DNA from: Candidatus Omnitrophota bacterium
GTDB taxonomy: Bacteria > Omnitrophota > Gorgyraeia > Duberdicusellales > 4484-171
Length of the DNA: 64,000 nt
Assembly (NCBI GenBank): GCA_020352775.1
Contig: CP070684.1
Location: forward strand, 47,302-111,301
Direction of reading: 5' to 3'
Shown here piece after piece: positions 1 to 64,000 of the stretch (within the stretch, counting starts at the first letter, position 1; the number at the start of each line of letters is the position of its first letter). A model generated the notes under the pieces. The model was given only the letters and a program-made list of their open reading frames with translations, searched no databases and was not told the origin of the DNA. A program made the position numbers and the translations under genes.

Positions 1-9
1 GCAATTTAA

Positions 10-41
10 GCCCCGGTAAATGACCGGGGCTTGTTTATTTT
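10..41 (+). terminator. Rho-independent terminator of the gene lying upstream of the window
   Basis: GCCCCGGT (10-17) pairs with ACCGGGGC (23-30), 5-nt loop, followed by TTGTTTATTTT. Confidence 0.7.
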
Positions 42-81
42 AAGTTGAATTCAGCTCAGAAAAGAGAGATAATTTTCCAAG

Positions 82-1005
82 ATGAAGATAGGCTATCCTT
101 GTATTAATTGGAGCCTGGAGTGCAAAGGAAACAGAACTTTTCGGCTGCGTTCCTATTCTGTTAAACGCCTTAAAGAAACAGTAGAAAATAACTTAGACTG
201 TCTCTTTAAGATATTAAAGTATAACTTAGATCACAATATATTATTTTTCCGCATCAGCTCGGATTTAATCCCATTTGCCTCCCATCCGGTTTGTAAATTT
301 AAGTGGCAAAGATTCTACAGAAAAGAATTTAAAAAAATCGGTGATTTCATTAAAAAGTACAAGATGCGCATCTCAATGCACCCGGACCAGTTTGTAATAA
401 TCAACTCTCCCGATAAAAAGGTCCTGGCCCGAAGCATAAAAGAGTTAAGCTACCATGCAGCTATCCTGGGTGCAATTGGCCTTGATGCCTCAGCTAAAAT
501 ACAACTGCATGTCGGAGGAAAGTATCTCGACAAGGAAAAATCCCTGAAAAGTTTTATCGAGCGCTATCAAAAGCTCAGTCCTTCGATTAAAAAAAGACTG
601 GTTATTGAAAACGATGATAAAATATATAATGTAGCTGATTGCCTTAGGGTACACCGCCAGACAAGGGTGCCGATTCTGTTTGATGTTTTTCACCATTCTA
701 TAAACCCGAGCAATTTGAACTTAACTAAAATACTTCAAAAAATCAAGAAGACCTGGAAGAAAAAAGATGGCATATTGATGGTGGACTACAGCTATCAGCA
801 GCAAGGAAAGATGAAAGGCTCGCATGCAACATCAATAAACATCAAAGACTTTAAGAAATTCTTAAAATTATCCCGTCCATTTGATTTTGATATAATGCTA
901 GAGATAAAGGATAAAGAAAAAAGCGCCGTAAAAGCAATTAAAACTGCCAAAAGCGATAAACGATTTATAAAGCGAGTGATTCTGAAAAAGGAAGGTGAAA
1001 TATGA
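82..1005 (+). CDS. uvdE: UV DNA damage endonuclease (UvdE/UvsE)
   Basis: 307 aa; collinear with B. subtilis UvsE as I recall it: N-terminal GY.CIN, FRISSDLIPFASHP, SMHPDQF, HVGG, IENDDK, FDVFHH. Confidence 0.85.
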   Translation: MKIGYPCINWSLECKGNRTFRLRSYSVKRLKETVENNLDCLFKILKYNLDHNILFFRISSDLIPFASHPVCKFKWQRFYRKEFKKIGDFIKKYKMRISMHPDQFVIINSPDKKVLARSIKELSYHAAILGAIGLDASAKIQLHVGGKYLDKEKSLKSFIERYQKLSPSIKKRLVIENDDKIYNVADCLRVHRQTRVPILFDVFHHSINPSNLNLTKILQKIKKTWKKKDGILMVDYSYQQQGKMKGSHATSINIKDFKKFLKLSRPFDFDIMLEIKDKEKSAVKAIKTAKSDKRFIKRVILKKEGEI

Positions 1006-1952
1006 AAAAAATAATTCTTATTTTTCTGATTTTCTGTATATTACTGGTCGCTGCAAAAGACCACATTGTTAAAACTGCTTTTAGCACCGTTGCCACTAAA
1101 ATAATCGGAGCTAAGGTCAGTGTCTCTAAGCTTTCATTCGGAATATTGCGTCCCCAGATAAAAATAAAAGATCTACGGTTAAATCAGCCTAAAGGATTTC
1201 CGGAAGGCGTACTTCTGGATATTCCCGCCATAGAAGTAGTTTATGATATCTGGGCACTGCTGAAAAAGAAGCTATACTTTCCGATGGTCAATGTTGATCT
1301 AAAACAGGCTGTAATCATCATAAAAGAAGACGGCTCTCTTAATGTCGATACCCTGAAGGTGGCGCATAAAAAAAATGACGTAAAGCCCAAAGATAAAAAA
1401 ATAAAGCCGCCGGCAATACAAATCGATATATTGAAACTCAATCTGGGCAGGGTGGTAACCAAAACATACCAAACAGATATGCCGGAGACCGTAAAAACAT
1501 TTGAAATCAACGTGAAGAACAAAACCTATAAAAACATCCGCGGCGTTGCGCAGCTTGCGGGCCTAATCCTGGTGGAAGCGCTAAAACCCACCGCAATAAA
1601 AAATGCCGCAATCTATGGAGCAGTCAGTTTAAGTAGTATTGCCTTTCTGCCGGCAGGAGCGGCGGTGGTCTTAAGCGGAAAAGACAGTATCAGCGAAACA
1701 TTCCCTGTGTCTTTTGAAACTGCTTATGCTAAAAGCCTTGAAACTCGATACAGAAAGGGTAGCTTAAAAAGCGAAAACAAAGAAAAAGGAGTAATCAAGG
1801 CTACTGTAAACGGGGCGGATGTGGCATTAAAGATTGTGAAAAACTCTGAGCAAGAAGTAAAAATCACGGTTTCAGCCAGAAGCTTTTTTATCCCCAAGTA
1901 TCAAATCGCTGGAACTATCCTTCATGAACTGACTGAAACATTACGCCAGTAA
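1002..1952 (+). CDS. Membrane-anchored envelope protein, function unknown (AsmA/DUF748-like N-terminus, DUF3568-like C-terminus by eye)
   Basis: 316 aa; N-terminal TM/signal anchor; start overlaps uvdE stop (ATGA); family assignment is only an impression. Confidence 0.5.
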   Translation: MKKIILIFLIFCILLVAAKDHIVKTAFSTVATKIIGAKVSVSKLSFGILRPQIKIKDLRLNQPKGFPEGVLLDIPAIEVVYDIWALLKKKLYFPMVNVDLKQAVIIIKEDGSLNVDTLKVAHKKNDVKPKDKKIKPPAIQIDILKLNLGRVVTKTYQTDMPETVKTFEINVKNKTYKNIRGVAQLAGLILVEALKPTAIKNAAIYGAVSLSSIAFLPAGAAVVLSGKDSISETFPVSFETAYAKSLETRYRKGSLKSENKEKGVIKATVNGADVALKIVKNSEQEVKITVSARSFFIPKYQIAGTILHELTETLRQ

Positions 1953-1963
1953 AAAAGGAACCA

Positions 1964-2848
1964 ATGATGAGATCTAAATTAACCCTTTGTATTTTTGTAA
2001 CGATAATCAGCGCGTTTTCTTTATATGGAGAAGAAATCCAATTAATCAATGGAGATAAAATAACCGGTGAAATAGTATCCCAGGATGAGAGGAGCGTGCG
2101 CATTAAAACCGCCGCAATGGGAATAGTTTCAGTAAGAAGAGATTTCATTAAAAAAGAGAAGGTTCAAGTTACCCAAAAGCCACCGCAGGAGGAAATAGAA
2201 TGGCAAAAAGAGCTTTCATTCGGATACAGTAAAAATACCGGCAACACCCAAAACAGTGAGCTAACCCTCCTGGCACTTCTTAATCGAAAAACCTACGATG
2301 ATGAATTTACCGCAAAAGGGGACTTCTATTACTCTTCCGCAAATAGAAAGATGGATTCGCGCAAGTGGTATACGATGCTGCGCTACGCCTACAGCTTTTG
2401 GCAACGCAAATGGTATCATTTTTATAGAATCGAAGCCGACCACGACCGCTTCGCAGACATTGACTACCGCCTCACGCCGTCCACCGGAATCGGATACTGG
2501 TTTTCTGACACCGAAGACTGGAAGGCAATGGTCGAATGCGGCATCGGCTTGGAACATACCGAGTTTCGCGACGACACCGAAGACAGCGATGAGCTAATCC
2601 TTATTCCACGCTTTTTTATCGAAAAAAGATTAATCAATGAGCTGCGAATCTCCCAAGACACTACTTTCTATCCTTCGCTGGAAAACATCGGCGACTACCG
2701 CGTTCGCTCTGAGACTGCGCTTATGAACCCGATTAGTGAGCAGTGGGCATTAAAATTAAGCCTTATTATTGATTATGATAGTGATCCGGCGCGTGATAAA
2801 AAGAAAAAGGATACCCGGTTTGTATCATCTTTGGTTTATGCGTTTTGA
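1964..2848 (+). CDS. DUF481-type outer-membrane beta-barrel protein (YdiY-like)
   Basis: 294 aa; signal peptide, N-terminal 'LINGDKITGEI' module, alternating aromatic/polar beta-strand pattern, C-terminal ...SSLVYAF. Confidence 0.6.
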   Translation: MMRSKLTLCIFVTIISAFSLYGEEIQLINGDKITGEIVSQDERSVRIKTAAMGIVSVRRDFIKKEKVQVTQKPPQEEIEWQKELSFGYSKNTGNTQNSELTLLALLNRKTYDDEFTAKGDFYYSSANRKMDSRKWYTMLRYAYSFWQRKWYHFYRIEADHDRFADIDYRLTPSTGIGYWFSDTEDWKAMVECGIGLEHTEFRDDTEDSDELILIPRFFIEKRLINELRISQDTTFYPSLENIGDYRVRSETALMNPISEQWALKLSLIIDYDSDPARDKKKKDTRFVSSLVYAF

Positions 2849-2899
2849 TCTTAAATAGAAATAAAAGTTATAGCTATAACAAGACATAAAGGAGGCACC

Positions 2900-3982
2900 A
2901 TGTCAAAGTTCATAAAAAAGTTTTCTAAGACCGCGGGGCGTGCGCCGGGAGAAATCGTCCACGTCGGCGCAAGGAAAATGGAAAAATCAAAGATTACGAT
3001 TATTGACTACGATGCCGGCCAAATTCAGGAAAAAGAAGTCAAGACCGTTGAAGAGTGTTTCCCTTTCAAGGATAAACCCACAATCACCTGGATTAATATC
3101 GACGGGATACACAATACTGAAATCATCGAAAAAATCGGCAGCTATTTTGATATCCATCCTTTAGCCCTGGAGGATATTGTAAATACCGGGCAACGCCCGA
3201 AATGTGAAGATTTTGAAAAATATATCTTCGTTGTTTTAAAAATGCTCTATGAGGGCAAAAACAACGCTGACATCGAAGCTGAACAAGTGAGCGTTATTTT
3301 CGGGCCAAATTTTGTAATTTCCTTCCAGGAAAAAGAAGGGGATGTATTTAATGCCGTCCGGGAAAGAATCAGAAACGCCAAGAGCAGAATAAGAAAAATG
3401 GGCGCAGACTACCTTGCCTATGCCCTGCTAGACTCGGTAGTTGATAATTATTTCGTAATCTTAGAGAAAATAGGCGAAAAAATAGAAGGTATGGAGGAAG
3501 AGCTGGTAAAAAATCCCACCCCTCAAACCTTACAAACAATACATACTTTAAAACGAGAGATGATTTTTCTACGCAAGTCGGTTTGGCCCCTGCGGGAGGT
3601 TATAAACAGCCTGGCGCGCGGCGAATCAGAACTAATCCAGGCCACTACCCTAGTATATCTAAAAGACCTCTATGACCACACCATCCAGGTCATCGATACC
3701 ATCGAGACGTTCCGGGACATGATTTCGGGAATGCTAGATATTTACCTTTCCAGCATCAGCAACAAAATGAACGAAGTAATGAAGGTCTTGACGATAATCG
3801 CCACGATATTTATTCCCATCACTTTTATCGCGGGAATATACGGCATGAATTTTAACCCCGAGGCTTCCAGCTGGAACATGCCGGAACTCAATTGGCGCTA
3901 CGGCTATCTAATTACCTGGGGAATAATATTAGTAGTCGTGCTCTTGATGTTGGGTTACTTCAGAAGAAAAAAATGGCTTTAG
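2900..3982 (+). CDS. corA: Magnesium/cobalt transporter CorA
   Basis: 360 aa; YGMNF signature before the last TM, two C-terminal TMs, SD AAGGAGG upstream. Confidence 0.9.
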   Translation: MSKFIKKFSKTAGRAPGEIVHVGARKMEKSKITIIDYDAGQIQEKEVKTVEECFPFKDKPTITWINIDGIHNTEIIEKIGSYFDIHPLALEDIVNTGQRPKCEDFEKYIFVVLKMLYEGKNNADIEAEQVSVIFGPNFVISFQEKEGDVFNAVRERIRNAKSRIRKMGADYLAYALLDSVVDNYFVILEKIGEKIEGMEEELVKNPTPQTLQTIHTLKREMIFLRKSVWPLREVINSLARGESELIQATTLVYLKDLYDHTIQVIDTIETFRDMISGMLDIYLSSISNKMNEVMKVLTIIATIFIPITFIAGIYGMNFNPEASSWNMPELNWRYGYLITWGIILVVVLLMLGYFRRKKWL

Positions 3983-3998
3983 ACTAAAAGGAGGGGAG

Positions 3999-4199
3999 AT
4001 GAATTGGAAATTTATTATGATATCAGTATTATTGCTGCTTCTTGTGATTTTTACTGCCCAAAACTATGAAGTAGTAAACATTAGCTTTTTATTCTGGTCC
4101 TTTAAAACAAGCCGGGCGCTTATTATTCTTGCCTCGCTATTGATCGGCGTTGCGGTAGGATGGATTATTTCTTTTACCTTGGAACAGCGTACGAGATAA
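3999..4199 (+). CDS. Small LapA-domain (DUF1049-like) membrane protein
   Basis: 66 aa, two TMs, 'FTAQNYEVVNISFLFW' motif typical of LapA-domain proteins; SD GGAGGGGAG. Confidence 0.55.
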   Translation: MNWKFIMISVLLLLLVIFTAQNYEVVNISFLFWSFKTSRALIILASLLIGVAVGWIISFTLEQRTR

Positions 4200-4211
4200 A
4201 CCTTTCTGTGG

Positions 4212-4260
4212 TTGACAAATCAAAAGATATATGTTAATCTATATCGGTGATTGCCGATAT
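4212..4260 (+). promoter_or_regulatory. Sigma70-type promoter plus palindromic candidate ArsR operator
   Basis: TTGACA (4212-4217), 17-nt spacer, TAATCT (4235-4240); inverted repeat ATATCGG-N6-CCGATAT at 4241-4260 spans the arsR start region. Confidence 0.5.
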
Positions 4261-4603
4261 GGATGAAAAGATTAAGACCTTTAAAGCCCTTTCCGATAAA
4301 AACCGCCTGAGAATCTTAAAACTTCTTGAGGCCAAGCCCCTATGTGTGTGTGAATTAAATGCAATTCTGGAAATTGCCCAGTCCAGCACCTCCCAGCACC
4401 TTAAAGTCTTAAAAGATGTTGGGCTTATTAAAGATAAAAAGCAAAGTTACTGGGTTAATTATTATTTGGCTCAAAATGTAAAAGATAATTTTATCAGGGA
4501 GCAACTAAAAATTATTGCAAAGTCTTTTAACGATGATGCGGTTATAAAAAAGGACAACCGAATGGTGCGCAAAATAAACCGTAAATCTCTATGCTGTAAG
4601 TGA
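4247..4603 (+). CDS. ArsR/SmtB-family metalloregulator (alternative ATG start at 4259)
   Basis: 118 aa; wHTH with 'LCVCEL' metal-site motif and 'SQHLKVLKDVGLI' recognition helix. Confidence 0.85.
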   Translation: MIADMDEKIKTFKALSDKNRLRILKLLEAKPLCVCELNAILEIAQSSTSQHLKVLKDVGLIKDKKQSYWVNYYLAQNVKDNFIREQLKIIAKSFNDDAVIKKDNRMVRKINRKSLCCK

Positions 4604-4604
4604 T

Positions 4605-5660
4605 ATGGATAAAAAGACGATTTTTGCGATCAGTATGGTACTTTTGATTTTTGCAATCATCCTTGTCTATGAGTGGGGTGGGGCCTGGCGAGGCTACAAG
4701 ACCACCATTGAGCAAAGCGAAGCAATTACGGCTGAGCTTTTAAAAAAGCAGGATATCCCGCTCTATATGTTGGTAATAGTGACCATCATTGATTACATCA
4801 AGCATTCCTGGCTCTGTCTTGTTTTGGCATTTCTTGCGGCCGGCGCGCTTCAGGAATTTGTGCCCAAAGATAAGGTAATTAAAATCCTGGGTTCAGGCAG
4901 GGGTTTTCTTCCCTATGCTTTAGCCGGAGCAGGAGGGCCTTTGCTTTCAATGTGCTCCTGCAGTATTATCCCTATTTTTGGAGGGCTTTATAAAAGAGGA
5001 GCAGGGCTGGGCCCGGCGTTGACCTTTCTGCTGGCAGCTCCGGCATTTAATCCTGCAGCGCTTCTTTTAACATTTGCGCTTTTGGGCTGGAAGTTTATGG
5101 TAGCAAGGGTTGTTTTTGCCATCGGCTCCGGGATTCTGGTGGGCTACATCACCGAGCGCACAATGAAAGGAAAAATTTCAGAACCAGAGTGTATCCATAT
5201 TGATACCAGCGCCTATAAAGGGACGCAAGAAAAGACAAGCTATGGGCAAAGAATCATCAATATGTTTCTTTACTCCTGGGAATTTGTAAAGCTTGTGCTT
5301 CCTTTAATATTAGTGGGAGTGGTGCTGGCGGGGTTAATAAAGGCATTCGTGCCGGCGGCTTTTATTATCAAGTATCTGGGGGTGGGGATTCTACCCATAA
5401 TGCTTGCTTCAGCAATCGGGGTATTTATGTATGCCCCTTCGCTTGTGGAAGCGCCTCTTGTCAAAGGATTACTGGAAACAGGCATGGGAACCGGGGCCTC
5501 CATGGCACACCTTTTAACCGGTCCGGCATTAAGCTTACCCTCAATCCTTGGAGTCTGTAAAATCGTAAGCCCAAGAGTGCCTCTGGTATACGCCACCCTG
5601 ATGTGGTTATGCGGGGTAGTGGCAGGTCTTGTTTTCTGGTTTTTAGTGCCCGTGTTTTAA
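4605..5660 (+). CDS. Permease of the ArsP/DUF318 family
   Basis: 351 aa polytopic membrane protein with 'SMCSCS' motif; sits between arsR and a redox-active disulfide protein, a common cassette. Confidence 0.7.
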   Translation: MDKKTIFAISMVLLIFAIILVYEWGGAWRGYKTTIEQSEAITAELLKKQDIPLYMLVIVTIIDYIKHSWLCLVLAFLAAGALQEFVPKDKVIKILGSGRGFLPYALAGAGGPLLSMCSCSIIPIFGGLYKRGAGLGPALTFLLAAPAFNPAALLLTFALLGWKFMVARVVFAIGSGILVGYITERTMKGKISEPECIHIDTSAYKGTQEKTSYGQRIINMFLYSWEFVKLVLPLILVGVVLAGLIKAFVPAAFIIKYLGVGILPIMLASAIGVFMYAPSLVEAPLVKGLLETGMGTGASMAHLLTGPALSLPSILGVCKIVSPRVPLVYATLMWLCGVVAGLVFWFLVPVF

Positions 5661-5675
5661 TTAAAGGAGGAGTTT

Positions 5676-5915
5676 ATGAAAATAGAAGTATTTGGACCGG
5701 GTTGTTACCGCTGCCAGCAGGTTGAAAAGGCAGTAAAGGAAGCTCTTGCTGAACTTAATATCTCTGCCGAGGTAGAAAAAGTTACGGATATGAAAAGAAT
5801 CGTAGAAGCCGGTATTATGCCCACCCCGGGATTAAGTATCGATGGAGAAGTAAAGAGTTGCGGACGCATCCCCGATAAAGAAGAAATCAAAAACTGGATT
5901 ACTGAGAAAACATAA
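5676..5915 (+). CDS. Thioredoxin-fold redox-active disulfide protein 2
   Basis: 79 aa; 'GPGCYRCQ' CxxC near the N-terminus, 'TPGLSIDGE' motif; SD AAGGAGGAG. Confidence 0.8.
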   Translation: MKIEVFGPGCYRCQQVEKAVKEALAELNISAEVEKVTDMKRIVEAGIMPTPGLSIDGEVKSCGRIPDKEEIKNWITEKT

Positions 5916-5920
5916 AAACT

Positions 5921-5949
5921 CAGAATTCAATTCTGCCTTTCTATTTTTT
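5921..5949 (+). terminator. Weak intrinsic terminator after the ars-like cassette
   Basis: CAGAAT/ATTCTG short AT-rich stem followed by CCTTTCTATTTTTT. Confidence 0.35.
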
Positions 5950-5985
5950 GGTTGAATTCATTCATAAAAAAGGGATAATATAGCC

Positions 5986-6267
5986 GTGAAGATTAAACTC
6001 TTAGCGGTCTTGATATTATTTCTTTTTATAGTTGGTGGTTGCCATCACCGCAAAGATGAGCCCCCTCGTTTTTCCACGCCCTTTGGAGAAATAAGAACCG
6101 GTTACGCGATGAGTGAAGTAATGAATGTATTGGGTAATCCCCACCATATCACATCTGGAAAAGAAACTGAAACCTGGTATTACTACCTTGGTAAAGACAA
6201 AGTATTCTTTGTGGATTTTGTAGGCAATAAAGTAATAGATGTACGAAAGAAACCAACCAGTGAATAG
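5986..6267 (+). CDS. Small lipoprotein, BamE/SmpA_OmlA-like
   Basis: 93 aa, GTG start, lipobox 'VGGC', 'GMSEVMNVLGNPHH...W.Y' pattern resembling the BamE fold. Confidence 0.5.
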   Translation: MKIKLLAVLILFLFIVGGCHHRKDEPPRFSTPFGEIRTGYAMSEVMNVLGNPHHITSGKETETWYYYLGKDKVFFVDFVGNKVIDVRKKPTSE

Positions 6268-7297
6268 AGCCGGCTTTGCTATAATCGCGGCTATTCTAAT
6301 ATTAATTATCCTCTCGGCGCTGGGGATATTTGCCGGCGCAATGCTATCCACTGATATTCACTCCGTGACCGATTCTGTGCGCGCCGATGAGGCGTTTTAT
6401 CTTGCCGAGGCAGGCATACCTTTTTATATTGCAAACCAATTAAAACACGACAGTGACTGGAGTGACAATACCGCTGAAATCACAAAAAATTTCGGGGGAG
6501 GCCAATTTAGCGTAACACCGCTTTCCAGCACCTCCAATAGCATTACCTTACAGTCCAGCGGCTCAATCCCGGTATTCGGCGCTGATATTAAACGTGTAAT
6601 CAAATACACAATGCAAGCCACTGGGCCTCAATATGAGCCGTTCTTCTATGCGCTATATGGCGGCGGCGGGCCTCAACTGGGAAAAGGAGAACTGATTATA
6701 AGCAGTATCGGCGGAGACATCGATGGAGATATATACCTTAAAGACAATGCAACCATTGTAAGCTCACCAGGCCTAAATTTAAATGGAGTCTTAAGTGAAT
6801 ACGAGGCTAGCGCCGACATCCCCGCCATAGACTGGAGTTACTGGCTCGCAACTGCAGATTATATATATACGGGTAAAAAATATTTCAGTAAGACCACTTT
6901 AAATGGGATTTATCTCGTTGAGGGTGATGTGGTTTTAGATGAAGTCACTGTCAATGGCACGGTTATCTCAACCAATGATATAATATGTCAGGGAGGAGAA
7001 AATTTTGTGGTTACCCCTGAGGCTGGACATCCCGGATTTATCGCCGAGGGTGATATCCAGATAATTGCCGGAAACCAAGCGCACTTCACGATAAATGGGC
7101 CAATTTACGGCCAGGATAATATAATAATATCTAGCGGAACCAATCTAACCATTAATGGCTCGATGGTGTTCGGCGCAAGATGCACCATTACCAGTATCAG
7201 TTCGATAGACATAAATTTATCAGAGCATCCCATAGCCGTAGGATTTATCGGAGAGAAAATGAGAAGAATAACTAGCGGTGGGTTTGATGAGCTATAG
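6239..7297 (+). CDS. PilX-N-domain pseudopilin-like protein with beta-helix-like C-terminal region, paralogue 1 (alternative GTG start at 6260)
   Basis: 352 aa; 'GFAIIAAILILIILSALGIFAGAMLSTD' hydrophobic N-terminus, 'EAFYLAEAGI' motif, repeated 'T(V/I)NG(T/S)' strands; paralogous to 9789-10790 and 15895-16920. Confidence 0.7.
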   Translation: MYERNQPVNRAGFAIIAAILILIILSALGIFAGAMLSTDIHSVTDSVRADEAFYLAEAGIPFYIANQLKHDSDWSDNTAEITKNFGGGQFSVTPLSSTSNSITLQSSGSIPVFGADIKRVIKYTMQATGPQYEPFFYALYGGGGPQLGKGELIISSIGGDIDGDIYLKDNATIVSSPGLNLNGVLSEYEASADIPAIDWSYWLATADYIYTGKKYFSKTTLNGIYLVEGDVVLDEVTVNGTVISTNDIICQGGENFVVTPEAGHPGFIAEGDIQIIAGNQAHFTINGPIYGQDNIIISSGTNLTINGSMVFGARCTITSISSIDINLSEHPIAVGFIGEKMRRITSGGFDEL

Positions 7298-7334
7298 AAT
7301 TTCTTCTCACCATTAAATTTGTTACGCTTTTCTC

Positions 7335-7363
7335 TTGAAATCGCTCTTTAATCGAGAGATAAT
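7335..7363 (+). promoter_or_regulatory. Sigma70-type promoter of the hemerythrin gene
   Basis: TTGAAA (7335-7340), 17-nt spacer, GATAAT (7358-7363), about 27 nt upstream of the ATG. Confidence 0.45.
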
Positions 7364-7389
7364 CTTTGAAATGAAACAAAGGAGAAGTT

Positions 7390-7950
7390 ATGACTTATAA
7401 ACCAATAGACATAACTGCAGTGGGAATTTTAATGCTTGAGCACCGCCAGATTGAGCGCGTGATTGAAGTAATGAAAACAGAACTTGAGATAACAAATAAA
7501 GAAGCCAGGGCAAAGCCCGAATTCATAGATATTGCAATAGACTTTATCCGAACCTATGCTGATAAATCCCATCACGGCAAGGAAGAACAGATATTTTTCA
7601 GGGACCTCTATAAAAAGAACATCGCAAAAAAACACAAAGACTACATTGATCTACTCGTTGCGGAACATAAACAAGGCAGAGAAACCGTCGGCCAATTAGA
7701 AGCAACTAAAGAAAAATATCTAAAAGGTGATTCCGGCGCTTTAAATGAAATCAAGGAGTGCATGAAATGGCTCATTGATTTTTATCCCCAGCACATCGAA
7801 AAAGAAGATAAACATTTTTTTGCATTATACCGGGAGTATCTTAATGAAGAAGAGCAAGATAAGATGCTGGCCGAATGTCTTGAGTTTGACAGCACAGGAA
7901 TTCGTGAGAAATACAAAGATATAATAGCGCGACTTAAAAAAGTAAAATAA
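7390..7950 (+). CDS. Hemerythrin-domain protein
   Basis: 186 aa; 'LEHRQIE', 'DKSHHGKEE', 'HKQGRE', 'QHIEKEDKHFF' His/Glu-rich helices typical of hemerythrin-like cation-binding domains. Confidence 0.7.
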   Translation: MTYKPIDITAVGILMLEHRQIERVIEVMKTELEITNKEARAKPEFIDIAIDFIRTYADKSHHGKEEQIFFRDLYKKNIAKKHKDYIDLLVAEHKQGRETVGQLEATKEKYLKGDSGALNEIKECMKWLIDFYPQHIEKEDKHFFALYREYLNEEEQDKMLAECLEFDSTGIREKYKDIIARLKKVK

Positions 7951-7960
7951 AAGGAGGTGG

Positions 7961-8335
7961 GTGATGGTCATAGTGGCTAGAATATTCGGGGCGTTCGTGG
8001 TTGTATTGGGAGTAGTGTTTCTAGTCAGTCCTTCATCGATGAAAGGATACATTGCGTTCTGGAAGAAAGACCTAAGGATTTATTGGCTTGGAGTATTACG
8101 TCTGGTATTAGGCAGTATCTTTTTAATGGCCGCGCCGACTTGCAGAATGCCAGCGATTATGAACGTACTTGGCATTTTATTGCTTGTGGGTGGAGTGCTT
8201 ATTTTTGGCATGGGCCCAAAAAGAGTAGCTGCTATGCTGGAGTGGTTTGACAAACAATCCGAGATGGTTATAAGGCTCTGGGCTCTTATTGCGTTTGGTA
8301 TTGGTTACATAATTGTTCACGCCGCACAGTTTTAG
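7961..8335 (+). CDS. Four-TM membrane protein of unknown function, paralogue A
   Basis: 124 aa; aligns along its length with 13991-14356 (e.g. 'LVSPSSMKGYIAFWKKDLRIY' vs 'LIKPATMKRYATFWMKDNRIY'). Confidence 0.6.
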   Translation: MMVIVARIFGAFVVVLGVVFLVSPSSMKGYIAFWKKDLRIYWLGVLRLVLGSIFLMAAPTCRMPAIMNVLGILLLVGGVLIFGMGPKRVAAMLEWFDKQSEMVIRLWALIAFGIGYIIVHAAQF

Positions 8336-8366
8336 GGAAACGGCCCCCTTTTAAGATGGAGGAAGG

Positions 8367-8504
8367 ATGGCAAAAAAGAAAACAAAGCGCAAAAAAGACA
8401 CCACTTATATCTGTGTAATATGCGGCAAGAAAAAGAAAGCGCCTAAAGGAACAAAGTGCTGCGGCGAATTTATGCTCACAAAAGATAAGGTCTGGCCGGA
8501 TTAA
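8367..8504 (+). CDS. 45-aa lysine-rich zinc-ribbon-like protein (below the ORF-track size cut-off)
   Basis: MAKKKTKRKKDTTYICVICGKKKKAPKGTKCCGEFMLTKDKVWPD; CxxC...CC; SD GGAGG 4 nt upstream; same strand and tight spacing with its neighbours. Confidence 0.55.
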   Translation: MAKKKTKRKKDTTYICVICGKKKKAPKGTKCCGEFMLTKDKVWPD

Positions 8505-8515
8505 AAAAAGAAATA

Positions 8516-9274
8516 ATGAAAAGGATTGCAATACTAACCATAATGATAGGGATTCTGGCCGGGCTTGCCTATGGCCAGGATTTATCTATTGAAACAATTA
8601 ATATTGTCCCTCCTGGCAATACCTGTAAATACGAGTGGCAAGCCACTATAAAAAACAATGACCCTTCCGCGGTAACAGGCATAATAGCAGTGCAGGGAAG
8701 ACAGGGGCAGGGAGGTAACTGGCATCCTGCTGCCGGTGCTAGCGTCACAAATCTTAACCCCGGTCAGATCAAAACCGCAACTGCAAAATGGACTCGCAAA
8801 CCCGGGGTAACCGAGTTTAAAATCGAGATTTATTATGCCGGTGGTATTGTAACCGAAGAAATAATGCCCCTACCGGTTGAGCCACCTACAGACGTACAGA
8901 TAATCAGTGCTGACTTTCGAGATAACGGCTACACCATTAACATCAGAAACAATGCTCCTCATCCGGCATCAGAGATAATAAAGCAAGCCTCCATGGCGAG
9001 CCCCCAGAATCCTAATACCTGGGTTCCCATCGGCGGAGATACGATCCCATGCATTCCCGCCGGTACAATCGAACAAAAGAATTATGTGCGCTCGCCCGGC
9101 TGGAAAGACGGCTATACTAAATTTAAAGTTGCTTTATACCGGGCAGGAGCAAATGTAGGGGAACGAATTTTTGATTACACACCGTCTCCTAGCGCCAGAG
9201 AAACAGAAATAGTTCCCTTAAAGCCAAAACCGCCTCAACCATTCTTAAGGAGGATATGGCCACGAAAAAGATAA
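8516..9274 (+). CDS. Secreted protein with two tandem Ig-like (CARDB-like) domains
   Basis: 252 aa; signal peptide; two segments of about 100 aa sharing the pattern I..I.N....W.P..G....PG.I......G.T.FK...Y.AG. Confidence 0.55.
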   Translation: MKRIAILTIMIGILAGLAYGQDLSIETINIVPPGNTCKYEWQATIKNNDPSAVTGIIAVQGRQGQGGNWHPAAGASVTNLNPGQIKTATAKWTRKPGVTEFKIEIYYAGGIVTEEIMPLPVEPPTDVQIISADFRDNGYTINIRNNAPHPASEIIKQASMASPQNPNTWVPIGGDTIPCIPAGTIEQKNYVRSPGWKDGYTKFKVALYRAGANVGERIFDYTPSPSARETEIVPLKPKPPQPFLRRIWPRKR

Positions 9275-9289
9275 CTAATTACGCACGCT

Positions 9290-9523
9290 ATGTCTAAATT
9301 CATAAAAATCATTCTATCCATAACCGTAATGTTTTTCTGCTTAAAATACTGGTTTGAGATGAACAAACCAAAAGAACTGCGCTGGCAAAAAAGCATTTAT
9401 GAAATAGAGATACCGGTAAAGATGCCAAAAATACGTGATAAAAAGCAACTTGCCGCGGTGATTGCAGTAATGCTTTCGCTTATTTATATTATGCGAATAA
9501 TTGTTTCACCGCCTTCGACATAA
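9290..9523 (+). CDS. Small two-TM membrane protein, tandem paralogue 1
   Basis: 77 aa; TM - 'LRWQKSIYE' - TM; same architecture as the next ORF. Confidence 0.45.
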   Translation: MSKFIKIILSITVMFFCLKYWFEMNKPKELRWQKSIYEIEIPVKMPKIRDKKQLAAVIAVMLSLIYIMRIIVSPPST

Positions 9524-9553
9524 TCCAAAAAATAAAAATTAAGGAGTTAGGCA

Positions 9554-9784
9554 ATGATGTTGATACCTTTGATACTACTGGCAATAGTTAGCTTGGGGGT
9601 GGGAATCTTGTATTCCTCAAGACCAGAGGTGGCCATTGAATGGCAAAGACGCGCCTATGAGGCGTGTAATTGGAGGCTTGAGCCGATATCGCTTGAGAAA
9701 GAACTGCGCAACATGAAAAACATGGGCAAATTCTTGGTGCTTCTTTCCATGGCAACGATTGTCTATATTATTGTAAATAAGTAA
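9554..9784 (+). CDS. Small two-TM membrane protein, tandem paralogue 2
   Basis: 76 aa; TM - 'IEWQRRAYE' - TM; SD AAGGAG upstream; ends 4 nt before the next gene. Confidence 0.45.
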   Translation: MMLIPLILLAIVSLGVGILYSSRPEVAIEWQRRAYEACNWRLEPISLEKELRNMKNMGKFLVLLSMATIVYIIVNK

Positions 9785-9788
9785 TAAG

Positions 9789-10790
9789 ATGAGAAAAGGT
9801 TTTGCATTAATCGTCACAATCATTGTCATAACCCTGCTATCAGCCCTGGGGATATTCGGGGTATCGATGCTGTCAGCTGATATGCAAATCGCCACAGAAG
9901 CGATGCAGTCGGCAGAGGCCTTTTATATTGCCGAGGCAGGATTACAAAGAGTCATGGGTAAACTCAACAGCGATCCTGATTACCGCGATGCCCCTACAAC
10001 TTTAATGGATACTCTGGGAGAGGGAATGTTTTCAGTAATGGTAAGTAAAGACGCTTATACTTACACTCTTAACTCAACTGCTACCGTGGGTGATGTTACC
10101 CGTAAAATTCAGCAAAGCGCTATAGTTTTTCAGCAGGCGCCAGAAGCTTTCAATTATGGAATCTATTGTTACGGTGATATTTTTATGAACACCGTTGATA
10201 TGACCATAAACGGCAGCATTGCCACAGAAGGGGAAATATATCAATTTGCTACTAATCTGAACTTAAATGGTGACCTGGTAGAACACCTCAGTGCAAACAA
10301 CCTTGAGGTAGATATCCACAGCTATGAAGCTATTGCGGATTATGTTTATGATGGTACCCAAAACTTTTCTGATACAACCATCAATGGAATATACTATGTG
10401 AAAGGTGATGTAATAATACAGAATCAAGTCACTATAAACGGATCTATTATCTCAGAAGGAACTATTACCTTAAATATTACAAATTCAACCATTACCTCCA
10501 GTGGGGATTATCCAACATTTGCGTCGGAAGATGATATCGTATTTAACTCCGCTGAAGCCAGCACAATGAGTGGACTTATATACGCGAGCGACGATGTCAG
10601 GTTTAATAATGTCCAAAACACGGATTTTACAGGCTCAATAGTAGGTGCTGACGACGTGGAATTTAATTCCTGCTATAATTTTAATCTTAATTTCGATTCT
10701 GAGATATTGATTGATCCGCCGCCTTATTTTTCAGATTCAGAGTCAGGGGTCTGGAGAGCAGCTCCACAGCCAGATTGGGACGAACAATAA
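9789..10790 (+). CDS. PilX-N-domain pseudopilin-like protein with beta-helix-like C-terminal region, paralogue 2
   Basis: 333 aa; 'MRKGFALIVTIIVITLLSALGIFGVSMLSAD', 'EAFYIAEAGL', repeated 'TINGSI' strands, C-terminal 'PDWDEQ'. Confidence 0.7.
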   Translation: MRKGFALIVTIIVITLLSALGIFGVSMLSADMQIATEAMQSAEAFYIAEAGLQRVMGKLNSDPDYRDAPTTLMDTLGEGMFSVMVSKDAYTYTLNSTATVGDVTRKIQQSAIVFQQAPEAFNYGIYCYGDIFMNTVDMTINGSIATEGEIYQFATNLNLNGDLVEHLSANNLEVDIHSYEAIADYVYDGTQNFSDTTINGIYYVKGDVIIQNQVTINGSIISEGTITLNITNSTITSSGDYPTFASEDDIVFNSAEASTMSGLIYASDDVRFNNVQNTDFTGSIVGADDVEFNSCYNFNLNFDSEILIDPPPYFSDSESGVWRAAPQPDWDEQ

Positions 10791-10803
10791 AAAGGAGGTA
10801 GAT

Positions 10804-11049
10804 ATGGCAAAACTGAGCATAAAAGGATTGGCGCTTTCCTTCGGTATTAGCTGGTCGATACTCATGATTCTTTTAGGTATTGCAGCGATGTTTGGTTGGG
10901 GGGAGGGGATGCTGGCCTGCATGTCAACACTTTACATTGGCTATCAGGCTACAGTTTTTGGTATAATTATCGGTGCTGCCTGGGGTTTTATTGACGGTGC
11001 AATTTTTGGGGCAATTGTTGCTTTTTTTTACAATAAGTTCGCAGCATAA
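10804..11049 (+). CDS. Small glycine-rich two-TM membrane protein (a family often auto-annotated as holin-like)
   Basis: 81 aa from the ATG at 10804 with SD AAGGAGG; the track ORF start at 10711 overlaps the previous gene and lacks an SD. Confidence 0.5.
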   Translation: MAKLSIKGLALSFGISWSILMILLGIAAMFGWGEGMLACMSTLYIGYQATVFGIIIGAAWGFIDGAIFGAIVAFFYNKFAA

Positions 11050-11143
11050 AGGGTTATTTGATATACGGTATTGCCTTTAATACTAAGAGTGGTAAAATAG
11101 CATAATCTAAAAAGAGTAACCGCTTTTTAAAAAGGAGGTGAAA

Positions 11144-11545
11144 ATGCGCAAATTAGTCGTTGTATTGTTGGCTTTGGCATTTCTGGTCACAACAGTTGAT
11201 TGCTTTGCCCAAAGGAAAGGCGCCAGCGAAAGAGCACAAGAACGCGCAAGCCAAGAGGCAGTATTTCACCGTGTGGGAGATTGGTTTGCTACGGTAGGTA
11301 AATCAAAAGAGGAAAAAGAAAAGATACTGCAGGAACGCAGAGCTGAAAGAGAAGCAAAACGCGCTGCGAAAGAAGCTGAAAAGGCAGCCAAGAAAGCTGA
11401 AAAGGAAGCAAAGAAAGCAGCAAAAAAAGGTGAAAAGGGAGTGCGAAAAGCAACAAAAAAAGGATCAAGGGGAAACCCAAGAAAAACCCGCACCAGAACC
11501 AGAAGAGGCTGGGAGTTAAACACAAAACCTAAAGAAAGTAAATAA
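11144..11545 (+). CDS. Secreted Lys/Ala/Glu-rich low-complexity protein
   Basis: Signal peptide then 'RAEREAKRAAKEAEKAAKKAEKEAKKAAKKGEKG'; ATG at 11144 has a better-spaced AGGAGG than the GTG at 11138. Confidence 0.55.
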   Translation: MRKLVVVLLALAFLVTTVDCFAQRKGASERAQERASQEAVFHRVGDWFATVGKSKEEKEKILQERRAEREAKRAAKEAEKAAKKAEKEAKKAAKKGEKGVRKATKKGSRGNPRKTRTRTRRGWELNTKPKESK

Positions 11546-11558
11546 TAGGATATAAAAT

Positions 11559-11599
11559 GCCCCGGGGTTGAATTCGACTCCGGGGGCTTTAGCTTTAGG
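11559..11599 (+). terminator. Rho-independent terminator
   Basis: GCCCCGG...CCGGGGGC GC-rich stem (one bulge) with a loop of about 12 nt, followed by TTTAGCTTT. Confidence 0.55.
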
Positions 11600-11610
11600 C
11601 AGGAGGTAGA

Positions 11611-12102
11611 ATGAAAAAGGCTTTAGTGCTAGTGCTTGTATTTATTATTATCGGCTGTGCTTCTACAAGGGTAAAGCTTTATACCGAAAAAACATTTGAA
11701 CCAACAATGCCTGCTGCAATCCGGGTGCTTAAAGAAATGCCGCTGCGGCGCAATTTTATTGAAATTGGTGAGATCACAGTCAGTGCCGCAGAAAACTGGA
11801 GGGAAGCTGAAAGAATTCTCAGAATAAAAGCTGCCAAACTGGGAGCAGATGCAGTATATGTCTCAAAGACCTCAACCCAGACCAGGCGCTTTGTGCGACC
11901 GCATGATTGTTATTTTCTTTTTGGCTATGGCTATCCTCATGGCCATCATCATCGCTATCACCACCGGCTTCACTTTCACCACGGCTATTATCGCCATTAC
12001 GGACGGCGCTATCCACACCGCTATTTTTACTGCTATGGAGCGCCCCAGACCGAAGAAGTTACATTTATGACCGTAACCGGAATTGCAATTAAATATAAAT
12101 AA
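11611..12102 (+). CDS. Lipoprotein with a His/Tyr/Arg-rich C-terminal tail
   Basis: 163 aa; lipobox 'IIGC'; globular part with 'KAAKLGADAVYV'; tail 'GYGYPHGHHHRYHHRLHFHHGYYRHYGRRYPHRYFYCYG'. Confidence 0.6.
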   Translation: MKKALVLVLVFIIIGCASTRVKLYTEKTFEPTMPAAIRVLKEMPLRRNFIEIGEITVSAAENWREAERILRIKAAKLGADAVYVSKTSTQTRRFVRPHDCYFLFGYGYPHGHHHRYHHRLHFHHGYYRHYGRRYPHRYFYCYGAPQTEEVTFMTVTGIAIKYK

Positions 12103-12118
12103 CTAAGAAAGGAGAAAC

Positions 12119-12682
12119 ATGAAAAAGCTAATAAGCTTAACTCTTTTTTTAAGCATTATCTTTTTAGCTAACACTGCTTTTGCCTTGGAAATTTGGGATT
12201 TAGGCATGAAGGATCGATACGCAATTGGCTTTCGCTACTATTACGATGATGTTGATGATGAGGATTTCAAAAGAGACGGCAATGTTTATAGTGCAAATCT
12301 TACCTATTCCCTAAACAGTAACTTTGCTCTGGAGCTAGAAACCGGGCATGTTAAATTGAAATCAAAATTCGGCACTGAACTTGGAGTTTTCGCTACGTAT
12401 TTGAATCTACAGATACGCAAGCCCATTGAGAATTGGGCGCCGTATTTAGTGGGCGGTATCGGTGGGCAGTTTTATGACTACGGTGAACTGAAAGTTACTG
12501 ACAAAAAAGATAAAAGCGCTGACTTTTCCTACAAAGTAGGCGCCGGGCTTGAATACGCCTTTGATAAAAATTGGGCCATGAATGTTGAATACGTCTACGT
12601 CTATGGAAATACCGGAGGAAGTGCTAGCCTTGATACTTACGGCTGGCAATACGGGGCAGGAATAAAATATTATTTTGACTAG
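12119..12682 (+). CDS. Outer-membrane beta-barrel protein (OmpW/opacity-porin-like, 8-strand size)
   Basis: 187 aa; signal peptide 'ANTAFA'; alternating-hydrophobic strands; 'GAGLEYAF', C-terminal 'GAGIKYYFD'. Confidence 0.65.
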   Translation: MKKLISLTLFLSIIFLANTAFALEIWDLGMKDRYAIGFRYYYDDVDDEDFKRDGNVYSANLTYSLNSNFALELETGHVKLKSKFGTELGVFATYLNLQIRKPIENWAPYLVGGIGGQFYDYGELKVTDKKDKSADFSYKVGAGLEYAFDKNWAMNVEYVYVYGNTGGSASLDTYGWQYGAGIKYYFD

Positions 12683-12693
12683 AAAACTATAGG

Positions 12694-13116
12694 TTAACTG
12701 CCTTGAATCTTATGCAACAGACGGTTTATTTTATTAACCAGCGGCCAGAATTTATCCTTTTTCCTTAAGGAAATATCTCCGCTCTCCTTACCTTTGATGC
12801 GATCATCAAGCTCTTTGATTATTCTGTCATAAGGTCCAAGCATAGCATGAGTCATACGGTAAGCAAAAACAAGCAGCACCGCAAGAACAATCGGAGTAAC
12901 AACAAGTAAAATAATTATCACTTTACGGCTAGCAGGGATAATGTTCGATGCGATAGCCTCTAAGAACCCCATTTGATTGGCAGTCACCCCGAAAATAAGA
13001 TAGTAAAGAGAGATCGCGGCCAAAGCAGTCGGCACTAATGCCGCAACCGAAAAGAGCAAAAAGGTTTGACGGTGAAGCTTGTTGGCGAAAAATTGTCTTC
13101 TTCTGTTTTTTTTCAT
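12694..13116 (-). CDS. Two-TM protein with a HAMP-like cytoplasmic segment
   Basis: 140 aa; two TMs followed by 'AYRMTHAMLGPYDRIIKELDDRIKG...FWPLVNKINRLL', resembling a HAMP helix-linker-helix; no output domain. Confidence 0.45.
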   Translation of the reverse strand: MKKNRRRQFFANKLHRQTFLLFSVAALVPTALAAISLYYLIFGVTANQMGFLEAIASNIIPASRKVIIILLVVTPIVLAVLLVFAYRMTHAMLGPYDRIIKELDDRIKGKESGDISLRKKDKFWPLVNKINRLLHKIQGS

Positions 13117-13790
13117 TTTTTATACCCCACTCTTATTGCAGTATATTGGGCCTCGGCAGTGGAAAGAGTATTGTCAGTATCAGTCATCAGAGCAATAGCT
13201 CCCACAGAACCGGGACTTCTGCCGAAAGCCTTCTTATAATCTTCATAAATATTTCTTTCCTCAAAAACCCATTTACCTTTATTATCACGTCCCGATTCCG
13301 CGACTATCAACTTAATATTTTTCCAGTAAGGGCTGGTCATGATTTTACCTTCCGGCAAATCTTCGGCCCAAACATATTCAATGCATTTCATATTAACAAT
13401 AAACCAACTGGGAAAAATCACATATACCCGCGCGGCATAATCGTCCTTTTCCAGCCAGCCTTCCTTTAACTGTTTGGCTTTTGTTTTGTCGGGAAACTTA
13501 ATTACCTTCCATTCCCAGCTTATCATGGGATACTGTTTAGGATTGAATTTAAGACGGTGCATAAGACCGGAGGAGGCATCTTTACTTTGAGCCAGGAGAT
13601 AGCCGCCTTCTCTTCTAGGTTCCACCGAATATAAAACGCGGTTCTTAAATACTCTTTCTTCCCACTCATCAAGAGCGTTTTGCCTGTTAAAGGGAAACAT
13701 CTTAGGAAGCCTGGCAGTATAGGCAAAGAGTGCAATCAAACCAACTACCAGGAAAGTAAGGATATAAATATTTCTTTTATTAAGCATCAT
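13113..13790 (-). CDS. DUF3047-like secreted/anchored protein
   Basis: 225 aa; N-terminal anchor; 'SKDASSGLMHRLKF...PMISWEWKV' and 'DDYAARVYVIF' match my recollection of DUF3047; 4-nt overlap with the downstream gene. Confidence 0.5.
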   Translation of the reverse strand: MMLNKRNIYILTFLVVGLIALFAYTARLPKMFPFNRQNALDEWEERVFKNRVLYSVEPRREGGYLLAQSKDASSGLMHRLKFNPKQYPMISWEWKVIKFPDKTKAKQLKEGWLEKDDYAARVYVIFPSWFIVNMKCIEYVWAEDLPEGKIMTSPYWKNIKLIVAESGRDNKGKWVFEERNIYEDYKKAFGRSPGSVGAIALMTDTDNTLSTAEAQYTAIRVGYKK

Positions 13791-13919
13791 GCTTGCCTTC
13801 GTTCTCTATTTAACTCTAACATGCAAAGAAAGAGGAGTCAAACAAAAAGTGAAAAGGAAAGGGTATATTTTTAGGGCTATTTCTCGTTAAACTTTTTAAT
13901 AAAATTTTATTAAAATCTC

Positions 13920-13948
13920 TTGCTCTTTATTTAGCGAAAGGGTAAAAT
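13920..13948 (+). promoter_or_regulatory. Sigma70-type promoter
   Basis: TTGCTC (13920-13925), 17-nt spacer, TAAAAT (13943-13948), upstream of 13991. Confidence 0.45.
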
Positions 13949-13990
13949 ATAGTACTTATTGATTTATTGTTTTTAACAAGGAGGTAGGAG

Positions 13991-14356
13991 ATGGTTGGAT
14001 TTGTCAAGCTGCTAGGAATTGCGATGGTAATTTTGGGAGTGATTTATCTGATAAAGCCAGCAACCATGAAACGCTACGCAACCTTCTGGATGAAAGACAA
14101 CCGCATTTATGCCGGCGGAGTGATCAGTGTTGTAATCGCCCTTATCTTTTTTCGAGCTGCTGGCTTATGCTCCACGCCCTGGTTTGTGGTTCTAATGGGA
14201 ATTTTAGCTCTAGCCAAAGGTGCTTGTGCATTTTTCCTTGGCCCCAAAAAGATAAAACCCTGGATGGAACAACTGATGCAAAAGCCAATCGGAACTTTGC
14301 GAACCATTGCCCTTATACCTTTAATTATCGGGATACTGCTTATCTACGCTGCCTGA
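13991..14356 (+). CDS. Four-TM membrane protein of unknown function, paralogue B
   Basis: 121 aa; paralogue of 7961-8335; SD AAGGAGG. Confidence 0.6.
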   Translation: MVGFVKLLGIAMVILGVIYLIKPATMKRYATFWMKDNRIYAGGVISVVIALIFFRAAGLCSTPWFVVLMGILALAKGACAFFLGPKKIKPWMEQLMQKPIGTLRTIALIPLIIGILLIYAA

Positions 14357-14426
14357 TCTATTTTGGAGAGTGGTTATACAACTGATTTAAGAATGCGTCC
14401 ATAATGTGTTCTATGTTAATCATACT

Positions 14427-14478
14427 AAACCCTGGAGTATCGTCATAGGCGGTAACTCCAGGGTTTTCCTTTTTAGGA
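14427..14478 (+). terminator. Intrinsic terminator or attenuator hairpin upstream of the pilin operon
   Basis: AAACCCTGGAGT (14427-14438) pairs with ACTCCAGGGTTT (14455-14466), 16-nt loop, followed by TTCCTTTTT. Confidence 0.6.
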
Positions 14479-14490
14479 AAGGTAAAAACC

Positions 14491-14997
14491 ATGCACAATC
14501 TAATTCACGCTAAAAGAAAATCCTTTAGCCTCATTGAACTGGTGACGGTAATAGTAGCGCTGGGAGTATTTTCTGTGGCAGTAGTAGTATCAACAGACAG
14601 TGCAAAGGTCAATAAGCTCATTGGAGCAGCAAACAAACTGATGTTTGATATACGTTACGCCCAGCAACTTGCCCTCAGCCGCCACACCGACTGTGGAGTA
14701 TCTTTTGACCCTGCCAGCGACACTTACTTTGTCTATATTGGAGACACATCCACCAAAGCCATTGACCCGCATCTGCGCACTGAATTTATGGTGGATTATA
14801 CTTCAGAAAGTGAATACAGCGGGATAGATTTAGTTAGCACTAATTTCGGGGATCTAATATCTTTTGATAACATCGGCACTCCCTATGATAGCAGCGCAGT
14901 AGAGCTATCAAGCCAGGGCTCTGTTATTATACAAACTAATTCTTATACCAAAAACGTTACGGTCCAACCAAGTACGGGAAAGGTCAAGGTACAATGA
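14491..14997 (+). CDS. Prepilin-type minor pilin, GspH/FimT-like
   Basis: 168 aa; 'KRKSFSLIELVTVIVALGV' N-terminal methylation-type motif with Glu5. Confidence 0.7.
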   Translation: MHNLIHAKRKSFSLIELVTVIVALGVFSVAVVVSTDSAKVNKLIGAANKLMFDIRYAQQLALSRHTDCGVSFDPASDTYFVYIGDTSTKAIDPHLRTEFMVDYTSESEYSGIDLVSTNFGDLISFDNIGTPYDSSAVELSSQGSVIIQTNSYTKNVTVQPSTGKVKVQ

Positions 14998-15377
14998 AAA
15001 GAGGTTTTTCATTAATCGAACTTGTTATCTCTACAGTTATTATTTCAATTGCGGCTCTATCGATCGCATTCCTGTACCAACAGGCACTAAGCGGAAGCCT
15101 TGAAGTAAGGGAACTTACGGTAGCCACCGCCTTGGCAAAAGAAAAGATGGAAGAGGTATTATTATTGGATTTTGGCTCTGTAGCTGATGTCAGCGACACT
15201 AGTTTCCCAGCACCATTTAGCAATTATAGCTATGCGGTAAATGTCTGCTATGTTCAAAGTACAAATCTGGATAGTTGCGTAGATCCGACTACAACCGATT
15301 ATAAAAAAGTTGAGGTTGTCATAAACTGTGACGCCAGCCCCCTGGCCACATTAAAAACTTTATTCACAAACTATTAA
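14994..15377 (+). CDS. Prepilin-type minor pilin, PilV-like
   Basis: 127 aa; 'MKRGFSLIELVISTVIISIAAL'; ATGA overlap with the upstream gene. Confidence 0.7.
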   Translation: MKRGFSLIELVISTVIISIAALSIAFLYQQALSGSLEVRELTVATALAKEKMEEVLLLDFGSVADVSDTSFPAPFSNYSYAVNVCYVQSTNLDSCVDPTTTDYKKVEVVINCDASPLATLKTLFTNY

Positions 15378-15383
15378 ATTGAT

Positions 15384-15875
15384 ATGGAGCGTAATATGAA
15401 CAAAAAAAGTTTTACCTTAATAGAGATGGTCTTAGTGACCACGATCTTAGCTGTTATTGCGGTCGCAGTTGCCCCCTATATTACGATTGCATTGGATTCC
15501 TGGGTAGTGAATAAAACTGAAAGAAATCTAGTGTTTAGCGCTAGGCTTGCCACCAATAGAATGGTGCGCGAAATGCGGGAAATAAAAGACACGGCCTCAA
15601 TCACCACTTTTACTTCCACTGAATTTGAGTTTATGGATATCAATGATAACACCATAAATTACCAGCAATCCACTAGTCTTCTTTTACGTAATTTTGATGA
15701 ACTGACCGATCAACTGCAAGATCCCGGCGGCTTAACTTTTACTTACCTGGACTCATCCGGCAACCCGACCGCCACCAAAAATGATATCCGCATGGTAAGA
15801 ATCACGCTGGTTTTAATCTCAGGGGATATCAGCATTGCCATCGAATCTCTTGCTAAATTAAGAAACGTCGGCTAA
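15384..15875 (+). CDS. Prepilin-type minor pilin, PilW/GspJ-like (alternative start at 15396)
   Basis: 163 aa; 'KKSFTLIEMVLVTTILAVIAV'; GGAG lies 6 nt before the ATG at 15396. Confidence 0.65.
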   Translation: MERNMNKKSFTLIEMVLVTTILAVIAVAVAPYITIALDSWVVNKTERNLVFSARLATNRMVREMREIKDTASITTFTSTEFEFMDINDNTINYQQSTSLLLRNFDELTDQLQDPGGLTFTYLDSSGNPTATKNDIRMVRITLVLISGDISIAIESLAKLRNVG

Positions 15876-15894
15876 AACTGTAGTGGAGAAAAAA

Positions 15895-16920
15895 ATGAAA
15901 AAAAGTTTTGCTCTTATCGTTACCCTTATCGTTATAACCCTTTTATCGGGACTGGGGTTATTCGGGGTCTCAATGCTTTCCACTGACACCCACATTGCGG
16001 TTGATGCCACCCAGGCCGACGAAGCTTTTTATATTGCGGAAGCGGGCCTAAAGCACGTAATGGCTAAAATCGTTACTGATGGAAGTTATCGCGATAACCC
16101 TACCCAAGTAATGGAGAACTTCGCATCGGGATTATTTATCGTAGATGTAACCAAGGTTGGCAATACCTACACCCTTACCTCAAACTCTACAATAGGGGGT
16201 ATAACCAGGGTGATTTCTCAGAGTGTGGTGTTTTCTGATGACCATAGTGGGCCCTTTGCCAATGCGATCTATGCCTATGGAAATCGACTCGATGTTAGAG
16301 ACACCGCCGGCGTAGTAAATGGCAATTTGAAATGCGAAGGAGAAGTTCAATATTGGGATCCCGCTCTTTTAACAGTAAACGGTACAGTAGAAGAATATGT
16401 CGAAAATCAGACACCGTTTACCGTAGACTATGTTGGTTTTCAATCGCGAGCTGACCATTTTGAAGGAGGAAACTATACTTTCAGCGCTGGGACTTATGGC
16501 TTAGAAGGAGGCGAGGAAATCTGGTATATCCAAGGCAAGGTGACAATAAAAGATGATGTTACTATATACGGCTCAATCATTGCTCCTAACATGACCGTGG
16601 ATATGGATATGGCTGATAATCTTACTATCGCACCTGCTACGGGTGAGCCTGCGATTATCACCGGAAACTATATTAACGCCGATGGTATGACAAATACGAC
16701 CATATCCGGTCTGATATACAGCGGAAAAGATATCCGAATGAGTAGCTTTGATGGCCTTACCATAAACGGAACAATGATCAGCGAAAATGTTATTGTCATG
16801 GAGCATGGTCGCGATTTTGAACTCAATTATGACCCCGATGCCCTGGGCGATTTGGAATATTTCGAGGGATATGAAGGTGGCGCCAGCGTCATCCCGCAGA
16901 ACGACTGGAACGAAACATAA
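15895..16920 (+). CDS. PilX-N-domain pseudopilin-like protein with beta-helix-like C-terminal region, paralogue 3 (the track ORF starts at a GTG at 15883)
   Basis: 'MKKSFALIVTLIVITLLSGLGLFGVSMLSTD', 'EAFYIAEAGL', 'TINGTMIS', C-terminal 'NDWNET'; last gene of the minor-pilin operon. Confidence 0.7.
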   Translation: MKKSFALIVTLIVITLLSGLGLFGVSMLSTDTHIAVDATQADEAFYIAEAGLKHVMAKIVTDGSYRDNPTQVMENFASGLFIVDVTKVGNTYTLTSNSTIGGITRVISQSVVFSDDHSGPFANAIYAYGNRLDVRDTAGVVNGNLKCEGEVQYWDPALLTVNGTVEEYVENQTPFTVDYVGFQSRADHFEGGNYTFSAGTYGLEGGEEIWYIQGKVTIKDDVTIYGSIIAPNMTVDMDMADNLTIAPATGEPAIITGNYINADGMTNTTISGLIYSGKDIRMSSFDGLTINGTMISENVIVMEHGRDFELNYDPDALGDLEYFEGYEGGASVIPQNDWNET

Positions 16921-16957
16921 GCTAACGAAATACCCTTCGTGATCTAATCACATAAAT

Positions 16958-17464
16958 ATGCGCTGGGAATTTATTGATAAAAAGTTCAAAGAAAATAAAA
17001 AGATTTATCTTCTGCAAAGCACTCTGGCTACGATAACAATCTTTCTAATCCTTCTTTTTCTTGATGTCCTTACCCATACTGCAATTATTGCCACCCTAGG
17101 CGCAACTGCATTTGTCGTCTTTGCCATGCCCCATTCTTATATCAGTAAAATGCGAGTTCTTAAAGGAGGCTATATCATCGGGATAATCGTAGGCTGCCTT
17201 TGTTCTTATGCGGCAAATTCTCATATTATCGCCATAAATGGAAATGAAAAAATAGCCTATATAATCTTTGGAGGGTTAGCAGTAGGGATAGCGATTTTTT
17301 TAATGGTAGTTACTAACACCGAACACCCCCCCGCAGCAGGAATGGCATTGGGGCTTGTGCTTAATAAGTGGGATTATAAAACCATTATTTTTATTTTTCT
17401 TGCCCTTACGGTGATGGTCCTGGTAAAAAGAGCCCTGAAATCAAAATTAATAGATTTGATATAA
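16958..17464 (+). CDS. HPP-family membrane protein
   Basis: 168 aa; 'TEHPPAAGMALG' HPP signature, four TMs. Confidence 0.8.
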   Translation: MRWEFIDKKFKENKKIYLLQSTLATITIFLILLFLDVLTHTAIIATLGATAFVVFAMPHSYISKMRVLKGGYIIGIIVGCLCSYAANSHIIAINGNEKIAYIIFGGLAVGIAIFLMVVTNTEHPPAAGMALGLVLNKWDYKTIIFIFLALTVMVLVKRALKSKLIDLI

Positions 17465-18964
17465 ATAGAAAAGAAGTGCAATTATCGCAGCTAAATGCAC
17501 TGAAAACACCCATTTCTCCTGGTAATGTTTCTTGTTGATTAAAACAAACTGAACCCCACCGATAACCAATCCTGGCAAAAGCAGACGCAAATCAAGAAAC
17601 ACCAGGCTCAAAGACCCATAAGCAATCAAAAAGAAACTACCGATAACTAATTTAGCAATTATGGGACCCATAATAACTGGTAAGGTTAAAATCCCGGCCC
17701 CTTTATCACCTTCATAATCTTTTAAATCAATGAAATTAGCACAGAGCGTAAAAAGGGTTAAAAAATACCATATTATTATGGAAGGAAAGGTTAAAAGTTC
17801 TTGACCGGCAAAGATATACCCCAGCATCACCAAAAGCAAAGAAGTAAAGGAGACAAAAAGCTTTGAAAAAACCGGGACTCTTTTTAGCCTGAAAGGAAAT
17901 ACCGAATAGATAAAGTAATTTCCAATGCATAACAAAATAAAAAAAAGCGTTGAAAAATTTACTGCCGCCGCACACAACATCGCAAGAAAAAAAACATAAA
18001 CTGCTAACTGCTTATAAAATTCCCTGGGAATAACCTCTGCAACCAGGGGGCGGTCAGGATTGCTGATTAGATCGATCTTATAATCCGCTAGATTATTTAT
18101 GATAATCGCGGTAAGGCCTGCTAAAAATATTGCGACCAAAACCAAAACGAAGCTTAAAAGTTCTTTTTGTAGAAAAATACAAAACCCGGGGCTTGCTAAA
18201 AATATTCCCAGCACAAACATTAATTCAGAATGAAGAATCCTAAAGGGCCGAACATCCTTAAGCAGCGCTTTAAAAAAAGAGGGCTTCTGGATAAAAAATA
18301 CGACCAAAACTTCAGCAAAAATAATTAAGGTAAATATCCTGATGAGAGGTAAAGGGGTGGTGGCCTTTAAGAAAAGAGCCATAGCCCCAAAAAGTGAAAG
18401 TGTAACATGAACAGTTAGTGTTGCCAATAGACTCTTTATGATTCGATTCGTCTTAAGAAAGCAGTAAACAAAGAAAAGAATGAGAGTGGTAGCAAAAGTT
18501 ACGTTCATGCCGGCGGTCATCTTCACTGGCAAAGGAAAAATTTGGCGTAAAGTGCTAGGATAAATATAAGCGATATTTGCGCCCACACCTTTTGTGATAA
18601 TCAAATCAACCAAGGGCGTAATGTTTAAGATGAAGGAGAAAGAAAAGGCCACTCTAAATATTTTCCCTAAGCTTTCTTTGGTAAAAAGAAAAGCTAATAA
18701 TCCAATACACAAGATAACACTTACCCAGGAAAGATAATAGTGTAGATATGATACAACCAGGCCCTTATAAGCAAGGTAATAGAGGGGATGTAGCTCTGTA
18801 AACAATTTAAATGATACTACGGCCTTATCCGAAAATATTTCCAGAAAATTCCTCAGGGTAATCCAGAATAAAAGACTTAGAATAAAATAAACAAAAGGAA
18901 TATCGGGGTTTTCTAAATAAGATATGATTTTTCGAAAGCGCTGCAATAGGGACTTAATCATCAC
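17447..18964 (-). CDS. UbiA-superfamily prenyltransferase fused to a long polytopic N-terminal extension
   Basis: 505 aa; C-terminal half carries 'NNLADYKIDLISNPDRPL' and 'DLKDYEGDKGAGILTLPV' Asp-rich motifs; the N-terminal part of roughly 270 aa is additional TM helices. Confidence 0.65.
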   Translation of the reverse strand: MMIKSLLQRFRKIISYLENPDIPFVYFILSLLFWITLRNFLEIFSDKAVVSFKLFTELHPLYYLAYKGLVVSYLHYYLSWVSVILCIGLLAFLFTKESLGKIFRVAFSFSFILNITPLVDLIITKGVGANIAYIYPSTLRQIFPLPVKMTAGMNVTFATTLILFFVYCFLKTNRIIKSLLATLTVHVTLSLFGAMALFLKATTPLPLIRIFTLIIFAEVLVVFFIQKPSFFKALLKDVRPFRILHSELMFVLGIFLASPGFCIFLQKELLSFVLVLVAIFLAGLTAIIINNLADYKIDLISNPDRPLVAEVIPREFYKQLAVYVFFLAMLCAAAVNFSTLFFILLCIGNYFIYSVFPFRLKRVPVFSKLFVSFTSLLLVMLGYIFAGQELLTFPSIIIWYFLTLFTLCANFIDLKDYEGDKGAGILTLPVIMGPIIAKLVIGSFFLIAYGSLSLVFLDLRLLLPGLVIGGVQFVLINKKHYQEKWVFSVHLAAIIALLFYLYQIY

Positions 18965-19015
18965 TAAAAATTATAGATGAGAGAAAAGTAACTGTCAATG
19001 CTTTCGACATTTATT

Positions 19016-19043
19016 TTGCTAAATAAAAAGAATATGGTAAAAT
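19016..19043 (+). promoter_or_regulatory. Sigma70-type promoter
   Basis: TTGCTA (19016-19021), 16-nt spacer, TAAAAT (19038-19043). Confidence 0.45.
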
Positions 19044-19093
19044 ATTAACAAAGTTGAAGTAAAATATAAAACAAAAATTAGATAGGAGGTAAG

Positions 19094-19432
19094 ATGGCAA
19101 AAGCAAAGAAAAAAGCCGTGAAAAAAGCATCAAAGAGTAGATTTGCGGAATTAAAAAAGCTATGGCCCAAAACAAAAAAAGAGTGGGAGAAAGGGCTAAA
19201 ACAGACAAAGAAATTACTCGATAAAGGGGAAACATATCTTAAAAGCGTCTCCGAAAAAGGCGTTGAGCAAACCAGGAAAATATCTCTCAATCTAAAAAAA
19301 GAACAATTGTATTATAATCTCGGCAAACTAGTAGCTAATACTCCAAAAACAAAATGGTCAAAAAGCCCCAAGGTAGCCAAGCTATTAAAACAGATAGCTA
19401 ACATTGAGAATACTGTTAAAAAAATAAAATAA
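19094..19432 (+). CDS. Lysine-rich helical protein of unknown function
   Basis: 112 aa; 'MAKAKKKAVKKASK...'; SD GGAGGT; no TM or signal peptide. Confidence 0.5.
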   Translation: MAKAKKKAVKKASKSRFAELKKLWPKTKKEWEKGLKQTKKLLDKGETYLKSVSEKGVEQTRKISLNLKKEQLYYNLGKLVANTPKTKWSKSPKVAKLLKQIANIENTVKKIK

Positions 19433-19466
19433 TCGCCGCCCACGCTCTAGATTTTAAGGAGGTAAG

Positions 19467-19787
19467 ATGGAGGTCAAAGTAACTGCCCAAAATTTTCAGG
19501 AAGAAGTCATTAACTCGCCGCTACCGGTTCTGGTAGATTTCTGGGCTCCCTGGTGTGGTCCCTGCAAAATGATTGCACCGTATTTAGAGGAGCTGGCAGA
19601 GAAATATGATGGAAAAATCAAGGTCGCTAAAATAAATGTCGATGAGGCTGCGGAACTAGCCACTCAATTCGCGATTATGAGCATCCCCGCCCTTTTGATT
19701 TTTAAAGACGGTAAAGTAATGGAGAAAACAACTGGAGTAATGTCTAAAGAAGAACTAGAAAGATTCATCTCTTCTTATATCGCATAG
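19467..19787 (+). CDS. trxA: Thioredoxin
   Basis: 106 aa; 'VDFWAPWCGPCKMIAP' active site; SD AAGGAGG. Confidence 0.92.
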   Translation: MEVKVTAQNFQEEVINSPLPVLVDFWAPWCGPCKMIAPYLEELAEKYDGKIKVAKINVDEAAELATQFAIMSIPALLIFKDGKVMEKTTGVMSKEELERFISSYIA

Positions 19788-19860
19788 ATACCGAAAGTCC
19801 TTAAATTTCATATAAAAACTCGCATCTTCACCTCTTACCTAACATATTATAAATAAAAAC

Positions 19861-19889
19861 TTGCTATCACGGCTATAAATTGCTATAAT
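19861..19889 (+). promoter_or_regulatory. Sigma70-type promoter of the tRNA cluster
   Basis: TTGCTA (19861-19866), 17-nt spacer, consensus TATAAT (19884-19889), 14 nt before the tRNA 5' end. Confidence 0.6.
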
Positions 19890-19903
19890 TTTTAACATTC
19901 TGC

Positions 19904-19977
19904 GGGCCCGTAGCTCAGTTGGTTAGAGCAGTTGACTCATAATCAATTGGTCCGGGGTTCGAGTCCCTGCGGGCCCA
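19904..19977 (+). tRNA. tRNA with CAT anticodon (elongator Met, or Ile2 if lysidine-modified); no encoded CCA
   Basis: Hand-folded cloverleaf: acceptor GGGCCCG/CGGGCCC, D arm GCTC-AGTTGGTTA-GAGC, anticodon arm GTTGA-CTCATAA-TCAAT, T arm CGGGG-TTCGAGT-CCCTG; G1-C72, so not an initiator. Confidence 0.9.
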
Positions 19978-19999
19978 TTACGGAAAAGATAAGTCCCTG

Positions 20000-20027
20000 C
20001 TTACCAGCAGGCAGGTCTGCCGGTAAG
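20000..20027 (+). repeat. GC-rich imperfect hairpin element related to the palindrome at 20097-20116
   Basis: CTTACCAGCAGGCAGGTCTGCCGGTAAG: 11 of 12 stem positions pair; shares the CCCTGC..CC.GCAGGCAGGT core with the reverse complement of the 20097 element. Confidence 0.6.
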
Positions 20028-20074
20028 AAATCTGTGGGGTGATGTTGTTCTATCTATAATATATATTTTATCCT

Positions 20075-20122
20075 GGGCGATTAGCTCAGATGGTTACCTG
20101 CCTGCCGGCAGGCAGGGAGCGC
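20075..20122 (+). pseudogene. Truncated copy of the tRNA-Val 5' end (acceptor plus D arm) interrupted by a perfect 20-nt palindrome
   Basis: GGGCGATTAGCTCAGATGGTTA[CCTGCCTGCCGGCAGGCAGG]GAGCGC vs authentic GGGCGGTTAGCTCAGTTGGTTAGAGCGC at 20138 (2 mismatches in 28); no anticodon or T arm follows. Confidence 0.75.
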
Positions 20123-20137
20123 TACTGATAAATTTAC

Positions 20138-20211
20138 GGGCGGTTAGCTCAGTTGGTTAGAGCGCATGCCTCACATGCATGAGGTCACAGGTTCGAATCC
20201 TGTATCGCCCA
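20138..20211 (+). tRNA. tRNA-Val(CAC); no encoded CCA
   Basis: Hand-folded cloverleaf: acceptor GGGCGGT/ATCGCCC, D arm GCTC/GAGC, anticodon arm CATGC-CTCACAT-GCATG, T arm ACAGG-TTCGAAT-CCTGT. Confidence 0.9.
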
Positions 20212-20273
20212 TTGTTGTATCTTCTGACAAAACTGTTTCGCGTAAAAGGGCGAAGGGGTTAAGCAAATTACGT

Positions 20274-20999
20274 ATGGGTTTAAAAGAAGAGCTACAAAAA
20301 ATCGTAAAACTACAGGAGATTGATTCCCAACTATATAAACTCACGCACCAAAAAGATGTTGAGAAACCTTCACGGCTTAATGAAACATTTACTGGCCTAG
20401 AAGAACAAAAAAGGACGCTGGCAACTTCTAAAGAAAAAATTCAGCAACTACAGCTTAAGAAAAAGGACCGAGAATTAGAGCTACAAACTAAAGAAGAAGC
20501 AGTCAAAAAAGCACAAGGAGAACTTTATCAGTTAAAAACAAACAAAGAATACCAAGCGAAGCTTAATGAGATTGCCTCACATAAAGCAGATGTGTCTTTG
20601 TTAGAAGAAGAAGTGCTTAAAGCGCTGGAAGAGATTGAGGGAGCAGAAAAAGAACTAAACCAGATTCAGGGTGCACGGGCTGAGCAAGAGAAAAAGTTCA
20701 AAGAAGAGGAAAGCACGGTCGCGACAGAAATAAAAGAAATAGATATTCAAATGAAAGGATTGGAAGACAAAAGAAATATAATCGCAAAAGACGTCAATCC
20801 CAAAATCTTTGCCAAATACGAACAACTCATAAAGAGCCGCCACGGAGAAGCAATCGCGCCCATCGTCAACGATAACTGTGGATTCTGCCATATGCGCGTG
20901 ACCCCTCAAACAATAAATGAGATAAAAATGTATAAAGACTTAGTACTCTGTCACAGTTGCGTAAGGATTCTTTATATCCCGGAAGATTTAGAAGGATGA
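20274..20999 (+). CDS. Coiled-coil plus C4 zinc-ribbon protein (COG1579/DUF164 type)
   Basis: Start moved to M37 of the track ORF because 20166-20211 is tRNA-Val; long heptad-rich region then 'CGFCHMRV...LVLCHSCVRILY'. Confidence 0.75.
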   Translation: MGLKEELQKIVKLQEIDSQLYKLTHQKDVEKPSRLNETFTGLEEQKRTLATSKEKIQQLQLKKKDRELELQTKEEAVKKAQGELYQLKTNKEYQAKLNEIASHKADVSLLEEEVLKALEEIEGAEKELNQIQGARAEQEKKFKEEESTVATEIKEIDIQMKGLEDKRNIIAKDVNPKIFAKYEQLIKSRHGEAIAPIVNDNCGFCHMRVTPQTINEIKMYKDLVLCHSCVRILYIPEDLEG

Positions 21000-21394
21000 T
21001 AAAAATTTATATTGATGGCGCATCAATTGGTAATCCGGGAAAAACCGGGATTGGATACTTGATTTATAAAAATAATAAGCTCCTTAAAAAAGAGAGTATT
21101 TCTTTAGGGGTTCAGACCAACAATTTTGCGGAATACATGGCGCTTATTTTTTCTCTGGCAGATCTTTTAAGTATGGGGGAGAAGAAATGTCAGGTTTTTT
21201 CTGACAGCAATTTGCTTTGCGAACAGATAAAAGGAAACTTTAAGACCAAAAATCAAAATATTTACCCCCTTTATGTATTGGCAAAGAACTTAATCGCAAA
21301 ATTAGATGAATTTAGTCTCTCGCATATACCGAGAGAAAAAAATAAAGAGGCAGACCAACTGGCAAAAAAAGCAACCGGTTTTTTAACAATGTAA
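20996..21394 (+). CDS. rnhA: Ribonuclease H (type 1, RNase HI-like)
   Basis: 'IYIDGASIGNPG', 'NNFAEYMAL', 'FSDSNLL', 'KNKEADQLAKKA' (DEDD residues); ATGA start/stop overlap with the upstream gene. Confidence 0.8.
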   Translation: MIKIYIDGASIGNPGKTGIGYLIYKNNKLLKKESISLGVQTNNFAEYMALIFSLADLLSMGEKKCQVFSDSNLLCEQIKGNFKTKNQNIYPLYVLAKNLIAKLDEFSLSHIPREKNKEADQLAKKATGFLTM

Positions 21395-21418
21395 TAAGTT
21401 TATTAAAGGAGGTCAAAT

Positions 21419-22174
21419 ATGAGTGGTCATTCCAAATGGGCAAGTATCAAACATAAAAAAGCAGCAGTTGATGCCAAAAGGGGGCGGCTGTTCAGTAAGC
21501 TTATCCGCGAAGTAACAGTGGCCGCAAAAGACGGTGGAGGAAACCCCGATACTAATCCGCGCCTGCGTACTGCCATTGACCGCGCAAAAGACGCCAACAT
21601 GCCCCTGGACAACATCGAGAAGGCAATAAAAAAAGGAACCGGGGAATTACCCGGCGTAACTTATGAAAGCTGTATTTTTGAAGGATATGGTCCGGGTGGA
21701 ATCGCAATCCTGGTAGAAACTTTAACCGATAATAAAAATAGGACCACCGCCGAGGTACGCAATATCTTCTCCAAAAAAGGCGGAAACATGGCCGGAGGGG
21801 GAAGCGTGGCTTGGATTTTTACGCCTAAAGGCTACATCTTAATCGATAAGTCTCAAATCAGCGAAGACGAACTCTTCTCGGTAGCAGTGGATGCTGGAGC
21901 CGAAGATATAAAAACCGCTGAGAAAAGTTATGAGGTCTTCTGCGACCAAAAAGATTTTGAAAGCGTCAAGGAGGCCTTAAAAAATAAAGGTATCCAGTGG
22001 GAAGACGCCGAGCTTACCATGGTGCCTAATTCTACGATTAAGCTTGCCGGAACAGAGGCAAAGCAGATCTTAGGACTGGTGGAATCACTGGAAGAGCACG
22101 ATGACGTTCAAAAGGTATATGCTAATTTTGATATTCCTGATGAGATTCTAGAGGAAATCGCCCAGGAAATGTAA
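21419..22174 (+). CDS. yebC: YebC/PmpR-family transcriptional regulator
   Basis: 251 aa; 'MSGHSKWASIKHKKAAVDAKRG' canonical N-terminus. Confidence 0.92.
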   Translation: MSGHSKWASIKHKKAAVDAKRGRLFSKLIREVTVAAKDGGGNPDTNPRLRTAIDRAKDANMPLDNIEKAIKKGTGELPGVTYESCIFEGYGPGGIAILVETLTDNKNRTTAEVRNIFSKKGGNMAGGGSVAWIFTPKGYILIDKSQISEDELFSVAVDAGAEDIKTAEKSYEVFCDQKDFESVKEALKNKGIQWEDAELTMVPNSTIKLAGTEAKQILGLVESLEEHDDVQKVYANFDIPDEILEEIAQEM

Positions 22175-22677
22175 TGAGGGTTTTAGCAATAGACGTCGGA
22201 ATCCAAGTAACGGGTTTCGTAATATGCGATGTAAAAAATTTAACGGTAGAACTAATAAAAGAAGGTCAGATAAAACCGCGACCTAAACAGTCGCTCCCTG
22301 AAAAATTGGGATATATTTTCCAAGAATTACAAAGTCAAGTAAAGCAATTCGCACCAGGAGCAATTCTGGCAGAAAAACTTTATTCTCATTATCGACACCC
22401 AACAACTCTGGGGATTCTATCACACGTAAGAGGAGTAGTGGCCCTGCTTGCCCAACAGCGAAACTTAGAGTTTTATGAATTTTCACCGACCCGCGCCAGA
22501 AAGTCTTTTGCGGGCAGAGGCAATGTGAACTCAGCCCAGGTAAAAAAGATGGCGGAAAACTTAACCGGCAGGCAATTTAAATCCACTCATACCGCTGATG
22601 CTTATTCTTTAACAATTGCGTTTTCGCACCTGCAGAAAGTGAAAAGGATAGAAAAAGAAATAGCCAAAAGACAATGA
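22174..22677 (+). CDS. ruvC: Holliday junction resolvase RuvC
   Basis: 167 aa; 'MRVLAIDVG' N-terminus, RNase H-like fold length, sits before ruvA. Confidence 0.85.
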   Translation: MRVLAIDVGIQVTGFVICDVKNLTVELIKEGQIKPRPKQSLPEKLGYIFQELQSQVKQFAPGAILAEKLYSHYRHPTTLGILSHVRGVVALLAQQRNLEFYEFSPTRARKSFAGRGNVNSAQVKKMAENLTGRQFKSTHTADAYSLTIAFSHLQKVKRIEKEIAKRQ

Positions 22678-23285
22678 TTTCACGCATTAAGGGCAATCTG
22701 ATAAAAAAAGATGATAACCGCGTCCTGGTTGATGTGGGAGGCATATTTTATGAAGTCAATATCCCCCGCACCGTAGCAGGCCGCATCTGTGAAGATGAAG
22801 GTAGCCCCCTAGAGTTAATTATTTATCACTATCTTCACATGGATAAAAGTAAAGGGGTGCCGGTATTAATTGGCTTTATTGATGAGCTTGAAAAAGATTT
22901 CTTTGAAAGGTTTATAAGTGTCTCCGGGATCGGGCCCAAGGCGGCGCTGCGTGCTTTTGATAAACCGGTTTCAAGTATTGCCCAGGCAATAGAAGAAGGA
23001 AATATCAATTTTCTAAAGACCCTGGCCGGAATCGGACAACAAAAAGCAAAGCATATTGTGGCTGCCCTGCAAGGAAAAGTAGGCAGATTTGCACTTCTTA
23101 AGGGTGAAGAATGTAACTATGAGCCCGCAAAGAAAGAAATCACCCAGGAAGCAAAACAGATCCTTAAGCGTCTTCAATACAGCGCAAAAGAGATAGAGGA
23201 GATGATAACTAAAGCCCTTAAGACTAAACCGGAGGCGGAGAGCACTGAAGACCTTCTTAATGAAATTTATCGTCAACGAAAATAA
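22674..23285 (+). CDS. ruvA: Holliday junction branch migration protein RuvA
   Basis: 203 aa; 'MISRIKGNL...VLVDVGGIFYEV', HhH 'VSGIGPKAAL', 'LAGIGQQKAKHIV'. Confidence 0.9.
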   Translation: MISRIKGNLIKKDDNRVLVDVGGIFYEVNIPRTVAGRICEDEGSPLELIIYHYLHMDKSKGVPVLIGFIDELEKDFFERFISVSGIGPKAALRAFDKPVSSIAQAIEEGNINFLKTLAGIGQQKAKHIVAALQGKVGRFALLKGEECNYEPAKKEITQEAKQILKRLQYSAKEIEEMITKALKTKPEAESTEDLLNEIYRQRK

Positions 23286-23288
23286 GCT

Positions 23289-23972
23289 ATGGATAGACAA
23301 CAAATAAAATCAATTGTAGAATCACTGCTTTTCATTAACGAAAAACCAATTGAGTTAAAAGAGCTGTGTGAGACTCTTTCGTTAAGCAAAAAAGATATTG
23401 AAGCCGCAACTAATGAATTAATCGCAGAATACAAGAGTCGCGCCTCAGGAATCTGCGTGGTTAAGGTTGCGGGAGGATATCAGATGTGCTCTGCTCCCGG
23501 CAATGAAGAGTGGGTTAAAAGAATGTATCGGGAGCGCGGCAAGCAGAAGCTTTCAGTTGCCGCCCTTGAATGCCTTGCGATTGTTGCCTACAAACAACCG
23601 ATCACCAAGATGGAGATAGAGGCAATCCGAGGCGTAAATGTGGACGGAGTGACAAAGAATCTGGTTGATTTTGGATTAATAAAGATTGCGGGCAGAAAAG
23701 AAGTGGTGGGTAGGCCTTTTATTTATATTACCACCCGCAAGTTTTTAGAGTATTTTGGTCTTAATTCCCTAAAAGACCTTCCGAGATTGGAAGAATTCAT
23801 TGAGCTTGCAAAAGAAGATAAGGTTCTTCAAGAGCTAACTGAGCCGCTTTTTAAAAAGCCGGAAACTGCCCAAGAAGAAATTGGCAAAAATAATGAAAGT
23901 AAAAATATTGAAAATCAAACCAACAATAGCGTAGCTAATCAAGATACGCACGAACAGAAGGAGGTAACATAA
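23289..23972 (+). CDS. scpB: Segregation and condensation protein B
   Basis: 227 aa; '[18 protein letters not shown]', '[26 protein letters not shown]', '[18 protein letters not shown]'. Confidence 0.85.
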
Positions 23973-25108
23973 TGAAAAGGTTTTTTGCTTCTGAATCAGT
24001 AACTGAAGGTCATCCTGATAAAGTATGCGATCAGATTTCAGATGCGGTCCTAGACGCAGTATTTTCTAAAGACCCGCGCGGACGCGTTGCCTGTGAGACA
24101 TTGGTAAGCCGCGGCCTGGTAGTAGTTGCGGGAGAAATAACAACTAATTGTTATGTGGAAATTCCAAGAGTTGTAAGAAATTTACTTAAAAATATCGGCT
24201 ATGACGACCCTGCAATCGGCTTTGACCATGAAAGCTGCGGGGTAGTGACTGCGATTCAGGAACAATCCGCAGATATTGCAGTAGGGGTAGATACCGGAGG
24301 TGCCGGTGACCAGGGACTTATGTTTGGATTTGCTAACACTGAAACCCCAGAGCTTATGCCCCTTCCGATCATGTTATCCCATCGACTGGTGCGCCGTCTT
24401 TCTGAATTAAGAAAGGAAAGGGTCTTACGCTATCTTCGTCCCGATGGAAAATCTCAAGTCTCCGTAGAATATGAGCATGGAAAGCCTAAACGGGTTGATG
24501 CTGTAATTCTTGGAGCCCATCACTCTAAAGAGATCCTCACCGAAGATTTACGTGAAGACCTTAAAAAGCTGGTTATTGATTATATTATCCCCAAAAATCT
24601 CATGGATAAAAATACCAAGATCTTTATCAACGGAACCGGTAGATTTGAAATCGGTGGTCCGGTATCTGATACCGGAGTTACCGGCAGAAAAATCATTGTC
24701 GATACATACGGCGGCTTTGCCCGTCACGGCGGAGGATGTTTTAGCGGTAAGGACCCCACAAAAGTTGACCGCTCTGCTTCTTACATGGGTCGCTATATCG
24801 CAAAGAATGTTGTAAGGGCCGGCTTAGCCCAGACATGCGAAGTTCAGCTTTCTTACTGTATTGGTGTTGCCGAACCAGTATCGGTTAGTGTCAATACTTT
24901 TGGAACCGGAAAGGCTGATGAAGGAAAGATTTCTAAGGCAATACGCGAAGTATTTAAACTTACTCCTTCCGGAATTATTGATGAACTTAAGCTCCTTCGG
25001 CCAATTTATACTAACACCGCTGCCTATGGACATTTTGGCCGGGAAGAAGAAGGGTTTACCTGGGAAAACACTGATAAAGCTGATGTATTGAAAAAGGCCT
25101 GCAAGTAA
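23972..25108 (+). CDS. metK: S-adenosylmethionine synthase
   Basis: 378 aa; '[18 protein letters not shown]', '[10 protein letters not shown]', '[16 protein letters not shown]'. Confidence 0.95.
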
Positions 25109-25118
25109 AGGAGAAAAC

Positions 25119-26381
25119 ATGAAGTGCGATATTAAAAATAAAAATTTACGCCAGGAAGGAAAAAAGAGAATCGAATGGGCACTAAACCGCATGCCGGTAT
25201 TAGAGCAAGTAAGGATGCGCTTTGCAAAAACAAAGCCACTTAAAGGAGTAACCATCGGTGCCTGTCTTCACGTCACCACTGAAACTGCTGCTTTAGCCCT
25301 TACCCTAAAAGCAGCGGGAGCGAGACCTTCAGTATGCGCCTCTAACCCTTTGTCCACCCAGGATGATGTGGCAGCATCATTGGTTTTTGACTACGGAATA
25401 GAGGTATTTGCGATCAAAGGTGAAAACACAAAAACTTATTATTCCCACATTGATTCAGTGCTAAAGAACAATCCCCAGATCACCCTTGATGATGGGGCGG
25501 ATCTGATTTCAGTAATTCACAAACGTGCCCGAACTTCTAAAACTCAAAGATTACCCTGGGCAAGTACTGAGGAGACAACCACTGGAGTGATACGCCTAAA
25601 ATCTTTAGAGGGGCAGGGAAAACTACTTTATCCCATTATTGCGGTAAATGACGCCTACACCAAGCACCTTTTTGATAACCGCTACGGGACCGGTCAATCT
25701 ACCATGGATGGAATAGTGCGCGCCACCAACAAACTCATTGCCGGCACCAATGTTGTAGTCTGTGGCTATGGGTGGTGTGGTAAAGGGGTATCAATAAGGG
25801 CAAAAGGCTTAGGTGCAAATGTAATTATCTGCGAGGCTGATCCCCTTAAAGCTCTGGAAGCAGTAATGGATGGATTTCGGGTCCTACCAGTTAAAGAAGC
25901 AGCCAAAATAGGAGATATATTTGTTACGGTCACCGGCGATATAAATGTAATCTCTAAAGAGGATTTTCCCTTAATGAAAGATAGAGTGCTAGTGGCCAAC
26001 GCTGGACACTTTGATGTTGAAATTGATATTAAAAGTCTTGCTGCGCTAGCCACAAAGAAAAAAGAAGTCAAACCCTTGGTGACCGAATACACTCTTAAAA
26101 ATAAAAAGAGAATTTATGTTTTAGGAGAAGGTAGGCTTGTAAACTTAGCCTGCGCTGAAGGTCATCCGGCAGAAGTAATGGATTTAAGCTTTGCCAATCA
26201 GGCATTAAGCGCTGAGTTTATCGCTAAGAACCACCGAAAGTTAAAGAAAAAAGTTTATAAGGTACCTGATGAGATAGACTCCAGAGTCGCGGCATTAAAG
26301 CTAAGTTCCATGGGTATAAGAATCGATAAGCTCACTACCCAACAAAAGAAATATCTGGCGAGCTGGGAAGTAGGAACCTAA
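25119..26381 (+). CDS. ahcY: Adenosylhomocysteinase
   Basis: 420 aa; 'CLHVTTETAAL', 'DDGADL', 'EETTTGV', NAD site 'VCGYGWCGKG', 'GHFDVEID'. Confidence 0.95.
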   Translation: MKCDIKNKNLRQEGKKRIEWALNRMPVLEQVRMRFAKTKPLKGVTIGACLHVTTETAALALTLKAAGARPSVCASNPLSTQDDVAASLVFDYGIEVFAIKGENTKTYYSHIDSVLKNNPQITLDDGADLISVIHKRARTSKTQRLPWASTEETTTGVIRLKSLEGQGKLLYPIIAVNDAYTKHLFDNRYGTGQSTMDGIVRATNKLIAGTNVVVCGYGWCGKGVSIRAKGLGANVIICEADPLKALEAVMDGFRVLPVKEAAKIGDIFVTVTGDINVISKEDFPLMKDRVLVANAGHFDVEIDIKSLAALATKKKEVKPLVTEYTLKNKKRIYVLGEGRLVNLACAEGHPAEVMDLSFANQALSAEFIAKNHRKLKKKVYKVPDEIDSRVAALKLSSMGIRIDKLTTQQKKYLASWEVGT

Positions 26382-26394
26382 GAGGTTCGAGGCT

Positions 26395-27348
26395 ATGAAG
26401 AGAATCGCAATTTTGACAAGGGATTGTGCAGGGGTAAATGCGGCGATTCGCGCTGTAGTACGCACCGCCGCGCATTATAAAATGGAAGTAATGGGTATCC
26501 AGAGAGGATACCAAGGCCTGATCGAAGGCGACGTTATAAAATTAGGCCATCGTTCTGTCTCAGGAATAATTAATTTGGGCGGAACTGTTCTTAAGACCGC
26601 GCGTTCCAAAAGATTTTTGACTGAAGAAGGACAAAAACAAGGCGTAAAGACTTTAAAGGATAACGACATCGAAGGATTGATTGTAATTGGCGGAAACGGT
26701 TCTCTAACCGCCGCCCATATTCTGGCCGCTAAGTATGCTATCCGTGTAATCGGGGTGCCGGCAACAATTGATAATGACATAAACGGCATTGATTTATCCA
26801 TTGGAGCAGATACTGCGGTCAATGTTGCGTTAGATGCCCTAGATAAAATCAGAGACACTGCCATATCTTTAGAAAGAATATTTGTGGTAGAGGTTATGGG
26901 CCGTGATTGTGGCTATATTGCGCTGCGGGTTGCTCTGGCTGGAGGATGTGAAGACGTTATTTTACCGGAGAAAGACTTTGATATTAATCGGATGTGTGAA
27001 GAAATCACCGAAGGCAATGTCAGTGGAAAGGTAAGCTGGATAATTACGGTAGCTGAAGGAAAAGCAAAAGCCGCTGATATCGCAAAACAAATAACAAAAG
27101 GTACTGGCCTGGAAACAAGAGAAGTTGTCCTAGGTCACATTCAAAGAGGAGGCCGACCCACAGCTTTAGATAGAATTTTAGCCGCACGCATGGGAGCTCA
27201 AGCAATAGAGCTTTTAAAGAATGGCGAGACTGATAAATGCGTAGGATTAAAAAACGATGAATTTTTCACTGTTTCTTTAGGGAAAGCAATCAAAACTAAA
27301 GATATCAAGGTAGATAGTTATTATAAATTGATAAAAGTACTCACTTAA
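26395..27348 (+). CDS. pfkA: 6-phosphofructokinase family protein with atypical nucleotide-site motifs
   Basis: 317 aa; 'PATIDNDI', 'VEVMGRDCG', 'LGHIQRGG' conserved; but 'LTRDCAGVNAAIR' replaces 'LTSGGDAPGMNAAIR' and 'GGNGS' replaces 'GGDGS'. Confidence 0.8.
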   Translation: MKRIAILTRDCAGVNAAIRAVVRTAAHYKMEVMGIQRGYQGLIEGDVIKLGHRSVSGIINLGGTVLKTARSKRFLTEEGQKQGVKTLKDNDIEGLIVIGGNGSLTAAHILAAKYAIRVIGVPATIDNDINGIDLSIGADTAVNVALDALDKIRDTAISLERIFVVEVMGRDCGYIALRVALAGGCEDVILPEKDFDINRMCEEITEGNVSGKVSWIITVAEGKAKAADIAKQITKGTGLETREVVLGHIQRGGRPTALDRILAARMGAQAIELLKNGETDKCVGLKNDEFFTVSLGKAIKTKDIKVDSYYKLIKVLT

Positions 27349-27366
27349 AGAAAGGAAGGAGACATA

Positions 27367-28770
27367 ATGGTTTATCACAATGAAACAGAATTACTCAACA
27401 ACAATGTAATTACAGTAGAAGGCGGTAAAATCAAAATCAAAGACCTTCAGACTTTCAGGGCAAAAACAATCGACGACATTGCTGACACCATCATCCTGGG
27501 AGAATCTGCGCATGTAAAAAGGCTTTGCTACTGGGTAACTTATGAGGCGGCTCTAGGACTTGGAATTATCCCCACATCTATCCAGGAACTTTATGAAGCC
27601 CGCGGAAAAGGAGAAATAAAGGGTTTTACTGTTCCGGCGATGAACATACGCACCCTTACTTATGATATCGGCCGGGCAGTATTTAGATCCGCAAAGAAAA
27701 TAAATGCCGGAGCGTTCATTTTTGAAATCGCAAAGAGTGAAATCGGTTATACCGACCAAAGGCCCTTAGAATATGCCTCAATCTTGCTTTTGGCCGCAAT
27801 GAAAGCGGGGTTCCAAGGTCCGGTGTTTTTCCAGGGAGACCACTTCCAGGTAAAAGCAACTAATTACCTAAAAGACAAAGATAAAGAAATAAATCCTTTA
27901 AAAGAACTCATTAAAGAAGCAATCGAAGCTGGATTCTACAACATCGATATTGACTCTTCAACTCTGGTAGATTTAGACAAGCCTACTATTGATGAACAAC
28001 AGAAACTCAATTATGGAGTCTGTGCGCTCTTTACTAAATTTATAAGACGCCTCCAGCCCAAAGGTATTGAGGTATCAGTAGGGGGAGAAATCGGAGAAGT
28101 AGGCGGCAAAAATTCAACCCCCGAGGAATTCCATGCCTTTATGAAGGGCTATCGTAACGAGGTGGGTGAGCTAAAAGGGATTTCTAAAATGAGTATTCAG
28201 ACCGGAACCAGCCACGGTGGAGTGGTTTTGCCGGATGGAACAATCGCCAAAGTAAAAATAGATTTCGACACCTTAAAGAGTCTTTCTGAAATCGGAACAA
28301 CAGAATACAAACTATCCGGCTGCGTGCAACACGGTGCTTCCACTTTACCCAATGAGGCATTTCACCGTTTTCCAGAAGTAGAATGCTCTGAAATCCATCT
28401 TGCCACTCAATTTCAAAATATCGTATACGATTATCTGCCCATCTCGCTCAAAGAAAAGATTTATGACTGGTTACATCAGAATTGCGCAGACGAGAAAAAA
28501 CCAGAGCAAACTGATGATCAGTTTATCTACAAGACACGCAAAAAAGCCTTGGGGCCGTTTAAAAAAGAAATTCATTCCCTCACCAAAGACATGCGCGAAA
28601 AAATATCAAGCGTGTTGGAGAAAGAATTTGATTTTCTTTTCAGCCAACTGAATATAAAAGACACTGCAGAAATTATTAAAAAGTACGTAAAGCCGGTAGC
28701 GGTGCAAAAGTCTAAAGATGAATTCTTAAAAGAGGAAAAAGAACTGGGCAAATTAGAAGGAGCAGATTAA
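27367..28770 (+). CDS. Class II (metal-dependent) ketose-bisphosphate aldolase family, long form
   Basis: 467 aa; 'FQGDHF', 'NIDIDSS', 'GGEIGEVGG', 'QTGTSHGG', 'VQHGAST' line up with class II FBA catalytic motifs; extra C-terminal region. Confidence 0.7.
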
Positions 28771-28783
28771 AAAGGAGAGTTTA

Positions 28784-30439
28784 ATGCGTTCAGACAAGAT
28801 TAAAAAAGGTTTAGAGAGAATGCCTAACCGGGCTCTTTTGTATGGCGCGGGATTACATCCTTCCCACATGAATCGTCCCTTTATCGGCATTGCATCTTCT
28901 TTTACTGATATTATCCCGGGCCATATCAACATGCGCACCTTGGAGCGCTATATTGAACGCGGCATTGAAAACGCAGGGGGAACTCCTTTTATTTTTGGAG
29001 TGCCCGGAATCTGTGATGGTATTGCCATGGGCCATGAAGGAATGAAACAATCTCTTCCTTCCCGGGAATTAATCGCAGATATCATTGAAAATATTGCCAG
29101 CGCTCATGCTCTTGACGGTTTAGTGCTTCTTACCAACTGTGACAAAATCACTCCGGGAATGATTATGGGGGCGCTACGCATCAACATCCCCACAATCGTA
29201 GTTACTGCGGGGCCAATGCTTGCCGGCCACTTCGGTAAAAAAAGACTCTCTTTGGTACGAGATACCTTTGAGGCAGTAGGACGTGCTAAAGCAGGAAAAA
29301 TTACTGAACAGGAAAGAGAAACTCTTGAAATCGAAGCCTGTCCCGGCTGCGGTTCCTGCCAGGGGCTTTATACCGCTAATACTATGGCCTGCTTAACTGA
29401 AGCAATGGGGCTTTCCTTACCATATTGCGCCACTTCTCCGGCAGTGTTGAATAAAAAGCTAAGAATTGCCTATGAAAGCGGCCAACGGATTGCTACCCTT
29501 ATCAAAAACAACGTAACCCCGCTTAAGATCGTAAATAAAAATGCCCTAGAGAACGCCATACGCATTGATATGTCACTAGGCGGTTCAACCAATACTGTGC
29601 TTCATCTTATGGCAATCGCAAGCCAGGCCAAGATCAACTTAAACTTAAAGGATTTTGACAGAATCAGCAAGCAAACTCCTCATATATCAAGCTTACGGCC
29701 CGGCGGGAATTATTTTATGGAGGATTTAGATGTCGCAGGAGGAATCCCAGCAGTATTTAAGCGCCTTAAGGATAAGATCAAAAGCAATCCCACAGTCTGT
29801 GGCAAAAAAACAAAAGACATCGCAAAAGATGCAGTGATTTTTGATGAAGATGTTATCCGACCCTTAAACAAGCCAATTCATAAACAAGGAGGAATCGCTA
29901 TTCTTTATGGAAATTTAGCATTACAAGGCTGCGTGGTAAAGCAATCCGCGGTAGAACCCAACATGATGAAGTTTGAAGGGAAAGCCAATATCTTTGACTC
30001 TGAAGAAGAAGCAATGAAGGCAATACTTAGTTCAAAAATAAATAAGGGTGATATTGTAGTAATAAGGTATGAAGGCCCCAGCGGAGGACCGGGCATGAGA
30101 GAGATGCTTTCTCCCACCGCAGCCATTGTCGGAATGGGCCTCTATAAACATGTGGCTTTAATTACTGACGGTCGTTTCTCAGGAGGCACACGCGGTCCCT
30201 GCATCGGACACATCTCTCCAGAGGCAGCGCAAGGCGGATTACTTGCCTATCTTAAAAATGGAGACAAAATCCTGATTGATATACCAAAAAGAAAGCTCGA
30301 GGCGCGCGTAGGGAAAGCGGAAATCGAAAAAAGAAAGAAGACTATGGGCTTGGCCGAACCCAAAGTAAAATCAGGATACCTATACCGCTATTCGAAAATG
30401 GTCACTTCTGCATCCACTGGGGCGGTTTTTAAGGAATAG
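28784..30439 (+). CDS. ilvD: Dihydroxy-acid dehydratase
   Basis: 551 aa; '[11 protein letters not shown]', '[11 protein letters not shown]', '[10 protein letters not shown]', 'CPGCGSC', '[13 protein letters not shown]'. Confidence 0.95.
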
Positions 30440-30458
30440 AGGCAATTTAAATTCATTA

Positions 30459-32258
<1,800 letters not shown>

Positions 32259-32262
<4 letters not shown>

Positions 32263-32717
32263 AGGAACGCATATTAAAAATATCCTGGGGATTAGCAGTT
32301 CTTCTTATGCTTGATTTAATTAAGCCATTTAGCTATTGGCTATACACCGAATTTCTTTTCTTGGGTATTATTTTTCTTGCCTTAAATTATCCTTTGCGTG
32401 TTTCATTTATGTTGGCCTGTGTATTCGGATACCTGCGGGGCTGCCTTTCATATCCAGTGAGCTCTTTAAGCCTGATTGAATTTGCGCTGGGAGTTATTTT
32501 AGTGCATTATCTAAGAGCGCGCTTTCAACAAAGAGCGGCCCGCATCGGGATTGTTTTTGCAATGCTGGCTGTCCATGTAGGACTCAACAGTGCTCAAAGG
32601 GGAGGGGCTGCAACTCTCTTTATACTTTTATTTTTTATTCATTCTTTCTGGGTATTTGTCCTCCTAAACTATCTATTTCGAAAATGGACCAGAGTTTCGT
32701 TAGAAGAATATATTTAA
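32259..32717 (+). CDS. mreD: Rod-shape-determining protein MreD
   Basis: 152 aa polytopic membrane protein in the canonical mreBCD position; call is mainly positional. Confidence 0.6.
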
Positions 32718-34381
32718 GCGGTTTTTTGGTCCTGGTAATCTCCCTTTTCTATTATCAGGCGCTGAAAGGCAATTACTTTTTAAAACGCGCCGAACACAAC
32801 TATGTGCGCGCTATCCCTATCCGATCCCTGCGGGGTTCGATTCTGGATAGAAATTCGGTTCTCTTAGCCTACGATAAAGCCTCCTTCAATATCGCAGTTA
32901 TTCCTCATCAAATCAGAAAAAAGAAAGATATTTTGTTTAAACAACTTGCGGAATTCCTAAGCTACGACGAAAAAATAATCCAGGCCAATTACAAAAGAAG
33001 CTTTTCTAATCTGTTCAGCCCGGTTGATGTAATCATCGATATCGATAAAGCGCAAGCCCTGGAAGCCAAAGAATACTTTTCAGGTGATATCCTTATCAAT
33101 CCCCAGCCACAGCGCCATTACAATTTCTCCTATGAATGCGCGCATATATTAGGGTATGTCAAAGAAGCTGCCTCTTTCTATGAAAACTTAAAAAAATATG
33201 GCTATGCGCCCAATGAACGAGCGGGCTTTTCCGGTATTGAGCAATATTACGATGCTTATCTTAAAGGAGAAGACGGGGGAGATTTAATTGAAGTGGATTC
33301 TTCGGGTAAAATTGTCGGCTTTCTGGGAGAGCGAAAAGCATTTGGCGGAGAGGATATAAAACTAACCATTGATTCCCGCATACAGGAAATTGCATATAAA
33401 GCACTTGAGGGAAGACGGGGAACGCTAATCCTTATGGATGCGCAAAGCGGTGAAGTACTTGCCCTTATTTCGTCTCCCTCCTTTGACTCTAATGCTTTTG
33501 TACGCGGCAAAAACGTAGCTAGATTCTTAATGGACAAAAAAAGGCCTTTGCTTAACCGTGCGATTCAATCGTCATACCCTTTAGGTTCTACCTTTAAACC
33601 CATTGTGGCAGCTGCAGCTTTAGAAGAAGGAAGATCCGCGCCGGAAAAAAAATTCACCTGCAGAGGGCGCCTTACTTTAGGCCGGGCGACATTTGAGTGC
33701 TGGGCTACTCACGGCCCCGATGACCTTTATGAGGCTTTTGCGCATTCCTGTAATGTCTATTTTTATAATCTGGGAATGGTTACCGGACCTGAGTTTATAG
33801 GAAAATGGGCACAAAAATTCGGTCTTAATGTTGCGACTGGAATTGATTTACCTTACGAAAGAAAAGGATTTGTCCCCACCCCGGAATGGAAACGCAAAAG
33901 GCTAAAAACTGCCTGGTACGGAGGGGACACCCTCAATCTCTCGATTGGTCAGGGGTTTCTGGAGGCTACACCGCTTGAGGCCCTTGTCGCAATCAATGCC
34001 ATTGCCACCGACGGATATCTGGTCAAACCCTATCTAATCAAAGAAATGAATAAAGTTGAAGCCTCCGCTATTACAAAAAGTTTTGTGGGAATATCAAAAG
34101 AAAGTATCGATGAAATAAAACACGGTCTAAGGGCAGCGGTAGAATTTTCAGACGGTACCGCATATGAGCTCAACCGCCTCAACTTAGAAATCGCAGGAAA
34201 AACAGGAACCGCCCAGACAAAGGGACTGTCGCACGGTTGGTTTGTTGGCTTTTTTCCCTATGCAAAACCTAAATATGCGTTTTGTGTGTTTGCGGAAAAC
34301 TGCGGCTCAAGTTCAGTGGCGGTAGACATCAGCTACCAATTCCTTAGATGGCTGCAAAATAAAAACTTAATAGAAAAATGA
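32684..34381 (+). CDS. mrdA: Penicillin-binding protein 2 (elongasome transpeptidase)
   Basis: 565 aa; N-terminal TM, 'GSTFKP' (SxxK), 'SCN' (SxN), 'KTGTAQ' (KTG). Confidence 0.9.
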   Translation: MDQSFVRRIYLSGFLVLVISLFYYQALKGNYFLKRAEHNYVRAIPIRSLRGSILDRNSVLLAYDKASFNIAVIPHQIRKKKDILFKQLAEFLSYDEKIIQANYKRSFSNLFSPVDVIIDIDKAQALEAKEYFSGDILINPQPQRHYNFSYECAHILGYVKEAASFYENLKKYGYAPNERAGFSGIEQYYDAYLKGEDGGDLIEVDSSGKIVGFLGERKAFGGEDIKLTIDSRIQEIAYKALEGRRGTLILMDAQSGEVLALISSPSFDSNAFVRGKNVARFLMDKKRPLLNRAIQSSYPLGSTFKPIVAAAALEEGRSAPEKKFTCRGRLTLGRATFECWATHGPDDLYEAFAHSCNVYFYNLGMVTGPEFIGKWAQKFGLNVATGIDLPYERKGFVPTPEWKRKRLKTAWYGGDTLNLSIGQGFLEATPLEALVAINAIATDGYLVKPYLIKEMNKVEASAITKSFVGISKESIDEIKHGLRAAVEFSDGTAYELNRLNLEIAGKTGTAQTKGLSHGWFVGFFPYAKPKYAFCVFAENCGSSSVAVDISYQFLRWLQNKNLIEK

Positions 34382-35472
34382 CTACCTTACAAGCTAGATT
34401 TAGATTAACGCCCTCAGCCACGCTCATCATCTGTATAATATTTCTGAACGCACTCAGTCTTATTTCTCTTTATAGCAGCCTGCACCAAGGCGGCAAATTT
34501 GAGCAGTATTCGGTCTTCTATCGCCAAGTCGTTTGGATTGCACTAGCCTGGATCTTTTTGATAATCTTTTCTTTTATTAACTACCGACTCTATTATGACT
34601 TAAGCTTTATTATTTACGGCCTTAATATAATATTGCTTCTCTGGGTTCTTGTTTTTGGAAAAGAAGCAATGGGAGCTCAACGCTGGATTAGATTCCTGGG
34701 GTTTAATTTCCAGCCCTCGGAATTATCTAAGATCACAACTATTCTTATCTTGGCGCGTTTTTTCGCAAGTGAAAGAATCAGAAGATCTTTCAGAAAAGAT
34801 GTGCTGCTGCCCTTAGGATTGGTGGTTTTTAATGCCCTCCTAATTTTTAAACAACCGGATTTAGGCACTGCCCTTATTCTTTTTGTTCTGTTTTTTTTGA
34901 TGGGAATCTTTTCACGCCTGCCCAAAAAATACTTTATTTTGCTTTTAATCGCAGGTCTTGCCCTAGCACCGATTGGATGGAAGTTTCTTAAGGATTATCA
35001 GAAAAAACGTTTAATTGTATTCATTGATCCCAACGTAGATCCCTTGGGAGCAGGATACACTATTATTCAATCAAAAATAGCAATTGGTTCTGGCGAGATT
35101 TTCGGTAAAGGATTTCTTTCCGGCACCCAAAACCAATTTAACTTTCTGCCGGAGCGTCACACCGACTTTATCTTCACAGTGATTGCGGAGGAATGGGGAT
35201 TTATGGGCTCACTCTTTTTGCTTTTTATCTACTGGTTGATATTAAAAAAGATTTTAGACCTGGCCAAAGACTCACATGACCGGTTTGCGCGTCAGGTTCT
35301 AATAGGGATGAGTGCTCTATTTTTTGCACATATTTTTATTAATATCGGAATGACCTTAGGAATTCTTCCCGTGGTGGGTCTACCGCTTATTTTCTTAAGC
35401 TACGGAGGCAGCAATCTTCTCATAAATTTTATCCTAGCCGGCATAATCATAAATATTGCCCGTTCAACCTAG
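34378..35472 (+). CDS. rodA: Peptidoglycan glycosyltransferase RodA (SEDS family)
   Basis: 364 aa; 'QPSELSKI', 'QPDLGTAL', 'LPERHTDFIF', 'LSYGGSN'. Confidence 0.9.
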   Translation: MTTLQARFRLTPSATLIICIIFLNALSLISLYSSLHQGGKFEQYSVFYRQVVWIALAWIFLIIFSFINYRLYYDLSFIIYGLNIILLLWVLVFGKEAMGAQRWIRFLGFNFQPSELSKITTILILARFFASERIRRSFRKDVLLPLGLVVFNALLIFKQPDLGTALILFVLFFLMGIFSRLPKKYFILLLIAGLALAPIGWKFLKDYQKKRLIVFIDPNVDPLGAGYTIIQSKIAIGSGEIFGKGFLSGTQNQFNFLPERHTDFIFTVIAEEWGFMGSLFLLFIYWLILKKILDLAKDSHDRFARQVLIGMSALFFAHIFINIGMTLGILPVVGLPLIFLSYGGSNLLINFILAGIIINIARST

Positions 35473-35502
35473 CATAAAACCAAATACTAAAGACCAAGAC
35501 TA

Positions 35503-37131
35503 ATGATGGATTTTGCGCAATTCAGGAGACCACAAAGATATATCGGAAATGAGTGGAATGTGATTAAAAAATCACATAAAGGGCGCATTCCAGTATGCAT
35601 TGGTTATCCGGATCTTTATGAGCTGGGTATGAGCAACTTAGGCCTGAGAATAATATATAGTATTCTTAACGAAGAATCTGATATAGTCTGTGAGCGGGTG
35701 TTTATGCCCTTTGATGATTTATCGCAGTATTTAAAAGAAAATGATCAAAGGCTCTTTTCTTTAGAATCAAAAACCCCTCTAAATCAATTCCAGGTTTTGG
35801 GGTTCAATTTCAATGCGGAGTTAAACTATACAAATTTTTTGCATATCTTGGAATTAGGCGGTATTCCCAGATACTCACACCAAAGGAAGGACGTAATTGT
35901 TTTAGGCGGAGGAGTGGTTAATCCTGAACCAATTGCAGATTTTATTGATATATTTGTGTTAGGAGAGTTTGAGGCAATTTCGAATGATCTCATTAAGATA
36001 TTACGCTCAACAAGTTCTAGGCAGGCAAGGATAGAAGCCTTTTCCCAAACCCCAGGATTTTATATTCCGCAATTATATTCAAATAACTTAGAAAATAACA
36101 GCTATTTGTTTAAACCACTTAATGAAAAGGCGCCTAAATCTATTAAGCGGGTATTTGTTAAGGATTTAGATAATAGCTACTATCCCACTAACTGGCTCAC
36201 CCCCCACACAGCGATTATTCAAGACAGAGTTCCGGTAGAGATTGCGCGGGGATGCCCTAATCTTTGTACATTTTGTCAGGCAAGAAAACAGTATTATCCC
36301 TATCGGCAAAGAAAGCCCCAAAAAGTAAAGGAAATTATAAAGAAGATTTATAAATCCAGTGGCTATGAAAACTTCTCATTATTATCCTTATCAGCATCAG
36401 ATTATAGCTATATGCAAGAGCTGCTAGATGGTGTTTTAGATTATTTTAGAGAGCAAAGGATTGGGCTATCTTTACCATCTCTAAGAATCGATGATTTATT
36501 AGGTCCTTTGCAAGAACGGCTGCAAAGGCTTAAAAGCAGCTCCTTAACCGTAGCAGTAGAAGCTGCTCAAGATAAATTACGTAAAGATATTCAGAAAAAC
36601 ATTGATATAAAACAGTTATTTGAAGCAGCAAAAGTATTACACTCATTTAACTTTAAGCAGATTAAGCTTTATTTTATGTATGGATTTCCTAATGAAACCA
36701 ATGAAGATATTATTGCAATCGCAGATATGCTTAAAGAATTACTTGGCAAATCTAATCTTAAAATATCTGCTAGTGTAAATGTCTTTATGCCTAAGCCAAT
36801 ATCTATCTGGGAATCACAAAGCCTAGAAGATGAAAAGATATTGGAGGAAAAAAGAGCGTTGTTGTTGAACTCATTGCCGCGCTCAAAAAGATTAGATGTG
36901 TCACTTCCTTCAACAAAAAGTACTATTTTAGAGACGTTACTTGCACGGGGAGATAGAACAGTGGGTAAGGTTATTGAAAATGCTTATCGTAAGGGTGCGC
37001 TATTTTGCGGGGATAATGAAAGATTTAAGTGGGCACCGTGGAAAAATGCAATAGAAGAAGAGGGAAGTGCGTACCAGAAAATTTTGAAAACACAAACAAG
37101 TAATTTTGCCTGGTCCTTTATTGATAAATAA
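35503..37131 (+). CDS. Radical SAM protein (TIGR03960-like, B12-binding-like N-terminal domain)
   Basis: 542 aa; 'EIARGCPNLCTFCQA' CxxxCxxC cluster motif; followed by a DUF2344-type gene, as in the known fused or adjacent pair. Confidence 0.8.
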   Translation: MMDFAQFRRPQRYIGNEWNVIKKSHKGRIPVCIGYPDLYELGMSNLGLRIIYSILNEESDIVCERVFMPFDDLSQYLKENDQRLFSLESKTPLNQFQVLGFNFNAELNYTNFLHILELGGIPRYSHQRKDVIVLGGGVVNPEPIADFIDIFVLGEFEAISNDLIKILRSTSSRQARIEAFSQTPGFYIPQLYSNNLENNSYLFKPLNEKAPKSIKRVFVKDLDNSYYPTNWLTPHTAIIQDRVPVEIARGCPNLCTFCQARKQYYPYRQRKPQKVKEIIKKIYKSSGYENFSLLSLSASDYSYMQELLDGVLDYFREQRIGLSLPSLRIDDLLGPLQERLQRLKSSSLTVAVEAAQDKLRKDIQKNIDIKQLFEAAKVLHSFNFKQIKLYFMYGFPNETNEDIIAIADMLKELLGKSNLKISASVNVFMPKPISIWESQSLEDEKILEEKRALLLNSLPRSKRLDVSLPSTKSTILETLLARGDRTVGKVIENAYRKGALFCGDNERFKWAPWKNAIEEEGSAYQKILKTQTSNFAWSFIDK

Positions 37132-37132
37132 T

Positions 37133-37480
37133 ATGCAGACACAAAAATTTCCGATATCCATTACATTAAGGAAAAGGGATGAGATGATTTACTTCTCACA
37201 GCTTGATCTGATACATATATTAGAAAGGGCATTAAGAAGAACTGATTTACCGATTTATTTTACCCAAGGTTATAATCCTCATGTAAAGATAAGCTTTAGG
37301 AGCGGGCTAAAATTAGGAGTTACGGGCAAAATAGAAGTAGTGCTATATTTTAGCGAAAAAGTTGATAGAGAAAGGGCTATCCAAAAATTGAAAGAACATC
37401 TCCCGATGGGATTAAATATACTCAAAGGTTCGCAGATGAGCTTGAAAGAAATAAATAAATTACGCAGGCAGGCGAAATAA
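37133..37480 (+). CDS. Short DUF2344/TIGR03936-like radical-SAM-associated protein
   Basis: 115 aa from the ATG at 37133 (the track ORF from 37106 overlaps the upstream gene); 'YFSQLDLIHILERALRRTDLPIYFTQGYNPHVKISF' matches the N-terminal half of the family. Confidence 0.6.
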   Translation: MQTQKFPISITLRKRDEMIYFSQLDLIHILERALRRTDLPIYFTQGYNPHVKISFRSGLKLGVTGKIEVVLYFSEKVDRERAIQKLKEHLPMGLNILKGSQMSLKEINKLRRQAK

Positions 37481-37506
37481 AGCTAAGAGGACGACCACCG
37501 AAAGGA

Positions 37507-38088
37507 TCAACGCACAATAAAGCGGTTCTTCGCACTTTTGGCTCCGAAAAATTCTTTGGTGAACTTCTTCGCTAACTCATGATCGTAAGCTTTACAGGAG
37601 AAGATATTAATGTAAGCCGTGCCCCAAAACTCAGAAAAATGGCCAGTGATGGAACTGGTCTCAATTAGCTGAACTAAAGAGTATCCTTTTGTAAATGCTT
37701 CTTTTTCTCCAAAATAAGGGATAAGGGCTTTGCCGTACTTCTTCATTTTGATGAGTTTGCAGAGAGTGTCGACGTACTCTTGAAGTTTTTTCTGAGAAGA
37801 TATCACCGTTGAGTCACAGTCCCGCAAATCCAAAATAAGTTCGTACCCAAATACCTTATTTTTCATTTCATTTGTCTCCTTTTTTAAACAGTTTTTATGG
37901 TTAGCGACAGAAAAAGCTTGCGTATTAGCGCGCCGCTTTTTAAATTGCACATTTTCGTTTGTATCCGGTGATATTTTTTTGACTTCTGGAGGGAGAGTAA
38001 GGCAAGGTGCACACAAGGGTTCAGCCGTAAGGTGAACCTTAGTGCAACGCTTTTTTTCGTCAGTCACGCAATACTTTTTCGTTACCAT
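37507..38088 (-). CDS. SpeD/AdoMetDC-fold pyruvoyl-enzyme homologue; core from M75 (37507-37866) preceded by an in-frame 74-codon Cys-containing extension
   Basis: 'FGYELILDLRDCD', 'ETSSITGHFSEFWGTAYINIFSCK' align with class-1 SpeD 'ESHxxIHTWPEYGYAAVDVFTCG'; AAGGAGA lies 9 nt before the ATG at 37866. Confidence 0.65.
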   Translation of the reverse strand: MVTKKYCVTDEKKRCTKVHLTAEPLCAPCLTLPPEVKKISPDTNENVQFKKRRANTQAFSVANHKNCLKKETNEMKNKVFGYELILDLRDCDSTVISSQKKLQEYVDTLCKLIKMKKYGKALIPYFGEKEAFTKGYSLVQLIETSSITGHFSEFWGTAYINIFSCKAYDHELAKKFTKEFFGAKSAKNRFIVR

Positions 38089-38278
38089 CTCCTTTTCGTA
38101 TTCTTTTATTTTTGTGTTGCATAAAAATTAATATTTAAATAAAATTTCTAACTCAATTATTTTTATAGCACAGTTTTGTATCTCTTGCAAGAGTTTTTTA
38201 AGTTTTTTCTCTCTAGAATATTTCTTAGCTTGCCAAAATTTTTTAAATCAGACTTTCTCCTTAATAAATAGACAAAAG

Positions 38279-39544
38279 TTACTTAGCTGCTCCTACGGTA
38301 GAAGGTGTATAGCCTTCAAAACTTGGAACATTTTTATCCATAATCTTAGTCGGTAGCCCGATTCTATCTAATATCGCGATGAATGGATCTGGGTCTAGCT
38401 CTTCAACATTTACCATGGTTTTTGTATCCCATTTCCCGTTAGCGACTAACATCGCAGCCGCTACCGGTGGCACACCGGCAGTATAACAGATGGCCTGGGA
38501 TTCTACTTCTTTGTAACATTGGGCATGGTCACAGGTATTATAGATAAATATTTCCTTATCTTTGCCGTTTTTTTTGCCTTTCACAAAGTTTCCAATGCAA
38601 GTTTTTCCTGTATAGTTAGGTGCTAATGAAAGTGGATCGGGTAGAATAGCTTTTATAACCTTAAGCGGCACTACTTCAACTCCTTCCGCAGTCTTAATGG
38701 GCTTTTCTGAGGTCAATCCCAGGTTAGTCAAAACACTAAAAACATTGATGTAGTGATCACTGAACCCCATCCAGAACCGGATACTGTTTGCGTCAATATT
38801 TTTTGACAAAGAATGAAGCTCATCATGACCGTTTAGATAAATGGGCTGCTTGCCTACCACTGGAAAATCATAAATTCTTTTGATGGAGTGGACCTTTTCC
38901 ATTACCCATTTTCTATCAATCCAGGTCCAAACTTTTTTGAATTCTCTGAAATTTATTTCCGGATCAAAGTTTGTAGCAAAATATTTACCGTGGTTGCCGG
39001 CGTTTACATCCATAATATCAATGGTATCAATTGTATCAAAATGGTGTTTAACCGCTAACGCGCAGTATGCGTTCACAACACCGGGGTCAAACCCTGCACC
39101 CAAGATGGCAGTAATACCTTTTTCTTTGCAGAGGTCCTTACGCTTCCATTCATAGTTTGCATACCAAGGAGGATCTTCGCAGACTTTATCCGGCTCTTCA
39201 TGTATAGCGGTATCCATGTAAGCTACGCCGGATTCAATGCAGGCTTGGAGAAGAGACATATTTACATATGATTGTGCAAGATTAACCACTATCTGAGAAT
39301 TAGTCTCTTTTATAATCTCTATTGCAGCTGGAATATCTAATGCATCTAACTGACGAGAGTATAGTTTTTTGGTCTTATCTTTTAGATGATTTTTTCTTTG
39401 AATGCTCTCAATAATTGCATCGCATTTACGCTGGGTTCGAGATGCAATACAAATATCACCTAAAAGGTCATTGTTCTGCGCGCATTTATGTGCCGCTACA
39501 TGAGCAACGCCACCAGCTCCTACGATTAAAACATTTTTTTTCAT
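38279..39544 (-). CDS. Carboxy(nor)spermidine dehydrogenase/synthase (CASDH/CANSDH, saccharopine dehydrogenase family)
   Basis: 421 aa; 'VLIVGAGGVAHVAAHKCAQNNDLLGDICIASRT', 'GAGFDPGVVNAY', 'DVNAGNHGKYFATNFDPE', collinear with the Vibrio enzyme as I recall it. Confidence 0.85.
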   Translation of the reverse strand: MKKNVLIVGAGGVAHVAAHKCAQNNDLLGDICIASRTQRKCDAIIESIQRKNHLKDKTKKLYSRQLDALDIPAAIEIIKETNSQIVVNLAQSYVNMSLLQACIESGVAYMDTAIHEEPDKVCEDPPWYANYEWKRKDLCKEKGITAILGAGFDPGVVNAYCALAVKHHFDTIDTIDIMDVNAGNHGKYFATNFDPEINFREFKKVWTWIDRKWVMEKVHSIKRIYDFPVVGKQPIYLNGHDELHSLSKNIDANSIRFWMGFSDHYINVFSVLTNLGLTSEKPIKTAEGVEVVPLKVIKAILPDPLSLAPNYTGKTCIGNFVKGKKNGKDKEIFIYNTCDHAQCYKEVESQAICYTAGVPPVAAAMLVANGKWDTKTMVNVEELDPDPFIAILDRIGLPTKIMDKNVPSFEGYTPSTVGAAK

Positions 39545-39555
39545 TGCACCCTCCT

Positions 39556-40659
39556 TTACGATAAATTGTTTTTAAAGTCTGTATAGCTGAAACGACGAAC
39601 AACATCTATCGATCCATCTTCTCTTTTAACTACGATCGAAGGCATGTTCAAACCGTTAAACCAATTTTTTTTCACCATGGTATAGCCTGCAGCATCGGCG
39701 ATTCTAATTATGCTACCTGGCTTTAGCTTAGATTTAAAATGAAATACTCCAAAGACATCCCCGGCAAGACAGGAACGTCCCGCAATCATATATTTAAACT
39801 TTCCATTTTTTGAATTATCTATTTTGGCCGCGCTTCGATATATTAGCAAATCTAACATATGCGCTTCTGTGGAAGCATCCACAATAGCGATATCAATCTC
39901 ATTGTGGATGATATCCAAGACTTTTGTCACGAGTTGGGCCGAACGTGTAATGGCGGCTTCTCCCGGTTCCAAATAAACTTGGATTTTAAATTTATTACTA
40001 AATTCCTTTAACTTTTTACAAAATTTTTCCACGGGGTACCCATCTTTTGTAAAATAAAATCCACCACCTAAACTGACCCATTTTAGTTTTTTAAGAAGAG
40101 TGCCATAGGTACGGCTGATAAAATCAAGATTAGAGGAGAAGTTTTTAAAGTCGTCATTCTCGCAATTAAAGTGAAACATTACCCCGCTGATCAAGGGTGC
40201 TATTTCTAAAAGAGATTTCTTGTTAACTACACCGAGTCTTGAGAATCGCCGTGCGGGATCAGCCAAATCATAATGAGAAAAACTTACCTTTGGATTAACT
40301 CTTATTCCTGCTTCCAGCCCCTTTATGCCTTTGCGATACATCTTTAATTGGGATATCGAATTAAAAATGATCTTATCTGCGTATCGGCGCACAGCTTTTA
40401 TATCATCTTTAGAGAAAGCCACGCAATAGGCATGGACTTCTTTGCCGAACTTTTCATAACCCAGGCGTGCCTCATATAAAGAGCTGCTGGTTGTTCCGTC
40501 CATGTATTTTTTCATGAGATTAAATACGCTCCAAGTGGAGAAACATTTAAGGGCAAGAACACTCTTAGCGCCACAACAATCCCTAATGCGCTTAATCAGC
40601 TTGAGATTCTTTAACAATTTACGCTCCTCAATCAAGTAATAAGGTGTTGTTAGGGTCAT
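39556..40659 (-). CDS. nspC: Carboxy(nor)spermidine decarboxylase
   Basis: 367 aa; 'TPYYLIEERKLLKNL', PLP-fold (alanine racemase-like) length, immediately upstream of CASDH in the same operon. Confidence 0.85.
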   Translation of the reverse strand: MTLTTPYYLIEERKLLKNLKLIKRIRDCCGAKSVLALKCFSTWSVFNLMKKYMDGTTSSSLYEARLGYEKFGKEVHAYCVAFSKDDIKAVRRYADKIIFNSISQLKMYRKGIKGLEAGIRVNPKVSFSHYDLADPARRFSRLGVVNKKSLLEIAPLISGVMFHFNCENDDFKNFSSNLDFISRTYGTLLKKLKWVSLGGGFYFTKDGYPVEKFCKKLKEFSNKFKIQVYLEPGEAAITRSAQLVTKVLDIIHNEIDIAIVDASTEAHMLDLLIYRSAAKIDNSKNGKFKYMIAGRSCLAGDVFGVFHFKSKLKPGSIIRIADAAGYTMVKKNWFNGLNMPSIVVKREDGSIDVVRRFSYTDFKNNLS

Positions 40660-40839
40660 AAGTCAATCTAATCTAATCCTTCTCGAGGGTAATTTTTATT
40701 TACGTGTAAGTTATCAATATTTCAACGCCTGGACAAGCTTTTTTCGTGTTTTAGTATACTCGAACTTAAGTATAATGCAAGAAAAAAAATATCTTAGAAC
40801 GCAAACTGTGAAAAGAGGCGCTATTTTAGCTGATTCATA

Positions 40840-40867
40840 TTGCATTCATATAGATTCGTGATAAAAT
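40840..40867 (+). promoter_or_regulatory. Sigma70-type promoter of tRNA-Thr
   Basis: TTGCAT (40840-40845), 16-nt spacer, TAAAAT (40862-40867), 13 nt before the tRNA. Confidence 0.55.
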
Positions 40868-40880
40868 TAGCAATCGGCAT

Positions 40881-40953
40881 GCCGACGTAGCTCAGTTGGT
40901 AGAGCAGGTCATTCGTAATGATCAGGTCGGAGGTTCGACTCCTCTCGTCGGCT
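40881..40953 (+). tRNA. tRNA-Thr(CGT); no encoded CCA
   Basis: Hand-folded: acceptor GCCGACG/CGTCGGC, D arm GCTC/GAGC, anticodon arm GGTCA-TTCGTAA-TGATC, T arm GGAGG-TTCGACT-CCTCT. Confidence 0.9.
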
Positions 40954-40992
40954 TTCTGAAGTAATGCTGGTAGTTTTTTAAAAAAGGGTGCA

Positions 40993-42258
40993 ATGCGCAA
41001 TTCTCACTTTCGAATCTTAAGAAAACGTAATTTCTTTTTCCTCTGGTTGGGCCAGATCATCTCTCAATTTGGGGATCGCCTCACCCAAATGGCCCTCATC
41101 GGACTTGTCTATCGACTGGAACCAGGTTCTTCAGTAGGTCTTGCAAAAATGCTCAGTTTAGCTATTATTCCGGTATTTCTTTTCTCGCCAGTTGCCGGAG
41201 TATATGCTGACAGGTGGAATAAGCAAAAAACTATGTATGTAAGCGATGCTTTGCGAGGCGTATTTATACTACTTATTCCGCTGGTATTCATGAAATTACA
41301 CTCTTATATACCTATATATGCCTTAGTGTTTCTTTCGTTTGGGGTAGGACGCTTCTTTATCCCCGCAAAAATGGCAATCATCCCATCCCTGGTTAAGAAA
41401 AAAGACTTTCTGGTTGCTAACTCTTTAGTTTCTATCACGGCAATGATCGCGGCGGTTTTAGGATTTGGCCTGGGCGGAATAATCGTTGAAAGGTGGGGGG
41501 TAGAAAGTGCTTTTATTCTCGATGCCTCGACCTTTTTTCTTTCCGCAATGCTAATCTTTGCAATGCGTATCAAAGAAAAAGCCAAGTTTAACCCCCGAGA
41601 ATTTTTTGTCGCTGGAAAAGACGCTATTCTTACGGCAAAAAACTCCTTTATGCACGAAGCTAAGGAAGGTTTGCGTTATATTCTCAAGTCCGCCGAGACC
41701 CGTTATGCTGCCAAAGTGCTTTTTGTTTTGTTTGCAACAATCGGCTCCCTTTATACAGTATTTATCGTGTTTATCCAGAATACCCTCGACACCATTACCC
41801 TAGATTTGGGATGGCTAGCAGTAGGAATAGGAGCAGGGCTTTTTCTGGGCTCACTTTTATACGGAAGATTCGGCTCTAAGGCCCGGGTAAAAAAGACAAT
41901 AAATCTATCCCTGCTTGCCTCAAGCTCATGCCTTGTTCTTTTTGCCTATCTTTTGCACACTTATCCCGATACCTTATTTGCATTTTTCTTATGCTTACTC
42001 CTAGGCGCAATCGCAGCTCCGATTGTAATTGCAGTCAATACCCTCATCCATCAGGAAAGCGAAAACAACTTCTGGGGACGAATCTTTAGCTCTTTAGAGG
42101 TTGTTATTCATCTGGCGTTTATTTTGTTTATGTTTGCTTCCTCATATCTGGCCGAAGTAATGACTCCCTTTACAATAATTATGAGCGTGGGGGTAATTGT
42201 AATGCTTTTTTCAACCTATACCCTTATAAGAAAAAATGCTGAAAGTTCACGAATCTAA
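40993..42258 (+). CDS. MFS transporter
   Basis: 421 aa, about 12 TMs, 'GVYADRWNKQKTM' loop 2-3-type motif. Confidence 0.8.
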   Translation: MRNSHFRILRKRNFFFLWLGQIISQFGDRLTQMALIGLVYRLEPGSSVGLAKMLSLAIIPVFLFSPVAGVYADRWNKQKTMYVSDALRGVFILLIPLVFMKLHSYIPIYALVFLSFGVGRFFIPAKMAIIPSLVKKKDFLVANSLVSITAMIAAVLGFGLGGIIVERWGVESAFILDASTFFLSAMLIFAMRIKEKAKFNPREFFVAGKDAILTAKNSFMHEAKEGLRYILKSAETRYAAKVLFVLFATIGSLYTVFIVFIQNTLDTITLDLGWLAVGIGAGLFLGSLLYGRFGSKARVKKTINLSLLASSSCLVLFAYLLHTYPDTLFAFFLCLLLGAIAAPIVIAVNTLIHQESENNFWGRIFSSLEVVIHLAFILFMFASSYLAEVMTPFTIIMSVGVIVMLFSTYTLIRKNAESSRI

Positions 42259-43522
42259 AGAACTGCAACACCAGCTGCCAAGCGAAAAATTACGTTTACC
42301 CAAAAAGCTCTACCTGCCGCTGTCTCAACATACCGGAAGACCTTCTAAAGCTTGTGTTTCAATAGGTAAGGAAGTAGAAGAAGCCAGCACAATCGCACTG
42401 GAAGACGGGTTGATCTCGGCCAGGCTTCATGCACCCCAAAAAGGAAAAATAACTGCTATTGAAAATTATTGGCATCCAGTATTAAAACGTGCACCCGCTA
42501 TCGCTTTAGAATGTGCCCCAGAAGAGAAACGCTATCAGATAGAAAAAGACCTCCAGCATTATTCTAAAGACGAAATACTAGAAATGATTAAAAATAGCGG
42601 AATTGTAGGAATGGGAGGGGCGGCATTTCCTAGCCAGGTGAAATTAAAACCGCCCCAAAAAGTCGACACCCTTATCATAAACGGTTGCGAATGCGAACCC
42701 TACCTGGCATGCGATTACCGACTGATGGTAGAAAATTTAGATGAGATATTTAAAGGGATCGAGATAGTTTGCAGGCTCATTAATCCTAAAGAAGTGATTT
42801 TTGCCATCGAAGACAACAAAATCTCAATCAAAAAGAAACTCAATCACATCCGCAGTCTAAAAAAATTCAATATCCCAAAGCTTGGGATCGCGGTATTAAA
42901 AACCGCTTACCCCCAAGGGGGCGAGAAACAGCTTATCTTCACGCTCACAAAAAGAAGAGTAAAAGGTGATGAGCTCCCCTTTGAAGTAGGCTGTCTCGTA
43001 CACAATGTCGCAACTTGTTTTGCCATTTATGAAGCGGTTTATCTGGATAAACCCCTAATTGAACGCATGGTAACATGTGCCGGAGATGCACTTTGCGCAC
43101 CTAAAAACATCTGGGTAAAAATTGGAACAACTCTTAAAGAACTATTTGATGAAAAAATCCTTGAGTTTAAAATTGAGCCTAAAAAAATTATTGCTGGCGG
43201 GCCGATGATGGGAATCGGATTAAATCACCTTGAATATCCGATATTAAAGGGGAGCGGAGGATTTCTCTTTCTGACAAAAGATGTCACCGAACTAGAAGAA
43301 GGTCCCTGCATAAGATGCGCCCGCTGCGTCGATGAATGCCCCATGCAGCTTACTCCGTTAGAATATGTTAAGCGTATAAAAAAAGAAGAGTATGCGGTAC
43401 TGGATAAATTTAACATCAATGACTGTATTGAGTGCGGCTCCTGCGCTTATGTCTGCCCGGCAAAAATACCGCTGGTGCATTATATAAAGATTGGTAAGAA
43501 TTATATGCCCAAAAAGAAATAA
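42236..43522 (+). CDS. rnfC: Rnf electron-transport complex subunit C
   Basis: 428 aa; 'GIVGMGGAAFPS', 'INGCECEPYLACD', two ferredoxin motifs 'CIRCARCVDECP' and 'CIECGSCAYVCP'. Confidence 0.85.
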   Translation: MLKVHESKELQHQLPSEKLRLPKKLYLPLSQHTGRPSKACVSIGKEVEEASTIALEDGLISARLHAPQKGKITAIENYWHPVLKRAPAIALECAPEEKRYQIEKDLQHYSKDEILEMIKNSGIVGMGGAAFPSQVKLKPPQKVDTLIINGCECEPYLACDYRLMVENLDEIFKGIEIVCRLINPKEVIFAIEDNKISIKKKLNHIRSLKKFNIPKLGIAVLKTAYPQGGEKQLIFTLTKRRVKGDELPFEVGCLVHNVATCFAIYEAVYLDKPLIERMVTCAGDALCAPKNIWVKIGTTLKELFDEKILEFKIEPKKIIAGGPMMGIGLNHLEYPILKGSGGFLFLTKDVTELEEGPCIRCARCVDECPMQLTPLEYVKRIKKEEYAVLDKFNINDCIECGSCAYVCPAKIPLVHYIKIGKNYMPKKK

Positions 43523-43524
43523 AT

Positions 43525-44451
43525 ATGAACCTGAAGGTCAGTTGTTCACCACATTTACGGTCACCAGTCAATACTCCCTGGGTAATGATGCAAGTAATTG
43601 TGGCTCTCCTACCAGCCACAATCGCAGCGATTATTCTCTTTAAACAACGGGCAGCGTTCTTGATTGCAAATTGCGTAATAACCGCCCTTGTTACTGAAGA
43701 AATAATCCAGAAAATACGAAAAAAACCATCAACTGTCGCAGACTATAGCGGAGTATTAACTGGTCTACTACTTGCTTTGATCCTGCCACCTTCCACGCGC
43801 TGGTATGCAGCGAGCTTAGGATCAATATTTGCAATCGCAGTAGGAAAGCATCTTTTCGGTGGGCTGGGGGCAAATATTTTTAATCCCGCGCTAATTGGAA
43901 GGGCATTTCTTATGGCTGCTTATCCTAAAATGCTCACTACGTTCATAGCGCCTTCCAGTGTAGATGCGATAACTAAAGCTACGCCTTTAGCGCTTAGGAA
44001 GTTTAGCGGGGTCATCACACCGACTAAAGATTTATTTTTAGGAACAATCGCGGGAAGCTTAGGAGAAACATCAGCTGTCTGCCTTATCATTGGCGGAGCT
44101 TATCTATTGTGGCGTAAAATCGCAGACTGGCGCATCCCTTTAACAGTTCTTACTACAACCACTGTGATCAGCGCCATTTTTCACATCGTAAATCCCCTTA
44201 ATGGCTCGATATTATTCCATTTATTTAGCGGTGGTCTTCTTTTGGGTGCGTTTTTTATGGCAACAGACCCGGTAACTACTCCCACCACTAAAACCGGCCG
44301 CTATATCTTTGGTGGTGGATGTGCAATACTAATTATGATCATAAGGTATTTTAGCGGGCTTCCCGAGGGCGTGATGTATTCAATTTTATTCATGAATGCA
44401 CTCACCCCCCTTATTAACAGTTACACACAACCGAAAAGGTTTGGAGAATGA
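43525..44451 (+). CDS. rnfD: Rnf complex subunit D
   Basis: 308 aa polytopic; 'NPALIGRAFL', 'ITKATPL', 'FMATDPVTTP' (FMN attachment region). Confidence 0.9.
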   Translation: MNLKVSCSPHLRSPVNTPWVMMQVIVALLPATIAAIILFKQRAAFLIANCVITALVTEEIIQKIRKKPSTVADYSGVLTGLLLALILPPSTRWYAASLGSIFAIAVGKHLFGGLGANIFNPALIGRAFLMAAYPKMLTTFIAPSSVDAITKATPLALRKFSGVITPTKDLFLGTIAGSLGETSAVCLIIGGAYLLWRKIADWRIPLTVLTTTTVISAIFHIVNPLNGSILFHLFSGGLLLGAFFMATDPVTTPTTKTGRYIFGGGCAILIMIIRYFSGLPEGVMYSILFMNALTPLINSYTQPKRFGE

Positions 44452-44987
44452 AGGAAGTTATAAAAATCACAACTAGCCTTACCTTAGTATGCCTGATATG
44501 CGCGCTAGCTCTTGCGCTAGTTTATGGAGTGGCTAAGGTAAAAATCGAATTAAATGAAAAGAAAATGATCCAGGATGCAATAATACGGTTAGCACCCGGG
44601 GCTCAAAGAATAGAAAGACTTAATGAGATATATAAACTTCTGGCAGATAACGGTAAGCTAGAAGGTTATGCATTCCTGGCCCAAGGCCAAGGCTATCAGG
44701 GAAAAATCAAAATCCTTTCGGTGATTGATTCTAATTTAAAAAAATTAGTCGGCATTGAAATCATCGAATCTGTAGAAACACCGGGGTTGGGGGCAAAAAT
44801 ACAGGAAGATGAGTTCAGGAATCAATTTAAAGAATTAAATACGCTGCCCGCGATAGAATGCGTAAAAGAAGAAGCAAAAAAGGATTATCAAATAAAAGCA
44901 ATCACCGGAGCAACCGTATCTTCAAGGGCAGTAGTAAGCATACTGAATAAAAGGATCGAGAAATTAAAAGAGGAATTGGGCAAATGA
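44448..44987 (+). CDS. rnfG: Rnf complex subunit G
   Basis: 179 aa; single TM, FMN-binding 'ETPGLGAKI', 'ITGATVSSRAV'. Confidence 0.85.
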   Translation: MKEVIKITTSLTLVCLICALALALVYGVAKVKIELNEKKMIQDAIIRLAPGAQRIERLNEIYKLLADNGKLEGYAFLAQGQGYQGKIKILSVIDSNLKKLVGIEIIESVETPGLGAKIQEDEFRNQFKELNTLPAIECVKEEAKKDYQIKAITGATVSSRAVVSILNKRIEKLKEELGK

Positions 44988-45571
44988 GAGAAATCGTAAA
45001 AGGCTTATGGGATGAGCACCCAATTTTTAGACAACTGTTAGGGATGTGTCCTACCCTGGCAGTAACAACTTCGGCAATCAATGGACTTTCGATGGGATTG
45101 GCAGTGGTGTTTGTGCTTTTTTTCTCATCGTTAGTGGTCTCTGTTATGAAAAAAATTGTACCGCACCAGGTACGAATTGCAATCTATACTGTGATTATTG
45201 CCACCTTTGTAACGATTGTTGATATATTCCTTAAAGCCAATTTCCCCCAGATCAGCCGTGCCCTTGGTCCTTATGTTCCATTAATCATTGTTAACTGTAT
45301 AATTCTGGGAAGATGTGAAGCATTTGCTTCCAAACACAGTATCGGCAAGTCTTTACGTGATGCATTAGGAATGGGTATTGGGTTTAGCTGGGGATTGTTT
45401 CTTCTGGGGGCGATACGTGAAATCTTCGGGGCAAGGACGCTATTGGGAATTCAAATTCTACCCCAAAACTATGATCGATTGATCGTGATGATTTTACCGG
45501 CAGGAGCGTTTTTAGTATTGGGGTTTCTGGTTGCAATCATGAATCAAATAGAGGCAAAGGCTAAGAAATGA
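44984..45571 (+). CDS. rnfE: Rnf complex subunit E
   Basis: 195 aa; 'NPIFRQLLGMCPTLAVTT', 'LIIVNCIILGR'. Confidence 0.9.
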   Translation: MREIVKGLWDEHPIFRQLLGMCPTLAVTTSAINGLSMGLAVVFVLFFSSLVVSVMKKIVPHQVRIAIYTVIIATFVTIVDIFLKANFPQISRALGPYVPLIIVNCIILGRCEAFASKHSIGKSLRDALGMGIGFSWGLFLLGAIREIFGARTLLGIQILPQNYDRLIVMILPAGAFLVLGFLVAIMNQIEAKAKK

Positions 45572-46149
45572 AGGAATTATTATTAATATTTATTTCCACG
45601 GTATTGATTAATAATCTGGTATTGTCCTACTTTCTGGGAATTTGTCCCTTCTTGGGGGTCTCGGGCAGAATCGAGTCTGCGTTTGGAATGGGAATGGCAG
45701 TTATCTTTGTGATGACTTTAGCAACCAGTATCAGCTGGTTAATTTATCATTTAATTCTTTTACCATTTGGTTTATTTTTCTTAGAATATGTAGTTTTTAT
45801 TCTGGTCATTGCATCGTTAGTACAGATTGTGGAGATGTTTATACGAAAGTTTTCACCTGCGCTTTATCAGTCTCTGGGAATATATCTTCCCCTTATTACC
45901 ACTAATTGCGCCATTTTAGGAGTGGCGCTTTTTATGGTCGCCAGGAATTATAAGTTTCTGGAATCAGTGGTATTTGGGTTTGCCGCAGGATTGGGATTCT
46001 GGCTGGTATTACTTATCATGGCCGGAATTAGAGAAGAGCTAGAATATGTAGAGGTACCAAAAGTATTTAAAGGCGCTTCCTTAACGTTAATCACCGCCGG
46101 GCTCTTAGCACTTATCTTTATGGGTTTTTCAGGATTAATAAGTGCATAA
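45568..46149 (+). CDS. rnfA: Rnf complex subunit A
   Basis: 193 aa; 'INNLVLSYFLGICPFLGVS', 'LPLITTNCAILGVAL'. Confidence 0.9.
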   Translation: MKELLLIFISTVLINNLVLSYFLGICPFLGVSGRIESAFGMGMAVIFVMTLATSISWLIYHLILLPFGLFFLEYVVFILVIASLVQIVEMFIRKFSPALYQSLGIYLPLITTNCAILGVALFMVARNYKFLESVVFGFAAGLGFWLVLLIMAGIREELEYVEVPKVFKGASLTLITAGLLALIFMGFSGLISA

Positions 46150-46981
46150 TATGAATCAAATTACAATTTCAGTCTTGGTTCTGGGAACAACGGGTTTAAG
46201 TTTTTCTCTACTCTTAGCTCTTTTGAGCAAAAAGCTGCATGTAGAGGATGACCCCCGCCTAAAAGAAGTGTTGGATGTTTTGCCGGGATTAAACTGCGGT
46301 GCCTGCGGATACAGTGGCTGCCGCGCCTATGCCGAGGCGGTTGTAAAAAGCCTTAATCTTTTCAATGGGTGTCTGCCAGGAGGAGAAGAGGTAAATAATA
46401 AAATCGCTCATATCCTAAGAATAGATGCTGTAGACAAAAAACATACCGTAACTGCAATTTGTCGTTGCGCGGCCCAAGAAGGACAAAAGAAAGAATCTAC
46501 TTCCTATGAAGGCCCACAAACCTGTAAGGCTGCTCACCTAATTGGTGGAGCGCTTGACTGTATTTATGGCTGTATGGCATTGGGGGATTGCATCGAGGTG
46601 TGTCCAGTAGGAGCGCTTAGCCTTAATAATAAAAAGATCTATGTGGATCATACTAAGTGTATCGCGTGTGGGAAATGCGTGAAGGCCTGTCCGCGCAAAC
46701 TCTTTATTATCATCCCCTTAAAAGAAAATATCGATATCTACAATGTAGCCTGCAGCAATAAAGATAAGGGTGCCCAGACACAAAAGGTATGCGCACGCGG
46801 CTGCATCGGTTGCGGTCTGTGCACAAAGGTAGAAAGCTCACCGTATTATCTTAAAGATAATCTTTCCTACATTGATTATAAAAACGCAACCCAAACCAAA
46901 CCCCTAGAAGAGGGTAAAGAAAAATGTCCTACAAAATGTATTGATAAAGAAGAATTTAAGATATCCGTCAAGGCCCCATGA
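46142..46981 (+). CDS. rnfB: Rnf complex subunit B (alternative ATG at 46151)
   Basis: 279 aa; TM, 'LPGLNCGACGYSGCRAYAEA', several CxxCxxCxxxCP ferredoxin motifs. Confidence 0.85.
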   Translation: MHNMNQITISVLVLGTTGLSFSLLLALLSKKLHVEDDPRLKEVLDVLPGLNCGACGYSGCRAYAEAVVKSLNLFNGCLPGGEEVNNKIAHILRIDAVDKKHTVTAICRCAAQEGQKKESTSYEGPQTCKAAHLIGGALDCIYGCMALGDCIEVCPVGALSLNNKKIYVDHTKCIACGKCVKACPRKLFIIIPLKENIDIYNVACSNKDKGAQTQKVCARGCIGCGLCTKVESSPYYLKDNLSYIDYKNATQTKPLEEGKEKCPTKCIDKEEFKISVKAP

Positions 46982-47376
46982 TCCTTAAAGAAATAGTTAC
47001 AATAGAGGACATCGAGCAAAATAAAGTAAAGGTAAGATTTGAAAAAAGTAAAATGTGCTCTTGTTGTCGTTTGTCATTTTTATGTGGAAAACAAGGCCAA
47101 GAGCAGATTACGATTGATAACCCCGGGCTTTCCCTTGCGAAAGGAGATAAAATAGAGGTAGGCATTGAGAGAAAAAAACCTCTTTTGGCGAGTGTGCTTC
47201 TTTTCTTTTTCCCCGGTGTTATCTTTATCGCAACCCTGGTTATTTTTCACAACATCAAAGAAATATTAAGCTTTGTTTTGGCAATTACGTCAGTTATCAT
47301 TTACTTTATAATTCTAAAATGTATAATGAAAAAAAAAGAAGCCTACTTTAAACTAAAGATATTGAGGAAAGTATGA
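46978..47376 (+). CDS. RseC/MucC-family (SoxR-reducing-system) membrane protein
   Basis: 132 aa; N-terminal beta domain with 'CSCCRLSFLCG' then two TMs; ATGA overlap with rnfB. Confidence 0.65.
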   Translation: MILKEIVTIEDIEQNKVKVRFEKSKMCSCCRLSFLCGKQGQEQITIDNPGLSLAKGDKIEVGIERKKPLLASVLLFFFPGVIFIATLVIFHNIKEILSFVLAITSVIIYFIILKCIMKKKEAYFKLKILRKV

Positions 47377-47993
47377 GTAAGAAAGCTAAACAACTAAATA
47401 TGGCAATATTTGCTTCTGGAAACGGCTCTAATTTCGAGGCAATTGTAAAAGCAGTAAAAAGAGGCTATGTAAAGGCGAACTTAAAAATTCTCATTGTAGA
47501 CAAAGAGAAAGCTTATGCACGTAAAAGAGCCGAGAGATTAAAGGTGCCACACGTCTTTGTTGATCCTAAAAAATATAAATCGCGTGCTTCTTTTGACAAA
47601 GCAATTATCAATATCTTAAATAAAGAAAAAATCGATATCATCGCATTAGCCGGGTACATGCGCATCCTCAGTAACTTTTTTGTACGTAAATATAAAAATC
47701 GAATGCTAAATGTACATCCTGCGATACTCCCGGCCCTTAGAGGAGTAGATGCTATCAAGCGAGCGTTTAATTATGGTTGTCAGGTAACCGGGGTTACGGT
47801 TCATTTTGTTGATGAGAAAGTTGATCATGGCCCGGTGATTTTGCAGGAGACGGTAAAAATCAGCCCCCAGATGACTCTGGCGAGCTTGGAGAAAAAAATA
47901 CATGCCCTTGAACACAAATTATATCCTTTGGCAATAAAACTTTTAACAGAGAAAAAACTAAAGATAAAAGGACGTCAGGTCAAGATTATCTAG
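47373..47993 (+). CDS. purN: Phosphoribosylglycinamide formyltransferase
   Basis: 206 aa; 'FASGNGSNFEAI', 'LAGYMRIL', 'NVHPAILP', 'GVTVHFVDEKVDHGPVILQ'. Confidence 0.9.
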   Translation: MSKKAKQLNMAIFASGNGSNFEAIVKAVKRGYVKANLKILIVDKEKAYARKRAERLKVPHVFVDPKKYKSRASFDKAIINILNKEKIDIIALAGYMRILSNFFVRKYKNRMLNVHPAILPALRGVDAIKRAFNYGCQVTGVTVHFVDEKVDHGPVILQETVKISPQMTLASLEKKIHALEHKLYPLAIKLLTEKKLKIKGRQVKII

Positions 47994-48066
47994 ATACATT
48001 TTCTTTGCCCTTATTTTTATTTTCGGTAGCGGCCTTTATAATAATTCCAACAATCTTAGTGTAAAG

Positions 48067-48414
48067 GTGGATAAAAGAAAAGTAGCGGTGGGGGAAATAT
48101 TTACCTATACTATTAAAGCAAGTGGAAGCTTTTCCTCCCCGGAACTTATCACTCCTGAATTTAAAAATTTTACCATTGTCTCCCAATCCCAATCAAAAAA
48201 CTTCTCCCTAAAAAAGGGCCAGATACATATGGATTTTAGCGTGACCTACTCACTCTTTGCGCCTGAGCCGGGAGTCTTTCTTATTGAAGCGCCCCAGATT
48301 AAAGACACCGATACTGTCCTGAAAGGCAAACCGATAAAAATCAAAGTAAGAGGCAAACCCCTTAAAGAACAAGAAAAAATACGCCCCTTCATTGAAAGCG
48401 CTACAGATATCTAA
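48067..48414 (+). CDS. Small BatD-like beta-sandwich protein; the annotated GTG start probably truncates a signal peptide (frame open from 47968)
   Basis: 115 aa; 'VAVGEIFTYTIKASG...P.F.NF....QSQS' resembles the BatD N-terminal domain; upstream in-frame codons read RYIFFALIFIFGSGLYNN. Confidence 0.4.
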   Translation: MDKRKVAVGEIFTYTIKASGSFSSPELITPEFKNFTIVSQSQSKNFSLKKGQIHMDFSVTYSLFAPEPGVFLIEAPQIKDTDTVLKGKPIKIKVRGKPLKEQEKIRPFIESATDI

Positions 48415-48455
48415 CAAATCAATGAGTCAAAACTAGAGCTTAAGATTCAGGAGGG

Positions 48456-49268
48456 CTATCCTTCCAGAAGGGCTTTTTTGGTATAGAAACGCTTGCTGTC
48501 AGTACGCAAATCATGAATCTCTACTTCGGTTATCTCTTCAAAATCTTTGTAAATCTTTAAATACTTTATGGTCGCTTTTTTCGTTTCTTCAAAGGGGTTG
48601 GGCAGTTCTTTTTCTTCATTTGCCAGCTCGATATCAAACATAACATTTAGTTTATTGTTATAATAGGTGGCATCCAACTTGTTAAGTTTAGCAACTTCTT
48701 GCATTCCCTTGATTCCATAGGTATTTAAAATATGCTGCCTTACCAGAAATGAGATAAAGTCTCCCATGGTAATATCAAACTTAGTGACATGGGTTCCTTT
48801 TTTATCTCCCAGGGCCCCCTCATTGGGAAAATAAATAAAGACTTCGCGCTGGCGCCAATCCTCTAAAGAAATAAGACTTAATTGTAGCTTAACTAAGTCC
48901 GGGACAAAACCCATGTAATAAAGATCCATTCCTTTATCTTCAGTGTCAGAGGCCACGAATACATAAAAATTTGGGGGTTTATCCATACTCAAAATAGCCC
49001 GGCGCAGAGTAAGAAAAATTCTTCTGAAATTTTCTCCGATTGTCTCGTCAATGCGCTGATCCTCGCCAAGCAATTTCTTAAAAGGAGCATAAATCCAGAT
49101 CGTAGCGCCGGTATCCCAGGTGTTTACATCCAACTGGAATTCTTCCTTGCAGATATTTTTTATTACATTATTGATTTCCTGACGAGAATATGTTGGCGAT
49201 ACAGAAGAGCAGCTGACACAAAAAAGGAGGAGACTACAAAGAATCAGTCTGGGGACGTTCTTTGCCAT
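48456..49268 (-). CDS. Lipoprotein of unknown function, co-transcribed with the FtsH-like protease
   Basis: 270 aa; lipobox 'CVSCSS'; start overlaps the FtsH-like 3' end by 35 nt. Confidence 0.55.
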   Translation of the reverse strand: MAKNVPRLILCSLLLFCVSCSSVSPTYSRQEINNVIKNICKEEFQLDVNTWDTGATIWIYAPFKKLLGEDQRIDETIGENFRRIFLTLRRAILSMDKPPNFYVFVASDTEDKGMDLYYMGFVPDLVKLQLSLISLEDWRQREVFIYFPNEGALGDKKGTHVTKFDITMGDFISFLVRQHILNTYGIKGMQEVAKLNKLDATYYNNKLNVMFDIELANEEKELPNPFEETKKATIKYLKIYKDFEEITEVEIHDLRTDSKRFYTKKALLEG

Positions 49269-50922
49269 GTTTTTTGAAGATTTCTACAATTTCATCATAT
49301 TCTAATTCTTCTTTTTTAAGAAGCTCCTGGGCAAAGTATTCCAGCAATTCCTTTTCCCGCGCAAGGATTTCTTCTACTTCCTTAAGACAATCTTGAATAA
49401 TCTTCTGGCTGTCATCATCTAGCTTTTCCTTGGTCTTCTCGGAAATATTCATCGATCCCGTTTGACCCCACCAGCCACCTTGCCTGGCCAAGGCATAAAA
49501 ATTGCCCAGCAGGCCTGATTCACCCATACCCCAGCGCCATACCATGTGGTGAGCGAACCAAAACGCATTGCTGAAATCTTCATCAACCCCAGAACTAGTT
49601 GTACCGAACTTTAATTTCTCAGCAACGTAACCGCCTAATGCTGTTTTGATATTTGCTAGATACCACCCCTTACTTCGGGTGTAGGTTTCTTCAGGTGGAC
49701 GATGCGAGGAAAATCCTAGCATCCCCTTGCGGGGGACAATAGAAGCTTTTATTACGTCATCGGTAGGATGGGTAAAATAAGCAATAATTGCATGACCAGC
49801 CTCATGATAAGCTGTCCACTTTTTATCCTTTTCACTCAAGGTAATCTCTCGCTTTAACCCAAACATTACCCGGTCATAAGCCTCGGAGAGGTCTTTAAAG
49901 ATAACCTTATCCCTTTTGTTTCTCACCGCGATTAAAGACGCTTCTCTTACCATACTAGAGATATCGGCAGGGGAGAAGCCCACCGCTTTTTTTGCCAATA
50001 CACCGGTATTTATCTGTGAATCATATTCTGCCTTGGCCAGATAGTATTCGAACAATTTTTTTCTATCATCTAAACCGGGCTTACCCACATAAATTTTTCT
50101 ATCAAACCTTCCTGCCCGCATCAATGCCGGATCTAATTCATCCTCATTAACGTTTGTTGCCGCAACCACCACAATATTATTTTCCACCTGACGCAATCCG
50201 TCTAATTCTGTTAACAACTGATTTACTGTAGCGTTATAAGACATTCCGCCGCCTAAACCACTTACTCCTACACGCGGACGGGCAATGGTATCGATTTCAT
50301 CAATAAAGATAAGACAGCTGCCATGAATTTCTGCCAGCACGCGGGCCTCTTTAAATAAACTTTTCATTTTGGCAGCACCCACCCCCACAAACATTCCGAT
50401 AAATTCACTCCCTACCGCAGCCAAAAAGGGCATCTGAGTTTCAGTGGCAATTGCCTTGGCAAGATAAGTCTTGCCACAACCAGGTGGACCTACCATAAGA
50501 AGCCCCTTAATGACTCTGCCACCGACTTTTTTAAGGCTGGTTCTATCCTTGATTAAGTTTATTACTTCCTGCGTTTCTCGTTTTATGGACTCCATACCGA
50601 TTACATCAGACCATTTCACATCTACTTCTTGAGCCTTTACTTTTTTCTGTCCCATTTTGGCAAACCCGCCTCCAAAAAGAAACCAATAGTGAAAGCTCAT
50701 ATAGATACTGGCAAAGACAAAGGCGGTGATTATGCTCAAATATAACTGTAATGGGATACCGGCCAACGTCAGCTTTTTATAGAACGATTCTAAAGTAAGG
50801 AAATTTTTTAAGCCGATAACGATGAGGAAAATAAGAATGATAAAGAGGATGCTGGCAATGCTTAAGATAAGCACCTTGATCCAATGTAATTTTAGATATC
50901 TTCTTATCTTGTTTTTATTCAT
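49234..50922 (-). CDS. FtsH-family AAA+ zinc metalloprotease paralogue with a minimal extracytoplasmic loop
   Basis: 562 aa; Walker A 'GPPGCGKT', Walker B 'IFIDEID', SRH region, 'HEAGHA' zinc site; the two N-terminal TMs are separated by only about 15-20 residues. Confidence 0.85.
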   Translation of the reverse strand: MNKNKIRRYLKLHWIKVLILSIASILFIILIFLIVIGLKNFLTLESFYKKLTLAGIPLQLYLSIITAFVFASIYMSFHYWFLFGGGFAKMGQKKVKAQEVDVKWSDVIGMESIKRETQEVINLIKDRTSLKKVGGRVIKGLLMVGPPGCGKTYLAKAIATETQMPFLAAVGSEFIGMFVGVGAAKMKSLFKEARVLAEIHGSCLIFIDEIDTIARPRVGVSGLGGGMSYNATVNQLLTELDGLRQVENNIVVVAATNVNEDELDPALMRAGRFDRKIYVGKPGLDDRKKLFEYYLAKAEYDSQINTGVLAKKAVGFSPADISSMVREASLIAVRNKRDKVIFKDLSEAYDRVMFGLKREITLSEKDKKWTAYHEAGHAIIAYFTHPTDDVIKASIVPRKGMLGFSSHRPPEETYTRSKGWYLANIKTALGGYVAEKLKFGTTSSGVDEDFSNAFWFAHHMVWRWGMGESGLLGNFYALARQGGWWGQTGSMNISEKTKEKLDDDSQKIIQDCLKEVEEILAREKELLEYFAQELLKKEELEYDEIVEIFKKHGKERPQTDSL

Positions 50923-51063
50923 ATTACACCTTCCTAGCTAAGAAAAAGATACCACACATTCCTGCTTTTGTAAACCCCGTTAAGAAAGATGGTTATGAAA
51001 TTGGCACTATTTTAATATGTAATTAATACTTGCAAACCCACAAAAACATGCTAATGTATTGTC

Positions 51064-52050
51064 TTGGAATTTGAGAGACGATCTCCTGACGAGATAATCG
51101 AACCCTTTAAGAAGAAATTTAATTCAAAATTCTTAAAGTCCGGTCCCTTAGTAGCAGTCGCAATATTGGTTATCAGTGTTATTTTAGGAGGGACATTTTA
51201 TACCATTCAGCCCAATGAAGTGGGTTTGGTCTTACGTTTCGGAAAATTCATAAGAAGTACAAAGCCCGGTCTACATCTTAAAATTCCTTTAGGGATTGAA
51301 AAGGCATTCCCGGTAAAAGTAGAGTATATCTATAAGGATGAATTCGGATTTAGAACCCGCGCTCCCGGAATACGCAGCACCTACGAGGCGCGTTCTTACG
51401 ATGAAGAATCTTTAATGCTCACCGGAGACTTAAATGTGCTTGATTTAGAATGGATTGTGCAATTTAAAATCAAAGATCCATTTAAGGCGCTTTTTGTGGT
51501 GAGAAATGTTCGTAAGACTCTTCGAGACCTATCTGAAGCCGTGATGCGCCAAATCGCAGGTAATTATACTTTCACCGAAGTTCTTACCACCAAAAGGATA
51601 GAAGTCAACATAGCGGTTCAGAAAAAATTACAGGAAATCCTTGATTCCTATAATTCTGGTATTCAGATTGTCACCGTCAAACTACAAGATGTAAACCCCC
51701 CTGATCCAGTAAAGCCGGCATTTAATGAGGTGAATGAAGCAAAGCAAGAAAGAGAAAAGTTGATCAACCAGGCCTGGGAAACCTACAACCAGAAAATACC
51801 ACAGGCAAGGGGAGAGGCGTTAAAGATGGTCACCGAAGCCGAAGGGTATGCGTTGGCGAAAATAAATACTGCCCAGGGAGATGCGAAGCGCTTTCTTCTT
51901 TTGCAGAAAGAATATGCGCGCGCCAAAAACGTTACGCGCCGCAGGCTGTATTTAGAAAATATGAGTGAGATCTTGAAAAAGGCGAAAAGCAAATATATAG
52001 TTGATCCAGAACAAAAAGGAATTCTTCCTTTATTACAATTGAAAAAATGA
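51064..52050 (+). CDS. hflK: FtsH modulator HflK (SPFH domain), TTG start
   Basis: 328 aa; TM then 'FYTIQPNEVGLVLRFGKF', 'TGDLNVLDLEWIVQFKI', C-terminal coiled coil. Confidence 0.85.
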   Translation: MEFERRSPDEIIEPFKKKFNSKFLKSGPLVAVAILVISVILGGTFYTIQPNEVGLVLRFGKFIRSTKPGLHLKIPLGIEKAFPVKVEYIYKDEFGFRTRAPGIRSTYEARSYDEESLMLTGDLNVLDLEWIVQFKIKDPFKALFVVRNVRKTLRDLSEAVMRQIAGNYTFTEVLTTKRIEVNIAVQKKLQEILDSYNSGIQIVTVKLQDVNPPDPVKPAFNEVNEAKQEREKLINQAWETYNQKIPQARGEALKMVTEAEGYALAKINTAQGDAKRFLLLQKEYARAKNVTRRRLYLENMSEILKKAKSKYIVDPEQKGILPLLQLKK

Positions 52051-53015
52051 ACAGGCTAAGTAACACCCTAATTATTTTAGGAATCATATTTTTTCTGGCG
52101 TTGATTGGAAATCCTTTTTTTATCCTTTATGAGGGTAAACAGGCAATAATCACCCAATTCGGAAAACCAGTAGGGGGGGCCATAACAGATGCGGGGCTGC
52201 ATTTAAAGATACCTTTTATTCATAAAGTAAACTACTTTGAAGCAAGAGTTTTAGAATGGGATGGCTATCCTAACCAAATCCCTACCAAAGATAAGAGATA
52301 TATCTGGGTTGATACTACTGCACGCTGGAAAATAAAGGAGCCTCTTAAGTTCTTTCAATCCGTATATGATGAACGGGGAGCGCATGCACGCCTTGACGAT
52401 ATTGTCGATTCAGCATTGCGAGACGCAGTAACTTCTCAGATACTTGTTGAGATCGTACGCTCATCCAACAGGATCATTGAAGAACTAAAACCGCAGGAAG
52501 GAGAAGGGATTGAATTTATCGAAGAGGGTGCTCTCGAAGAAATCCGCGTAGGCAGAGATGCAATGCGGGAAGAAATCGTAAAACGTGCACGCGAAACAGT
52601 CTCTGAATATGGCATTGAACTCCTCGATGTAAGGATTAAAAGAATCAACTATGTGGAAGAGGTAAGAAGAAAGGTCTATGAACGCATGATCGCCGAACGT
52701 AAAAGAGCAGCCGAGAAATATCGCTCCGAAGGAAGAGGAACGCGGGCAGAAATCGAAGGAAAAACAGACAAAGAGCTCAAAGGGATAATCTCAACAGCCT
52801 ATAAAAAAGCACAAGGAATAAAAGGAGAAGCAGACGCCAGCGCTGCCAAAATATACGCCGACGCATACAATAGGGACCCTGAACTTTTCTCTCTCCTTAA
52901 AACTCTAGACACTTACAAAAATACCGTGGATGAAAACACCACTGTACTGCTTACCACCGATAGCGAATACCTTAAATACTTAAGTGAAATTTCTCCTAAG
53001 AATTCACAAAAATAG
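52047..53015 (+). CDS. hflC: FtsH modulator HflC (SPFH domain)
   Basis: 322 aa; TM then 'EGKQAIITQFGKPV', 'GIELLDVRIKRINY', ATGA overlap with hflK. Confidence 0.85.
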   Translation: MNRLSNTLIILGIIFFLALIGNPFFILYEGKQAIITQFGKPVGGAITDAGLHLKIPFIHKVNYFEARVLEWDGYPNQIPTKDKRYIWVDTTARWKIKEPLKFFQSVYDERGAHARLDDIVDSALRDAVTSQILVEIVRSSNRIIEELKPQEGEGIEFIEEGALEEIRVGRDAMREEIVKRARETVSEYGIELLDVRIKRINYVEEVRRKVYERMIAERKRAAEKYRSEGRGTRAEIEGKTDKELKGIISTAYKKAQGIKGEADASAAKIYADAYNRDPELFSLLKTLDTYKNTVDENTTVLLTTDSEYLKYLSEISPKNSQK

Positions 53016-53131
53016 TAAAAATGCCCAGGGAGAAAATAACCCGCAGACAGAAAAATATTTCACGCCTCCTGCAAGAGAAAAAAGCAAATATAAAGGGTAA
53101 AATCAAGGCAAGGAAAAAGAAATCATAAACC

Positions 53132-53983
53132 GTGGATAACGCGATTTTACTTATCTCCTGCCCCGACCGCAAAGGCATCACCGCCACTATCACTAATTTC
53201 ATTTTTCATAACAATGGTAATATCGAACATGCTGACCAGCACATTGATTTTCAAACCAATACTTTCTTCATGAGAATCGAGTGGTCCTTAAAGGACTTTA
53301 CCATCCCGCGGGAAAATATCCGAAAAAAGTTCAATGCGATCGCAGAAGAATTTAAAATGGATTATGCTCTTTATTTCTCGGCGCAAACGCCCCGCGTGGC
53401 AATTTTTACCTCGCGCCTTACGCATTGCCTTTATGATCTGCTCCTGCGCTACAAAGAAGGGCAATTTAAATACAGTATCCCATTAATTATCAGCAACCAC
53501 CCCACTGCCAGTGAAATCGCCAATTCATTTGGGATAAACTTTCATGAAATTCCTAAGACCAAAGAAAATAAAAGAGAGGTGGAGAATAAAGAAATAGAAC
53601 TCCTTAAAAAGGAAAATATCGACCTTATCGTGCTAGCGCGCTATGGACAAATTTTTACCGGTGAGTTTGTAAAGGAATTCCCCAATCGCATTATAAATAT
53701 TCATCACTCCTTTTTACCGGCGTTTGTCGGCAAAAGCCCTTATGAACAGGCATATTCCAGAGGGGTAAAGATTATCGGCGCTACCAGCCATTATGTAACC
53801 GAAGAACTTGATGCCGGCCCTATTATTGAACAGGACACTGTAAGGGTGAGTCATAGGGATTCCTTAGCAGACTTAAAAATAAAGGGACAGGATTTAGAAA
53901 AAATTGTCTTAAGTAGAGCAGTGCGCTGGCATCTGGAGCATAAAATTCTTACCTACCACAACAAAACCGTAGTTTTTGATTAA
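53132..53983 (+). CDS. purU: Formyltetrahydrofolate deformylase, GTG start
   Basis: 283 aa; N-terminal ACT domain 'ILLISCPDRKGITA', 'LARYGQI', 'IINIHHSFLPAF', 'GATSHYVTEELDAGPIIEQ'. Confidence 0.9.
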   Translation: MDNAILLISCPDRKGITATITNFIFHNNGNIEHADQHIDFQTNTFFMRIEWSLKDFTIPRENIRKKFNAIAEEFKMDYALYFSAQTPRVAIFTSRLTHCLYDLLLRYKEGQFKYSIPLIISNHPTASEIANSFGINFHEIPKTKENKREVENKEIELLKKENIDLIVLARYGQIFTGEFVKEFPNRIINIHHSFLPAFVGKSPYEQAYSRGVKIIGATSHYVTEELDAGPIIEQDTVRVSHRDSLADLKIKGQDLEKIVLSRAVRWHLEHKILTYHNKTVVFD

Positions 53984-54049
53984 AAACTTCCCCTTTAAAA
54001 TACTCTTGCCCCCTTATCCTTCTAGCGACCTCAATTAATAAAATGAATG

Positions 54050-54078
54050 TTGCATTATTAAGGAAATTATGCTAAATT
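54050..54078 (+). promoter_or_regulatory. Sigma70-type promoter of the sugar-transport/glycan locus
   Basis: TTGCAT (54050-54055), 17-nt spacer, TAAATT (54073-54078); leaves a leader of about 85 nt before the ATG at 54167. Confidence 0.45.
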
Positions 54079-54166
54079 AGTTTTCTTTGTCACTCTAAGC
54101 TTTTGGGCTGATTTAAGTTCTGAACAGATACCTGAATCACTGGCATTGCCATTACAAGGAGGACTT

Positions 54167-55456
54167 ATGAGCTTTTCCCACAGATTAGGGCGATTAATTT
54201 TTGTACTGCTCTTTATGGTAATTGGTTGCGCCCCTAAAGCACCCGAGAAAAAGATTACGGTCTGGCACTGGATGAACGACCGTAAAGAGGCGTTTGAAAC
54301 ACTGGCCAAAAAATACGAAGAACTCACCGGAATCCCGGTAAAATTCAAGCTTTTCTTTCCGCCTGATATCTATGCCCAAAAAGTAATTGCTGCCGCGCGC
54401 GCCGGCAACCTCCCTGAAGTATTCGGAATCCTGGGAGAAAAAAAGATGCTGGCTTCATTTATCAATGCCGGCCACATTTTAGATTTAACCGATTATATGC
54501 AAGAAAATAGCCGGGAATGGGAAAGACAATTCTATCCCAAGACACTTGCGGTAACCTCCTTTAAAAAAGCAAATACTTATCAAATCCCGCAAGGCATCTA
54601 TGGGGTTCCCATTGATACTACGGTAATGGAGTTTCTTTACAACAAAACCCTATTTAGGAAAGCAGGACTGAACCCGGAACAACCGCCTAAAACTTTTCAG
54701 GATTTTATTTACCTCGCAAAAAGAGTCCAAAAAGCTACCAAAGAAGCTGGTTTTGTCTGCGGCTGGGGAGAAGGTTGGCTGCTTAATGCGCTTGCGACCG
54801 AGTGGGCAATCAATCTTATGGGAGAACGCAAATTCTATAAAACCATCAAAGGAGAAGTTTCTTATACGGATCCGGACTGGATTAAAGTATTTTCTCTTTT
54901 TAGCCAGCTGAAAGATTCCAATATCCTAATATCTGACATCACCACCCTCATCAATAAAGAATCAGAAGATCTTTTTTCTCAGGGCAAAGCTGCCTTTTCC
55001 TTTAACGGAAGCTGGTCAGTTAACGTCTACAAACAGCTTGCTCCTGACCTAGAGTTCGCCTTCTTTCCTTTACCCAGCGTATCCAAGAGATTCCCGGCAA
55101 AAATATGGGGAGGAGCCGGTTCGTCATTTATGATCTCTGCGAAATCACCCAATCTCAAGGAGGCGGTGGATTTCTTAAAGTGGCTCACAGCACAAGAACA
55201 ACAATCTTTTCTTGTAAAAGAAACCAATAATCTGCCGGCAGTAAAGGGGTGTGAAGAAATCTTACCCCCTATTCTTGCAATGCTTTTGGATGACTTTGAT
55301 ATCCTTACTCATCCTAATACCTGGCCGGATAACGAAGATACGCGCGTTCTTGAAATCATGAATCAAGGATTACAACAAATCGTAATGGGCTCAAAAACAG
55401 CGCAGGAAGTCGCGCGGGAAATACAAGAAGTAAAAGAGAGGGTTTGCGCTAGATGA
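54167..55456 (+). CDS. ABC transporter substrate-binding lipoprotein (carbohydrate, family-1 type)
   Basis: Start set at the ATG at 54167 (AGGAGG 5 nt upstream); lipobox 'VIGCAPK'; 'ITVWHWMN', 'YGVPIDT' typical of sugar SBPs. Confidence 0.85.
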   Translation: MSFSHRLGRLIFVLLFMVIGCAPKAPEKKITVWHWMNDRKEAFETLAKKYEELTGIPVKFKLFFPPDIYAQKVIAAARAGNLPEVFGILGEKKMLASFINAGHILDLTDYMQENSREWERQFYPKTLAVTSFKKANTYQIPQGIYGVPIDTTVMEFLYNKTLFRKAGLNPEQPPKTFQDFIYLAKRVQKATKEAGFVCGWGEGWLLNALATEWAINLMGERKFYKTIKGEVSYTDPDWIKVFSLFSQLKDSNILISDITTLINKESEDLFSQGKAAFSFNGSWSVNVYKQLAPDLEFAFFPLPSVSKRFPAKIWGGAGSSFMISAKSPNLKEAVDFLKWLTAQEQQSFLVKETNNLPAVKGCEEILPPILAMLLDDFDILTHPNTWPDNEDTRVLEIMNQGLQQIVMGSKTAQEVAREIQEVKERVCAR

Positions 55457-56352
55457 AAATCGACGCCCTAACCAGAACCGAACAATTTAAAAATTTTTCA
55501 TTCGTACTTCCAGCGTTTATTATTTTCAGTGTCTTTTATATCTATCCTTTCTTCTACACCTTTGTACTCAGTTTCCACAAGTACGACTTTATCTCCGAAA
55601 GTAAATTTATCGGCTGGGCGAATTTTAAAGAAGTAATTTTTTATGGCAAACACTGGTGGAACACGGTGTATAACGGCGCGTTTATCACCTTCTGGGCTCT
55701 CACTTTTCAAAACATACTTGCCTTTACTCTCGCTTTAGGGGTAGATAAAGCCACCCGCACCGGAAAATTTTATCGAGTAATATTCTTTCTTTTGCCGGTA
55801 CTTTCTGAAATCATCATCGGATTATTGATGCGGGAATTTTTGCTTTCAAACCCGGGAATCTTTAACAAATTGTTAGATAAGTTAAATCTGAGTTTTATCG
55901 CGCAAGACTGGCTGGGAAGAGACCGCGCTTTACTCACCGCAGCTTTAGTGCACTGCTGGAAGGGGTTCGGATGGGCATTTGTTATCCTTTTAGCAGGGCT
56001 ACAGACCATACCGGAACAACTTTATGAGGCCGCGCGCATCGATGGAGCGAGTGCCTGGCAGACTTTTTTAAAAGTTACAGTGCCGCTTCTTATGCCGGTG
56101 ATCGCGCTGGTACTTGTGCTTACTATTTTAGGGACGATGCAAGCATTCGCCATGATTCTTGCTTTAACTAGAGGGACCGGCGGAATCACTGAAGTTCCGG
56201 TTATGCTTATCTATAATCACTTGCGGGGAAGGCAAGTTGGACTTGCCTGCGCCGAAGGAGTGATTTTAGGAATCATTCTTATTGCCGTATCATTCACCAT
56301 GCTTTATATCTCAAAACAAATAAGGAGACGCTGGGGTGTATTACCGCGCTAA
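55453..56352 (+). CDS. Carbohydrate ABC transporter permease (MalF/UgpA-like)
   Basis: 299 aa, six TMs; EAA loop 'LYEAARIDGASAWQTFLKVTVP'. Confidence 0.9.
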   Translation: MKIDALTRTEQFKNFSFVLPAFIIFSVFYIYPFFYTFVLSFHKYDFISESKFIGWANFKEVIFYGKHWWNTVYNGAFITFWALTFQNILAFTLALGVDKATRTGKFYRVIFFLLPVLSEIIIGLLMREFLLSNPGIFNKLLDKLNLSFIAQDWLGRDRALLTAALVHCWKGFGWAFVILLAGLQTIPEQLYEAARIDGASAWQTFLKVTVPLLMPVIALVLVLTILGTMQAFAMILALTRGTGGITEVPVMLIYNHLRGRQVGLACAEGVILGIILIAVSFTMLYISKQIRRRWGVLPR

Positions 56353-57172
56353 AAAAATAATTACACTGATTTTACTACACACTTTTCTTATAAGTGTAGC
56401 CCTAAGCTGTATTTTTCCGTTTATGTGGATGATAAACTCTTCCCTTAAAACCGAGACCGAATTCAGAGCCGACCACGGCCTTGTAATGAGTAAACGTATA
56501 AGCTTAGAAAATTACAAACAGGCTCTTTTGGGGGAACGGCTCTGGGCTTATTTTTTTAACAGTGTTTTTTACACCGCAATCACGGTATTTTTTATCGTGA
56601 TTATCTCTTCGCTGGCTGCTTATGGTTTCTCGCGCCTAGATTTCCCCGGCAAAAATATTGTCTTTTTTATGTTTCTTGCCGCGATGATGATTCCTTTACC
56701 AGCAGGGTTTGTGCCGCTCTATGTATTGTTAAATAAAATCCATCTTGTAAACCGTACTGGTTATGTGCTGGCAATGACAAACATGGGTCTTTCATTAAGC
56801 ATTTATCTTCTTAAAACTTTCTTTGACCAACTGCCGCATGATTTAGAAGATGCTGCCCGTATCGATGGCTGTGGCAGAATTCGAATCTGGTGGAATGTTT
56901 GCCTTCCTTTGGTGGCCCCGGCCCTGGCAGTGGTAATCATATTTAATGCCCTTAATGTCTGGAATGAATTCGTCCTTGCGTCTTTAATGTTTACTGAAAA
57001 CAATCTCATGCCGTTACAGGTAGGATTGATGGAGGTCTATAACAGAAATATTATTCAGCATACCCTGATTATGGCTTCGCTTACCATTGGTGCGGTGCCG
57101 ATAATACTTCTTTATTTACGGATGCAAAAGCAATTTATCAAAGGACTCACCGCAGGAGCAGTAGTAGGATGA
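56336..57172 (+). CDS. Carbohydrate ABC transporter permease (MalG/UgpE-like)
   Basis: 278 aa, six TMs; EAA loop 'LEDAARIDGCGRIRIWWNVCLP'. Confidence 0.9.
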   Translation: MYYRAKKIITLILLHTFLISVALSCIFPFMWMINSSLKTETEFRADHGLVMSKRISLENYKQALLGERLWAYFFNSVFYTAITVFFIVIISSLAAYGFSRLDFPGKNIVFFMFLAAMMIPLPAGFVPLYVLLNKIHLVNRTGYVLAMTNMGLSLSIYLLKTFFDQLPHDLEDAARIDGCGRIRIWWNVCLPLVAPALAVVIIFNALNVWNEFVLASLMFTENNLMPLQVGLMEVYNRNIIQHTLIMASLTIGAVPIILLYLRMQKQFIKGLTAGAVVG

Positions 57173-59478
57173 TATTCAGATTACAGGATAGAAATTTAAG
57201 GTTTGTGCTTATTACTATTGCGGCGCTATCAATATTTATATGTGCTGGGTCAACAGGATGGACGCAGCAAGATTCAGCCGGTTACGTTAAAAAAGGCTGG
57301 GCCGCATCAGGAAAAGGGGATTTTGAGCAGGTTTATCGCCTCGCTGATAAATGTATAGATAAATTCTCGCAAGAAGCTCAAGCGTTAGCTTCGGAGCTCA
57401 GTGATTTTCCTCCTCAGGCAGAGGTCAGCCGTTACCAGGTGATGAATGACGTTGCCACCTGCTACTTCATAAAAGGAGAGGCATTGCGAAATGCCGGTAA
57501 AACAGAGGAGGCAAAAAAAGTCTTAGGAGAAGCGATTGAGAAATATCCTTACGCGCAGGCCTATGATCCACGCGGATGGTACTGGTCTGTAGCAGAAAAA
57601 TCTAATATCGTAATCGCTGAAATCGAAGGAATAGTTTATGAACCTCCTCACCGCATAGAAAAAGAAATCAAAATCAGCCTTCATGACGAAGGAGAAGAAT
57701 TCCCAGTAGATTACTCCCGCTATGGGAAATTTAAAAACGTGGGAACCAAAGATTATAAATACCAGATGAACGACCCCATCGGACTGGGGCGAGCTACAGG
57801 AGAAGGGATTTATCCTAACTCCAGCTCAGTGCGCTTTGACCCGGAATTTGTAAAAATAAAAAAACAATTGCATAAAATCGATCACTGGAAAATATTAAAC
57901 AGCCGGGACTTAAAAACTGCCTTTTACAAATGGAACCTGGCGCCGGAATCGCCCGGGACTAAGCTTTTTTATATTGCCGAATTGTTAGAGCGTAGCGGAT
58001 TAATTAAGCATGCAGTTAAGGCCTATCATGCAATTTTGGTTCACTTTCCCAAAACATACGCCTGGACCTACTGGCATACCCCCTGGTATGTAGGAAAAGC
58101 TGCTCTTTACAGGCTCAAGACTATTCTAAAACAAAATCCTCAATTGGGCGTGAAATTAGAAGACGCTTCCATTATTGTACTTAACGGTAATGATAATGAT
58201 GTACGAAATGATGAATTTATCGTAAATCCCGGCAGACTGGCAAGGCTCTCGCTTTCAGAGAAATTATTCTGGACACAAACCGTTTGCGGGACGAAGGAAC
58301 GCAAACCAAAAAATATGGTAGAAAAAAGAGGAGGAGAAAAAATCAGTCTCCTAAAGTATGAGAATGGCGACTGGCAACTGCTGGTAGACGGCCAACCATT
58401 CATGATCAAAGGCATTACTTATGGTCCCACCCGGGTAGGAGAATCTCCTGATGACGGCAGTCTTATGAACTGGAGTACACAGGATGTAAATAAAAACGGC
58501 CTTATTGACGGGCCATATGAAACCTGGGTAGACAAAAACCAAAATAACCAAAAGGATCCGGATGAAAAAGTAATGGGTGATTTTGCCCTTATGAAAGAGA
58601 TGGGAACAAATTGTATCCGCCTTTATCATCAACCTTTTAAGCTAAATAAAGAATTACTTAACCAAATGTATGACGACTATGGCATATTTGTCGTCCTGGG
58701 AGATTTTCTCGGAAAATACGCCATCGGCAGCGGCGCAGACTGGGAAGAAGGCACTGATTACGATAATCCGGTGCATCAACAAAACATGCTTGAAAGCGTA
58801 AAAAATATGGTCATGGAGTTTAAGGATGAGCCTTATGTTTTGATGTGGTTGCTAGGAAATGAAAACATCTATGGTTTAGGCTGTAACGCCGATAAAAAAC
58901 CAGAGAGCTTTTTTGCATTTGCAAATAAAGCTGCGCTACTCATAAAATCACTTGATCCCCAGCGAAGGCCGATAGCGATTGCTTCCGGGGACTCGTTATA
59001 CCTGAATGTTTTTGCCCAGCACTGCCCTGAAATCGACATATTCGGAACAAATTCTTATCGAGGAAAATATGGATTTCTGGATTTATGGGATGAAGTAAGA
59101 AGGGTGGCCGGGGTTGCGGCAATGATCACTGAATTTGGTGCCCCGGCATACGCGGCAGGATACGAAATGGAAGAAGCCCAAGATTTTCAAAATCAATATC
59201 ACAAAACTGCCTGGAATGATATCAGCTGCAATTCAGCAGGATTCGGGGCTGGCAATGCCGTTGGTGGATTTGTGTTTGAGTGGCTGGATGAATGGTGGAA
59301 AGCTTATAAACCTGCGCATCACGACCGTAAAGGCCTTTTTGCCGGACCATTTTTAGACGGATATATGCATGAAGAGTGGCTTGGTCTTTGCGCACAAGGG
59401 GATGGAAAACAATCTCCTTTTATGAGACAATTGAGAAAAGCTTACTTTACATATAAAGAACTTTGGAGTAAAAAATAA
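57169..59478 (+). CDS. Secreted two-part protein: helical (TPR-like) N-terminal region plus clan GH-A-like (beta/alpha)8 glycosidase/transglycosylase domain
   Basis: 769 aa; signal peptide; C-terminal half has 'IKGITYGP', 'GTNCIRLYH', 'WLLGNENIYG', 'ITEFGAPAY', 'GGFVFEWLDEWWK'; paralogous to 60754-62025. Confidence 0.6.
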   Translation: MIFRLQDRNLRFVLITIAALSIFICAGSTGWTQQDSAGYVKKGWAASGKGDFEQVYRLADKCIDKFSQEAQALASELSDFPPQAEVSRYQVMNDVATCYFIKGEALRNAGKTEEAKKVLGEAIEKYPYAQAYDPRGWYWSVAEKSNIVIAEIEGIVYEPPHRIEKEIKISLHDEGEEFPVDYSRYGKFKNVGTKDYKYQMNDPIGLGRATGEGIYPNSSSVRFDPEFVKIKKQLHKIDHWKILNSRDLKTAFYKWNLAPESPGTKLFYIAELLERSGLIKHAVKAYHAILVHFPKTYAWTYWHTPWYVGKAALYRLKTILKQNPQLGVKLEDASIIVLNGNDNDVRNDEFIVNPGRLARLSLSEKLFWTQTVCGTKERKPKNMVEKRGGEKISLLKYENGDWQLLVDGQPFMIKGITYGPTRVGESPDDGSLMNWSTQDVNKNGLIDGPYETWVDKNQNNQKDPDEKVMGDFALMKEMGTNCIRLYHQPFKLNKELLNQMYDDYGIFVVLGDFLGKYAIGSGADWEEGTDYDNPVHQQNMLESVKNMVMEFKDEPYVLMWLLGNENIYGLGCNADKKPESFFAFANKAALLIKSLDPQRRPIAIASGDSLYLNVFAQHCPEIDIFGTNSYRGKYGFLDLWDEVRRVAGVAAMITEFGAPAYAAGYEMEEAQDFQNQYHKTAWNDISCNSAGFGAGNAVGGFVFEWLDEWWKAYKPAHHDRKGLFAGPFLDGYMHEEWLGLCAQGDGKQSPFMRQLRKAYFTYKELWSKK

Positions 59479-59597
59479 AGTATAGAGCTAGGGAAGGCGA
59501 AATTCATAGGCAAAGGGAGGTGGAAGAGAGAAACGGCTAAAAACAATAAAAAATAAAGGAAGCTAAATATAGTGACAGCATTTAAAAAGGAGGTCCG

Positions 59598-60767
59598 ATG
59601 CGTAAGATTTCATTGTTAGTTCTAACAGGTATGGTGATTTTCAGTTTATGTGCCTTAGCGCAAGGGGAGAAATTTTATGTATATTCAGATAAAAATTCTC
59701 CCTCAAACCATTTTATTCCCAGCGGCTGGATGGGTGATTACGGAGACTTGAGGTTTAATGACCAAGCTCTGGAAGAACCTCTAACTGGTGCAACCTCAAT
59801 AAAAATCACCTACAGCGCAAAAAAATCACAAGGGCAAGGATGGACCGGTATTTACTGGCAATCATCGCAGAATAACTGGGGCACAAAGGATACTGGTTTT
59901 GATCTTACCGGATTTAACAAACTTGTTTTTAACGCCAGGGGCAAAAACGGTGGAGAAGTAATCACCACTTTAAAAGTAGGCGGAATCATTGAGAATCCCG
60001 CCACTGGTGAGTCTTATCCTTTCGCTGACTCTACCAATGTCGAATACGGCCCAATACGCCTGACCAAAGACTGGCAGCAATACTCGATCAATCTGGTAGA
60101 TAAAGACCTTTTTTACATTAATGGGGGCCTTGCGATAATTTTCAATGCCGCACACGCTGGAGGAGAACAAACTGTCTATTTAGACGATATCTACTACACC
60201 TATGACCCGAATTTAAAAAAAGAAGAAGTGGGAGTGAGTTTTCCATTCTACGTCTATGCAGACTCAAATTCTCTTGATAACCATTACATACCCAGCGGAT
60301 GGATGCCAGCTACTGCTGCACGAGATTTAAAGCTGAATGTAAACTGGAAAAAAACCCCATATTCAGGTGATTCCTGTATAAGAGTAGAGTACAGAAACAA
60401 CTCCGGAACAAGATGGGCCGGTATCTACTGGCAGCATCCGGCAAATAACTGGGGTACTGTTCCTGACGCGGGATTTAATCTTCAAGGCGCTAAAAAGCTC
60501 ACCTTTTGGGCCAAGGGTGAACGCGGCGGTGAACTCATCAATGAGTTTAAAGTCGGTGGTATCGTAAGTGGCGAATTCATCGACTCTGACAGCGCCGGAA
60601 TCGGGCCAGTACAATTAAGACCTGACTGGCAGAAGTATGAGATTGATCTGCGCGGAGCTGACCTTTCTTATATCATCGGAGGCTTTTGCTGGGCAACAAA
60701 CATCGACGTCAATGACCCCGAAGGAATCGTGTTTTACCTCGACGAAATAAAATATGAAGTGGAATAA
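59598..60767 (+). CDS. Secreted protein made of two tandem beta-sandwich (CBM-like) domains of about 185 aa
   Basis: 389 aa; signal peptide; repeats 'FYVYSDKNSPSNHFIPSGWMGD...WTGIYWQSSQNNWG' and 'FYVYADSNSLDNHYIPSGWMPA...WAGIYWQHPANNWG'; SD AAGGAGG. Confidence 0.6.
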   Translation: MRKISLLVLTGMVIFSLCALAQGEKFYVYSDKNSPSNHFIPSGWMGDYGDLRFNDQALEEPLTGATSIKITYSAKKSQGQGWTGIYWQSSQNNWGTKDTGFDLTGFNKLVFNARGKNGGEVITTLKVGGIIENPATGESYPFADSTNVEYGPIRLTKDWQQYSINLVDKDLFYINGGLAIIFNAAHAGGEQTVYLDDIYYTYDPNLKKEEVGVSFPFYVYADSNSLDNHYIPSGWMPATAARDLKLNVNWKKTPYSGDSCIRVEYRNNSGTRWAGIYWQHPANNWGTVPDAGFNLQGAKKLTFWAKGERGGELINEFKVGGIVSGEFIDSDSAGIGPVQLRPDWQKYEIDLRGADLSYIIGGFCWATNIDVNDPEGIVFYLDEIKYEVE

Positions 60768-62025
60768 ACTGCTAATCATTGGAGGCAGTCTCATTTTAGG
60801 CTGCCTCCTTATTTTAGCCTCTTATTATCTGCTTAAGGAAACTGGCCTACTTAAAAAGCAAGAGCTGGTTAAAGAGCTTGAAATCAAATCTAACCCTGAC
60901 GGCGGATATTTTATTTCTTTTCGTAGAAAACCAGTGCTTATAAAGGGGGTAAGCTATAACCCCACCCCGATAGGCAAAGGCTACACCTATGATTTCTTCT
61001 CTGACGAAAACAAACCCTGGATGCTCGATGGTGAGCTCATGAAAGAGATGGGCATTAACTGCGTGAGGGTTTATTCTACCAGTAAAAATCTCGATAAAGT
61101 AAAAGAATTTATCAGCGATATGTATCAAAATTTCGGGATTTACACTATTGTATCTGACTGGCTGGGATTATGGGACAGTCCTTCGGCAAATTATGCCGAT
61201 TTAGATTTCCAGGAAAGAACAAAAAAGAAAGTGCTTGAAATCGTAACAGCCCTTAAAGACACTGAAGGGTTACTGATGTGGAATCTGGGCAATGAAAACA
61301 ATTACACCTTTTCAGGAAAAATTGGATTCTGGACCTCTCCGGAGATAGAAAAGATCGAGACTTCTTACGGTAAAATCATGAAAAAAGCTGAAATCTATTA
61401 CGCTTTTGTGGATGAATTAGCTAAAGAAATAAAAGCAATCGATCCTATTCACCCCGTAGCCCTGGGTAATGGAGAGGCGAGTTTCTTGGATGTCGCTTCC
61501 AGGGTCTGTGAAAATATTGATGTATTGGCAATAATTATATACCGCGGTAAAAGATTCGGTAATCTTTTTGAAAATATCCGTAAAATCTTCGATAAACCGA
61601 TTATTGTTTCGGAGTTCGGGTGCGACTCCTACAATGCTTATACCGAAAAGGAAGACCAAAACGTACAGGCTGAATTCCTTCTTTCACAATGGAAAGATTT
61701 ACACCGAAATACTGTTTTTGGAGAAAATACGCGCGGTAATTGCCTGGGAGGAGTAGTTTTTGAATGGAATGATGAGTGGTGGAAGCACAATGAAGGATAC
61801 AGTCCTGACTGGGATAAACATAATCATGAAGCAGGTTGGTCAAACGGATCTTATTACTTTGATATCCGCGTACCAGGCAATATGAACATGAATGAAGAGT
61901 GGTTTGGCCTGGTATCTTTAAGCGAAAAAGAAAAAAATAATATCCATAAAAGAATTCCTAAAAAGTCTTATTTTATACTGCAAGAGTTTTTCTCTGAAAT
62001 CTCATCCGCTAAACCTGCCTCCTAA
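60754..62025 (+). CDS. Membrane-anchored clan GH-A-like (beta/alpha)8 glycosidase/transglycosylase
   Basis: 423 aa; N-terminal TM; 'IKGVSYNP', 'GINCVRVYS', 'WNLGNENNY', 'IVSEFGCDSYN', 'GGVVFEWNDEWWK'; 14-nt overlap with the upstream gene. Confidence 0.6.
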   Translation: MKWNKLLIIGGSLILGCLLILASYYLLKETGLLKKQELVKELEIKSNPDGGYFISFRRKPVLIKGVSYNPTPIGKGYTYDFFSDENKPWMLDGELMKEMGINCVRVYSTSKNLDKVKEFISDMYQNFGIYTIVSDWLGLWDSPSANYADLDFQERTKKKVLEIVTALKDTEGLLMWNLGNENNYTFSGKIGFWTSPEIEKIETSYGKIMKKAEIYYAFVDELAKEIKAIDPIHPVALGNGEASFLDVASRVCENIDVLAIIIYRGKRFGNLFENIRKIFDKPIIVSEFGCDSYNAYTEKEDQNVQAEFLLSQWKDLHRNTVFGENTRGNCLGGVVFEWNDEWWKHNEGYSPDWDKHNHEAGWSNGSYYFDIRVPGNMNMNEEWFGLVSLSEKEKNNIHKRIPKKSYFILQEFFSEISSAKPAS

Positions 62026-62070
62026 AATCTAAAAATAACCTTAATAAATCAAATTTCTGGAGAAAAAGAT

Positions 62071-62099
62071 TTGACAGACAAAAGTTTTGCATTTAAAAT
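62071..62099 (+). promoter_or_regulatory. Sigma70-type promoter
   Basis: Consensus TTGACA (62071-62076), 17-nt spacer, TAAAAT (62094-62099). Confidence 0.55.
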
Positions 62100-62158
62100 A
62101 ATGCCAACTAATTTATCAATATTGCAATTTGCCAACAAAACCATTAAAAGGAGAAAGA

Positions 62159-62722
62159 ATGATAAAAAAGCTCTTTATTTTCGCCATCTTTTTGTTTTCT
62201 TTTCTAATTTCTATAGATCTTTTTGCCCTGGACGGGATTGAGATACTATCCGGATATCTAGATGCTGATTTAGATAAAAAAGAAGACTATGAGGGAATCC
62301 CCTTATTGGTAGCGCTTAATTATGATGTCAGGCCTATGTTTGAAAAGATAGGCATTCAAACCCAGGGTCGCATAGACTTTATCCTAGAGCCATTCATAAA
62401 TACAATAACCAGTCCGGATAGTAATATTGAAGTAGGGGCAAACTTATTACTCAAATATATCTGCCCCCTTACTGAACGCCTACAGCTTTATGTTAAGGGA
62501 GGAGCCGGTGCGCTTTATATGAGCCAACACACTGAAGAACAAGGCACCCAGTATAACTTCCTTCCACAATTAGGAGCAGGAATCCATCTTTTTCTAAGTG
62601 GTGGGGTGGCTTTAAGTTGTGAATACCGCTACCGGCACCTCTCAAACGCCGATATCGAAAAACCAAACAGTGGAATAGATACCACAATGATTCTGGGCGG
62701 TGTATCTTTTTTCTTTGACTAA
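62159..62722 (+). CDS. Acyloxyacyl hydrolase / lipid A 3-O-deacylase (PagL-like) outer-membrane protein
   Basis: Start set at the ATG at 62159 (AGGAGA upstream); signal peptide; beta-barrel pattern; 'YRYRHLSNADI' His-x-Ser-Asn catalytic motif; C-terminal 'GGVSFFFD'. Confidence 0.65.
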   Translation: MIKKLFIFAIFLFSFLISIDLFALDGIEILSGYLDADLDKKEDYEGIPLLVALNYDVRPMFEKIGIQTQGRIDFILEPFINTITSPDSNIEVGANLLLKYICPLTERLQLYVKGGAGALYMSQHTEEQGTQYNFLPQLGAGIHLFLSGGVALSCEYRYRHLSNADIEKPNSGIDTTMILGGVSFFFD

Positions 62723-62729
62723 TAGATAA

Positions 62730-63185
62730 ATGATTAGAAAAGCAACTATTGCCGACGCCAAAAATATCCACACGTTAATCCAATCCTGCGCTAAAAAGGG
62801 TAAGATCTTAGAACGCTCTTTGAATAATATTTATGAAAATATACGCGCCTTCTGGGTCTATGAAGATAAAACAAAAATTGTCGCCTGCTGCGCCCTGGGT
62901 ATAGTGGGCTGGCAGAACCTGGGCGAAATACGATCTTTAGTGGTCGCTCCTAAATTCCGGCATAAAGGAATCGGCGCTAACCTGGTAAAAAAATGCATCG
63001 AAGAAGCCAAGGGTTTAAGCATAAAAGGTATTTTTACCCTTACTTTTATCCCTTCTTTTTTCAAAAAACTGGGGTTTAAAACAATTGACAAAAAGGAACT
63101 TCCACATAAAATATGGAGCGATTGCATAAATTGTGTTTATTTCCCGGACTGTGAAGAACAAGCAATGATATTGAAAATAAAGTGA
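62730..63185 (+). CDS. GNAT-family N-acetyltransferase (short ArgA-like)
   Basis: 151 aa; 'IRKATIADAKNIHTLI', acetyl-CoA motif A 'LVVAPKFRHKGIGANLVKK'. Confidence 0.8.
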   Translation: MIRKATIADAKNIHTLIQSCAKKGKILERSLNNIYENIRAFWVYEDKTKIVACCALGIVGWQNLGEIRSLVVAPKFRHKGIGANLVKKCIEEAKGLSIKGIFTLTFIPSFFKKLGFKTIDKKELPHKIWSDCINCVYFPDCEEQAMILKIK

Positions 63186-63294
63186 GACACTTCGCGACTT
63201 CTAGTCGCTCAGTGTTTAATTCGCAGACGTCCTTACGGACTACAATTTCCGTCACAGTAGTTGCGTAAATTGTCTGCTCATTAAAGGAGGAAAG

Positions 63295-64000
63295 ATGTCA
63301 CTAGTAACTTATCCTTTAACTGAAGAACAACAAATGCTTAAAGATTTGTGCCGTCAAATTGCCGAAGAAAAAATAAGACCGGTATCGCGGGAGCTTGATG
63401 AAAAAGAAGAATTTCCCACTGAAATCATAAAAACCATGGCACAATCGGATTTATTTGGTATCACCATACCCGAACAATATGGAGGAATGGGAGGAGGATT
63501 ACTTGATTTAGTAATCGCCACCGAAGAGATTTCCCGAGTCGATGGAGGAGTTGCCGCCTCATATGCAGCATCGTTCTTGGGAATGATTCCAATTTTACTT
63601 TTCGGAACTGAGGATCAGAAGAAAAAATACCTGCCTGCTATTGCTTCAGGCAAGAAGCTGTGCGCGTTTGCCATTACTGAACCGGAGGCTGGTTCTGACG
63701 CTTCAGCGGTTAAAACCAACGCTAAAAAAGATAAAGATGGCTATATCTTAAACGGAACAAAACATTTCATCACCAATGCCGGAGATGCTGATATTTATAC
63801 AATTATCGCTGCAACCGATAAAACTAAAGGCGCACGGGGAATGTCAGCATTTATCGTGGAAAAAGGCACTAAAGGATTGGATTTCGGAAAAAAGGAAGAA
63901 AAATTGGGAATACGTGCCTCTTCCACAAGAGAGATTATCTTTAGCGACGCCAAAGTCTCCAAAGAAAACCTCCTCGGCGGCAGGGAAGGAATAGGGTTTA
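63295..64000 (+). CDS. Acyl-CoA dehydrogenase, 5' partial (continues beyond the window; absent from the ORF track because it has no stop)
   Basis: SD AAAGGAGG then ATG at 63295; 'LTEEQQMLKDLCRQIAEEKIRP', 'GGMGGG', 'FAITEPEAGSDA', 'LNGTKHFITNAG', 'SAFIVEKGTKGL'; open to the last base. Confidence 0.9.
   Translation, partial: MSLVTYPLTEEQQMLKDLCRQIAEEKIRPVSRELDEKEEFPTEIIKTMAQSDLFGITIPEQYGGMGGGLLDLVIATEEISRVDGGVAASYAASFLGMIPILLFGTEDQKKKYLPAIASGKKLCAFAITEPEAGSDASAVKTNAKKDKDGYILNGTKHFITNAGDADIYTIIAATDKTKGARGMSAFIVEKGTKGLDFGKKEEKLGIRASSTREIIFSDAKVSKENLLGGREGIGF

Follow-up and report, generated by a model that had tools for sequence, protein, structure and literature searches.

Clusters in which speDC, a gene of the SpeD family, accompanies genes for carboxy(nor)spermidine dehydrogenase (CASDH) and carboxy(nor)spermidine decarboxylase (CANSDC/CASDC) have been described by Li et al. 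(2023, J Biol Chem 299:105005, PMC10407285), and an Omnitrophota example has been assayed. This protein, WP_128700171.1 of Candidatus Velamenicoccus archaeovorus LiM, decarboxylates ornithine with no detectable activity on arginine or lysine. It works slowly (kcat/Km 113 per M per s) and failed to bring back spermidine in an E. coli strain without speD (PMC10407285). The same work names four central residues, Gln, Thr, Phe and Tyr, as diagnostic for SpeDC (Fig. 8), reports a proline that is conserved in all true S-adenosylmethionine decarboxylases (AdoMetDC), and marks the motif IETS as the pyruvoyl site in the ornithine decarboxylase (ODC) domains of fusion proteins (Fig. S5); in the ODC domain of Desulfotignum phosphitoxidans, the substitution S229A abolishes ODC activity (PMC10407285). 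The cluster of Ca. Electrothrix aarhusiensis (RWX43081) likewise joins speDC with CASDH and CASDC, with the gene order speDC-casdc-casdh being the reverse of the one considered here (PMC10407285).

The locus studied here lies in a window of 64 kb, the whole stretch of DNA analysed, from the ~1.28-Mb genome of a Candidatus Omnitrophota bacterium. Reading of the ORFs gives three co-directional genes on the minus strand (Table 1) in the order nspC-CASDH-speDC, the same as in V. archaeovorus, a member of the same phylum. The nspC product shows Orn/DAP/Arg decarboxylase domains in a domain search, scores above the equivalog cut-off of TIGR01047 (432 bits, cut-off 409) and is 66% identical to its homologue in the V. 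archaeovorus cluster. The CASDH product is 83% identical to the corresponding V. archaeovorus protein and matches NF043000 (carboxynorspermidine synthase) over its full length (residues 5-403), with a score below the equivalog cut-off (480 bits, cut-off 800); architecture and context make it a member of the family, its amine substrate being a prediction only. The gap between nspC and CASDH is 11 nt, and 412 nt separate CASDH from the 119-aa speDC start. The initial annotation had described the three genes as a minus-strand operon. Its genes, order, strand and coordinates are confirmed; we speak of a cluster rather than a tight operon in view of the 412-nt spacer, in which a conserved promoter-like motif lies.

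Table 1. Features of the nspC-CASDH-speDC cluster (positions within the 64-kb window).
Feature	Position	Strand	Remarks
nspC, carboxy(nor)spermidine decarboxylase (CANSDC/CASDC)	39556..40659	-	367 aa; PLP-dependent
CASDH, carboxy(nor)spermidine dehydrogenase	38279..39544	-	421 aa; Sacchrp_dh_NADP and Sacchrp_dh_C
Promoter-like motif TTGCAA-N17-TATAAA in the CASDH-speDC spacer	38162..38190	-	TG upstream of -10; function inferred
uORF1 (MQHKNKRIRKGDGNEKVLRD, then stop)	38060..38122	-	20 codons plus stop; contains Shine-Dalgarno and ATG of leader ORF2
Leader ORF2	37867..38088	-	74 codons in this locus; in-frame fusion with speDC (193-aa ORF); open frame in relatives
Conserved leader hairpin inside ORF2	38009..38045	-	compensatory changes
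Shine-Dalgarno AAGGAG and ATG of 119-aa SpeDC	37864..37881	-	read directly from sequence
speDC, SpeD homologue	37507..37866	-	119 aa; GenBank UCG35330.1; 193-aa form reaches 38088
Thr70-Ser71, predicted self-cleavage site	37654..37659	-	Ser71 predicted pyruvoyl precursor; aligns with T. maritima Ser63
His76 (37639-37641), Phe77, Glu79, Tyr85, Cys91 (37594-37596)	37594..37641	-	profile alignment, family census

Domain scans covered 40 ORFs of the window, including every ORF of at least 250 aa without prior identification. Among these ORFs no other Orn/Arg decarboxylase, spermidine synthase (Spermine_synth), agmatinase/arginase or agmatine deiminase domain was found, and no diaminobutyrate aminotransferase, results that apply to the window only. 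The scans bear out the earlier remark that no decarboxylase of the speA/speC type is present in this stretch.

Judged by its start signals and by the lengths of its homologues, the conserved enzyme is the 119-aa form, and the 74 codons upstream of it are a leader ORF fused in frame. The start codon (ATG 37866) follows the sequence AAGGAG at a distance of 9 nt, an equally strong Shine-Dalgarno sequence and ATG precede speDC in related loci, and the homologues, like UCG35330.1 itself, mostly have 119 aa. The product matches the Pfam family AdoMet_dc (PF02675; 55 bits, E 1e-14). A single-sequence phmmer search of PDB sequences returned only spurious WD40 repeats; a family profile was needed for real matches and aligns with the AdoMetDCs of T. 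maritima and A. aeolicus over their full length (E 1e-7; including 1TLU, 1VR7 and 2III). The AlphaFold model (pLDDT 96.5) has its best PDB matches in 1VR7 and 1TLU, both T. maritima AdoMetDC (TM 0.84-0.86, rmsd 1.9 A), and on this model SpeDC has the class 1b AdoMetDC fold.

With T. maritima AdoMetDC (1TLU, 1TMI, 1VR7) the protein shares fold (TM about 0.85), length and the Ser/His/Cys set; it differs in overall sequence (~21% identity), in a Thr-Ser junction, in the exchange of Pro71 for Glu and in the Gln, Phe and Tyr substitutions, and the predicted substrate is a different one. In the profile alignment Ser71, His76 and Cys91 correspond to Ser63, His68 and Cys83 of T. maritima, and Ser, His (+5) and Cys (+20) are near-invariant across the family. 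The segment ETSSITGHFSE (residues 69-79 of the 119-aa form) had been read as an altered processing motif. The motif itself, the change at the Glu-Ser junction (Thr-Ser here, Glu-Ser in AdoMetDC) and the replacement of the residue after the serine (Ser instead of His) all stand, whereas the catalytic His is not lost but kept as His76, the alignment register of the initial annotation being one residue off when compared with the profile alignment to T. maritima AdoMetDC. Three residues after this His, Glu79 occupies the position of T. maritima Pro71, so that the AdoMetDC proline is absent. All four SpeDC-diagnostic residues are present (Gln66, Thr70, Phe77, Tyr85; positions deduced from the text and the Fig. 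S5 ODC domains of PMC10407285). A census of 157 domains of the family gives Q in 147, T in 139, F in 126 and Y in 107; the four residues are invariant in 120 close homologues.

We assign the gene, with a probability of roughly 0.85, to SpeDC, an AdoMetDC-fold, pyruvoyl-dependent L-ornithine decarboxylase, whose self-processing, substrate and pathway product we infer for this organism from sequence. The protein is 57% identical to WP_128700171.1 over all 119 residues, without gaps, and the core is nearly identical (QFIETSSITGHFSELW..AYINIFSC in V. archaeovorus, QLIETSSITGHFSEFW..AYINIFSC in the window). A neighbour-joining tree of ODC sequences (V. archaeovorus, A. thermophila, OLB16) and bona fide SpeDs, built without arginine-type (SpeDA) sequences, places it in the ODC clade with a bootstrap value of 100. 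In Omnitrophica OLB16 and D. phosphitoxidans, SpeD-SpeDC fusion proteins have the same IETS pyruvoyl site but carry a second, true AdoMetDC domain that the window protein lacks; of the OLB16 fusion, the ODC domain is the only part to which the window protein aligns (34% identity, with the OLB16 sequence read by OCR from the supplement). According to the proposal of the initial annotation, the gene encodes a pyruvoyl enzyme derived from SpeD that decarboxylates arginine or ornithine and in this way provides the diamine for CASDH/CANSDC. Diagnostic residues, the TIGR03330 score given below, the orthologue, gene order and tree support this proposal, specifically in its ornithine form. The idea is right yet already published; the only new item is the conserved leader before speDC.

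It is highly improbable that the gene encodes a genuine S-adenosylmethionine decarboxylase, with an aminopropyltransferase elsewhere and a merely coincidental adjacency to CASDH and CANSDC. The fold and the catalytic triad are those of AdoMetDC, and the public annotation of UCG35330.1 reads S-adenosylmethionine decarboxylase. Against this, TIGR03330, the equivalog model for bona fide AdoMetDC, gives a score of 21 bits, below the cut-off of 75.65, BLASTP against bona fide SpeD sequences gives no match, and both the invariant proline and the Glu-Ser junction are missing. In addition, the V. archaeovorus orthologue failed to complement E. coli lacking speD, as noted above, and relatives with speE beside speDC also have a separate canonical speD (56 loci). 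According to our analysis the database label is a mislabel. It is carried by UCG35330.1 and hundreds of homologues, so that a metabolic reconstruction of Omnitrophota would wrongly infer a route dependent on decarboxylated SAM and overlook where putrescine comes from.

A pyruvoyl arginine decarboxylase (SpeDA-like) is likewise improbable. Its agmatine would either be turned into putrescine by an agmatinase encoded at another site, or be used directly by the CASDH/CANSDC homologues in a carboxyaminopropylagmatine route to spermidine; a CASDH-like route from agmatine does exist in Synechocystis (PMC10599626), and only 64 kb of the genome were inspected. The change from SpeD to arginine decarboxylase occurred several times, and because one phage arginine decarboxylase is reported inside the SpeDC clade (PMC10407285), a place in that clade does not prove the substrate beyond doubt. 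A search of a phage collection returned only weak matches (24-32% identity) and nothing on this exception. The presence of all four ODC-diagnostic residues and the inactivity on arginine of the 57%-identical orthologue in the same gene order argue against the arginine form, as does the lack of an arginase-fold ureohydrolase or agmatine deiminase in the 64-kb window. Furthermore, SpeDA proteins are little diverged from AdoMetDC (PMC10407285), in contrast to a window protein without a BLAST match to any SpeD.

As an ornithine decarboxylase, SpeDC would be a class 1b AdoMetDC homologue with its substrate switched to L-ornithine. The proenzyme would cleave itself between Thr70 and Ser71, the latter giving rise to the pyruvoyl cofactor with the assistance of His76 and Cys91, and the mature enzyme would decarboxylate ornithine to putrescine. 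CASDH would then join putrescine and aspartate semialdehyde to carboxyspermidine, which CANSDC would decarboxylate to spermidine, a route that would proceed without decarboxylated SAM. The genomic context across relatives is consistent with an enzyme providing putrescine for either spermidine route: of 153 non-redundant related loci, 54 show linkage to CASDH/CANSDC and 56 to speD-speE. In one related Omnitrophota genome, speD-speE-speDC occupies the same syntenic site (beside DUF2344, radical SAM and rodA). The gene stays in place while the spermidine module is swapped, as fits a putrescine supplier, and the survey offers a clean case of modular pathway replacement, with the same ODC gene at one chromosomal site and an exchanged downstream module (speD/speE or CASDH/CANSDC).

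This equal pairing with speD/speE, which needs putrescine, also weighs against another diamino acid as the physiological substrate, for example L-2,4-diaminobutyrate, whose decarboxylation to 1,3-diaminopropane would let the cluster make norspermidine and not spermidine. In favour of such a substrate, the downstream enzymes are of the carboxy(nor)spermidine family, with a match to the nspC model, and homologues were assayed only on ornithine, arginine and lysine, with low ornithine activity of the orthologue (PMC10407285). Every assayed member of the SpeDC clade, however, uses ornithine (PMC10407285), and with no diaminobutyrate aminotransferase in the 64-kb window we regard this substrate as quite improbable.

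The spacer upstream of speDC contains a conserved and so far undescribed leader, a putative element that may act as a regulatory attenuator. It was found only in nspC-CASDH-speDC loci, and it differs from the V. archaeovorus spacer, which has other short uORFs in place of the uORF1, in-frame leader ORF and hairpin of the window. The promoter-like motif is recovered by a strict pattern in 12 of 20 CASDH-speDC spacers and aligns as a block in almost every one of the 21 loci with a leader. A generic promoter/terminator scan returned as many sites as expected by chance and did not flag the motif, since it accepts only T as the final base of the -10 element, where the motif has A. The length of uORF1 is 20 codons in 15 of the 18 readable leaders, 22 in two and 18 in one, all three changes being in frame; the stop codon is conserved, with TGA changed to TAA in one relative (L035), and the usual ending is GAC-TGA-C. 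No obvious Shine-Dalgarno sequence precedes uORF1, and codon-position entropy over uORF1 and the overlap region gives no convincing period-3 signal, so that uORF1 is a putative coding sequence only.

The frame of ORF2 is open in every leader-bearing locus, with 1-11 stops in the other two frames and a probability of an open frame, by shuffling, of 0.003-0.06 per locus. In some loci ORF2 continues in frame into speDC, and in the others its stop lies close to the speDC ATG (between -15 and +31 nt; -1 to +8 in 11 of the 14 non-fused loci, often as an ATGA overlap). In one relative (L004) a start codon is missing at the position where the 119-aa form begins. Within the hairpin, all 7 pairs of the inner helix show changes on both sides (84% of cells paired). 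The whole hairpin is 74.5% paired, compared with at most 47% when the 3' partner is slid, its covariation score was reached by none of 500 shuffles, and RNAalifold independently recovers the same inner helix. We considered whether the 74 codons of ORF2 encode a conserved protein domain and rejected this, as the apparent peptide motifs (V-H...E-P and C-A...F-C) correspond to the arms of the RNA hairpin and change by compensatory substitutions. No Rfam family matches the leader at gathering score; matches up to E 5 are at chance level, including ODC_IRES (E 1.3, wrong strand).

We note that in non-fused loci the Shine-Dalgarno sequence of speDC is predicted to be paired with pyrimidine-rich leader sequence, often at 0.6-0.95, with partners that vary and without a shuffle control, which makes it a hint only.

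Tentatively, and as a reading that we consider less likely than not, speDC of this one Omnitrophota clade might be controlled by a ribosome-dependent leader of a kind so far undescribed. The conserved promoter would be followed by the 20-codon uORF ending in Asp-UGA-C, which would overlap the ribosome-binding site and the first ten codons of ORF2; ORF2 would read through the covarying, terminator-like hairpin and then stop on the speDC start (ATGA) or, as in the window, fuse in frame. Ribosome behaviour on uORF1 would set the amount of pyruvoyl ODC. By analogy with speFL and AdoMetDC uORFs the signal could be ornithine or a polyamine, a ligand response being pure conjecture. A regulatory role, if it has one, would make the leader the first described cis-acting control element of a pyruvoyl ODC, and a bacterial counterpart to the polyamine-gene uORF controls of E. 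coli and eukaryotes.

In E. coli, speFL exerts leader-peptide control upstream of speF (bioRxiv 10.1101/604074), and plant AdoMetDC mRNAs carry overlapping uORFs (PMC2811004). These systems likewise have a short conserved uORF in the leader of an ODC or SpeD-family gene, and the plant leaders share with the window the arrangement of two overlapping upstream ORFs. Sequence similarity to either is absent, the phylum differs, and the window enzyme is of the pyruvoyl type. Unlike speFL and the plant uORFs, ORF2 of the present leader is a long frame that includes a covarying hairpin, and it is joined to the enzyme gene by fusion or by translational coupling.

The cluster consists of three co-directional minus-strand ORFs encoding a carboxynorspermidine decarboxylase (CANSDC, the nspC product), a carboxy(nor)spermidine dehydrogenase (CASDH) and a small SpeD homologue, as the initial annotation had described. 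The CASDH aligns end to end with the carboxynorspermidine synthase model at 480 bits, under the equivalog cut-off of 800. Pfam scans of 40 window ORFs, including all ORFs of at least 250 aa not otherwise identified, returned no spermidine synthase, arginase/agmatinase, agmatine deiminase or further ornithine or arginine decarboxylase in the 64-kb window, in agreement with the earlier remark that no speA/speC-type decarboxylase is seen there. A DUF2344 gene (plus strand, ending at 37480) and speDC (ending at 37507) are convergent with 26 nt between their stops, and a scan of this interval found no terminator-like hairpin.

Coordinates of features in the window
Feature	Position	Strand	Description
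nspC (CANSDC)	39556-40659	-	367 aa; TIGR01047 432 bits, passes cut-off of 409
CASDH	38279-39544	-	421 aa; both saccharopine-dehydrogenase domains
SpeD homologue ORF	37507-38088	-	193 aa; Pfam AdoMet_dc 55 bits, E = 1e-14
Promoter-like motif	38190-38162	-	TTGCAA-N17-TATAAA; pattern search and leader alignment
Leader block	38127-38040	-	single nhmmer match, E = 1e-18
uORF1	38122-38060	-	20 codons; overlaps ORF2
ORF2	ATG 38088	-	starts 34 nt past uORF1 ATG, +1 frame; Shine-Dalgarno inside uORF1
Hairpin	38045-38009	-	inside ORF2; covariation
tRNA	40881-40953	+	directly upstream of nspC, opposite strand
MFS transporter	40993-42258	+	directly upstream of nspC, opposite strand
Rnf-type gene run	42236-46981	+	electron-transport complex
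Fe-S/ferredoxin-domain subunit	46142-46981	+	part of Rnf-type run
metK, ahcY	23972-26381	+	SAM synthetase and S-adenosylhomocysteine hydrolase, adjacent; 11 kb from cluster
PilX N-terminal domain ORFs	9789-10790, 15883-16920	+	333-345 aa; amid many small ORFs

Searching PDB sequences with the window protein as a single sequence gave no genuine match. A profile built from 69 diverse homologues matches the AdoMetDCs of T. maritima and A. aeolicus over their full length (E about 1e-7), and the AlphaFold model (pLDDT 96.5) superposes on 1VR7/1TLU with a TM score of 0.84-0.86 and an rmsd of 1.9 Å at 21% identity. In the profile alignment Ser71, His76 and Cys91 align with Ser63, His68 and Cys83 of T. 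maritima, the residues that processing and catalysis require according to PMC10407285. The initial annotation had pointed to the string ETSSITGHFSE, which is found in the SpeD homologue, as a processing motif altered both at the Glu-Ser junction and at the following His. The altered junction stands: it reads Thr70-Ser71 instead of Glu-Ser, and the residue after the serine is Ser, not His. The register was off by one, however, and the alignment to T. maritima shows the catalytic His to be kept.

According to Li et al. 2023 (PMC10407285), the SpeD homologues of bacteria and archaea include many pyruvoyl-dependent arginine (SpeDA) or ornithine (SpeDC) decarboxylases. Gln, Thr, Phe and Tyr at four positions mark the single SpeDC clade, an invariant Pro marks true AdoMetDCs, and speDC genes are found clustered with speD/speE, with casdh/casdc or with hss. 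With positions deduced from the text and Fig. S5 of that study, the window protein has all four residues (Gln66, Thr70, Phe77 and Tyr85), which are invariant across the 120 closest homologues; Glu79 replaces the Pro. Among 157 domains from 150 cluster representatives, the census of diagnostic and catalytic residues is Q 147, T 139, S 153, H 154, F 126, Y 107 and C 151. In two fusion proteins shown in Fig. S5 the ornithine decarboxylase (ODC) domains carry QLIETS..GHF..Y..FSC, the same pattern as the window protein, and the AdoMetDC domains carry V..ES H..H(S/T)WPE (PMC10407285). BLASTP against the OLB16 fusion matches the window protein to the ODC domain only (E = 2e-23). That the protein is a true AdoMetDC is highly improbable; with the equivalog model for bona fide AdoMetDCs, TIGR03330, it attains 21 bits and fails the cut-off of 75.65.

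The genome scan, comprising one genome per GTDB species, recovered Ca. Velamenicoccus archaeovorus LiM (L069), whose 126-aa product is an exact match to WP_128700171.1. This enzyme decarboxylates ornithine (kcat/Km 113 per M per s), has undetectable activity on arginine and lysine, and fails to bring back spermidine in an E. coli strain without speD (PMC10407285). It is 57% identical to the window protein over all 119 residues without gaps, and its cluster has the same order as that of the window, namely CANSDC (66%), CASDH (83%) and speDC. The window gene is an orthologue of this published, biochemically characterised enzyme from the same phylum, with the same gene order. In a neighbour-joining tree, built without SpeDA sequences and hence not reaching the SpeDA branch, the window protein groups with ODC-type sequences (bootstrap 100), separate from T. 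maritima SpeD, the AdoMetDC domains of fusion proteins and speE-linked SpeDs. That the enzyme is instead an arginine decarboxylase, supplying an agmatinase or the carboxyaminopropylagmatine route (PMC10599626), is improbable; the characterised orthologue has undetectable activity on arginine. Slightly less probable still is another diamino-acid substrate, for example 2,4-diaminobutyrate leading to norspermidine; the nspC product does match a carboxynorspermidine decarboxylase model, and the orthologue's measured substrate is again ornithine.

The earlier proposal of a SpeD-derived pyruvoyl decarboxylase in a CASDH/CANSDC cluster is supported, and the diagnostic residues, the identity to WP_128700171.1, the gene order and the tree point to the ornithine type. 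The best-supported reading, to which we assign a probability of about 0.85, is a pyruvoyl ODC feeding putrescine to CASDH/CANSDC for spermidine synthesis. The protein would process itself at Thr70-Ser71 to a pyruvoyl enzyme and decarboxylate ornithine to putrescine, which CASDH and then CANSDC would convert to spermidine without decarboxylated SAM (dcSAM).

Pooling genome and metagenome scans with earlier look-ups gives 153 non-redundant speDC loci. CASDH lies directly upstream of speDC in 46, CASDH/CANSDC occur in another order in 8, speE is adjacent in 56 (usually as speD-speE-speDC), 26 have neither, and in 17 the upstream contig is too short for a call. A related Omnitrophota chromosome (L001, 6776-8360) has speD-speE-speDC at the site syntenic to window 37507-40659, the shared flanks comprising DUF2344, radical SAM, rodA, PBP2, mreDCB and ilvD; another relative (L002) has speDC alone at this site. 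The spermidine module is thus swapped around a fixed ODC gene, as expected of a putrescine-making step, since putrescine is the substrate common to both routes. A Ca. Diapherotrites archaeon (L077, 4614-5864) has a single ORF in which a SpeDC-type domain (QLIETSNISGHF) at the N-terminus is apparently joined to a spermidine-synthase-like domain at the C-terminus; a SpeD-like gene follows separately downstream. Two further proteins (P0180 and P0227, 412-414 aa) show the same apparent fusion, and in other representatives of 418-461 aa the SpeDC domain is C-terminal to an unidentified partner.

The 119-aa protein starts at an ATG at 37866, with AAGGAG 9 nt upstream, and has the length of most of the 1482 homologues found; the exact match is UCG35330.1 from a Candidatus Omnitrophota MAG. 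The 74 codons upstream of this ATG are part of a leader ORF. UCG35330.1 and every source-named homologue among P0001-P0120 (homologous proteins) are labelled S-adenosylmethionine decarboxylase or S-adenosylmethionine/arginine decarboxylase-like; these are probably ornithine decarboxylases under a systematically wrong name. The practical value of the case is the correction of this widespread label.

The enzyme is of an already published kind, and the leader upstream of speDC is the sole part of the case that looks new. A spacer of 130-730 nt (412 nt in the window) always precedes the 119-aa start in nspC-CASDH-speDC loci, unlike speE-speDC junctions, which are tight. A strict pattern search finds TTGCAA-N17-TATAAA in 12 of 20 spacers, and the promoter-like block is alignable in nearly all of 21 leaders. 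The block downstream of this motif, searched as an nhmmer profile, yields 26 instances (21 distinct), each immediately preceding speDC and in its orientation. Counted by non-redundant locus, the block is found in 20 of the 46 CASDH-speDC loci and on 3 short contigs, and the profile finds it in none of 90 other speDC loci. Related loci bearing it are L004, L006, L007, L014, L024, L025, L034, L035, L090, L094, L102, L107, L113, L124, L127, L142, L144, L147, L151 and L156. The window leader (38009-38190, minus strand) has no Rfam match.

The leader block combines two overlapping reading frames, a hairpin and, as a fourth feature, a pyrimidine-rich tract 3' of the hairpin. uORF1 has 20 codons in 15 of 18 readable leaders, 22 in two and 18 in one, all three changes being in frame; its stop, usually in the context GAC-TGA-C, is kept even through a TGA to TAA change. 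ORF2 is open for 54-79 codons in every leader locus (P 0.003-0.06 per locus by shuffling), the other two frames having 1-11 stops, and it always reaches speDC. In the 14 non-fused loci it terminates between -15 and +31 nt relative to the speDC ATG (-1 to +8 in 11 of them, with frequent ATGA overlaps), and in the remaining loci, including the window, ORF2 is fused in frame to speDC. The 119-aa position lacks a start codon in the close relative L004, which must therefore produce the fused form. A conserved peptide motif in ORF2 was considered and rejected, the apparent conservation reflecting the two hairpin arms. In the inner helix of the hairpin both sides vary at 7 of 7 pairs, and 84% of cells are paired, compared with at most 47% for slid pairing; no shuffle attains the observed covariation score, and RNAalifold recovers the same helix. 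The hairpin runs into 4-7 U in non-fused loci, resembling an intrinsic terminator, and the U run is degenerate in the fused clade. Judged from these sequence features, the leader is a candidate ribosome-dependent attenuator or coupling device, with putative uORF1 translation, promoter, termination and ligand.

Elsewhere in the window, metK and ahcY represent ordinary methyl-cycle housekeeping with no evident tie to the dcSAM-independent polyamine route. Within the Rnf-type run, RnfC-like and RnfD-like products were identified by eye from translations. Several neighbours of the two PilX-domain ORFs gave no Pfam match; the region as a whole points to a set of pseudopilin or type IV pilus-like genes.
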